This document shows, one piece after another, positions 1 to 64,000 of a DNA stretch of 64,000 bases. The notes beneath the pieces are model-generated. The model did not search any database. It was not told the origin of the DNA and saw only the letters and a list, made by a program, of their open reading frames with translations. The position numbers and the translations under genes were made by a program. The DNA comes from Podarcis bocagei (lineage: Eukaryota), in NCBI GenBank assembly GCA_964188305.1, contig OZ076886.1; one strand, 5' to 3'. The first letter of the stretch is position 1. Every line of letters starts with the position of its first letter.

Positions 1-800
1 TACATAAATGTGGTCTTTTTAAAGGGGGAAGTATAAATACCTAGAGACACACAGATTGTGAATGTGTGATAGTCCATTCTTTGAAACCTCATCTTAAAAA
101 ATAAAACCCTTCTGCCTAACAAAAATTATTTCCTCTGCGTAAGAAACTTCCAATATATTTGAAATTTTCTCTCAATAGCATACAACAACCTATTAGATCT
201 GGTTAGGTGCATTTTGAGCTCTTTTGTAGTACCCTTTTCAAAGCCTGCTTAAAATGTGAAGAATGCCTTACCAGTGAAAAAAGCCACCGTTAATATACAG
301 GCATTGCCTCAGCCAAAAGCAATGGGTTTTTTTTTTAGCTGAATAACAGGAAGGAAATCTCGGCGGGCTGGGGCAAGATTTTCAGTAAGAGACATTGTGG
401 AGCGACTGAGCTCTAAAGGGATTCTGAGGATCTGACTGAGACATTATTTTCAAGAGAACCAGCTATATTGAAGTGGAATAAACACAAAACTTAAAAACCC
501 CAGAAAGCCTGGCAAATTTAAGGAGGGCCTTGGTTCCCTAACCATATGACTGTGCTACTGCTACTTCTTTGTCAAAATGTCCCTTACATGCCCCATCTGA
601 AGCCCTTGCTTATTAGCCTTTGTAGATGAAGATGCTTTCTTTGTAGTTGCCCTAGCTTTGTTCCTTTGCAATGTTTTTCACCTTGCAAACATCTTTTCCC
701 AGAGGACCATCGTTCTCTGGTTTATCCTGACTGGATGTACAACCGTAGCCCCAGGAAATACGCAACAACCATTGCTAATTGCAAACAGCCCCGCTTTTAC

Positions 801-3800
801 CTCACAGATGCAAGTTCCGTTCTGTGCTGAACCTTCCAAACAAGTCCCCCGACCACTGCATACGTTTCCAGATCCAACAGGGCATTCTGGAAAACAAAAA
901 CACAGTTGCAGACCAGTTTCAGTTACTAAAATCAGTGTTGGTTTCTCCTCACACCCACCCCTGTATTATCTAGAGTTATCATATTTCAAAAAGTGAAAAC
1001 CAGGTCACCCCCCCCCCCAAAAAAAAGTTGTTGAGCTTTTATAAAAACGCCCAAAAAACCATGATTTTTCGGTTGACAATTCGGGGGGGGGGTGTCAGAA
1101 ATTTCCGCTGGATGTCAATTCTGCCTTTGAAATCCCAGAAACATCCAGATGTATGGCAGTCCTATTATTTACATTATTATGGAGCCTATTACTTATGGTA
1201 TACTATGGCCCGCACCCCACTTCTATTAAAGCAACTGAGTTCTTAAGCTTATTCAAACAACGTAGGCCAAGCTCTTCATAGTGAACTGGAATGGAGGGGA
1301 AGCCTCCACTCCTACAAGTACAAGGGTCTACCCAGGACCATTCTGGGCAGTGAGCAACTGTTCTTAAAGCTGTGTCTGGATAGGAGCGGAAAAGTAGGCC
1401 GCAGTGGAGCCTGAAGTGCAGCCCGCCCTGCTCTGCTCTGCCAACCTGGCAGCGTAGAAGGTCTGTCTGTCTGGCTCCCAGTTTTTGTAGTAGGTTGGAC
1501 CAATCCACAGTTTTCAGTCTACCCAGAGGGGCCAGTATTTTACACTCCTGTTCCCTTCTGTGTTTCAAGAGGGCTGGCAAAGCTTGAGCATACAGAGCCA
1601 GGTGCCTGCCCTAACCATGTTTCAAGCTCCAGCATCCCTGACTGGAATCTAATGCACTTAATTTAAAGCCTTACCGTAGCAAGCAGGACCCCAAAAACCA
1701 GGACAGCAGCGCTTCTCCTCAAATTCCTGCTTACATATTTGAGCACAACCAGGGAGTAAAAGAGTAGTCTCGCCTAGCTTGAGTGTATACCTGAAAGAGC
1801 AACGACAGCAGTCTGGCAGAGAAGAAAACAAGGGGTGCACTCAAAAACACCACTGGAGCAGCATCTAAATTTGTCCCCTGCCCCTGATGAACCCAGACAG
1901 TCAGCATCAAATCTCCCCCTCCTATTTGCATATAGCCCAACCCTGCATTATGCTTCTTTGTCATACTAGAGCTTGAAAAAAATGTTGTGGATTGGCTCTT
2001 TCAGTGGCAGTGAGCAGAAAGCTTCAGGGGAACAGCAAGCAATGGTTCGACATCATGTTACCCTGAAAATAAAATAAAAAAGAAAGAAAGAAAGAAAGAA
2101 AGAAAGAAGCAGCAAAGGCCTCACCTGCAGTTCTTCTGCCCATTGTTTCCAAGTAATTTTGACCACCTTTTTGGGCATGGCAGCCTGGAAGCCACGGTAC
2201 AAGAGGTACAAGGTGTTTCGCGTGTATATGTAAACTTCTGGTCACATCGCTTAGACTTTAACTGGAAAGTGGGAAGAGCATTCACCATTATTCTTAAGCA
2301 CGTTAACAGCACTGCAATATGGTAGCTATTAAATGAAACCGATTTTCAAGCACTGTCTTTCAGATTTCTCATCCCCAGTCTAGAAAAAGAGCCAACTGAT
2401 AGACTTGTGGGATCAACGCTGATTGAGCCATACAAAAGCTATGCAAATGAACCATTTATGAGGCACAATTTCCTCCCTTTTTTTGCACACGTGAATAGAA
2501 GCAGTTAGACAGATGCAGGCACACTTACCTATCTCTGCAACATTTCACCGAAAATAAAATGTGGTGCAACACACAGACTGCTTGTCCCTGCACTGTGACA
2601 CTTTATATGGTGCTTGCTTGTCAATGTGATCAGGCAGCAGCTATTATATCTCTGTCCTGAGATCACTAAAAGTCCACTGGCAATAGCAGCCCCCCCCCCC
2701 CGATTATCCACATGCAGGTGCTTTCATTCAGCCTGCAATCCTATACAGTTATCACTTTTGTGTCAGTAGTTCCATTGAGCTCAGTGGGGCCTACTTTGGA
2801 GTCGCATGTACAGGTTTGCACTGACAGATAGTTACACTGCAGCTGGGGATGCTAACTACGTGCTGTCCAAGGGCAGGCAGCAGAGCTCCAGCGCAATTAA
2901 AACACTTTGGGGTGGGGGTATTTGGAGTAGAGAAATCTGCTGAAGATGAAGATTTATCCTTTTCCCTGCCTGATGTTTCTCCACTTTCAATTACCCCCCC
3001 TCCACCCAAAGTGGCATTTAAAATTCAGGTTACCTCTTGCATAAAACTTTCAGACACCCACCCACCTGTGCCAGCAGTTTTTCCTGTCCAGATTACCCAC
3101 TCCCATGGCTGTACTTCTTTCAAGAAAAACATGCCAGGGGTCTCTCATACATGTTTGCCTATATAGCTTATTCCCAGGGGCTCTCCTTCGTGACAAAATG
3201 TAACTGTGCTAAGGAACGTAATCCTTTAGCACAGGCAAACCATCTTACTCGTTACGACCAAGCAGTTCAGTTTTCTATCTAGCTCAGCCATCTGTTTCCT
3301 ACAGTGACCAGCCAGAATATTATACCTCACTTTTCAACAAGTGCAAAGTCCAGGCAAACCTTCATATTCTTTTTTTTTTTTTTTGTACAATACACTGCAG
3401 AAATGTGCAAGTGTATAATTCAAGTGAAATCAAAGGAAGTATGTACGCCTAAGCAAAATACACATACCAGCCAGGGAGACCAAACTGTTCACCTTATTAA
3501 GTAAGTTTTCTGATTCTGGCAGTAGCCTATTTCAGAAATACACGATGTGTCATTGATTCATAACTTCAGGTAATACCTCAGCATTGGCTGATATAAACGG
3601 ACTGCAATACCTCTTCACAATATTCACCAAAAGTCAATGACGTGCCTATCTACCCCTCATGAATTTAAAACCCAATATTCAGATTGCGAGAGAAGCCTCA
3701 GGACTGAATACTGATATTTACAAAATCCCACAGATTGAAATGTTAGTGTACACAGGGAAGCCGCTTCTTTTGATTCACTGGAAATGGCTAGCCTTCTCTT

Positions 3801-5148
3801 TCTCTCATCATTTGCTGATCCGTAGCATGGCAGCTTCAGTTCTTGGGGTGATTATTGTTCAGGGATATAGAGAGGATGGAGTTATTGATTTGTTATCATT
3901 ATCAGCCACCTCGTGGTGATTCTTTTTTATTTTTTGAATGAGCTATGGTTTATTTTGAGTTGCATGTATAAAATCAATTTCCAGAAGTGTGTGATATGGA
4001 AAAAAAGGAAGTTTGTGAGGTTTTCACTTCACAATGGACAAGCTAAAGTCTATTCTGCCTACAGATAAGCATGCAAAGGTCCTTGATTCGTTTTTCCTAC
4101 TTACAGAAAAGACCAAATCATTATCAATTCCGATTCTTCTTGTTCTATGTACTCAATTTATTTTTCTCTCCACTATCGGTGCTGAGGCAAATGCCTTCCT
4201 GAATATGTCTCTCATTCATATCTATGTGCCCCTCAATTGCATCCAGAAGTCCCTTCCATGAATCGATGGGCTCCTTGTGTTTGTGGAAGGGACTCCAACC
4301 TAACAGGGTCCTGCTAGAAGACGAGGTGCATTTGTGTAGACAGTTTCCATCAATTCCCCTTGCAAATCCCCATTCATGCCATTTCCCATATGGTTACAGA
4401 GAGCTCCCCAACCATCTACAGCAGCTTTTAGGAGGTTGCAGGTAGACATGGGGAGCAATCTGCAAAAATTGCCTTCTCCTCCCTTCCATCCCAGGGAGCA
4501 TCCCATGAACTTAACCGTGCTCATGGCTAGTCTGGATCTAACCCTACTTATCAAACTATTTTTTCATACACAAGAATGCACACACACACAAACACTCAAG
4601 CAGTTGACACCAAGTTAAATAAATCTTAATCTACCATCTATCACGTTGTAATAAATTACATAGTCAGAACTGTACATGCAAATTTAATATAGTTTTTAAG
4701 GAAAGCATTTACCGTCTTAGAAGAGGCATTCTCACATGTGTGAGAAAGCAAGCACTGTCACAGAGAAGACTCTTTCTATCTGTGGCTGTGATTAATACAA
4801 ATTAAAAACAACCAACTTATTTTAAGAGCCAACTTAACTTGGGCCAGGCACTTTTTAAACTGAGTAATCGGCCATAGCCACAAAGCCTTATTACAGAGGT
4901 GATTTAATGGTTTCAAATATAAAACTTCACAGCAATATACTAGACATGCTGTTGTCTATTATTTCACTACAGGCTGATCCCAGGGAGTTCAACGGCGCTT
5001 GCTTCCAAGTAAGTGCCTATATAATAGCACCTTCTAATACCCAAGGCTGCTGCAGCAACAAACTTACCTGCTGGCTTTTCTCTTCAGCTGTAGAAATCAA
5101 GCATGCTGCATAGAATAAAAAGAAGAAGCCAGAAGTTTTCATGGCCAT
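801..5148 (-). CDS. STAB1: Stabilin-1, 5' part (exons 1-4; gene continues beyond the left edge)
   Basis: GT-AG exons with compatible phases: 5068-5148 (MAMKTSGFFFLFYAACLISTAEEKSQQ, signal-peptide-like), 2125-2261 (LKSKRCDQKFTYTRETPCTSC...KNCR), 1675-1790 (YTLKLGE...GCAQICKQEFEEKRCCPGFWGPACY), 801-886 (ECPVGSGNVCSGRGTCLEGSAQNGTCICE, EGF-like). The Cys pattern matches the stabilin N-terminus, and STAB1 lies directly downstream of NISCH in known vertebrate synteny. Confidence 0.92.
2078..2108. repeat. (AAAG)n microsatellite next to the STAB1 exon 2 donor
   Basis: Directly visible. Confidence 0.9.
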
Positions 5149-8100
5149 GCCTTGATTGAAAAGCCCCAGTGCTTAAAGGGAGATGTGGAAGATGCTGTTT
5201 CTTCAAGATAACACCGCCTACTAAGAATCAGATCCAAGAAAACCAGAAGTTAAACGTAAACAGAGAAAAAGCTTTCGCATGCTGCGAGTCTCTTATTCCA
5301 AAGTATACAAAAGCAGCATTGCTTTGACTGAGCATGAATTGTCAGTCAGCAGATATTTTAAAGTGGGGAGAAAGCAGAGGTACAAAAATGATCCTGAGGA
5401 GGAAAATGTTTGCTCAAAACAGAAACGTCTATGGATTTCCTCTCACATATCAGTTCAAAACAGAAGGAAGGAAATCCTTCGTTTTCAGCGGTATGGAAAG
5501 GAGTATGCTAATCATATTCTTGTGAAGTAAAGCTGAAGGCTGAACTAGATTGTATGTTGAATCAGATGGGAAATTAATATAGTATGATCAAATTGTTTTA
5601 GAGTTTTTGTGTTTTTACTGCCATTTAATAGGCTTCCACTGTTCAAAAAATAAAGAAACTACATGCCATATTTGAGAAATATTGGGGGGGGGGGTAATTT
5701 TAAAAATGTCTGAGATCATCTTCACAAAAATCTTATTAAGATAGTTGAGGCACTTTAAAGGGAAACTATTTCTAAGACATGTTAGTGACAGCTAGATTAA
5801 TCCCTTTAGTGTTTTCCCCAAATATATGGAGTAATAAAATATATGTTGTCTTGGGCCAGTTTTGAAATGGACCTTTCTGCCAAAGACACTACAGATACAG
5901 GCTCCCCCGACATTCAACTGACCTAATATATCTGAACCTCTTTTTAGTTGATTTCTACATAGAATATTCCTATCCCATCACAATTATAACATTGGAGAGA
6001 ACAATTGCAAAGCAAAATGGCTGAATTATGTTTTTAAATTATACAGTTAGAATGTACACCTCATGAACCAGGGTCCAAAAAGCCTCACAGCTAGTTCTGA
6101 ACACCCAAGGGGGCTACAGATGTGTTAATTGAACAGTAGCTCCTCTGTGAATGAATTTTAGAAGCAGTTTATGGAATACTGTGGGAGTCTACAAAAGAAA
6201 AGCAAATAGGTTTTTAAATTGTATTTAATTGGTTCCCCACCTTTTCTCCAGCATGGATCTCTAGGTATGATACATGCCTAGAGTTCTCAGATCTGCCATT
6301 TGGACACTGACCAGACTAGTTTCCAAGCATCATCATGTACATTTCAACCATGCTCTGGGACCATTAGTGTTAGATCATTAGTGGTATACCTGTGGCCCTC
6401 CAGATAATGGAGTCCAACTCCAACCCCAACCAGCATGGTCAATGGTCAGAGATGACCAGAGTTGGAAAACCAACATCTGAGAGGTCACAAGTTCCTTGCC
6501 ACTGCTTTAGATTTCAGCCTTCATTTTATATGTTAGTATATTCACTTCAACAGCCTATTTAATACTTAATACAATTCAACAGCATGGATGGAAACCTATG
6601 GCCCTCCACAACTTTCATCATCCCTGACCATGCTGGATGGGGCTGATGGAAGGTAGGAGATAACATCTGGATCACACATTCCCACCCCAGCTTCACATAT
6701 ACACAAACTTGCATAGGGCAGTACGTCAACCGATAAAGCCATATTTGTTGTAGTGAATCTTCTAGTGTGATCCCTGAATTTAAATAATTAACAGACCTAA
6801 ACTGCCTACTGTATATCCACAAAAATGTATAGTGCAGGCACTTCTCTCATCTTCCAACAGTGGAAACAGTACAGGAGTGGCATTATATATTTTACAGTAA
6901 CAACAAAGTGTACTATCTACGGCCTGTATAAATTCTATGAACCCAGGTCTCATTGCTGCCACCTTGGTCAAAGATGTCCTTTAATATTTATGACAAATGG
7001 CAGTATCTCGTCATTCTTTGCACAGCAGAGCAGGGGGTTGACAAGAATGGATTGAGATATGCAGGAAACGCAACAGAGAAGAGAGTCAACTTTGCACACA
7101 TAGCTGGAATGTTGTTTGATACTGCCACCACCACAGTATTTCCACAGCCCAAGACAAGCCGCTGGTTCAATGTTAGTGGCTTGTCTCTTCAGCAGTGGTG
7201 GTGTAGAAACAGAAACAAAGCTCTGGCTTCAGGCACTGTTTATCCCCCCCCCCCGCCCCTGCGTGTGTAGTTGTTGGATCTTGGTCCTCTCCCTCCTTCA
7301 TACACAACAGCACTTTCCTTTTTCAAGTACTTGGAGAAAGCGCCGGGCTAGTAAACCATTATTTTGTGAAGTATTTGCAATCTCCAATTAGCTTTGGCAG
7401 TTTCCTGCAATTGAAACCTTGTGTTTATGTAGTCTTGACAAAAATTAAAGACTGCCAAGACTTAAGGTATACCATAAAACGTACATTATCCTGTGGGGGT
7501 TTTCTGAGGTCTACAAATTCCTAAGGTCAGCTGAGAAAGATTGTTAAAATCCCGTATTTTAAATTTGAGGAAACATTTCTATTCAGTTCATAATAGTCTG
7601 ATTGCATAAGTTATCTGAGGCAGGGAGAGAGAAAAGGATATAATTAAGAATAAACCAACTAAATTATAGCTCAGCTTCATTAGCGAAAAAGAGAACCTTG
7701 TGAGGAAGGTTATTGTGTGAACGACTGCATGTGACTTTGAGCTCTTGAGCCAGTAGAGTCAGAACTCATCTAGGACAGCAAACCTCTAAAAGGGTATGCT
7801 TTGTGCTTGAGAGAGAAGTCCAGCTCTCCATTCTTTTAACCTATTACCAAGCGTTGTAGGGAGAAGTGATCCTTTCAAGTAGTTGAAAAGCACTGAAAGT
7901 ACTAACACTATACAGCACTGGCAAGTGGCTTGGCATAACATGGACAGTATTCACTGATACCCTGTACTCCATTGTTCCCGAGTTCCAGTAAACTCATTCA
8001 GGGCCACCCAAAGGCTGCACTTGTGGAACTAAAGATGTTGAATTCTGTCGTGGATATCATTCTATTCTCTGTGGGCCGAAGAGCTGCTAACCTCATCTGG

Positions 8101-8621
8101 AGATTTGTGATTATGGTATATAAAAGAAGGAATTATATGATAACTTGCATCTGAGCTAGAAATACTTCATCCCCTAGAATTCAAGTGTGCTAGAAACAAC
8201 TGGCCAGTTTCCTGCTATCTAGAGTGGAAGAGTTCCCCCCACTCCCAAATTCTATTTAATTATATCATGGGAGATCCGAAATAATGTTAGCACAAGAACT
8301 TTTAGAGAACTGTCATTGCACAAGTGGTAGTGTGCAAGCTTAATTATCAGAGTATAATCATAACAGCAGTTGTGCCATGTGTTGCACAACCTTTCAGAAT
8401 TGCAAGACACTTGTATTTAGCTGTTGCACTATCCTAAGAATGATGGCAGTGGAATGGCTGTTGTGCAAGGTCGCTACAACTGGGTATCAACTATTCTTTT
8501 TGTAAGCAATATTTCAAGATTTACTTTTGGAAAAGTTCTACATTCCTCTCCACACAAAATAAAAGAGAGTTTAATGAACACTTAAGCAGTTAGTTGTCCC
8601 TAATGTTGCCCATTTCAACTA

Positions 8622-8854
8622 CAGTGGTACCTCGGGTTACAGATGCTTCAGGTTACAGACACTTCAGATTACAGACTCCGCTAACCCAGAAATAGTACCT
8701 CAGGTTAAGGTACCTCAGGTTCAGGATGAGAACAGAAATCGTGTGGCAGCAGCGCGAGGCCTCATTAGCTAAAGTGATGCCTCAGGTTAAGAACAGTTTC
8801 AGGTAAAGAACGAACCTCCAGAACAAATTAAGTTCTTAACCCGAGATACCACTT
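8622..8854 (+). mobile_element. Tc1/mariner-type MITE, family A (degraded right end)
   Basis: Begins TA|CAGTGGTACCTCGGGTTA; internal sequence shared with the copies at 14168, 45377 and 49675. Confidence 0.8.
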
Positions 8855-10036
8855 AACTATAATTTCACTCGAGGGAACATTTCCCTTCTTTTATTTCCCA
8901 TTATGAAATATGTGCCTAATAATGTTTGGCATAATTAGTATATCTGCCAGAGATGCAAGAGAAAGGTGGATACCAAAGGAATCATTCTGATCTTGAAAGA
9001 ATGCAAATTGGCGAAGTCCAAGCATTTTGCAATGGGTTTTTATTGTGTATGCCAGATAGACAAAATAATCAGTCCCTTTTATGAAAGCTTCCCCTGGAAG
9101 AAACTGCCCATGACTTGGATTATTTGATATGATGGTCTCTTCAGAAATTTTCCTTTTCCTTTGAGGCTTCCTACACAGGGCTAAAGGCTTATTAGAAAGA
9201 CAAATGCACAACTGACCTGCACTGTGAGCAAAATCATGGAAAGTCAGAAACACAAATTTTGGTTTATTTGTATTGAGAAACTTGGCAACAGAAAAACCAC
9301 AGTGCTCTGAACTACAAGTACCCTTTGATTTGTTGGCAACAGGGCAATTATTGTCAATCATGGCCAACCTTTGTCTGCATTAGTGAACTGAAATTGATAA
9401 CTTTTCTCAACTGTTTTAAAGTGTCCATCGGATGTAACAGTAACTTTCAGTTATAGGTGAATTCTTCCATCATGTTCATGATTAGCAAACAAAATTAAAT
9501 TTGACACATCATAAAAGAATGAAATGTAAAAATTATAAGGATTATTAAATAATTGTTAGCAGCATAGGCAATAAAATACATCTTGAACAAAGAACATTGC
9601 ACTTTGACATAGCTCAAGCATTTTTAGTTACCATTATTTACATATCTTGTATAGAAGAGCAAGACTGATATATATGTACAAAAACCACAGTGGAAACATA
9701 ACAGTCCTAATGTAAGTATGCCAAGTATTGACTCCTTTTGTTCCATACAGTTGCCTGGGATGCTTAAGAAGGAATCTGAATGTGTACTGTTACATAAAAA
9801 TATAGTTTAGAAAATTCCAGTTTTAATGTTTTAGCAGATTGGTTGTACTATTAAAACCTTTTCACTGCACAAGGAACTATAACAGCAACACACAGCAAAC
9901 TTCAATGTAATATCATGTTGCTGTGAAGAGAGTGCCAATCCCTGCTTAAGTCAATCAATGCTGTGCTTTAAGTCATAGTCTTCGGGCCTGGTCTCTATCA
10001 GCTCTGCAGTAACTAAAATATTTGAAAAAAATAAAA

Positions 10037-10665
10037 CTACCCAGTGAGCTCCAAAGGTAGCTCTCGACCACATAAGATCTCCCACTGCCTAGCAAGGAGA
10101 GATATTAGTTTCTCGCGGCTTTCTGGACTTGGGATGAAGACACACCACAGGACCTCTCGACTGCTGCTGCCTTCCTGGGTGACCTGTCCTTTAGGAAAAC
10201 TGAGGACATTGTCAAAGTGATCAAGGGTCAGGTTCTGCATGAGATCTTGATTCTGAATGTCATCAAAAACAAACGTGAGCGCCTGCGGATACGTCTGATA
10301 TCCCATGAGCACTCTGTCTAAATCACGGATCCTTCTTCCATCTGCAAGTTGATACTTGTCTTTCTTTGGCGGTTCTTTAGCAAATTCAGGAAGTGGATAA
10401 CTGATGTAATCCTCATTGAAAAGAAACATATCCGAGCTAGTTAAGATCAGCGTTTTAGGTTGAAGTGAGCTGTTGGATTGAGCAGTCCCTTCTGTAGCAT
10501 TCACTTGAAACACTAGCACATAGAGAAGTATATTCAGAGACTGGAAGTTAATCACACAGTTCATCTTCTCTGCTACTAGAAAGGCAAGGTCCCCAATTTC
10601 TTCTTCATTGGGATATATGAACTTCACTCTACTAGAATGAATCAGTTCATAATTCTCCATTTTCC
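10037..10665 (-). CDS. NISCH: NISCH terminal coding exon 21
   Basis: Acceptor tacag|GG, then [16 protein letters not shown]...ELPLELTG and a TAG stop at 10037-10039. Confidence 0.95.
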
Positions 10666-13600
10666 CTGTAAGCAGAAATACACAATTTATAGTCTGCACT
10701 TATTAAAATAATTCTACCAAGGAAGCAACTAAAAAGTTAGGCTAAAACTCACACAGCATGTTTTTATCTGTAATATTAACAGCAGGCTTTCAAACTGAAG
10801 CTTGGAGTGATAAGTGGATACTCTGGCAAATATTAAAATAGGCAGCAGTGAACTAGAAGTCACTGATTCAAATCTCACCTCTGCCATGCATTCATTAGAT
10901 GTCTTAGGCAAGTCATTCCCTCTCAGCCTCAGTCCCCCACATGTAATATGATGGTAATCACATCAAGCAGGCCAGTACTATTTTAAGGATCATTGAAATA
11001 ATGTATGCGAAGCACTTTGAACATACTAAATTACATCACTTTTAAATATTGCAGTTTAGTCCCTGCCCCTTTTTTCAAGATGCTTAGGGTAGTATACATG
11101 GTGATTCCCTTGCTCACTGTATCCTCATAGCAAGTCTGTGAGGTTAGACTGAAAGGTAGCAACTGGTTCAAGGCCACCCAGTGTGAGCTTCATGGCTGAG
11201 TGGGGATCTGATTTACAATTTTCCCAGGCCTAGTCAGACAAACTAAGCACACCGGCTCATGCTAAGCATCAATAAATTGTATATAACACTTTTTGAAAGA
11301 AGTTAACTGCTGATGGTAAACATTTTTGTTGGCCTAACTTTTCAACTTCCTCTTTCATTCTTGGAATTTACTCAGGAGGGGGTGCGGAAGAGTGCTAAAA
11401 ATGCAGTTGTCAGCATAATCCCATATACTCCCCTCTACCCCAGTATTTTTTGTGCTTTTCAGTTAAGTTCTATACTTGTTTAGCATTGCCAGAAACACTA
11501 TTCATACCCTCTACACATGCAAAGAAATCACATGGTGCAGGAGTCATGGGATTGTACTACTTCAGCCAGCAGGTGGGGGAAAGCTTCTTGCACATAGAAA
11601 AGTACTGCGTCAGAAGACTGGAATCCTTCCATCCTGTTAATTTTGTATATGTAATAAGTTGGGCTTTTTGCATGGCAGGGACGGAGAAAGAGGAAAATCT
11701 AAATGGGTACAGTGTTTAGATCAGCAAAAAGAAAAAGAAAACTCAGACAATTAAGGCTATTCATTTCCATCTGCTTTTGCATCTTCCCTTCTCTAATCCT
11801 CCAGACTCTTACCCAATCACAATTTATTTTCCTAAATCCTTAGAACAGGATTGCTACAAATGTTCTTCACCATGAGCTTAAATTTTGCTACCCCGACCCC
11901 CATTCTCTCAGTGACTCACATTAGAGGTAATTTTATGTACATGATGTACTGATGGGTGGAATACCCTTTTGTAGTTTAACATTAATACACCCGTATCTGT
12001 TCTTTTTAACTCTATTTTCATTCAGGTAAAGGAAAAGATTGACAACCAGTGCTTAATGAATACACCTGTTTAGGCTGAACTTCCATACTGATTTCAGCGT
12101 CACTGACTGCATTGCCCAAAGGATTCCCAGCTGAATTCTGATTTACTATAAGACAGGGATGATGTAACCAACAGGACAAATGGCTTAATATGTGGCAGGA
12201 GGTTGAGTTCTGAACCGGATTTTACAGTGAAGAACTAAATAGTTTGAATATTATTCACACTGGATTTTCAAAATTCAGATTTTCATGCTGCAATTGCTTG
12301 GATTTCATAGAATCATAGAGTTGGAAGAGACCACAAGGGCCATCGAGTCCAACCCCCTGCCAAGCAAATTAGGGACAAATTAAAACTGTATTGCGAAAGA
12401 AGGAAAGCTTTGTCAAAGCTACTGCTATGTAGGCATGCCAAGAGTTCAATCCCCTGGCTAAACAATTTGTGTCAATCTGAAGTCACCCCAGACTTACTGA
12501 GGAGCATCTGGCAGCTCTTTCTTCTCCAAGTCCACTGCACTCAGGCTACTCTCAGGAAAAGGAAGGGTACAACTGCATGCAAGAACTTGGGAAAGTACAA
12601 GCTGCCAGACCTCTCTAGGTAAGGAAAAGCGGGCCTGAAGTGAACCTGCCTACACATGTCAGAATACACTAGCTACCAAATGTAATGGCTTCACAGAAGA
12701 TTGAAAGCTTAGAATGGGCCTGTCTGCGGGAATTGTTCCACATTTGCCACACTTCATATTCAGGACTACAGCCTATATGTGTATACTTGAAAACCAGCAC
12801 CACTGAGTTCAAAGGGACTTACTCCCTAGTAATTGTGCATGGATTGAAGCCTGAGCCTACAATTCTAATAAAAGCTGCAGGTGTTTGCCTCCTTTTACAC
12901 ATATTTTTTTAACAAAGATCTATGAAATTTACTGATAAAGAGTTGTCTTCTCCTTGGTCTCAAATTACAAGTTCCATTATTGGCCAAATAATGTGCTAAA
13001 ACACACTGCATTTTCCTTAAAAGGAAGCATCTTAACACATATAATGCATATTGCATACTCTAGAACAGTATGGCAAAATATTCCTATTAAGTGAAACGTT
13101 TCCAAAAAAAATTACCTGTATTTTTCTTTCCAAATTCAGAGTAGAAGTCTTTGTCCACTGGCTCTGGGGATGGTGTCCTTGCCAGTAGTGAGAGCACTGC
13201 CATAAGGTGTTGAATAAAAGCATGAGTGCTATAACTGTCTCTGGTTAGACAAGTTAATATATGTTCAGCTGAACGCCCTGAAAACAAGACAGAATCAAAT
13301 GTGCTTCAAGTCCTATTACAATTTTGCAACATTTTGTGTAGGTTTCTTTCTGTTTAACAGAGGCTATATATAGTCTACTGGGCCAAATCTTAGGTTTTTA
13401 TTAGCAGGGTTTGTCTGTTTCCTTCCTAAACACTCAATACCAAACTTCTGATGAGCACTGCCCCACTGTACAGGCAATACAGCAACAATTCTTTGAAAAT
13501 CACACTTTTACCGGCAAGATGTCTCTACTAAAACTAGACATTTTCAGTAAAATGCACCAGTGTTTGAAAATGTGCAGAACTTTAGCTGTGCCAGTGCTAA

Positions 13601-16600
13601 ACTAATGCCAGGCATGCTATAGATAAATATCATTAACTGAGTATATAAGACCAAATGGTTATGATAAACTGGAACTACAGTATGCAAGACTAAATGGTTA
13701 TGATAAACTGGACTTACAGGCACTATCAGTGCACTGATACTTTTCAGGAACTTATGAGTTTGATGGTGGGAGGGGAAGAGAAGAAGGAAAGAGAAAGGGA
13801 AATGGAAAATAAATTTACTTACCAGCAAGTCGAAAATACTGATCAAAAAGTCCAATGTTCACTGAGTGGAGATCATTTAATTTTAGGACCAAGCAGTAAG
13901 AGAGATGGAAAGAACTGAATTCATAGTCCAATTGTCCATTGCTCCAAAAATCTGTTAAAATGATTATTGGATAGTATTTAAGAAATTTGGTAATTTTATG
14001 AGAAGAAATCTGAAGGTCGTTTTAAGATCTCAGAAGAGAAGGTTCACTAATCAGTGCAACTTTTTTTTTTTACAAAAAATAGAAATAACCCCCTACTAAA
14101 GGTGGAACTTTGTACTGCCCTAGCAAAAATGGGTTCCCTACCCATGTTTGCTGAGGTAATAGGAGTACAGTGGTACCTCGGGTTACAGACACTTCAGGTT
14201 ACATATGCTTCAGGTTACAGACTCTGCTAACCCAGAAATAGTACCTCGGGTTAAGAACTTTGCTTCAGGATGAGAACAGAAATCGCGCAGCAGTGGCGCG
14301 GCGGCGGCAGGAGGCCCCATTAGTTAAAGTGGTGCTTCAGGTTAAGAACAGTTTCAGGTTAAGAACAGACCTCCAGAATAAAGTACTTAACCTGAGGTAC
14401 CACTGTAATAGCATTTGTAAAGGAAAATAAACAAGCAGCAACCATAGATGCACTCCTTGCTCTCCTCTGCAGACCACTCCCCAATTATATTTTGCCCTTG
14501 CAGCTAGCTGCTGCTGCTAGTGGGGAGATAGCTGAATACAGTCTTGTGGGAAGGGTTATGGGGAGAATTCACAGCTCAGCAAACTTAAGAACTGTATTTC
14601 CACCTGCCAGTTCTCTTTTGCAAATGCCTCCTTATCCCCCCTGCATTAGCGTTACAAGAAAAACACACTGTTCTCAAACCTCCTTGCCTCATGGCATGCA
14701 GTTCCAAGAGTGGCCTTAAATAATTATTCAACATTGAAAAAAGGTAACAAGTCACCTTTTCGTATCTTTTAACCCCAATGCCATTTTTTTGCACTCGTGG
14801 AAAATCATGGCACACACAGAGCTTATTCTGGGGGAGCGGGTATCCTTCCAAAGGATACCACCCATTCTAATTCATTAGTCAAAATGGTTCATCATACAAT
14901 GAATGTCAAGAATACAGAAGTTGCTCCAATCTAAAATCACTTCTCCTTGAAAACATTATTAGAAGCCAGGGATTATATATTCTGCCTTACCGAAGTGGCG
15001 TTCATTAGAATGACTCACAGAATCGTCTAACAAGAAGTAAATAGCTTTAGTTGAGAGCAGAACACAAGCTGTCGCTTCCACATCAGGAGCTTTATAAAAC
15101 AGAACAGATGACCACATGAGATGCCTCAGCTCTTCGTTTTCCACCTAAAATATCGACAATGAAATTAATCAACTATTTTAAGTGTCTGGATGCAGTTTCG
15201 TCGTCAACAGTTATAAAATGCGAGTCCTTTCTAACCCACTTTACTAAATGTTCATATTCAATTGCTGGAGAGTATAGCTTCAGTTCAGGAAGAAATTCAC
15301 ACAATCGTAGAGTTGGAATGCCTGTTTGCCACTGGAAATCTCCCCTATTGATATAACAAACTGAGGACTGATTAAACATGTGGAGCAAGAATTCCTGTGG
15401 ATCCACATTTTCCTATTGTTTGTGGCTTTGGTTTGCATCCATCAGTATTATGAAATACTCTTTAACATCCAGAGTTTTTACCATTGGACCCAAGAGTGTT
15501 CCCATTTTCAGACTTTTAAAGTAACTGAGGTGCCCATTAGTTAATACATATACTGTACCAAAGTTTAGCTCTCACTATTGGTGGAAGCACAATAACAATT
15601 TTGATGCTGCTGTGATGAGTGAACCCAAATGGTCAAATCATCATCATCAACAACAACAGAATATTCACAACTGTTGAGAGTTCAAGGAGTTAGTTCTTTA
15701 AAATGCAACTTCTAAATATGATAAATTTATTATCCTTGCTGTTGTCTGGTCTATTTGATTTTAGATTTTAGAGCAATAAAAAATCCAATCTATTGCCATA
15801 TGACCTTATAATATTAATGATAGTAAAATCAGAAGTCATCAGCACTATTTCTATTATCATTTTCTCCCTCCACAGAAAAAACTATTATGTAAGACAAAAT
15901 GTATCCTGAACATACATTGCACATGAAAATTCATGCCACCATAAACCAGTTAGTTTTCAAGGTGCTAGAGGACAATTTAGCTTTTTTGCAGCAGAATAAT
16001 ATGGCTAGACTTCTGGAACTTCTACCATCAGGAATGTCCCTTCCCTGTGTATTGTACAATACCTCAGCAATGCTGCTGTGGAAAAATTCCATAATGGATT
16101 TTCCCTTTAGCCCAGCCACATACTGAAGAGATGAAGAAACTGGAAGGTGCACAGGTATTTGGTTCTCTTCAGTAATTTTCTGCACCAGAAATTCAGATGG
16201 ATACAGAGATGAGAATGGCAAATGTGGCTTGCATAAGCTGGGAACAAAGAGAGATGAATATACACTGTCAGAGGCAAACCCAAATGAATGAAACACAATT
16301 TCATTCAAACTTACAGACTCAGATTTGAAAGGAACCTTGGTGGTCAACTAGTCCAATTTCCTGCTTAGTGCAGGATGCAACTACAGACTCACAGAAATAT
16401 GATTGTCCCGCCTCTGCTTAAAATACTTCCTATCAAGATCTCAGGATCATGACCCTTAATCCAAGCTGAAAAGTTTATGTTAAAGGGTCCTAGGTGTCCT
16501 AGCTGATCACAGCTGAACAGGAGCCAACAGTGTGATGCAGTTGCTTAAAGACTAAACAAATCACAAGCTTACCCTTAAACCCATCCCTTTGCCTCCTGCA

Positions 16601-19600
16601 CTTTTATACGACTGACCATACATTAATTGTGCAGTTTTAACACCCTTACGCATTTTAGCTGTTTTACTTATTGGAACTCTTCCCAAGATGTACACCTCCT
16701 CTGTAATATTGTGCAGCATTTTGTAAACCACAAGAGACAGAGGTCATCAAACTGGCAATTTATAGAATACTCGTTGCTCAGTTCACCGCAAGCTTTCTTC
16801 ACGGACAAGAAGTTCTCACTAGCTCTTTTTCAGCACGTGATTACAACAGGGAGGAAGGTGACCAACTTGTTGGCCCGGTCCCCTCCACCACATTTCTGTC
16901 AATTAGCTCTGCAGCCCGCTATGCATTTGAGAGCTAAGTTCTGAACTGGGAGCCTGCCACACCAGAGTAGGCTCCCTGTGTGATTTAGATAGAAGCTTCA
17001 TCTTCCAGGAGTCTAAATCATACACAGAACTTGCACGAGTAGTAGAAGAGCAGCAGAAGTCCAGACCCCGGCATGCAGAAGGGGATGCAGCTGAAAAACA
17101 AAAATATGCCAGAAAGCTGGGACCTACAGGTTTGTTCCCATCCTCCCATACTGCAATTTTAAACACACATATATGGCTAAATTTTTGGAGATGGCTAGTA
17201 TTATAGCCACGCTGTGATGAGTGACATTCAAAACAGTTATCCTCACCTTGCAGTTTGGCCATGCCTCTTGGAGTCCCAGAGAGGGTTTCTTACAGATTCT
17301 GCTTTGAAAATAATTATAGTTTTGATGTCTTGTAAAAGTGTCCTCAGAAGACCGTAGATTCTTAGAAAACGGAATTTTTCATGAGGTAGGACAAATACAG
17401 CTGTGACGAATCTGTAGCCAACGAGCAATTCAAGCACGTGGCCATCTGAAAACGAACCTTCTTGCTGAATAGAATGGCTGGCAGGGTGCAAGAGAACAGA
17501 AGCCAGTGGAATCCTGCTCAGCTTGAATATGCTCCTTGCGTTGTCAGAGTCTATGTATTTACCTGGCAGTACATTAAAGTCAACTTGAACGATGTGTAGG
17601 TGTTGGGGTGTTAGAAATATCCAGCAGGGATGGAACATGCAGTGGCCCTCTTCGGCAGATTTATGAAATGTTGAATAAAGTGCAGAACAACCGACGTGTT
17701 TAGAGGAAGTTTTGCCATCACTGGCAGATTCTAGCTGACACAAGACTTTCTGAGCATCAGCTTTATTATGGCAGAAAAGGTAGGCAGGGAAACAACCCTT
17801 TATCTCTGTGTTTTCAGATGAAATGTGATAAAATCCCATAAGCTGGTAGACAAATTCTTGCAAACTTGCTTTGCCACAGTACAGTACAGAACTTGTTAAA
17901 GCAGGCATACAGCTCTGAGAGCGAGACATATGTAAACAGGAATAGAAATCTTGCAGATTCTGAGAGTCCGAAACAACAAACAAGCAGGTATCGCCATTAT
18001 TTACCTTGAGTGTCAAACATATTTCTGGTATTAAAAAGCCAAATTCTGTAAGGTCAGAATATGGAAAGCACAGTGCTAATTTCAAGGCAGAAAGAATATT
18101 CTGGCAGTTTCCTTTGGGATCTTGAGGGATTTCAAATACAGCTACCACACTATTGGTCAAAACCAAACAGGAAGCAAACTGCTTGAGTCCTTTATGAACC
18201 TGAATACAAAAGCTCCAGAGAACTTTGACTATGTCATCCGGCTCTGTTTTTGTGCTGTCAGAAGCTATTTGCACAATATCTGATGTAGGGATGAACTCAA
18301 ATACATTGTCCCCTTCATGAAGCCCCATTTCAAAATAGCCATCTTCAGTATCTGCAACTCTGGAATCACTCAAAAGGTTCCCTGTATTTTGAGTTTCCAC
18401 TGAGAAAGAGGGTGCACTTTCCACAGCATCTGCTATCAAAGCAGAGAGATGTTGCACAAAATCCTGATTTGTGGCAGTGTACGACATACAGGTGAAAGGC
18501 AGGATGACAGTATTAAGAGAGTTGGGCAAGGCATCAGGTTCTTCTTTTGAATGGCCCAAGCTTTATTAAAAAATAGAAAACTATATTAATCCAAGTTCAA
18601 AAATAATCATCCTATTTCCAAGTCTCACTCTGGTGTCTCTTCATTACTAAAATATTTAAAATACAAGTATATGTATTATTATTGATAATTATTATTATAT
18701 GTACTGAGGCAATGGCATTTGAGATAAAAGTAGACGGTTGCTGAACATAAGCACAGGTATGCATTCATTCAGCTGGTCCTTACAAACCATTTCGAGTGTG
18801 TACAGAGTCCATCCTGACCTCAACTTGCCCCATCTGCATTCTGTGGAACTGCTTCCTGTACTTCCTGTTTCACACTTCTGCTTTAAACAGGAAGTACAGG
18901 GAGCTCCCAGGGAGATGAACCCCCTTAAGTCTTCATAACTTTATTTCTCCTCTCTTTGCAGTGATCTCTAGCAGCTACAAGTTTTGAATGCATGCAAATG
19001 TTCAACAGGTATAAGTGGAAATCAAAATGAAACATCACTCTCACCACATGTGATGGGCATTTTCATATTTGTTGGAAGAGTCCAACTGAGAAGCAGGTAC
19101 CTTGAAAGAGAAGGGAATCGGAATAAGTAAGTCACACTCTGATGCATCTGTCAAGTTTGCCCCTGGTACTGCACAACTGAAGGGCAGTACGTTCTTGCGT
19201 TTGCCATCGGCCAGGGGACTAAGGGCCCCTGGGAGGCTGCTCCTACTGACTCCCAAGTAGAGAGTAATGGACAAGAGGGAGTTCAGACGGTCCCCATGCA
19301 TTGCATGCAGCTGCAGGGAGCTTGCTTTGCCAGTGCTTGCTGGAAAGAACACTTACAAGAACTTTGTAACTAAGAAGTTGGGGTCTCTTTGCTCCTCCCT
19401 TCCAATCACTTTTCTTTTTGTGTTTTTAAGATTGTAAGCCTGAATCATTGATTGCTTTAAGAGCAGGAAAAAATATTAAAGCGAAGAAACAAACATACAA
19501 AAGGAGACACAATAATCTAGTAAAATGTGGGCCTAGTCACATAACAACCTTAACATAGTTCAAAAGGTTAATATGGCTCAATAACTAGCTGAACTGTGGG

Positions 19601-20445
19601 CTATAATATGGTTGCCATACGTTCTGATTATCCCAGACATCACTGGGATTTCAATGGTTTTTTTGTGTTGTCACCGAAAATGGACAATGTGTCAAGTTCT
19701 TTGGCATTATTATTATTTTTTTAAAAAATGTTAATTTGTTTGTGTCCGGATTTTCACTTCTTGAAATATGGCAACCCTAGATAACCTGTTTAACTTTAAA
19801 ATGACTTTAATAAGCATCACTTGGCTATCTGGAGTAGCTAGTGATTGCTCTGAATGGTGCTTTCCCCCTTTAAAGCAGAATGGCCATGTATAGGCTTTGT
19901 TGTTCTTCAGTGCAACATGGCAAGTCAACAGGTAGCTCTTTGCAAGTCCTGATAATTAGCTGATCATCCACATAGCAACCTGCAGTCATTGTGATGCCAG
20001 GATACTGACAACTGGGTGCATCGGCTACCTACTTAATTTTGCCTATGAGGGAAGTTGAGAGAAGATAGGTTCTGGCCCACCAAGCAGATATAGTTCCCCA
20101 CTCTTGCTATAGGTAGAAGACATGCCTGCTGAATTGCTTATAATTCAGTGAATACAGCCGATTTCCTTGTATCAGGAGTTTACAAGCAAACCTCAGGAAA
20201 AGAAAAATTGTTTGCTTTTTTAAAATAGCCATGGTATTGTTTCCTCATGTTATTTTTTGCATCTGTCTGTCTGTCCAGCAGATGTCTAAGCGATAAACAA
20301 CTACCTGACATTCAGAAGACATCTTAAGGCAGCCCTGTTCAGGGAAGTTTTTAACATGTGATATTTTACTGTATTTTTGGTTTCTGTGGAAGCCGCCCAG
20401 AGTGGCTGGGGAGGCCCAGCCAGATGGGTGGGGTATAAATAATAA

Positions 20446-20488
<43 letters not shown>

Positions 20489-23400
20489 TCTCTCTCTCTC
20501 TCTCTCTCTCACACGCACACACAAACAATTACAAATTCACTAAAGCAGAAAGATTATCTAACATATAGACAGCTATTTGAAATACGTTTCCAGTCAGCCA
20601 TCTTGCTGAAATCTTATTCCAGTTTTCTCAGACATGGCATTCAGCTTTGAGTGGGCTACAGACTTAGCTGGTTTATGACAAAAACTATCTCAGAAAATGA
20701 GCCATTACCTGATTTCTGCTTCCCAGGCCGGGTGTTTCAGAGCATCTTTGAGTAACTGTATGGCTTGTAGGAGTCGAACTACTTGATGAGAAACTGCTGG
20801 CTAGGACTGTTTTTCTAAAAGTTATTTCTAGAACAGATAAAAAAACAGTTCTTGAACACCACTGATGTAAAAACAAGTAAATATGATTTAAAATATACTA
20901 AATCATATTAACTTTCACATGCTCTGAGAAAGAAAATGCATTGTATTTCAAGCATACATTTATACAATGTCATCCTGTGCTTGAGATTACTTAAGAGAAA
21001 TGCACATCCATCAACTAACATGCCTATTTGACATACTGATAATTTAACAATAATTACTGAATACGCAGGTTCATCAGAAGCTTGGAATCTTATTACTTCC
21101 CACCCAGGCAGCTGCATTTATGCTTGACAGAAGCAAATTATCTCAATGGAGCCGCAGTCTTCCACGGAAATAACTGGGCTGCTGAAATGTGTGAAAGGCT
21201 TGGACTGCAGTTCAGATTGTTTCAGATTTGAAGTCATTTAAATAATTTTAGGTCATTCAGATCAAAATTAGGGAGGCATCCATTTGTCCACTGCATTCAT
21301 CCTTTTCCCTATTGCATATGTGAGCCCATGTTTGGAATTTTCCATCACCCCCCAACTGTCCCATGACTGGCCAGCTGGACTCCCAGGAGGACTGTGAGTG
21401 GAGGGTGCGCTCAGGGAAGGAATTCATGTACTGAACAAGGCTAACTGGACTGGGTATTATATATATTTCTTTGCAGTTCTCTTCTATATATAACCTCAAG
21501 CACTCAAGACAACAATAATTGTTAAAATTAGAAGACAAATGGAAATATTTTTAGCTGTCAATGTTTTTATAGTAATCGTGGCCATACATTCATGTGAAAT
21601 GATCCTTGGTTATGGTATGAAGTAAGGCTAACAGCCCAATTCTGTGTTTGCTCAGAAGTGAGAACAAATTATTACAGTGGAATGCGGTAGCTTACTCCTG
21701 TCTTAACAGAATAATCATAAGCACGTTTATTCAGAAGCAAGTCCTGCTGAAGACTGCTTCTCTAGTAAATGTGCTTAGGATGGCAGTCTAGAAGTGTCAT
21801 GTAATTTAGTTTCAGAATTTCTTTTGTATTTCCTATTAATTTAAAACCAAAAAAATTAGGTTTTCAAACCCCTTAAAATTTTGAATGTGTAACATCACAC
21901 ATTGATGATTTCTTCAACAGAAGACCCCTACAGTCTACCTGTTCATTATGAAAGAAAAAAAACTATCTACTGAATTCTGACAGTAGTTAAGGAAGCTGAA
22001 GAAATATTTGTGCTTTTCTGTTTCCTGTAAAAAATATTTAAATCTTGGATTTCCTGCAAAAAGGCAGTTTTCCTGTAACACTTGATATGATTAATACTTT
22101 ATGGAAACAGATGGTGTCACAAAAACATCAGCAGTTGTTTCAGAAAATAAAATGGCAGAACACATGTCCATCCTTGGAAGTTTCAACCCGAAAGACTGTT
22201 ACAAACAGGGCCTCCGGTTTTCACGAAGAGATCTCTCCCAGCTCCAGCTAGAGATGCCAGGGACCTCCTGTGTGCAGAGCAGAGGCAGGTCACTGAGATA
22301 TGACCTATTCCATATATATATATATGTCCATGACTTTGAATTTTGGCTACATTGATATTTGAAAAAGAACCTGTGAAAACTAGCAACATTAAAAAAACCC
22401 CCAAATGCACATAATTTTGGAGGAAATGTCTTGTACTGATAGAGGATAGAAAACAAGGAAAGATATTACAACGACTTGCACATACAACATTTGGATATTT
22501 CCAAATTCCTACCACAATCTTCTTAGTGTTTGAAGAAATGTGGTAAAATGTTTTCTACTTTATATTTTATTTGCTTGCAATAACCTATATAAATAAATTG
22601 AAGTATATGCCTCATTTACTGCTTATGTAGTATTCTCAGCACGAGTAAGGTAAAGGTAAGGTAAATGTAAAGGACGCCTGGACATTTAAGTCCAGTCAAA
22701 GGCGACTATGGGGTTGTGGTGCTCATCTTGCTTTTCAGGCCGAGGGAGCCAGCGTTTGTCCACAAACAGCTTTCCGGGTCATGTGGCCAGCATGACTAAA
22801 CCACTTCTGGCACAACGGGACACTGTGATGGAAACAAGAGCGCACGGAAACACCGTTTACCTTCCTGCTGCAGCGGTACCTATTTATTTACTTGCACTGG
22901 CATGCTTTCATATTTCTAGGTTGGCAGGAGCTGGGACAGAGCAATGGGAGCACAGCCCATCACAGGGATTTGAACTGCCGACCTTCCGATCAGCAAGCCC
23001 AAGAGGCTCAGTGGTTTAGACCACAGCGGCACCTGCGTCCCTTTCACCACCAGTAGAGAGTTACGGGCTGATGAGAACGCACAAAAGAGCCTGGTGGATC
23101 AGGCCAATGGCCTATCTAGTCCAGCATTCTGTTCTCACAGTGACCACCCAGATGTCTGTGAGAAATCAGCAAGCATGACTTGAGCACCAGAGCACTCTTC
23201 TCCCTGTGGCTTCCAGTGACTGGTATTCAGAAGCAATACTGCCTCCAACCATGGGTATTTGATCATTTGCCTTTGTGCTTCCACTGATGTTGCCAAACCC
23301 CATTTCCCTGTAAAGAAATTCATGTATATCAATGCAGCCTAGAAAGGCAGAACCAAAAGGCCTGGCCATGCAGCATGATACATACATGATTACCTTGACT

Positions 23401-26400
23401 GGAGCTGACAGGACGAGGCAGAGAAGGAGAGGGAGGATGTACAGAAAGAGAAGAACAGTTTGATTTTGAACTGGCAGCAGAAAGCTTGGGATCTTCAGGG
23501 ATCTGAGAAAGAAAAAATGAAGGGCTGGGAACAAAGGCTACAAAGCATCCCTATCTTGAATGAAAACAAAGACAGATTTGTTAGCAAGCAGTAGGGCTCT
23601 GATAAATTAGATAATTTTAAAACACAGCTTCTTCACCATAATACTGGATGTTGGCAATACTGCATTAACAGCACTTAAGATAAATTTAAAAAGTCAAGTG
23701 TATGAACACAAGCAAATTATCCACCTTTCAATGGACCAATTAACTTTAGTACCAGAAAGAAAACGTTAGGAATGTTTTCCCAAGAAACTCCAAAGTAAAA
23801 CCCAAGAGTGAGAAGAAACCCATCAGTAACTGTTTCTTCCTATGGGCAATATCCAACGTTACTCATACTCAAAGCAGACCTAGTGAAATTCAGGGATGCC
23901 AACAAGATTCCCTGTGTATGGAACACTGGATGTGGATTGGGCCCCCTGCATACACACAACATGAATGCAGCCTACTGAAAATAACTGCTGCTTATGTGTG
24001 TACATATATAAACTTAGCCTATCCTACCTCGCAGGGCTATTGCAAAGATAGAAAGGGTTGGGAGGGGAATGTACAAACCATGAGTTCCCGGGATGAAAAG
24101 CAAGATACAAATATGCAAAAAAAAAAAAGAAGAAGCAACCAATACTCTAAGCATGTGCAGTTTCACAACTCCCAAAAAACACAAAACATTTTGACAACCT
24201 CGAGGAACAAAAAAAACGTATCCATGTGTGCTAACAGTACAATACATAGGAATTCTAACTTGCTGAAGCTGTGATGTTCTGGATGATTTTATAGTTGTAC
24301 CTGCAGACTCATTTTGTATATTCTATATTGTTGTTTTATGGTTACTGTATATTAATAAGCAACAGCCCAGCCAAAACAAGCAGACCAGTTGTGGTTGCGT
24401 GGAGGGACGTGGAAAATCAGGAGGCAGGGGGGAAGAGAATGACAACGGCGACCTTGCCATATCACAATTTTTTCCCAGTAGAGAGTAGTTTGATGTGGGT
24501 TTTATAATATAACCAAGACCACAGCCTGCTGCACATGGAGGATCAATACTTCTTAGGGTTTAAAATAATATTTACCACTAAGCAGATAAATAAAAAACCT
24601 GTGTACTTTACATGTAGATCCCTAGAGATTTACATCCCACTGAAATATGTTTAATACCCATTGTTCAATATTTTTATTATTCTTTATTTGTATTTCATTT
24701 CCTAACCACCTTCATCTGTATAGATCACAGGGGCACTCCTTCATGTGTGTCGCTCCCAAGCCAGTCAAAGCTTTATACACCAATGTAAGCAACATGGTAG
24801 CCAATAGGCGCAAGTGAAGCTCCCAGAGAACTTGTGTTCTATGATTCATCCTTCTAGGAATAGCATGCAGCAAACCTGCTATGGCATTCTGCACCAGTGG
24901 CATATTCTGGATCAGATTCTGGGCAGCCCCACTATAATCTAGTTGTGCTACAAGTTGCAATATTGCATGCTGATCACATTCTACGAAAGTTTCCCATCTC
25001 CTCATAGCTGTGCCAGTGGGGCAGGAAATATGCAAGCCCTCAGGGAGTCATTCTCATAACTCTAAACCAGGATTTTGCATTATGTCCAAACACTATCAAG
25101 GAATGTCAGCGAAGTGAGGGAGAAGATATTGTCTAAATGGAAATTTCAGTATAGTGCACAAAGAAATGTCTTCAAACAGGCCACCACTTCCACATAATTT
25201 GATACATCATCTTGCCTCCTTCCTAAAAAAAGTTTAAAAGCATCCTATTGAACAGGTTTCATTATCCATCCATCTCTCACCTTTTTATCAGAGTTGTTCA
25301 TTCTGCATTTTGCATCTTTTGCTTTTTGAATAGCCTTCAACACTTCCACAGTGTCAAGTTCTTTTTCAGTGGTCACAGTATAATCCAAACAGACCTGAAA
25401 AACCAAGGGACCAATCATAATAAATCTTCTACAATAAAGCAATTTGAATCCCATTAGCTTACCCAGACAATATTAAATCAATGCAAAAGTTAAAACAAAG
25501 CCTTTAGAACTCAAGTACATATAGACAGACATCTCAACTTAAGATTCCTGCTTATCATATGAACTACCAGTAGTTAAAATTGGCAAACCATATTTTAAAC
25601 ACTGGAATAGCTAGCCCAGTACTGTCAATCCTGAGTGGTAGCACCTTTTTAAAGTCTCTCACACAGGTCTCTCCTACCACTGCTACTTGATAGTATAGTT
25701 AATTGGAGATACTGGGGATTGAATTTAGGACCTTTTTCATGAAAAGCTTGGGCTCTATCACTAAATTTTCATGTTGTGGGTCCTACTCGTTTTATCAAGA
25801 AATTTTATCATATGTGTCAGGGGTTCAGGAGCAGAGGCGAGGGCAAGGGAGGAAACAGAGAGCGAGGGGGAGGAGGCAGAGGAAAAGATGAGTGATGACG
25901 ACGACCCGAGATCTCCGAGTCTTTCCAGTGAATCAGAAGATTCACAGAAAGGAGCACCAGTGGCCAGAACAAGGGGGGAACCTAGGGGGACACCCCAGGA
26001 AGAAGGGTCCAGAGGGGGCTCAGAGGGGAGCAGTTGGAAATCGGGACCAGCGTCACCAACAGAGAGCAGGGGAGAAGAAGGGCGCCAGGTATCAAGCGCT
26101 GGCAGCTCGCAACAGGAGGGAGGGCACGAGTCAGGAGTAGCCACACCTCCATCAGGGAGCGAAGAAACGGTCAGGAGGAAAGTGGAAGGTTGGGCGCGCG
26201 CGCCAAGTTCAAATACACAGGAAGGTGGCGCAGTAAGCAGCCCGGAAAGGGAGCCAGGTCCTAAAGCCCGGCGCAAGGAGACAGGAGGGTCCGGGGGGTC
26301 CGCGTCAGAAGAATCCCGGAAGGAAGAGACCACGGGGGGCAGAGGGACCCAGAGAAGAACGGTCAGGCGGAAAAGGTGGAGTAAGACTAGGTTAGTAAGC

Positions 26401-29400
26401 TGGTGCACAGGGGGCGGAGACTCAGACGGAGCTTCGCCGGTCTAACCCATAAGACGTAGAGCTGCACGCAGCAGCTTGAGAATGGAAACTGTAACTCAAT
26501 AAAGACTTTTATAAAGTGAACGCTGGCTAGCGTGATCCTCTGTGAGCTAGGATCCGGAAGCAGCTCTGACAATATGTCACACTGCTTCTCAAAAAAATGT
26601 GCTGCTTTCACACTGTATTATACAAAAGAAAATCCCATCAAATGTTAAGTATGAGAACATTTACCTCTGAGGCTCTGTCCCCAAACTGAGCTAGCACTTT
26701 GGTCCTGTAATCGGGAATAATACTCAAAGGATTGTTGGATAAGACAACTTTTTCCAAGCATGGAAGACCGCCTATATTCTTTATTTCATCAATCTGAAAA
26801 GCACAGGAATAAAAAATAAATTCTTCCATATATTATTTTCTGATTGCTCTCTTTATAGTGATAGGCTGCAGATTGTAACTCTAAAACAGTTTATTAAAAA
26901 TCCTATTCTGTGACAATAATAAATCAGAAGATATTTGCTGGTTCTGCACCAAAAGCGTGCGGATTTTTGACTATGAGGGGCTAGGGAGACTGGAGGAATG
27001 GGTGGAAACAGGACTGAAGATTCCATCCAAACAAAATGAGCTTTTTACAAAAGTAAGGAAGGAAGGGCATACATTTCAATAACATACAATAATAAAGAAA
27101 TAAATAAAGTGAAACAATACAACTGAAGTAAAATTAAAATTAAACATACTATGTACACAAAAGCTAATTTGGGTAGTTTCATTCAAAATCCCAGAAAATA
27201 GTTGATTATTGGGGATAGTAACATCCCTCCCATAAATTTTCCTTATTTTATTTTATTACATAATACAAATGTTTGAAAGATACAGGACACAAACAATGGC
27301 TTGTCTGTTTGACATCATGTGGTCCACAAATGAGTGGAGAAATTGCCATTGCAGAGAGATATAAGATGAGCTTTTTAGTAGACGGAAGCTACACAATAAG
27401 GTTAGAAATTTGCTCTCTTATTTAGAAGGGGGAAATAAAGATGCTCAGGATTCCATGGAGATGAACAGGAATCAGATTACACGATCTGCAGTATGAGACC
27501 ATGCTGATTTCTAGACCCCCAAAATAGTTACACATATTGTTTAACACTACTTTTTTCACTCAGTAAGACTTCTGAGTAAACATGTATATGATTGTGCTGC
27601 ATAATACCTGGTCCACTTTGTTGTTGCTAAGATCCAGGTTGACTAAAGAATAGAGTTTGTTGAGGCCATTAAGTCTTTCCAGATGATTCCCTGCTAAGTT
27701 CAGTGTTTTGATATTCCCAATTTTGGTATGAATGCCTTCTAGTGTTGCAAGTTTATTGTAGGATAGATCCAGATGAACGAGGTTGTACAGATGCTACAAC
27801 AGAAAACAAGCAGATTACATGTTAATTTAATAGCATTTGTGCCATAAATTGACACCCCGAGGCTTTATAAAGTTGCTATTCATACATAACAATTAAAGCG
27901 GTAATTCTATACGATTAACTTAATGGGCCTTATTTCTGAGCAGACATGCATACAATTGCAATGCTCACTTCCAAAATTGCACTGAAGACAGACTTACCAA
28001 GAGAAAGGTAATCAAGCAGGTTCAATATCAAAGCATAAGCAAACATTTAAGGAACTAAACAAAAATACACACTATAATATTACCAAAGATGTCAAAGCTA
28101 ACCTGTAAGTTTTCCACTAGTGGTACATCGTTGTGGCTTAAATCAAGAAATTCTATCTTCGGCATAAGTTTCTAAAACAAAGGAAGAGTAACCTTTCAGT
28201 GTGAATACTGAACACTGTTTGGAATCAGAACAACGACATGATTAGTGCTATGTTCCCAAAGGAATTTAGGAGTTCAATTTCTCAAGCAGAGCTCGAAGGC
28301 CACAAGGCACACCTCTTTTGAAAGTAAGGGAAATTTCAAAGCAGTTTGCAATATAGTATAGCTCTCTGCAGTTCAACGGGAAAATACAATTAGGCATGAT
28401 CTTTGGCAAAGGTGTTCAGAAGCCTTGACCATTTTATAGCATACTATGAAATGATCAAGGCTTTTGGGCATCCCTGACAATGTTCAAAAGCCTAGATCAT
28501 TTCACAATATGCTAGCATCAATAAGTGAAACACATATATCACTCACTTTCTTTTAAAATTTGTCTGAATACATTTTTTAAAATATGGTCTTACCACAGAT
28601 TCATCAATTTGAGCTATGCTGTTGTGACTCATATCTAAGGTTGTTAAAGTTCTCCATGTTGGAATAACTGCGGTCACGGGACAACTGGAAGGTGCACCCT
28701 CTGGCTCCCACTGGTCAAATTCATAGGCCTCAGGAACTAGGACCTCCTGTTCAAAACACAGAGGAGAAGGTTGAATGAAATTCTTTTTATTTCGACTTTT
28801 CTCCCTCCCCCAAAGAAGTTTTAGCCTTGTAAACCATTTCCCCTCAAGAATTATTATATGCAGAGATAAATTAAGCCTACATTTTAAAAGCCTGAGTTGT
28901 AAGATATTTCACCCAGAGTATTGTATGCAGTCACACTGCATCACACTGATTTTGGTGGGGTTACAAGCATAAATGCTTAGGGCTGAGCTGTAAAACCATC
29001 TCAATAAGACATCTCACAAAAACATGCTTGCATTCATGCATTCAAATTCTGAATATAACTTTGTTACTTTGTGAACAGTCAAAAGCTGTAAACAACCGCC
29101 ACAATATAATTGCAAATGGTTAATGTTTCAGTCTTACCATCATTGATGTTGCTGAGAACTGAACACTCAGTGTAGCCAAAGTGTGCTTTGAGGAGGTCAG
29201 CCCTTTAATAACCTTTGCGCCACAGTGATTTATCTGTTTGTTTTTTTATCAAAAAGGATATATAAAGCAAAATGAAGATCATCAGAGAAAAGCAAAATTC
29301 CATTTTTTATTACTGTACTACTACAGCTACTCCTTTAGTTCTAGCACACCCAGTACCAATCTACCATGTTGGGATAAAATCAGCACCACAACATATAAAC

Positions 29401-32400
29401 AATAAAAATCGCATTACTCCATAAAAATTATAACCCAATACTACAAAATCCAATATTCAACAGCAAACATCAACCTAAGCAGATAAAGCACTGAAATGAA
29501 GTTAATATAGTCCAGGTGTTTGTGTAAATAGCTGGGTCTGTGATGAAAACATCTCAGCCAACAAGGACTGAAACTGATCCCAATTAACCTAAACAGACCG
29601 CGCACTGGACACTGTGCCACAGACTGCTTCAAATGCAGCATCATGGTCCAAGCAGATATGGGCAACTTTTTTCTCTAAGTGCAGGTGGTCAAAAGTTCCA
29701 CTTCACTTCTAAGCCTGATCTCAATAAGCTCTTTATCACTTGGAACAACTTTGCTAGATGACATCTCAAATGCTGCAATGGAGAAAGCAAAATAAGATTT
29801 TATTTGCCTCTCAACAACATGTTTGGTTGGATATTCACTATGTGACTTGTGCTCCCTGCACTCCAGCTGCTGTCTGGCCTTCTGAAAATTAAGGAGGCTT
29901 ATGGGCTCCATAGCACTGAGAGTGAGTAGGCCAATAAACCCCTCCATCTCCAGGTTAATATTCAAGGAAGCAACTCTATCAGTTTTCAGGACAATTAATA
30001 AAGGTTTTGCAATATTTCAAAGCTGGGACCAAAAAACTCAGACATATATTGCATGCACAAAGGCCCAGTTTTGGTCCTTGGCTTCACCAAACTCTTTTTC
30101 AACTATACCTGTATCTGATGAAGAGATTTAAATATTGATAGGTCAAAAGGCAAAAGATGTTCCTGAATGTTACTGGTTCCCAAAGGTCCACTTGTGCCTG
30201 TTATCTAAAGACAAAAATTAAGGTATTGCTAAATTAAGTACAAATTATGATGAATAATCCACAAGTGTTTACTGGCAAAAAAGGTGAATTTTACTGCTCC
30301 CAGGACCTATATTCAATGTAATATCATGTGACAACCATCTAAAGATGCAGCACACATATGCAGCTAAAACAACACTGCCACCTTGTGCTTATATTTTGTA
30401 CCATATGGTGTTTGAGTTAAAAGACTCTTCTTCATGGGCAAACAGACTCAATATTTTTAAGGAGTAGCTAAAACAACATCCGGTGCTGGCCAATACAATC
30501 ACTCAAAATATATTGGATCTTCATATATTTTTCTTTGAGGACTCTTCATTCCTGGTGATAAAATATTTATATTAGAACATATTTGCCTGCAGATACCAAG
30601 AGAAAAACTGGGCAAATATATCAAAGTGACAGCGAAACCAAATATATTTGGTTTGCACACAATTAAACATTTAATGAATGGGCAAAATATAATATCATCT
30701 GAAGCAGTTGCATAAGTCATGGCAAGACCACCAATATTTCAATACGCCCAGGTGGTCCTGTCCCTGCATAGGAAATATAGTGAATCAAGGGAAGGTAACT
30801 GCAGTGAGGCACTTATCAACAGCCAGACAGGAATACTATGCATTTTGATACTAGAGTTTAAGAGATCTATCATGTACTTTTACAAGGAAATAATGGGCAA
30901 GATATGCAGATCAAGAATTGGACATTAAGAAATGGCAATGGATTTGTATTAAGGAACTATCAAGTTTGATTTTTTTAATATAGTTTTTTGTAAACTACTT
31001 TGAGGTTTGTTTTTACAACCAAGCAGTATATAAATTTTATGAAAGAAATAATAAATGTATTATCAACACACTTAAAAGAAAAGTATTTTAAAACTCAGAA
31101 CCGATGGAATTTGACACCATATAGATTGAGCCAGATTTGTCTGTCAGCATGAATAAATTGTTGGGACATATAAAGCAGCATGGGCAGACTTTCTAAATAT
31201 ATTTTGGGACTGTCCTATAATCCAGATTGTTTGGATTACAATCTGGAGCCTAGACAGGGAAATGATATATATTACCATTAGAACCAAAGCTGTTACTATT
31301 GGGTTATTTAAAGGAATCCATTATTGATGTTGACTTGGAAATGGTAATTCTTCTCCTTACAACTAGCAATACTTGTAAAGAAGCAAACGAGGGGGGAAAT
31401 ATCACTCCACCATTTTCAGAATGGCTTAACATAATATGGAACATAGCAATACTACCCAAATTAAAATACTGTATTACAGAAGAATGAGTAGAAAGATGAT
31501 GTGTGATGTTTTGGAACAATCTTCAGGACATTATTCAATCTTTGCTTATTGCGATTATCAGCATGTAGAATTTATTTCAAAATAAAAAAATGGAAAAGAA
31601 CACATTTACCTTTAAATATTTGAGTCTACACGTGAAATCCAGAATGTGACCAAGATCAGTTTTGGCATCTCCATTTGCACATGTTGGCTTTCCCCGACAA
31701 AGTTGTTGAGTAATAGCATATAACTGCAAGGGTCTGATATTAAAGACCTCACCAGCCATAAGTAACTGCTCTCCTGAGAAACAAAAATAAAGAGATTTGG
31801 CAAGCATTCACCAATATTACTGGGAGAACAATAAAACAGAAATGCTACAATTTGCCTTATAGATGATTGCAATCTTCTAAGTCTTTTTCCATTTCTGACC
31901 AGAATTTGCAAAGTTTAACCGGGATTTCTATATATCATAATAGTACCAGGCTATATATCATAATAGTACCAAGCACCCACTGCATATGTAAGCACTTAGA
32001 CAAAGTTGAAAAAGCTTTTTAAAACATCTAATTTATTTTTAGCTGTGTTTAAAGCTGTCCAGGGTCCCCCAGGAGCAGATTCTGAGGGTTATCTTGGGGC
32101 TGCAGGGAAGAGGAGAGGAAGGTGAAGTCTCATTGAGCAAGTACAAGTCTGCTAAAGCAACACTGGATTTTGCTGTACATCCCTTACTTTTGGCAAGAGC
32201 CCCACCTCCGCCAACCAATATAAGATGTGATGTGACACACCACTGTAGAAAAAGAATCACCTAACACACATAAAGTTACTGAGAAAGACAGTTATTATAT
32301 GTGCTTGATGGCATGTTACATACAAACATGCACATCTGCTTTGGCTAGCTTCAAATCTAAGAGCACAGTTCTATATGTGTCAGTTCCGATGACAGCCACA

Positions 32401-35400
32401 GTGATTTCAATAGATTCACTCCCAGGTATGTCCCTAAATTAGCTATAGAGAAACAGCACACATGCCAAGAACTATATCGTGTTTAGAGGAATTACAGTTT
32501 TTTTCAGCACCAATGAAAGATTATTTATTCACTCAAGCCTTTAAAATAACATGTGTTTTTATAATCTGGGCTTTTCAATCTTATGATTAGATTTTTATTG
32601 TATGCATGCCAAAAATGAACATTTATTTATGCTGCTCTTGCTGCTTTGTATTTTTAATACCGTATTCTATTTTGTGAGTGATCCAGTGAATATATGTTAC
32701 TGGGTGGTCATACAAAATAAAAAATAAATAAATAATACCTTTGTGAAAGAGTTCTTCAGCCAATGCAGCTGTGATCCCATTGATTTCCTATAAAGAACAA
32801 GCAAATGGAAGAAAAAATCACAAACTTTTCTGCTTGAACATTTTTTTAAAAAACATAAAACAAGATTCAATAGATCTTAAAAAATAATACAGAATTAAAA
32901 TAATCCAAACACTGAGTGATGTTCAGTGCTGGCTGTACTCAGGAAATTAAGTCAATTAAGTGAGAGGCTATTTTATCCCTTATATACCCAGTACATCACA
33001 GCACTCTGCATAAGACATTAGTTCAACTCATTAGCTGCTCGGCCAATAAGGGAGAAAAAGTGTCTGAAATTATTCCCCAGTGGAGATGAAGGCTGTGTGT
33101 TCATTTTTCTTTTTTTTTTCTTTTTAAAAAATCTTTTTAATGAACTGAGCTACTGCTGGGAAAAAGATCCACAAGACAGGGAAGAATCTATTTCCTTTTA
33201 CTGCAGTTCTAATTGCACAAGTTACAACCACTTCATTTCCTCAATGGTACAATAATTAAAACTGCTGTATCAGATGCAGATGGTGTGTATCAATGAACAA
33301 CTTGAGAGAGGAAGCTATTTCAAAATAGGAAGATTACTTTTGGTAATCTTCCTATTAAAGAAGAAATCCGTGAAGAAGAAAAGAAAGGGAAATATGTAAG
33401 GAATGACATTTGTTTCCCTGTGACATTATCCTGATAATCAGTCAATATTTGGAGCTAAATGCAATTAAGAAAATTCAGCAAGAATGAACTATAAATGCAT
33501 AATCAGAAAATGCTGTATGAAATTATTAAACATCAAAATATGCATCTAATATATAAATGGCAATGAAACGTAATCATTTAGCACCTGTGCCTTAGTCTTC
33601 GATGGGACATACTCTGGTCACAGTTCAAATAATATGTAAAAGGGTTTGAAAAAAGACCAACAAATTCTTGTGCTGCAAGATTTTTTAAAAAGGGTGACTA
33701 CAAATACAGAAGAGAAAGTGTGCTGAAAGGTTTTCTGAAACTCAAGCTATGAAAAGCAATAGATGAAAGGCACAAACACCCTAAATTCACACCGGTCATT
33801 TCAAGGCATATTTCTGGGAAGACAAGTTGTCAACATAGTGGACTACAATTCTCATCAGCCCCATGCCATTTAAGATAAGAAATTTAAAATAAGAACTGAA
33901 CTCAGAAAATTTGACAATAAACCATAGTGAAGAATGGCAGAATGCAACTTACGTATAAGTGAAAATGTAAGAACTGGGACAATACTTTGGGTGCAGCCAA
34001 GGGAAATGTAAGAAGGAGAGTTTGTAGATAGACTTCCAATTCTTTTTGTCTTTTTTCTACCAAACTTTTGGAATTCTTGCCAATAATCTTCTTAGGAGGT
34101 AACAGATTCTTATCTATTCTCTTTTCTGAAACAAGCTGTAAGACAAAGAGTTAAGATTGTTCCGAAATGAATCAGAGTTTTCAGAAATTAGCATTTACTG
34201 CTTACACTAAAAATTAGGGCCAAAGTGAAATAAAATATTTATTTTGTCAGTAATTACCAATATAGTTTTTGAAAACTCAGGTTAATATAAAGTGAGATCT
34301 TTTTAAAAAGCTTTTACATACTGCTTTGCATGCCTTCCAAACCAGTTTTTAAAAATGGGGGGACAGGGACGGGGGACGGGACTAAGGTCTCAAAAAAGAT
34401 TTGTACAATACAAACAGCAACAACGCAAATCAAACAGACAGACAAACAAACAAACAGACAAACTTCCTTAAAGGTCTTGCAGAATAACCGAGATAGTGCC
34501 AGGAGAGCAGGTTCTTAATATTGATGAAATGAATAACATTGGCTTGGATCCAGAGATACCTTGCAGTTGTGAAATAGCACTTCATCTGGGTAAGACTGCT
34601 TTGCTGAATTCACCCAACTTCCTGTCCTGCTGCATCCGATCCTATGCTATACCAGAAGATCTACTGATCTTCAGGAATGGTCTTTGGGGAGAGGAGGGCA
34701 AGTCAGAAAAGCTTCACTGCATGAGCAGAGTTCCACTCCAACCTAATTTTTAACATAATGAAGTGAATGCCTTTCTCTTTGGGGGGTGGGGGAGAGGTTA
34801 TAGTCTACATTATGGTTCAACAATTCTGAACTTTAAAGTCAGCAAATGTTCTTCATTAATGAGCTCAGGAACCAAATGATGACATATTACCACTCACAAG
34901 GCTCAAACACCACTAAGAATAGGAAACTAGCAGGTACCAGAAATTAAGTAATGACCAGGTTCCTACTATGACCATGTAAACAAATGAACTTGGATTTTCA
35001 TAAGATCGTTATTTTCCATAGGCAATGGTTAAAAAAACCAAGCAGATTTTACCTAATATAATTTGCCCTCAGTGCAATCCCATACATTTCTACTCATAAG
35101 TAAGCCCTACTGTGTTCGATAGAATTTGCTCATGTGTGGGTAGATAACAGCTTACTGGCCTATTAAATGTTAACAATGCCTTGAATCCTATGATTGGTAC
35201 TCTCTCTTCTCTTCTCTTCTCTTCTCTTCTCTTTTCAGCAACAGCTCTCACTCAATTGTGTGTGTGTAGGGGTCTGCATTCTGACTGCCGAATAGCAAGG
35301 AGGGAGGTTTTAGCTCTATCTATGTGAAATTTTCATCAACAAAAATCGGGTGTAAGATTCTTGCATTGCTGGGAGTTCAAGTAGATGACCTTCATGGTCC

Positions 35401-38400
35401 CTTCCAACTCTAGCATTCTGTCACAAAGCCATATGCTGGGGGAGAGGGGAACTCCCTCCCTCTCATGGTGCGGTCTCCCATATGGCTTTCCTTTCTTTTT
35501 AAAGAGAATCGCAATGTAGGGTATCTTTTGTTTCTGTGTTTTCACCGCTTGTAATTATTTTATATGTAAAATGTATTGAGACACCGGGTTAGAAGAAGAG
35601 TAATAAATCAATGTTAATAAAACAGTAACAGAGTCATTACAACAAACATTTTAAATATGAGGATATTTACCTTTTCATGAAGTTCATGGAAGTCACTGTA
35701 TCGATGTTTGACCACCCACTGATGGTTGCCAATGCTCACTTGAATGATGTACACCTAAATAAAATACAACTCTTAGCTGATAAAGGAACCTAAGATGGCC
35801 AATGTTTACACATTCAGAAACACAAAATCCCTCCAGTGTTTGTGTAACATTAAATAAAGGCTGCCAGTTAGGTTCTGAGCTTCTGCACATCCCAAGAATA
35901 CCTAAACCCGTGCAAGTACAGCATACTGACACACAAAGCAGAGGCCCGTTACCAGCAATATTCAGGTACCAGTTACTGGTTTAATTTGAAGAACACAGAC
36001 ACACATCTTCCTTCAGCAAAAATGATATCCTATATCAAGCAAGCCATTGTGATTTGCCAACAAGAAACCAGCACAGTTATGAATCGCAATGCTTCCATCA
36101 CATTTATGCTGTGCTCCCTGATAAGCTGGGCATAATACTGAAAGGACAAGTAAGGCAAGAGGAGCAGACAGAAATAACTGAACAGAGGTAACTGCGACAA
36201 GCAGACCTCCCTCTCCTCAAAGCCCTTCTTGCACCCAAAGCATTTGCCCAGTGACAGCCTATTGACATTCTTCAGCCACTAGGAAGTGTCATGAGATACT
36301 CTGGGATCTTTATTGCTTTCTATCGAAAACAAGGCCAAGACTGTATCTGGTGTTAGTGACTGAGCTTAGATTTGAGAGATAATGATAAAAACGTTTATCC
36401 AAAAAACATATAAAACTTCACATAGTATTACAGCATTGCCAGCATAGTGGAGAGAGATTTGCATTGATTTTGGAAAGGCACACTAGAGTCCAATACCATC
36501 TAAGTATTGTTTTTAGAGTGGATTCTTGAATCCTAGAAGTTATAGTTTTTAATGGAGCATTTACCCATATTTGATCCCATTTATGTTCATAAATCTGACA
36601 TTTAAGGTCATCGTCCCAAGATATGCTAAGATCCTGGGGAGGAACCCATAGCCGGCCTTATTAATAACTGTAAATATTGGATACCTTTAGAATTCAGATA
36701 TATTGAACATATTTGTCTGTAAGGCAGACAGCTGGGTGGTCCAATATAGGAAATAAAGGGGATGTAGATGGAACTAAGTGTGAAACCATCTCTTCCATAC
36801 CCTAAAAGTCAATTGAAAAAAGAGATTGTGTATTTTCCCAATACACACTCAATAAGGATTTTTTAAAAGGCAGAGCATTAACTGAAGGGGTGGTGCAGAA
36901 TAATTCCATTTGAACCCACAAGATCTCCAGCAAATCAGTAATAATATGCATTATTTGTGCAAGTTGAAAGCAATATAATATAATATAATATAATATAATA
37001 TAATATAAGGCACTCCCAATCCTCTTTTATCTCCAGGATGATACAAAATTTGGAGGGTTGTTCTACTACTAAGTACTGTATTAATAATAAAGGTTACTGA
37101 TAATTACTTATTCAGTATTTTAATGAAGTAGGATTTTAGGCTTTGTATTCTGTGACCTAACATACAGAGTTTTTGAGCAATACTTTCTCTCTCATCACAT
37201 CTCTCTTTCCCAAAATTTATATGGATGCTCTCTATTAGAACAAATAATACCGGGTGTTTTTCTAGGAGCATGATATTTAAAGCAGCTTAACATTCTGGCT
37301 TGTTGAGAAGTCATTAATTATCATTTCTCAAGTTGTATGTTATGGGAAGGTATAGTTAAGTGGACACTTCCTGCTTTGTTCACAGGAAGGCAAGGCAAAG
37401 GCGCTGCATTTAAGTTCATCAGGTTTGGTCATAGTATGGCTTAAGCAGTCAAGATATGATTGTTTGAATGCAGCCTGTATGCTTCATTTCAATTATAGTA
37501 TAATCATATAATCATGCATTAGCCCCTGCATTAGCAACTAAGGAAGAAGGTTGTGAATCACTAATTCTGAAATGATAACCAGATCTATGATTAGCATTTC
37601 CTCTACATTAGTATTTTTAATACTGCATGTTACAAACAAGGCACTACAAGAGTGCTTTAAAATTGCTTCATTTTCAAATCTCATGCAGAACTAAGCATAT
37701 ATTCAGGGTTGTCTCTATCTCATTCACAGCTTGTCCTATTTTAATATTGATATAGGAAATTGATGGCGGGGGAAGATTAACAAACCATTATGTTGTACTA
37801 TGTCGATAACATAATTCTATTACTAAAAGAGGCTACCTGATTTTAAGCAATTTTCAGCTGTCACAGGCACACAAGGCTGCAGCGTAAAACCCTGTTGCAT
37901 GAGTAGACGTCCACTCGTGCAAAGTCTGAATGTAATTCAAATTATCTTCCTCTGATCACAGTAACTAAAACGCTTAGTAAAAGTCATTAAGGTGTATATC
38001 AGAAAATAATAATAATAATAATGCTCAGGACTCAAACGTTTTATCATAAAACAGGGCAGTTTTAAAAGCAAAAGTTAGAAAAGTTAACAGGATACTGTTT
38101 GATATATCTACAGTATTCCCCATTTTAAAAAACTCAGTCCAAAGTACAAATATTTTTTTCCTGCCAATGCATGCAAATAATTTAACTGGCATGAGACATC
38201 ATTAATGGCATTTTAACCATATCACTGTCAGAAATCTGTTGGTCTTGGCATTAGTTAGGTGGTTACCTTTATACTCTTAGGCTGGAATCCAATGCATCTT
38301 TATCTAGAAGCATGCCTCACTCAACACAGACTTATGTCTAAGGAAACATGTAGGGGACTTAAAGTTAAATTAGATTAGATTAATAAATACTGTTTAAAAT

Positions 38401-41400
38401 ACTTCACTGATATAGAGAATAGAAAAGAGTGTGTACTCTTGTATTCTGAAGGTTGATGAATACATGCCTATTTCTAGAATGAGACTCCACTACCTGAAAT
38501 CAATTATTTTCACTGCTTATTTCTGTGGAACAATACAAATGAAATAATATGGAGCAACCTAGCTACAATAGTGGCTGCAATCTACAGAGGCTCCATGTGC
38601 ATTTGGAGGAGGGGGAACCATGCACACAGCAGGAGGTTTCTTTGAAGTTTTCACTGCAGCAGCTCTGGCTGTTGAGGCAGCAAGCTGTTTTGCAAATTGA
38701 ACCATGGCAGTAGGAGCTGCTGCAGCAAATACTTCAAAGGAAGCTCAGGCTGTGCACTCAGTTCTTCTCTGTGCACACAGTTTTCTGGACTGTGTCTCTA
38801 GAATCACAATAATCAGCATGTATTTACACACAAGAGAAGACAGGGTTGTTTTTACATTTCTCACAGCACAATCCTTTTGTAAATGAAGCTTCAAAGCCTG
38901 TACACTTCATCATCAATGTCACTTATCTTGCTATTGCTTTGTATTATCAAGTAATAATCGAAAGATCTGCAGTTACAAAGGGCAATGTTATTACCCAAGT
39001 TGATAGGTAAGCTATGTGTTTTGAGCTTGCAGATTTCATTAGGGGCACTAAATACAAAGTAGAGTATATACAAAATCTCTCATAAAAAACAATTTTGCAT
39101 ATTTTCATTTCAGATTGGCTCTTAAAAGGAAGCTTGGAAAAGGGAATCTTTGCACTGTCTCATCTGCAGCCCACCAAAAGCCGCTCCTGAGGATGAAGGA
39201 ACTCTCCAGAATAGGATGGGGCAGGACACAGGGGCCGCAGGGGGAATTACTTTGTCCCCCTTACTAAGGCATTGTATCTCCCTTTGATTTCAGGCAGCCT
39301 CCCACACCTTCAGGAGCAGCTTTTCCAGGGGTGCAGGAAGCTGTCGTGGGGAGATAAGGGTGGGAAAGTCTCCTAAGGGCTTATTGCTGTTCATAATTCT
39401 GAGAAACAAAGAAAAAATACACGCAGAACCGTGGGCACAATCCAGTCAAAGTTGGGGAGGGGGAATCACTTCATCTGAAATAAGTGCAACTCAAATGTGC
39501 TTACCTTCAGCTGTTTAAGAATTCTTAATTTTATTAAGTCCCCCCCCCCCATATAACATAACTTAAAAATATATTTTTAATGAGTGCAACCTAATTCCTA
39601 TGAAGTGATACTAGTGAGTTGTTCACTAAATGGTGAGAATGTGTATTGCCAAGTAGGCTGATGGGAACATATATTTGCATAATATAAATGGGGTTTTGGC
39701 TATCCCCAATTGCACCAAAGCATGGAGAATGTGTCCCTGACTTCCCATAGGGAGGAATGTCAAGGGACCAGGAGGACTTTTGGAACTGCCCTTTTTTGGC
39801 CCACGGTGTTGGATAGTGGTGTAGAGGTGGAGGGGCACCAGGGCGATTGCCCTGGGTTCAAAAATTTATATGGATGTGCTTCTGAGCACATGCAAAATAC
39901 TCCTTCCCTCTTAGGCTGCAGTTGCAGCTGCTGCCTTGACCAAAGGCACTCCCTGTCCCACCTGCCTGCTTCACCTGAGCAGGACACCAAACAGGAGCTA
40001 GGATAGGAGAGGCCCTTGTATTCCTCAGCTGTGTGGCGTCTCCTGATGGTGGGACAGGTGGATGGACGGCGAGACTTGAGGCAGTGGCAATGCCCCCACC
40101 TGAGGAGGTATGCACATATATCCTGCACTGCTCCATCTGGCAGCAGCAGCAGCACTGCATGGAGGCACTGTGATGGCCAACAACTCTGTCCTGCCCACCG
40201 CTGGCTTCCTCTGCCCATTGCCCTGAGCCTCAGCAGAGATGCTCCCACCCATTTCAGCCTGCCCTGCAGCAGGGAGGGTCATGTGCCCACTCAACAACAG
40301 CCCCGACAGTACGGCACTCTGTTGCCACGCACTGTTCTTTGAAACCAAATCCACCGCCACCTTTTTCTCCAAGCGTGGAGAAAGGTGTGCAAAAGGGAAG
40401 GAGCCACAGAGGTTGTGCAGAGTGCAAGCCAATGATGGCAAAGGTTTGCACCATCGGAGTGCTCCCATCCCATCAGAAGGGTTACTCTGTGCTCACCATG
40501 AACTGAGATGTCAGTGGTTGGTTCCAGATGGTCCCAGTCCCTGAAAAGCAGACTCTCGCATGGTGGGCTCCTCAAACTTTTCCTTGACTGTGATATATGA
40601 TTGCTTCTTCCTACAGGTTAGGGGGCTCAATACTTGCCTTGCCCTGGGCACTGGCAAACCACGCTAAGCCACTGCAGTTGGAGGAGCTGACTTCTTGGAT
40701 ATCAAAGAAGTAGATCTGACAAGGGGCCATGGGGCTGCACCCTTACTGAACTGTGTTACTAGGGATGAAAGTAGATCTGAGAGAGGGTAGGGATTGATGT
40801 AATGGCTGCCAGACACTGCTGACTCTTAAGCAGGGAAAAGTATAGCTTACTTTGCTTACTTATATAGTTGTGTAAGGATAGTCATTGGTCGCTCTCACAA
40901 ATAAAAACGCTGCAAGTTTCCCAAAGCCAAGTCTAGTACCTTTCCCATCATCATAAGTTACCTGGGACACTGCAAGTCCATTACAGTCATACCTCATGTT
41001 GTGTTTGCTTCAGGTTGAGCTTCTCCAGGTTGCATCCCACGGCGACACGGAAGCACCAGAAAGGATTACTTTGGTGTTTTGCTGCTTGCGTATGCGCAGA
41101 CGCTCAAAAATGACGTCACACGCATGTGCAGAAGCAGCAAATCGCGACCTGCGCACACGCGGGTTGCGTTCTGCTCAGGTTGCGAATGGGGCTCTGGAAC
41201 AGATCCCGTCCGCAACCAGAGGTACCACTGTATCTTACAAAAGTGGAGAGCTGCCACATAGTTACTAATTTTTTAGAGGGAGAATTATCAGAGTGAAATT
41301 TTTAGAGGGGCAGGCGTTCAAGTCTATAGCAGCAGCAGCAACAAAAACAACAAAACCCAAAAGGAATCTTGAAAGGCTAGCCAATTTATTATGGCATATG

Positions 41401-43235
41401 CTCCTTTGGACTACAGTCTACTTCATCAGCAAACATATTTCCTGTCTATGGTTTTCTTATTATTATCATGAGGTTGCTGTGGTAGGCAACCTACCAGTCT
41501 CTCTTCGTTTTACATTGGGTAGAACCAGCAAATAAAAGTATTCACTAACAAACAAGGCGCAAGCCAAAATTAGCACTGTGAGGGGGACTGTTTGCCTAAT
41601 TTTGGCTGGATTAGTCACTATAATATCATTATCTGCTCTGCACACAGATCAAAAGAATTACATTTTGAAAGTACTTTATCTAGACTGCTTTCTCCCCCTT
41701 CTCTCTTATTTTAGCTAGCCCGTGTACTCAAGGGGGAAAATATTTTCAAAACTCTCACACTGCAGTTCTATCTCTGCTAAGTATCTCACATTATGTAAAT
41801 CATTTCCATTATACACCGATTTTTTTACACTTTACGTATTAAAAATGCAATCAACAAGGCCTGTATCTATGCAGCATTAGAAATGGGACATATATATCAC
41901 TTTTAAACCAATGTGGTGCCAAGTATTCTCAGGTTTAGAAATCTGTTTTCACACTACAAAATTCATTGATGAGAATGGCTCGAGATTTCATCTAAGAGAA
42001 TGGCTTAGCTAAAACAAAACTAGGAGGCACACCCATTTTCATTTATGTAACCAAGTAGTTTGAGATGTTTCAATGGTAAGATTCTAGGTTGGCTTCTAAA
42101 GCTGCTAGGTAACTGTAATGTACTTGTCCATACAGACAACTTTGTATAAAAAGTTTATTGGTATTGATAAGAGCATTACTACAACTAGTGTAATGCAAAT
42201 CAAAGCATCTTCTTCTCCTCTAACCCCACCATTCAGAAAGAGAAGCATTTCATAGTTTTAACAGTTGCGTAAGATTATCATGCACTGAATTTGATCCAGA
42301 CTGGAAAAATGTCCCCTTGTCCATTGCCACATCCCTTCTGCATATTATTTTAAAAAAACAACATACCAAATGTATTATATGTTAGGTCATGTGTTTGGGC
42401 CAGTTTCTAAAGGGTGCTTTGTATCTGTTTACCATGAAGTGAGAGGGCAGAATAAAATGAAGCTCATACCAGAACTTGGTTTTTGATTTGGCATACCCAT
42501 TTCGAAGGCAAGTATTTTAAACCTCAACCTGAAGAGAGACAACAACATCTATGGCCTTCCTCACATGGGTGCCAAAGGATTTGGGGGGGGCGCGGGGACG
42601 TAAAACACTAAAAAGCGGAAGGGAGGGCTAATTTCTCACCAAAAAACCTATAAGCACATTTTGCCTCCTTTCTCTGGTTCTACAAATGCTAGAAAGATGA
42701 GACTCTGGGGAAGATGGTTCATGGCTGGAGTGTTCTCCCCCGCCCCAACACCACCTTTGCTCTCTCACATGCATTTTATTTTGCTTTCGGAGTTAAGTGT
42801 TCCCGCCCAAGGAAGAGTTCTGTGTAACTCGGAAGCGCACAACCATAACACAGACCCGATGAAGCCTGCAATCGTTTCCCAGCAGGGCAATATCGGATCT
42901 GGATGCACCAAGAAAGCGTCTCTTTAGCCGGTTTTCTCCAACCCCCGCATCGTTATTCCCCCTTCCCACGATATAGATACACAGTGCGTGTGTACGTGTA
43001 CCATGATCAGGAGATTCCCGTCCTTTTCCCCGAGAGAGGGATGAGGGACCCAGGGAAAGACTTGAACCCTCCCCTTTGAGAAAAAGAAACCCACCACCGC
43101 CCTGACCTCGCCTCCCCTTCCTCGCCCCTCCTGCCGCCGCCGCCTCACCGTGTAGGTCTCCACCAGCTCCGAGCCAAGGATCCGGACCCCTTTCGGGGGC
43201 TCCTCGCCCTCCTCCCCGGCCCCGACCACCTCCAT
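10037..43235 (-). CDS. NISCH: Nischarin (PX domain + LRRs + C-terminal region), complete, 21 coding exons, 1418 aa
   Basis: Exons: 43149-43235, 35671-35754, 33953-34135, 32739-32787, 31610-31773, 30109-30204, 29138-29233, 28594-28746, 28103-28171, 27608-27793, 26665-26793, 25281-25394, 23394-23502, 20709-20827, 19045-19100, 17247-18560, 16063-16237, 14991-15144, 13823-13951, 13116-13277, 10037-10665. All introns are GT-AG with compatible phases; total 4257 nt. Diagnostic peptides: [29 protein letters not shown] (PX), LDLSYNKL (LRR), [14 protein letters not shown] and C-terminal [12 protein letters not shown]. Confidence 0.96.
12305..12367 (-). mobile_element. CR1 LINE 3'-end fragment (63 bp)
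   Basis: (TTCTATGA)n-type tail on the minus strand; identical to 44605-44667. Confidence 0.75.
13641..13718. repeat. 39-bp tandem duplication (2 copies)
   Basis: GTATATAAGACCAAATGGTTATGATAAACTGGAACTACA / GTATGCAAGACTAAATGGTTATGATAAACTGGACTTACA. Confidence 0.85.
14168..14405 (+). mobile_element. Tc1/mariner-type MITE, family A
   Basis: TIRs CAGTGGTACCTC...GAGGTACCACTG flanked by TA on both sides. Confidence 0.88.
17247..18560 (-). CDS. NISCH: NISCH large internal exon 16 (1314 bp)
   Basis: Matches ORF-track 17243..18559. Contains [21 protein letters not shown] and [25 protein letters not shown]. Acceptor aataaag|C, donor AG|gtgagg. Confidence 0.95.
20298..20487 (+). mobile_element. LINE (L2/CR1-group) 3' end with (TTA)n tail
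   Basis: ...GCCGCCCAGAGTGGCTGGGG...GGGGTATAAATAATAAA followed by a long (TTA)n array. Confidence 0.6.
20446..20523. repeat. Compound microsatellite (TTA)n(CT)n(CA)n
   Basis: Directly visible. Confidence 0.95.
22646..23041 (-). mobile_element. Sauria SINE in NISCH intron 13
   Basis: (AAAGGT)n tail at the left; body homologous to the copies at 56404 and 62573. Confidence 0.85.
25815..26571 (+). mobile_element. Solo LTR (757 bp) in NISCH intron 11, antisense to NISCH
   Basis: Termini TGTCAG...CTGACA, perfect 5-bp target-site duplication ATATG (25810-25814 / 26572-26576), AATAAA near 26499, and GC/CpG-rich relative to the flanks. Confidence 0.85.
31928..31973. repeat. 23-bp tandem duplication
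   Basis: CTATATATCATAATAGTACCA(G/A)G twice. Confidence 0.85.
35203..35232. repeat. (CTCTT)n microsatellite
   Basis: Directly visible. Confidence 0.9.
36972..37008. repeat. (AATAT)n microsatellite
   Basis: Directly visible. Confidence 0.95.
39814..40674. mobile_element. Old hAT-like non-autonomous DNA transposon
   Basis: Imperfect TIRs TAGTGGTGTAG / CTAAGCCACTG, TTGCCCTGGG motif near both ends, degenerate 8-bp flanks GTGTTGGA / CAGTTGGA, GC-rich interior. Confidence 0.55.
40984..41230. mobile_element. Tc1/mariner-type MITE, family B (related TIRs, different CpG-rich core)
   Basis: TA|CAGTCATACCTC...GAGGTACCACTG|TA; core unrelated to family A. Confidence 0.75.
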
Positions 43236-43720
43236 CTCGGCCGCTCTTCAGGCAAGAAGAGGGCAGGGCAGGGCGCGAGGGACGCGGGGCGGGAAGGCGC
43301 CGCTGGGGCGGAGGAGCTGCGCTCACTCGGCCGCTCTTCTCAGGCGAGCTCTGCCGGCCGCTGCTGCTGCTGTTGTTGTGGCGGCCGCTGCTGCTGCTGC
43401 GCTGCCCCCTCCCCACGGGCCGCTGCCAGCGCAGCACCCGCCGCCGTCACAGCCGCCATGTTCGGCTTCACTCCGCCCGCCTGCCCGCCTCCCTAACTCG
43501 GCTGGCTCCGGCGGGGGCGGGGCGAGGAGCAGGAGGAGGAGGCCTCGAGAGACGCCGCCGCGCGACAACTGACACTCGCAGCCTGCGGAAGGGTCGAGGA
43601 AGCCCCGGGCGTAGGGGGCGGGGCTAAAGCGCGGGAGGGGGGGAAGGAAGAAACATGGACTTTCGAAAGAAGTAGAGCCGCAGCTCCTTCAGCTGGAGGA
43701 CGGAGCTTCCGGGTTACTTT
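43010..43720. promoter_or_regulatory. CpG island / NISCH promoter and exon 1
   Basis: Abrupt rise in GC and CpG content. GC boxes (GGGGCGGGGC near 43515 and 43614) and ETS-like CGGAAG/CTTCCG motifs near 43586 and 43706. Confidence 0.85.
43340..43459 (-). CDS. Putative upstream ORF in the NISCH 5' leader (39 aa, Ala/polyGln-rich)
   Basis: ATG in strong Kozak context (gccgaacATGG) encodes MAAVTAAGAALAAARGEGAAQQQQRPPQQQQQQRPAELA*. It stops about 105 nt before the main ATG and is in a different frame. Confidence 0.5.
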   Translation of the reverse strand: MAAVTAAGAALAAARGEGAAQQQQRPPQQQQQQRPAELA

Positions 43721-44604
43721 CGACCCCTAAAAAAAAAAAAGAGGCAGCTCCTCAGAGGAGAGGTAATGGAGTGCAACGTGGCCCGAGTGTTCCCTGCATT
43801 TTTCTAGCAACGGTGCCCCATCTGTTGCTTGTTCCCATCTGCTTTGGAACCAGTCTGTTGACTTGCAGCTTCACCCCTGAGTTTCTTTTGGAAAGAAGGT
43901 GTTGCAGTTCTGATACGGTGCTGACATAAGAAGCCGGTTGCTCCGCCAGCCACTCTTGACTAGTGAGTCCTTGGCCTGTGCTACTGAGCCACCCGCATCT
44001 ATTACTACAAAAGTTAACCCAGACAACACAGACTGCCTCGTTATGTTGCAAATCACCCCTACAATCTGGCTTTTGCTGTTATAATGGTAGCCTGCACCTG
44101 TGAAGGAGGCTCCATTTTTGCCTGGAGAGGCACGGAAAGAACCTCCATTATGCAACGTAGATATGTCCAGGCAAATACTGTTTATGAACAAATTGCTTCA
44201 CCTCATGAGTACACCCATGGACGTAAATCTTTGCCATCCTGTTATCCTTTGCTATCACAAAATTCAAAGGTAAACAAAAGAGATTTAGATGGAAGAATCC
44301 TCATGGAATGTTAAGCTAATAAATAATCAGCTGAAACGCTAATAGAAAACTTGCCCTTCCTTCTCCCTCACCGGAGCAACTATCCAGCAAGGCCCAAAGG
44401 ATGTGGCAATCTTTCTGTCCTCGCTAGCTCTCAGCTGGCTCATTAACCAACTATTTTTCTCTACCTCTTAACCACAGTCTGTCTTGCTCTTCAAAATGCT
44501 TTTTTTTTTTTAAACTCCTGTGGCTCCAGGGAGACATTACCAAAAACAGAATAAGAGCTTTTAAGTTCTGCACTCAATTTTTTCTTTCCTAGCTACTGTA
44601 TGAA

Positions 44605-44667
44605 TCATAGAATCATAGAGTTGGAAGAGACCACAAGGGCCATCGAGTCCAACCCCCTGCCAAGCAA
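44605..44667 (-). mobile_element. CR1 LINE 3'-end fragment (63 bp)
   Basis: Identical to 12305-12367. Confidence 0.75.
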
Positions 44668-45376
44668 GAGTATGAGTCCCAAGCAAGTTTTGTTTTTCTT
44701 TTCTGAACATGACTTTAAATTTTTTTAAATGTAATTTATGACAACTGTCTGGGGCATGCGTTTTAAGGATTATTTTTGGACTTGTCTACGTTAACCTTTA
44801 TGGTAGGATTTAGATCTCTAATAATTTATGTAACCTCTTTAAGAATTACTATATTAATAGTGTCTGTTGTTTTGCTTATAGCTCCTGAAAAATGCTTTAT
44901 TATTTTACTTCTGAATGCAGTACAAGAACAAGCTTTGCAGCAGTGTGAACCAGAGCCTGTTCACCTTTTTGGCTCATTCATCAAGTAGAGCCAGCCAGTA
45001 CCAGCCTAAGACAGTTTGCTATAAGTGGCGAAGGACAAAATGGTCCTTTCCCTACCCGCATTCCATGTTCAGAAACCCACCAGACTGGCAAGCAAACACC
45101 AGGGCTGGAGCAGCATTCTCCACTGTGCCTGAAGGCAGCAAGCTAGTTTAGAGGGCACAGGGCAGCTCGGTTCTCCACCACCTCACAGCTATTTTCCTGG
45201 CCACCTCCTGGCCACATCACACTGCTTAATGATAGGGTGCCCCAGAGCCATCCATTACCTGAGAATGCAAGTGCAGAGGATGAAGAATTTAGAATGCCAA
45301 CTCTTAGCATTGGAAGAATGGAGAAAAACCTCTCCCTTTGACCAGGAGGATATTTAACATTTGTTATAATTATATA

Positions 45377-45591
45377 CAGTGGTACCTCTGGTTACAAACT
45401 TAATTTGTTCTGGAAGTCCGTTCTTAACCTGAAACTGTTCTTAACTTGAGGTACCACTTTAGCTAATGGGGCCTCCTGCTGCCGCCGCACGATTTCTGTT
45501 CTCATCCTGGGGCAAAGTTCTTAACCCGAGGTACTACTTCCGGGTTAGCGGAGTCTGTAACCCAAAGTGTTTGTAACCCAAGGTACCACTG
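45377..45591 (-). mobile_element. Tc1/mariner-type MITE, family A (inverted copy, NISCH-TNNC1 intergenic)
   Basis: Same TIRs and TA duplication; internal sequence is the reverse complement of the other copies. Confidence 0.88.
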
Positions 45592-46700
45592 TATTAGTCT
45601 TATTGATCTTATGTTAGCTGCTTCATGAGCATTGTTGGCTGATGTGGGGGTAAAACACAATATGACTGATCAAATAAATATAGGAAATAAATCCATGTTA
45701 AGTGATCCTGACTATTGTAGTGCCATTCTTACGTACCTCTACTCATTCAAAGTAAAGCCCACTTGCAAATTCTTCACATAAGTTTCCATTTACAGATGAA
45801 TTAGTTTCTTGCCAGCTCTACCTACCTGTGTGCAAACACAGTTGGACAGAGGGGGGAGCTCTGAATCAATGGAGAGAGAGATTGTTCACTCTGGCATATG
45901 TATAACCTCAATACCAATGCATGTCCCTAAACAAGCTAAGTGAATGATGGAACAAATTGTTTTGCCAAGGGTCGACATGAGTTAAGAATTTAACCAGCTT
46001 ACCCCACAGATGCTTGCAGAGAATTTGGTAAGAGTCAGTTCAAACATTTGGACTATTGTGTGGTACAGTTATTCTGATGGAAGACTCTCCTTCACTACTT
46101 AAAAAGGAAACAGAAGTGGTTCCATTGGGTGGAGTGAAGGACTGTGCCATAAACCTGCATGTGAAAGGTTTATATTTGAATTGTTTCTCAATTGTCACAG
46201 AGTGTACAGCTAGACCACCATAGGCTCATGTTCTTGCCCCGACATTGTGATACACGTGTGGAATCTGGAAAAGGCTTCCTTTGGAAAGGACAGGTCTTCC
46301 AATAGGATACTCATGTTCTGTTGGTAGAAAATCAGCTGTGCATAGTATACAAAGCACTGGTTTTGCTGTCAGTAAGTCATATGGATGAATTTGAGCGCGG
46401 AAAACTAAAGCACCCCCAAAATGTGGAACCATCATTCCGTACGTGTGCCATCTGATCCCTGAAAGAAGCATAAGTGTAGCAAAGATCAGGTTGCACTTTA
46501 GTTCTGAAGTATAAAACAAACAAAGTAAGCATCAGTGGAATTAGGATCATGTTTTAGAAATGTCAGCTGTAACAGACTTTGCATGCTTCCCATTGAGACA
46601 AGGTGAAGAGTCTTGCTTAGAATGGATAGGATGGCTTTATATGCCGGGCTGTGTAGCGATCAGCAGTCCCTGGCTGACACATTTAGGGCTGACAGCCTAC

Positions 46701-46708
46701 TATATAAG
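46701..46708 (+). promoter_or_regulatory. TNNC1 TATA box
   Basis: TATATAAG about 100 bp upstream of the TNNC1 ATG. Confidence 0.7.
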
Positions 46709-46803
46709 CAGAGCTTCAAGGGACAGAGAGCTGGCAGAGACCTTAATTTTGTCTCTGTACAGTTTGTCATCTCCATCCAGCACCGGGCCAACAGTAACAA
46801 ACC

Positions 46804-55589
<8,786 letters not shown>

Positions 55590-55953
55590 GCATGAGATCT
55601 CTGGAAAAGCAGCCTCGGACACCTCCAGTTCTGTTTTCCTTACTACTTGCATGATGTCATGTACTGAAGATGGTGAACATCAGGAAAGTGTGACCCATAT
55701 CTTAAGTGCCTCAGATAGTCATCCAATGGAATATTTATTGAGTCAGGTTGTGGTCCTGTTTACTTGTTATTGCTTTCCATGATTATAACGTGCCCTTTAA
55801 TGTATGAATGGGTTGTGCAGGTGACAATGAAAAATGAGGCTTAAATGACTATTGAGACATTTAATAATTCACTACAAACTCTGATTTAACAGTGGAGCTA
55901 CAGCTCATCCTCCACCAGTGTCAAGCGGAATGTAAAAGTACAGTGTGTACAGA

Positions 55954-55984
55954 AATAAAAATTTCTTTTTGAAATGCTAATAAA
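55954..55984 (+). terminator. TNNC1 polyadenylation signals
   Basis: Two AATAAA hexamers (55954-55959, 55979-55984) followed by a GT-rich tract. Confidence 0.75.
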
Positions 55985-56403
55985 ATTATTTTAAAACTAA
56001 AGTTGTTGTTGGTTTTGCAGAAGACTTTCACTGCCAAAAGGTGCTAGGGATGCTTGTCAACATTTCAGGTTTGGGTTTATACTGCAGTGTCCTCATCAAA
56101 CATGTTGTGTACTGTATTCTCTGAACATATTTTTGTCAAGGTCTGTTTCTTTATTTCAAGAATTTTTACCCAGCTCTTCAGCCAAAAACATTAGGTAGCA
56201 ATCCTCAATATACTCCTTTAGATGCTTGCGAAAAACTTTGATTTCACCAAGCGCAAGATTTAGTCATATGCATACAGTATTTGTTTTTAATATTTGCTGA
56301 TTTTATCTATTGATAATTGATGTATGTACACTGCTTAAAGGTGTATCATCATCATCGCCACTATCACCCTGTAAAAAAAAAAAAATGCTCCCAATGCAGC
56401 TTA

Positions 56404-56741
56404 AAAGGGTAAAGGGACCCCTGACCATTAGGTCCAGTCGTGGCCGACTTTGGGGTTGCGGCGCTCATCTCGCTTTATTGGCTGAGGGAGCCAGGTCATG
56501 TGGCCAGCATGACTAAGCCGCTTCTGGCGAACCAGAGCAGCACATGGAAACGCTGTTTACCTTCCTGGCGGAGCGGTACCTATTTATCTACTTGCACTTT
56601 GAAGTGCTTTTGAACTGCTAGGTTGGCAGGAGCAGGGACCGAGCAACGGGAGCTCACCCCGTCGCGGGGATTCGAACCGCTGACCTTCTGATCGGCAAGT
56701 CCTAGGTTCTGTGGTTTAGACCACAGCGCGAAGCGCGTCCC
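56404..56741 (-). mobile_element. Sauria SINE between TNNC1 and the opsin
   Basis: Reverse-complement SINE flanked by a 14-bp target-site duplication CCCAATGCAGCTTA (56390-56403 / 56742-56755). Confidence 0.88.
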
Positions 56742-58154
56742 CCCAATGCAGCTTACTGATCAATTAAAAAACACACACACCAGACAATTCTTGCTCTCAA
56801 GATTACAATCTAAAAGGCATGTGGCAACAGGAATAAGGAATGAGGAAGGAAGATGGGGGCGGGGGGAAGCAATCTCAAGCACCAAAGTTATAGCTCTAAT
56901 AACAAGCAGCTGGGATGGAAGTGTTCAGTCAGAGTGAATGAAAGGCTGCTGCTAAGTGACAATTGACTATCCGTCAAAGGCAGCTGGTTTCTCAGCAGAG
57001 TTGGCTGGATAGGCCACCTTCCCTGCTTTGCCTTCTGTTCTGCAGCCTGGTGAAATGGACTGCATGATCTGAGATTCTTAGGATGCCCAATTTTTCACCT
57101 TCTATTAGCTTCTGCACCCAAGCTGGCTATTAACATACTTTCAGAAATGTAACACTGGAAGACTTTTATTTATTAGAGCAGAGAGCATTTCTTCAGATGC
57201 TTAAAAGATACTGATCCATGGGTTGTTTCGACTCTTAGGTTTTGAGGAGCCCCTGAGCCAAGGAGTCCTTGGTGCGCTTGACCTCCTCTGCCATGTGCTC
57301 CTCCTGCCAACTTGTTTGGACTCTTTTTCCAGCTACAATCTGCACAATTGCCCAGAGGGAGTTGCTGCTCCATCGCCTCGCCCTTGTCATTTATTGCACG
57401 CTCAGAGGGCAGGTGAGCAGGCAGCAATAGCAAGGGGTTGGAGCAGCAAGGGGCTGCAGAGAATGGCAGTGGGCCCACTTCAGGGGCAAGTGCCCAATGA
57501 CCGCCCCCTCCAGTGCCATTCCTGTGAGTGGGACTCTGGTGGCAGAGTGGAGATGGAAGACTCAGTTCACACTTCCCAGCACTGCTACTCTCCAGAGTGG
57601 CATATATTTGTGTTTAGTTACATATGATCTTAACATCTATATTTCAGGGTTGTTTGTCTGTCACTATCACTTCCAAAGCAGAGCATATTAACAAGAGGTT
57701 TATCTTCTTTCAAAGCAAGAGCTGGTATTCTGGAGAAAAAGATGACAGACATAAAAGACTGATAGGTTCTTCTACCCATTTCCCAGACCTAGAGCAGACT
57801 GCATAACTACCATTCTCATGGGCTTCAAAGCAACTCACAATTATTTATCATTTATCTAGATCCGAAATGACAACAAGCACAAAAGATGAGTGCTACACTG
57901 CAGAGAGAGGCACTTCAGATACACAATTAAGTGGTTTCCAAGAGATGTGTTTTTCTAATAGTTTGGGCCCAGGGCTTTCAAACATGCTATATATTCATTC
58001 CCCAGGCATAAAAACAAGAATGGATTCAAACCCAAAAGGGATAATGTATTATTGCATCTTTCAGAGAGTGTCTTTTGTGAGAGACATAATAGGAGAATTA
58101 CGAGAGCTCATTATCCTTTGCACAGGGATCACTTCTTGCAAACAAAATGGAAAG

Positions 58155-58509
58155 ATGAATCATTCTCTGTTTTCCTCCAATGCTTCAACATCCCTTGGAC
58201 CGAATGTGACGTGTAACACCATCACCTGCTTGGATCAGGTCAGGGAAAGGAAATACAAGTTTGGTCTTGGGGTGCTTATGATCCTTGGCACGCTTCTGGG
58301 TATTTGGTTCAACGGAACCATCATTCTACTAACCATCAAGCACAAATTTCTCAGGGTTCCTATTAATTACGCTGTGGTGAACTTGTCGGTTGCAGACATG
58401 GGCAGTATAGTCATTGGACTCTGCCCCACGACGGATGCTAATCTGCATGGGTATTACTTTGAAAACAAGTCTTTCTGCATCTTCCAGGGCTTTTCCGTTG
58501 CTCTGTTCG
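58155..58509 (+). CDS. Opsin coding exon 1 (N-terminus, TM1, TM2, start of TM3)
   Basis: MNHSLFSSNASTSLGPNVTC... has three N-glycosylation sequons (NHS, NAS, NVT) and ends FCIFQGFSVALFG|gtaagt, at the intron-1 position typical of ciliary opsins. The start codon is inferred. Confidence 0.88.
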
Positions 58510-61502
58510 GTAAGTGATTCCAACCTACCCACTTATCTAGATTTATGTGTGTCATTGCTAATGGAAGTTCTGCTGCATACATAGTAGTCTATACATGCAT
58601 TTATACAACCCATGTTGCATGCACAGATAGAAATCTGTGGGGAATCACTGTCAGACATAGGATAATGTGAGCACAACTATAGTGAAGAAACAAATATTAA
58701 GTCAGAATGGAGATAATAATTGCTTGGGGTTTTTTCCTTGAATAAATTGATGGTGACAATCAGTTTGGGGCTTGGTCCAATTTGACATTTCAGATGGTTA
58801 AAAATAATATATATGTTGACCTTTCCAATTTCTAATTTGTATGTAAGTGGAATTTGAGGAATTCTCAGTATGTAAGTAAACATTTTGTTAAGCTCTGGTC
58901 ACTACAGTCTAGTGAAAATTTAACTCAGTACCTGAACTGCATATCATATATTAAGGGAAGGCATCTGAACTGGAAACCCACATCTGAACCATATTTGTGA
59001 ATCTTCAGGGAATTCAATATATAAGCTTCATCAACCACTGGAGTGAAAATTTGGACGGTTGCCTGGAAAGTTTTAAGTTAGTTATCACATAGATGGAAAG
59101 GTGGGAAGCTCACAGCACCCATCTCCTTCCTTTCTGCAGCCACCTCCTGGACATGCCTGCTAGTATGTGGATGTATGCTAGCTCAGAAGTAAAATGTCCT
59201 CTTGCTGTGGTGTGAGATGGAAAACAGGAGGGAGTCCCACCAAATGGGTGGGAAACCCCAGGCCCAGTGGTCATTCAACAGCAACCAAGCAAGCAAACCA
59301 CCCACCCACATATTCTTCAAACTCCTGTGGTTTCTCTTGTGGGGAGGCCTAGAATTTTACACTTTCTTCTCATTCTGGACAAGCTGCTAGCAGAGGCAGA
59401 TTTAGGGCAGCATGACAGGTTTCCCTGCACTGGATGCTGAGCTGTGTGTGTGTGTGCTGCAGGGTGTCACAACTATGATGTAGTGCACATGCAGAATAGA
59501 AGGCGAGAGGGGTGAGAGGGGTGAATTTTGGCCTTGCACAGGGTGCTGCTGAAATTTGAAAGACCAAGGCACATCCCTGTTGCTAGCTTTACAACCATTA
59601 CAGACACTCCAGAAAAGACCACCTAATGTGGTTTTCTCATTCAGGTTTATGAAGCATGATACTTTGTATGGTTAGGGTTGCTTCTTAAGCACCACCAAGA
59701 AACAGCAAATGTTTCAACAAGAAAAGGGAACAGAGCGCACAGATTTGCATAGAAGTTGCATATATGCTAATTTAGAAATAATTACAATACTTTATAGAAT
59801 TACATCTTACTGTATTGGGGTCGACTTTGATCAGGTGACCTGTGTGATTGTTCATTTGACTGTCTGGGGACTAACTGTTGATGGTCAACTTCAAGGTCTC
59901 TTTAAACTGGACTTGTCCTGGACAGCCCTTTGAACAGAGGATGCCTTTGCATAAAGGACTGTCCACTGTAAAATAGGGTACATGCAGACTGCTGGGTCCA
60001 CATTTCATCTCCATGGTGAGCTTATTAAGTGGTTTTGAGCAAGCAACTTGTTTCTCGGCCTCAGTCTGGGCCCTTTGTCTGCATCATCACCACCACCACC
60101 ACCAATATCAGTAGTAGTTCTCTTACTGTTTTTTATTACCTGCCCTTTACCAGCAGAGGCTGGGTTGCAACAATTTAAAATTCAGTATTAAAAACAGTTA
60201 AAACAAAGTGCAGTCGCAGGAACAGGGTGGATCCTGAAAACATGTATCTCAGGTGTCAAAGGCCGGAGGAAAGAAATGCATCTTCAGCATTTGCTGAAAG
60301 CTGTATTGTATAGGTTGCAGATGCACCTCTGTGGGAAGTGAATCCCACAATTTAGGGGCTGCCACAGAGAATGCCCTCCCCCAGGACACCCACCCCAACT
60401 TCTGAGGGTGGTAGAAGGCCCTTTCTTGGAATTTTCCCCTCAGCCTGCCTTATAAGGAAGTGAAATATTAGTGAAATAGTACTTGTGAAGTGATTTGAAC
60501 CCTGAAAGTTCTATACGAATGACAACAAGAATAATAATAGCAAAGGGTCCCTGTGGACCAGTCAGGAGGGCCTTGGAAAATGTCATTACCTCTTACACTT
60601 TATTTTCCTGAGTCCAGTGAGGCAAGAACCTGACCTAAATAAACATTAATTTCCTATACCAGGGTCACACCCACACCATACACACAAAGTCCATTGAAAG
60701 CATGTGGCTTCCCCCAAAGAAACATAAGAACTGTAGTTTGTCAAGGGTTCTGGAAACTGTAGTTCTCTGAGGGGTAAACTACTGTTCCCAGGATTCTTTG
60801 GGGGCAAGCCATGTGCTTTAAATGTATGGCATGGATGCAGGCCCGTTCAGACCTTGTCTGAGGCATGGGCTGAGAGTCTTGTTCTTGGTGTGACAGTGCA
60901 AGTCTGGAAGGCCCCTAGCTTGCTTAGCTCTCTGAAACCGGGGGCAAGTGTACCTGGCTGCCCCCCTCCCTCTGCAGCAGCCTGTGTGGATGTGACCTGA
61001 GTGGATGCTTACATGGCCAGCGAGGGAACGTGCTGGGAAAAGGGTTGGCAAGGCATCCTGCAGCCACTTTCATCTTTTGCCACCATTATGGCAGCATCCT
61101 AGCCAGGTTTCTGGAGAAGCTTTCCGCCCCCCTGAGAACAAGCGTGCATTAATCCTTCCTCTTCCCGCTGTAGGGCTGGTGGCCCTTTGGTCTGTTGTGG
61201 TGTGTGCTGTGGAGAGGTACCTGGTGGTTTGCAGGCCATTCAAAGGCATCCAGTTTGGGAAGAAGCATGCCCTCCTGGCGCTCCTGTTTACCTGGCTCTG
61301 GTGTATCATGTGGACTCTGCCACCGCTTTTTGGTTGGAGTAGCTATGATGTGGAAGGCATTGCCTCAAACTGCGCTCTGGCCTGGCACAGAGAAGACTGG
61401 AACAGCCGCAGTTACCACTTGTCTCTCTTCGTGTGGTGCTTCCTGCTTCCTTTGGCCCTTATTCTCTGGTCCTACGGCAAGCTCATTTACGTCCTCAAAC
61501 AG
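58155..61502 (+). CDS. Non-visual ciliary opsin of the parapinopsin/parietopsin-related group (lepidopsin / Q113-bistable opsin-like); exons 1-2 only, TM6-7 not found in window
   Basis: Exon 1 58155-58509 and exon 2 61174-61502 splice in phase 1. Colinear with bovine rhodopsin over TM2-TM3 and ECL2: LRVPINY, D83, C110, Q113, ERY, PPLFGWSSY, E181, C187. K296 is not visible. Confidence 0.9.
60662..60844. repeat. Palindromic MITE-like element in opsin intron 1
   Basis: Imperfect inverted arms (AAAGCATGTGGCTTCCCCCAAAGAA ... TTCTTTGGGGGCAAGCCATGTGCTTT) that could form a hairpin. Confidence 0.6.
61174..61502 (+). CDS. Opsin coding exon 2 (TM3 end, TM4, ECL2, TM5)
   Basis: Acceptor ccttcctcttcccgctgtag|GG; LVALWSVVVCAVERYLVVCRPF...WTLPPLFGWSSYDVEGIASNCALAW...CFLLPLALILWSYGKLIYVLKQ|gtgagt. 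Confidence 0.92.
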
Positions 61503-62572
61503 GTGAGTCGTCCTCAAACAGGTGAGTCACCCACCCTGCTTCTACATAGCTGAGGAAATCATTCACTAGTTCTGCTAAGGGTCTGGAGTGCATGTTCCAA
61601 AAGGGTTCTTGCAACTGATTTCCACAGTTTGGTAGTCTGAGGCCTAGAAGAAAAATGTCTGCTTTGTACCATACTCAGGACGCTTGCAGGCCCTTGCTAC
61701 TTTCAGGTTCGGTCACATACTGGTAAATTCAAGTTGTGCAAATAAAGCTGATTTGGAGCTCTGGCCCGACAAACCCACTCCCTCCCAAAACTAGTTGCAA
61801 TGAGGCAAGCAATGGGAAAATGCACTGCAAAGAGTGGGATAACTTTTGTTTGACGTAATACCATCTAACCTCCTGCAAGTAAATGGGGATGAAGGCTCAG
61901 TAAGTAGCTGGTGCTGTCTAACACCCCGCAAACTTTGTGCTAACAAATCGGGATGAAGGCTCTATAGACAGGTTGTCTTCTGATTGTTCCATTAGTAGTA
62001 TAAGCATTTCCGCTTCCCAGATGGAACAATCTAGCCTTCCCTTCCTTTACGCTTGTTCTCCCTGTCCAGAGTGGATTTGGGGGAAGAGGTGGGGGAAGTC
62101 CCATTATGGTATTGGGAGACCTTGCTCTGGCTTCAAGTTGCAGGACAGCTCAGTTAAATCCAGCCCTGAGTTTTTAAATGGAGGGTGAGGAACATTTTTT
62201 CAATCTGAGGGCTGCGTTCCTTCCCAGGCAACCTTCTTCCTTTCAAAGTACACACACACACAGAAAACCTTGCAAAGCCTTTCCATGCATTTAAATGGAG
62301 AGATATTTCAATGAGTTCAAAAAGTTTGTGAGCAGGGTTTGATGAGGCCCAAAGCTACTGAAGGTAATGGGGCCCTTATCTGGCTGTCCTTTGCCAACAA
62401 CAAATTGTCGCTGTTTTTTGTGTTGAATATATGCTATATGGTAATTTATGGACCTAATAGGTATCTAAAGCCATTTGCACGTAACAAAATATGTATTTTA
62501 TCAAAGTAATTGTTGAACTGAAATACAATTAAGAAGAAGTATATTAATAGTATATTATATAGTATATTAATA

Positions 62573-63290
62573 GGGACATGGGGGGCGCTGTGGTCTAAAC
62601 CACAGAGCCTAGGGCTTGCTGATCAGAAGGTCAGCAGTTCGAATCCCCGTGATGGGGTGAGCTCCCGTTGCTTGGTCCCTGCTCCTGCCAACCTAGCAGT
62701 TTGAAAGCACGCCAAAGTGCAAGTACAGTGGTGCCCCACAAGACGAATGCCTCGCAAGACGGAAAACCCGCTAGACAAAAGGGTTTTCCGTTTTTGAGCT
62801 GCTTCGCAAGACGATTTTCCCTATGGGCTTGCTTTGCAAGACGAAAACGTCTTGCGAGTGTTCCAATTTTTTCCCACTCCCCCCCTTTTTCTAAGCCGCT
62901 AAGCCGCTAATAGCCTTTTAGCCGCTAATCCGCTAAGCCTTTAATAGCTGCTAAGCCTTTAATAGCCGCTAAACCGCTAATAGCGCTAATCCGCTAAGCC
63001 GCTAATAGGGTTGCTTCGCAAGACGAAAAAACTGCTAGACGAAGAGACTCACGGAATGGATTAATTTCGTCTTGCGAGGCACCACTGTAGATAAATAGGT
63101 ACTGCTCTGGCGGGAAGGTAAACGGTGTTTCCGTGTGCTGCTCTGGTTCGCCAGAAGTGGCTTAGTCATGCTGGCCACATGGCCCGGAAGCTGTACGCCG
63201 GCTCCCTCGGCCAGTAAAGTGAGATGAGCGTCGCAACCCCAGAGTCGGCCACGACTGGACCTAATGGTCAGGGGTCCCTTTACCTTTACC
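62573..63290 (+). mobile_element. Sauria SINE interrupted by a MITE
   Basis: tRNA-like head (GGCGCTGTGGTCTAAACC...GTTCGAATCCC) and (ACCTTT)n tail; the halves rejoin at AAGTGCAAGTA|GATAAATAGG. Confidence 0.85.
62726..63087. mobile_element. Tc1/mariner-type MITE, family C, inserted inside a Sauria SINE
   Basis: TIRs CAGTGGTGCC...GGCACCACTG with TA duplication, repeated GCAAGACG subterminal motifs and an internal GCCGCTAA-type array. Confidence 0.85.
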
Positions 63291-64000
63291 CATATCAATA
63301 GTGAAATAATGATTAAGCTCTAACTTAAAATGATTTTTATTCATAACAAACTTAATAATGCAAACACATTTTTTTCCTTTAATTTTTTTGGGGGCCCCCA
63401 AGAGAGTGGAGCCCTAAGCTATAGCTTGTTTAGCTTATACGTAAATCCGGCACAAATTGTGAGCCTGGAGCTGAGTCTTCCACTGATATGAATGGAGACA
63501 GAACCTACTTGCATAGCAGTCCCTTTATGTATCTGAGCTCTGGATCAGATTAGGAACAGAGGAAGCTGCTTTACTCTGAGTCAGGTCATTGGTATCATCT
63601 AGCTCAGTACTGTCTACACTGATGGCAGCAACTCATTGATTTCAAGTGGGATCTTTCTTAGCCCTACCTGGAGCTGCTGGGGATTGAACCAGGGGCCTTC
63701 TCCATGCAGGGCAGGAGCTCTGCCACTGAGCCACAGATTTTAGGATCAGGCCAACACTGAAGAAATCTAGGCAAAATTCCATGATGTTTCAACTTATGTT
63801 TAAGTTGAAAAGCTGCATGTGGGTGGGTGTGAAATGGCAAAAGAAAAAGAAAGAAAGAGCAACAACCGATCGTTCAGTCTTGGGACGACAATACATACTT
63901 AGGCTCCAGTAACAACTGTCTGACCTTAAGGCATTTGAAGGAGGCATGTCTTTTGCACTAATATGACTTGCAGCTATTTATAGGCACATTATTTCAGGGC

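Follow-up and report, generated by a model that had tools for sequence, protein, structure and literature searches.

Which opsin does the gene just beyond the troponin C gene of the lizard Podarcis bocagei encode, and is that gene in working order? We analysed a stretch of 64,000 nucleotides (contig OZ076886.1), referred to here as the window. In it, two GT-AG-spliced exons on the plus strand encode 228 residues, from the N-terminus to TM5 of a ciliary-type opsin (Table 1). Exon 1 encodes the N-terminus, in which there are three N-x-S/T sites, and continues through TM1 and TM2 into TM3, where it supplies C110 and Q113; it ends within a phase-1 split codon for Gly121. Exon 2 supplies the remainder of TM3 (E134-R-Y), TM4, ECL2 with E181, N186 and C187, and then TM5. 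With a probability of about 0.93, the two exons are the first two of the four that make up the gene for lepidopsin (OPNLEP), alias Q113-bistable (QB) opsin, and form its 5' half.

Table 1. Features of the opsin locus in the window
Feature	Position	Strand	Remarks
NISCH (nischarin) exon, C-terminal PH domain	10037..10699	-	PF25625 PH_NISCH_C, E=5.7e-61
TNNC1 (cardiac/slow troponin C)	46804..55589	+	six exons: ~46804-46830, ~50403-50432, 51241-51390, 51934-52050, 53148-53282, 55557-55589 (stop 55587-55589)
Conserved block, ~115 bp, abutting the ATG on its 5' side	58039..58154	+	80% identity to Sceloporus
Lepidopsin/QB opsin exon 1 (probable assignment)	58155..58509	+	starts at ATG 58155; donor GT 58510-11
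Opsin intron 1	58510..61173	+	2,664 bp, GT...AG
Lepidopsin/QB opsin exon 2 (probable assignment)	61174..61502	+	acceptor AG 61172-73; donor GT 61503-04; phase 0 (...VLKQ)
19-bp exact tandem duplication over the exon-2/intron-2 junction	61491..61528	+	TRF: period 19, 2.1 copies, 100% match
Intron-2 conserved non-coding element, 5' half (~240 bp whole)	63900..64000	+	cut by window end

In the comparison with bovine rhodopsin, numbered as in 1f88, residues 38-116 of exon 1 aligned without gaps to residues 40-118, and exon 2 residues 2-109 aligned to residues 123-232 with one 2-residue gap after TM4/ECL2 (E=2e-27). In bovine numbering the window opsin has C110, Q113 (in the motif FCIFQGF), E134-R-Y, E181 and C187; a multiple alignment placed the same residues there. 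The Pfam family 7tm_1 (PF00001; cutoff 30.5 bits) matched exon 2 at 62.3 bits; exon 1 alone scored 20.2 bits, below the cutoff. The junctions of exons 1 and 2 matched those of Sceloporus base for base, with the donor and acceptor contexts kept. A preliminary description, made from the DNA letters, had read this region as two spliced exons for TM1-TM5 of a ciliary opsin, with Gln at site 113 and E181 retained. The exon borders, the rhodopsin alignment and Pfam agree with the first reading, and the bovine mapping and the multiple alignment with the second. Bovine rhodopsin (PDB 1F88) shares with the window opsin a seven-helix fold, ERY, E181 and the disulfide joining C110 to C187, and the rhodopsin intron after Gly121 matches intron 1 of the window opsin in position. 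Unlike the window opsin, bovine rhodopsin has an E113 counterion; it is monostable, and it has an intron between codons 177 and 178 that the window opsin lacks. Exon 2 here spans rhodopsin exons 2 and 3.

The closest relatives of the gene were found in other lacertids. The window was 97% identical in nucleotides to the P. muralis locus. Its protein was identical at 226 of 228 residues to P. muralis XP_028573285.2 (named "parapinopsin-like") and at 224 of 228 to the Zootoca orthologue, with exon 1 reaching 97-98% identity to both species and exon 2 reaching 99% to P. muralis. A search with exon 2 against 1.84 billion 50%-cluster representatives returned only the P. muralis protein below 1e-30; all others had at most 49% identity. 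A word-indexed full-length search with P0001 gave mostly VA opsins, and since neither parapinopsin nor parietopsin was among the matches, a two-sequence profile was used to fetch both. The 120 matches listed for the profile search included no lizard parietopsin, and parietopsin is represented here by teleosts and one frog.

In the maximum-likelihood tree, the window protein fell inside the lizard OPNLEP clade (support 100/100), the stem of which measured 1.5 substitutions per site. Parapinopsin (100/99), parietopsin (100/100), VA opsin, pinopsin and the visual opsins were each monophyletic and excluded it. The tree thus bears out the separate Q113/E181 lineage of pineal/parietal type that had been proposed beforehand; nesting in the parietopsin or parapinopsin clade, named in advance as the result that would speak against it, was not what the tree gave. 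In AU tests, a sister relationship of OPNLEP to parapinopsin was compatible with the data (p=0.61) and no worse than the free tree. Parapinopsin may well be the sister subfamily of lepidopsin; a sister relationship to parietopsin was not rejected either (p=0.16).

The identity of the gene is published. Two papers of 2025 describe it as lepidopsin (Romero & de Souza 2025, PMC12043008) and as Q113-bistable opsin (Gyoja et al. 2025, PMC11893379). It is a four-exon gene between TNNC1 and RPL29 with Q113 and E181, and lacertids including P. muralis are listed among its carriers (PMC12043008, PMC11893379). The preliminary description had suggested that the gene matches lepidopsin/QB opsin, and the same locus and the same residues in the two papers agree. 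It had also cautioned that the gene might be poorly characterised rather than undescribed, and this was correct: the gene has been described and its spectrum measured. The window opsin resembles published lepidopsin in its clade, in Q113, E181, C110, C187 and ERY, in its exon 1-2 borders, and in its neighbourhood of TNNC1 and NISCH. It is a real, already known gene, and the window adds one further orthologue, nothing different in kind.

Could the gene instead be a lizard parapinopsin, or a recent lizard-specific duplicate of parapinopsin? NCBI labels the orthologues "parapinopsin-like", the four-exon structure is common to both genes (PMC11893379), and the AU test did not reject joining the two clades. 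Parapinopsin also resembles lepidopsin as a UV-sensitive bistable pigment with E181, and in other vertebrates it is expressed in pineal and parietal tissue. However, a separate true parapinopsin is present in Podarcis (P0314), Pogona and Sphenodon, 69-71% identical to the frog protein. These parapinopsins have E113, with D/E-R-x in place of ERY, against Q113 in the window opsin; parapinopsins in general have E113 (or D113), mostly D-R-x with few E-R-x, and lie at another locus. Over exon 2, identity to parapinopsin was only ~40-45%, with about 42% for parapinopsin-type representatives, and the 100/99 parapinopsin clade excludes the window clade, which sits on the stem given above. Moreover, pseudogene remnants at the TNNC1-RPL29 locus are reported from turtles, coelacanth, gar and sturgeon (PMC12043008, PMC11893379), and the gene is therefore ancient and no recent duplicate. 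Membership in parapinopsin is refuted by the tree and by Q113, and we give this reading hardly any credence.

Parietopsin, the other vertebrate opsin with Q113 and E181, shares ERY and the motif FC-x-FQGF with the window opsin; E181 serves as its counterion, it is associated with the parietal eye, and the AU test did not reject its sister relationship to OPNLEP. Its clade nevertheless excludes the window protein, and its pocket signature is missing: the parietopsin residues N118, Q184, T185, S186 and S188 are A118, A184, S185, N186 and A188 in the window opsin, and at T269, a position outside the window, the orthologues have Ala. The parietopsin motifs given in the preliminary description (FAVNYFG and EGVQTSCS) agree with those of real parietopsins. 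The published lepidopsin pigment is UV-sensitive and bistable (PMC11893379), whereas parietopsin is green-sensitive (~522 nm). Clade placement and the missing signature residues refute parietopsin membership, and the probability that the gene is a parietopsin is close to nil.

The neighbourhood of the gene points to lepidopsin as well. As had been stated beforehand, the opsin lies directly downstream of TNNC1, which ends 2.6 kb before the opsin ATG on the same strand. TNNC1 was missed by a strict EF-hand regular expression but found with a loosened pattern and subsequent tblastn of fused public gene models. Its exon 5 matched cardiac/slow troponin C at E~1e-21, compared with ~1e-13 for fast troponin C. 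Beyond TNNC1 lies NISCH on the minus strand, head-to-head with TNNC1, a layout also seen in the Varanus locus (L007). Neither the large minus-strand ORF 17243-18559 nor the acidic ORFs at 25.8-26.4 kb matched a Pfam family; these are probably NISCH exons. The synteny check that had been proposed was carried out on seven other lizard loci (Sceloporus, P. muralis, P. lilfordi, Lacerta, Lerista, Phrynocephalus and Varanus), and the order TNNC1-opsin-RPL29 was recovered in all. RPL29 falls past the window end; in the P. lilfordi, Lerista and Varanus loci it lies downstream of the opsin on the minus strand.

Orthologous loci gave four tblastn blocks, of which the window holds exons 1-2. When the window was searched with the Zootoca protein by tblastn, no match appeared beyond 61535, and exons 3-4 are absent from it; exon 3 of P. 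muralis begins ~0.5 kb past the point matching the window end. Because K296, TM6-TM7 and the C-terminus fall outside the window, the intactness of the whole gene is judged from its relatives. Exons 3-4 were intact in all orthologues examined, and K296 was present in every one, lacertid and other. NPxxY was found in all except the Phrynocephalus model, which has His in the Y306 column. Exons 1-2 showed zero stops and zero indels across seven lizard species, and are under purifying selection: pairwise dN/dS was 0.11-0.30 overall, 0.25-0.30 within Podarcis and 0.11 against Lacerta. These ratios, together with the lack of indels and stops in the seven species, indicate a working gene.

The exon-2/intron-2 junction carries a 19-bp duplication that yields two identical donors, at GT 61503 and GT 61522, of which only the first keeps the frame. 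Among the loci compared, P. lilfordi also has it (19 bp), as does P. muralis with a second unit of 20 bp; Lacerta agilis and Sceloporus lack it, and it is Podarcis-specific. We found no mention of it in the searched passages of PMC12043008 and PMC11893379. Splicing at the second site could yield a share of frameshifted transcripts. The gene might be decaying or crippled in P. bocagei, with damaged 3' exons or a frameshifting donor, and yield no working pigment: exons 3-4 lie outside the window, the identical donors stand 19 nt apart, and the opsin is said to be very prone to loss (PMC12043008, PMC11893379). We consider this very unlikely. The duplication must be old, as it occurs in P. muralis and P. 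lilfordi too, and yet exons 1-4 are intact there and the RefSeq models splice at the first donor. Across the 684 nt of exons 1-2, 4 positions differ between P. bocagei and P. muralis, compared with a divergence of ~2.7% in the flanking DNA, and the dN/dS values above also argue against decay. Lacertids, moreover, possess the full set of five pineal opsins and a well-developed parietal eye.

Two non-coding blocks at the gene, the upstream block and the intron-2 element, were conserved over five lizard families. The upstream block aligned in eight lizard sequences and is non-coding, since its indels are not multiples of three. An A/T-rich, TATA-like stretch lies in it ~60 nt 5' of the ATG, and an upstream ORF of three codons (ATG 58147) ends in a stop that overlaps the main ATG. 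The block probably represents the core promoter together with the 5'UTR. When it was inspected by eye for canonical CRX/OTX sites (TAATCC), only near-matches were found. The intron-2 element was colinear in intron 2 of Sceloporus, Lerista, Varanus, Phrynocephalus, Lacerta and P. muralis, and contains an invariant MEF2-like motif, CTATTTATAG. It is a speculative and rather doubtful proposal that the two blocks drive lepidopsin in parietal-eye or pineal photoreceptors and that, separately, the duplicated donor causes partly unproductive splicing. If true, the regulatory module or the splicing effect would offer a handle on lepidopsin expression.

As a pigment, the complete protein, ~381 aa long in lacertids, would be a seven-helix ciliary-type opsin binding 11-cis-retinal through K296, which exon 3, just past the window, is expected to encode. 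Gln at position 113 means that the vertebrate E113 counterion is missing, and E181, from exon 2, probably acts as counterion in the protonated state; we infer this role for the window opsin too. The Anolis carolinensis orthologue, the only one with published measurements, is a UV-absorbing (~370 nm), photoreversible bistable pigment (PMC11893379). By analogy, the P. bocagei opsin would have the same photochemistry: a UV-absorbing dark state (~370 nm) would be converted by UV into a stable ~470 nm photoproduct and restored by visible light, and such conversion and reversal would make the pigment bistable. Expression of lepidopsin in parietal-eye or pineal photoreceptors is presumed here.

Among the opsin subfamilies of vertebrates, lepidopsin/QB opsin was the latest to be recognised. 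It is an ancient gene retained only in parietal-eyed lizards and the tuatara, and its UV-sensitive bistable pigment is of possible optogenetic use. A reading of the DNA alone recovered it at this locus. The window adds one intact-looking lacertid orthologue and leaves existing knowledge of the subfamily unchanged.

The N-terminal half of a ciliary-type opsin lies, under constraint, at the lepidopsin locus in the window (coordinates are listed in the table below). When exons 1 and 2 were joined, a stop-free translation of 228 residues was obtained; intron 1 is in phase 1 and interrupts a Gly codon, and exon 2 ends in phase 0. The contexts of the exon-1 donor, the exon-2 acceptor and the exon-2 donor were all kept in the orthologous locus of Sceloporus undulatus. 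The coordinates given in the preliminary description were correct.

Features of the NISCH-TNNC1-opsin region (window coordinates)
Feature	Position	Strand	Details
Nischarin (NISCH) C-terminal PH domain exon	10037-10699	-	E=5.7e-61
TNNC1 exon 5	53148-53282	+	cardiac/slow troponin C ~1e-21, against ~1e-13 for fast troponin C
TNNC1 stop codon	55587-55589	+	from tblastn mapping of the remaining exons
Block upstream of opsin ATG, ~115 bp	58039-58154		conserved in eight lizard sequences
Opsin exon 1	58155 (ATG)-58509	+	355 nt, then GTAAGT
Opsin intron 1	acceptor AG at 61172-73	+	2,664 bp
Opsin exon 2	61174-61502	+	329 nt, then GTGAGT
Exact 19-bp tandem repeat over exon-2 donor	61491-61528	+	two identical donors, 19 nt apart
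Intron-2 non-coding element, ~240 bp	63900-64000, runs past window end		conserved across lizard families; L002 (orthologous lizard locus): 15910-16145

When aligned to solved structures, exon 1 matched bovine rhodopsin residues 40-118 without gaps, and exon 2 matched residues 123-232 (E=2e-27) with a single 2-residue gap; exon 2 also passed the Pfam 7tm_1 threshold. The window opsin carries the disulfide cysteines Cys110 and Cys187, Gln113, Glu-Arg-Tyr at 134-136, and Glu181, and an alignment of 43 sequences agreed with that to rhodopsin. The reading of Gln113 in FCIFQGF with a kept Glu181 was right, as were the parietopsin motifs given for comparison, when set against real parietopsins. A signature of the second extracellular loop and retinal pocket (61345-61386 and orthologues) comprised D96, A184, S185 and A188, invariant in all seven aligned lepidopsins, and N186, present in six of the seven. 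Each of these differs from parapinopsin and/or parietopsin, A188 being common to lepidopsin and parapinopsin.

In a length-adjusted search, exon 1 matched lizard proteins only, the top match being a 381-aa 'parapinopsin-like' protein of Zootoca vivipara (97% identity). When 1.84 billion cluster representatives were scanned exhaustively with exon 2 in HMMER, only one scored below 1e-30, a protein of Podarcis muralis with 99% identity; all the remaining representatives were at most 49% identical. Within the lacertid cluster, P. muralis XP_028573285.2 shared 226 of 228 residues with the window protein. DNA identity to the window was 97% for the P. muralis locus, 93-95% for P. lilfordi and about 90-93% for Lacerta agilis, which marks the genome as that of a Podarcis-like lacertid.

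A maximum-likelihood tree (LG+C20+F+G4) was built with parapinopsin (including Podarcis, Pogona and Sphenodon), parietopsin, VA opsin, pinopsin, rhodopsin, cone opsins and a tunicate opsin as anchors, and TMT/Opn3/pteropsin as outgroups. The window opsin and the lizard proteins formed one clade (100/100), whose stem is long, at 1.5 substitutions per site. Monophyly to the exclusion of the window opsin was recovered for each of parapinopsin (100/99), parietopsin (100/100), VA opsin (100/100) and visual opsins (100/99), so that the separate lineage proposed earlier nested inside neither parapinopsin nor parietopsin. The branching order among the subfamilies was not resolved by this tree: a tree in which the lepidopsin clade was constrained to group with parapinopsin slightly outscored the unconstrained one (AU p=0.61), and one that grouped it with parietopsin scored lower but was not rejected (AU p=0.16).

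The gene order in the window is NISCH (-), TNNC1 (+), opsin (+), with 2.6 kb between the TNNC1 stop and the opsin ATG. Seven orthologous loci were fetched, and each gave four tblastn blocks for the opsin. TNNC1 lay upstream on the same strand in the Sceloporus, P. muralis, Lacerta and Lerista loci, P. lilfordi, Lerista and Varanus had RPL29 downstream on the minus strand, and Varanus had NISCH upstream, likewise on the minus strand. A minus-strand ORF of 438 aa (17243-18559) and an acidic, serine-rich ORF pair on both strands (25761-26445) had no Pfam match; given the NISCH PH exon at 10037-10699, they are probably large NISCH exons. SINE-like interspersed repeats with a tRNA-like head were seen between TNNC1 and the opsin (56300-56740) and in opsin intron 2 (62580-63290), and further copies of the former, about 87-88% identical, occur at other places in the P. 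muralis and P. lilfordi loci.

Exons 3 and 4 were not found within the window; alignment to P. muralis puts the start of exon 3 ~0.5 kb past position 64000. K296 and NPxxY, both beyond the window here, were present in every orthologue, bar one Y306H in the Phrynocephalus model. Across seven species, exons 1 and 2 were free of indels and stops, dN/dS in pairwise comparison with the window was 0.11-0.30, and only 4 of 684 exonic nucleotides differed from P. muralis, compared with ~2.7% of the surrounding DNA. This looks like a gene under purifying selection.

The duplicated exon-2 donor was also found in P. lilfordi (identical) and P. muralis (second copy of 20 bp), and a single copy in Lacerta agilis and Sceloporus; the duplication is hence genuine and belongs to the Podarcis lineage, rather than being an assembly error. 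The first donor alone is in frame with exon 3, and use of the second would cause a frameshift. The coding exons have remained undamaged ever since the duplication arose, which argues for use of the first.

Conservation of the intron-2 element extended over Lacertidae, Phrynosomatidae, Scincidae, Varanidae and, in part, Agamidae. Those of its motifs that are invariant, or nearly so, look like a MEF2 site (CTATTTATAG), an E-box (CAGCTG), an AP-1 site (TGACTCA) and an octamer (ATTTGCAT). The element could act as an enhancer, either for the opsin or for TNNC1, a muscle gene. The block upstream of the ATG contains, in seven of the eight lizard sequences, a 3-codon upstream ORF that begins with the ATG at 58147 and has its stop overlapping the main ATG. 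Its conserved CAG (58122-58124) is the acceptor chosen by gene predictors in TNNC1-opsin fusions. Such merged proteins, P0159 (Phrynocephalus forsythii) and P0161 (Varanus komodoensis) among the public models, are an annotation artefact, which nevertheless shows the adjacency of the two genes. Public annotation of the opsin is poor (P0159, P0161, P0345/P0347 of P. muralis, P0007, P0348): it is labelled 'parapinopsin-like', several Ensembl/UniProt models are mis-spliced, and the 418-aa P. muralis RefSeq model has its start placed 37 codons too far upstream, in a reading frame that stays open in the window as well, from 57867.

The identity with lepidopsin, or QB opsin, suggested in the preliminary description was supported, as precisely this gene is the subject of two papers from 2025. 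Romero & de Souza 2025 named it lepidopsin (OPNLEP), and reported 376-385 aa, four exons, Q113 and E181, TNNC1 and RPL29 as the flanking genes in every lepidosaur, remnants in snakes, turtles, crocodilians, coelacanth, gars, bowfin and sturgeons, and all five pineal opsins in lacertids, with P. muralis in their Figure 1 (PMC12043008). Gyoja et al. 2025 named it Q113-bistable (QB) opsin and showed the NT5DC2-STAB1-NISCH-TNNC1-QB-RPL29 block; their Anolis orthologue is a UV-sensitive bistable pigment absorbing at ~370 nm, which UV converts to ~470 nm and yellow light reverts (PMC11893379). A 2026 review repeats these two papers and adds no expression data.

In this Podarcis species, retinal would be linked via K296, the dark state would have an unprotonated Schiff base and so need no counterion, and Glu181 may stabilise the protonated 470-nm photoproduct. 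Expression in parietal-eye or pineal photoreceptors is suggested solely by the reported correlation of gene retention with possession of a parietal eye (PMC12043008). Since both 2025 papers describe the gene and lacertids are covered, it is already known, lizard family included; it belongs to a gene family that is still little studied.
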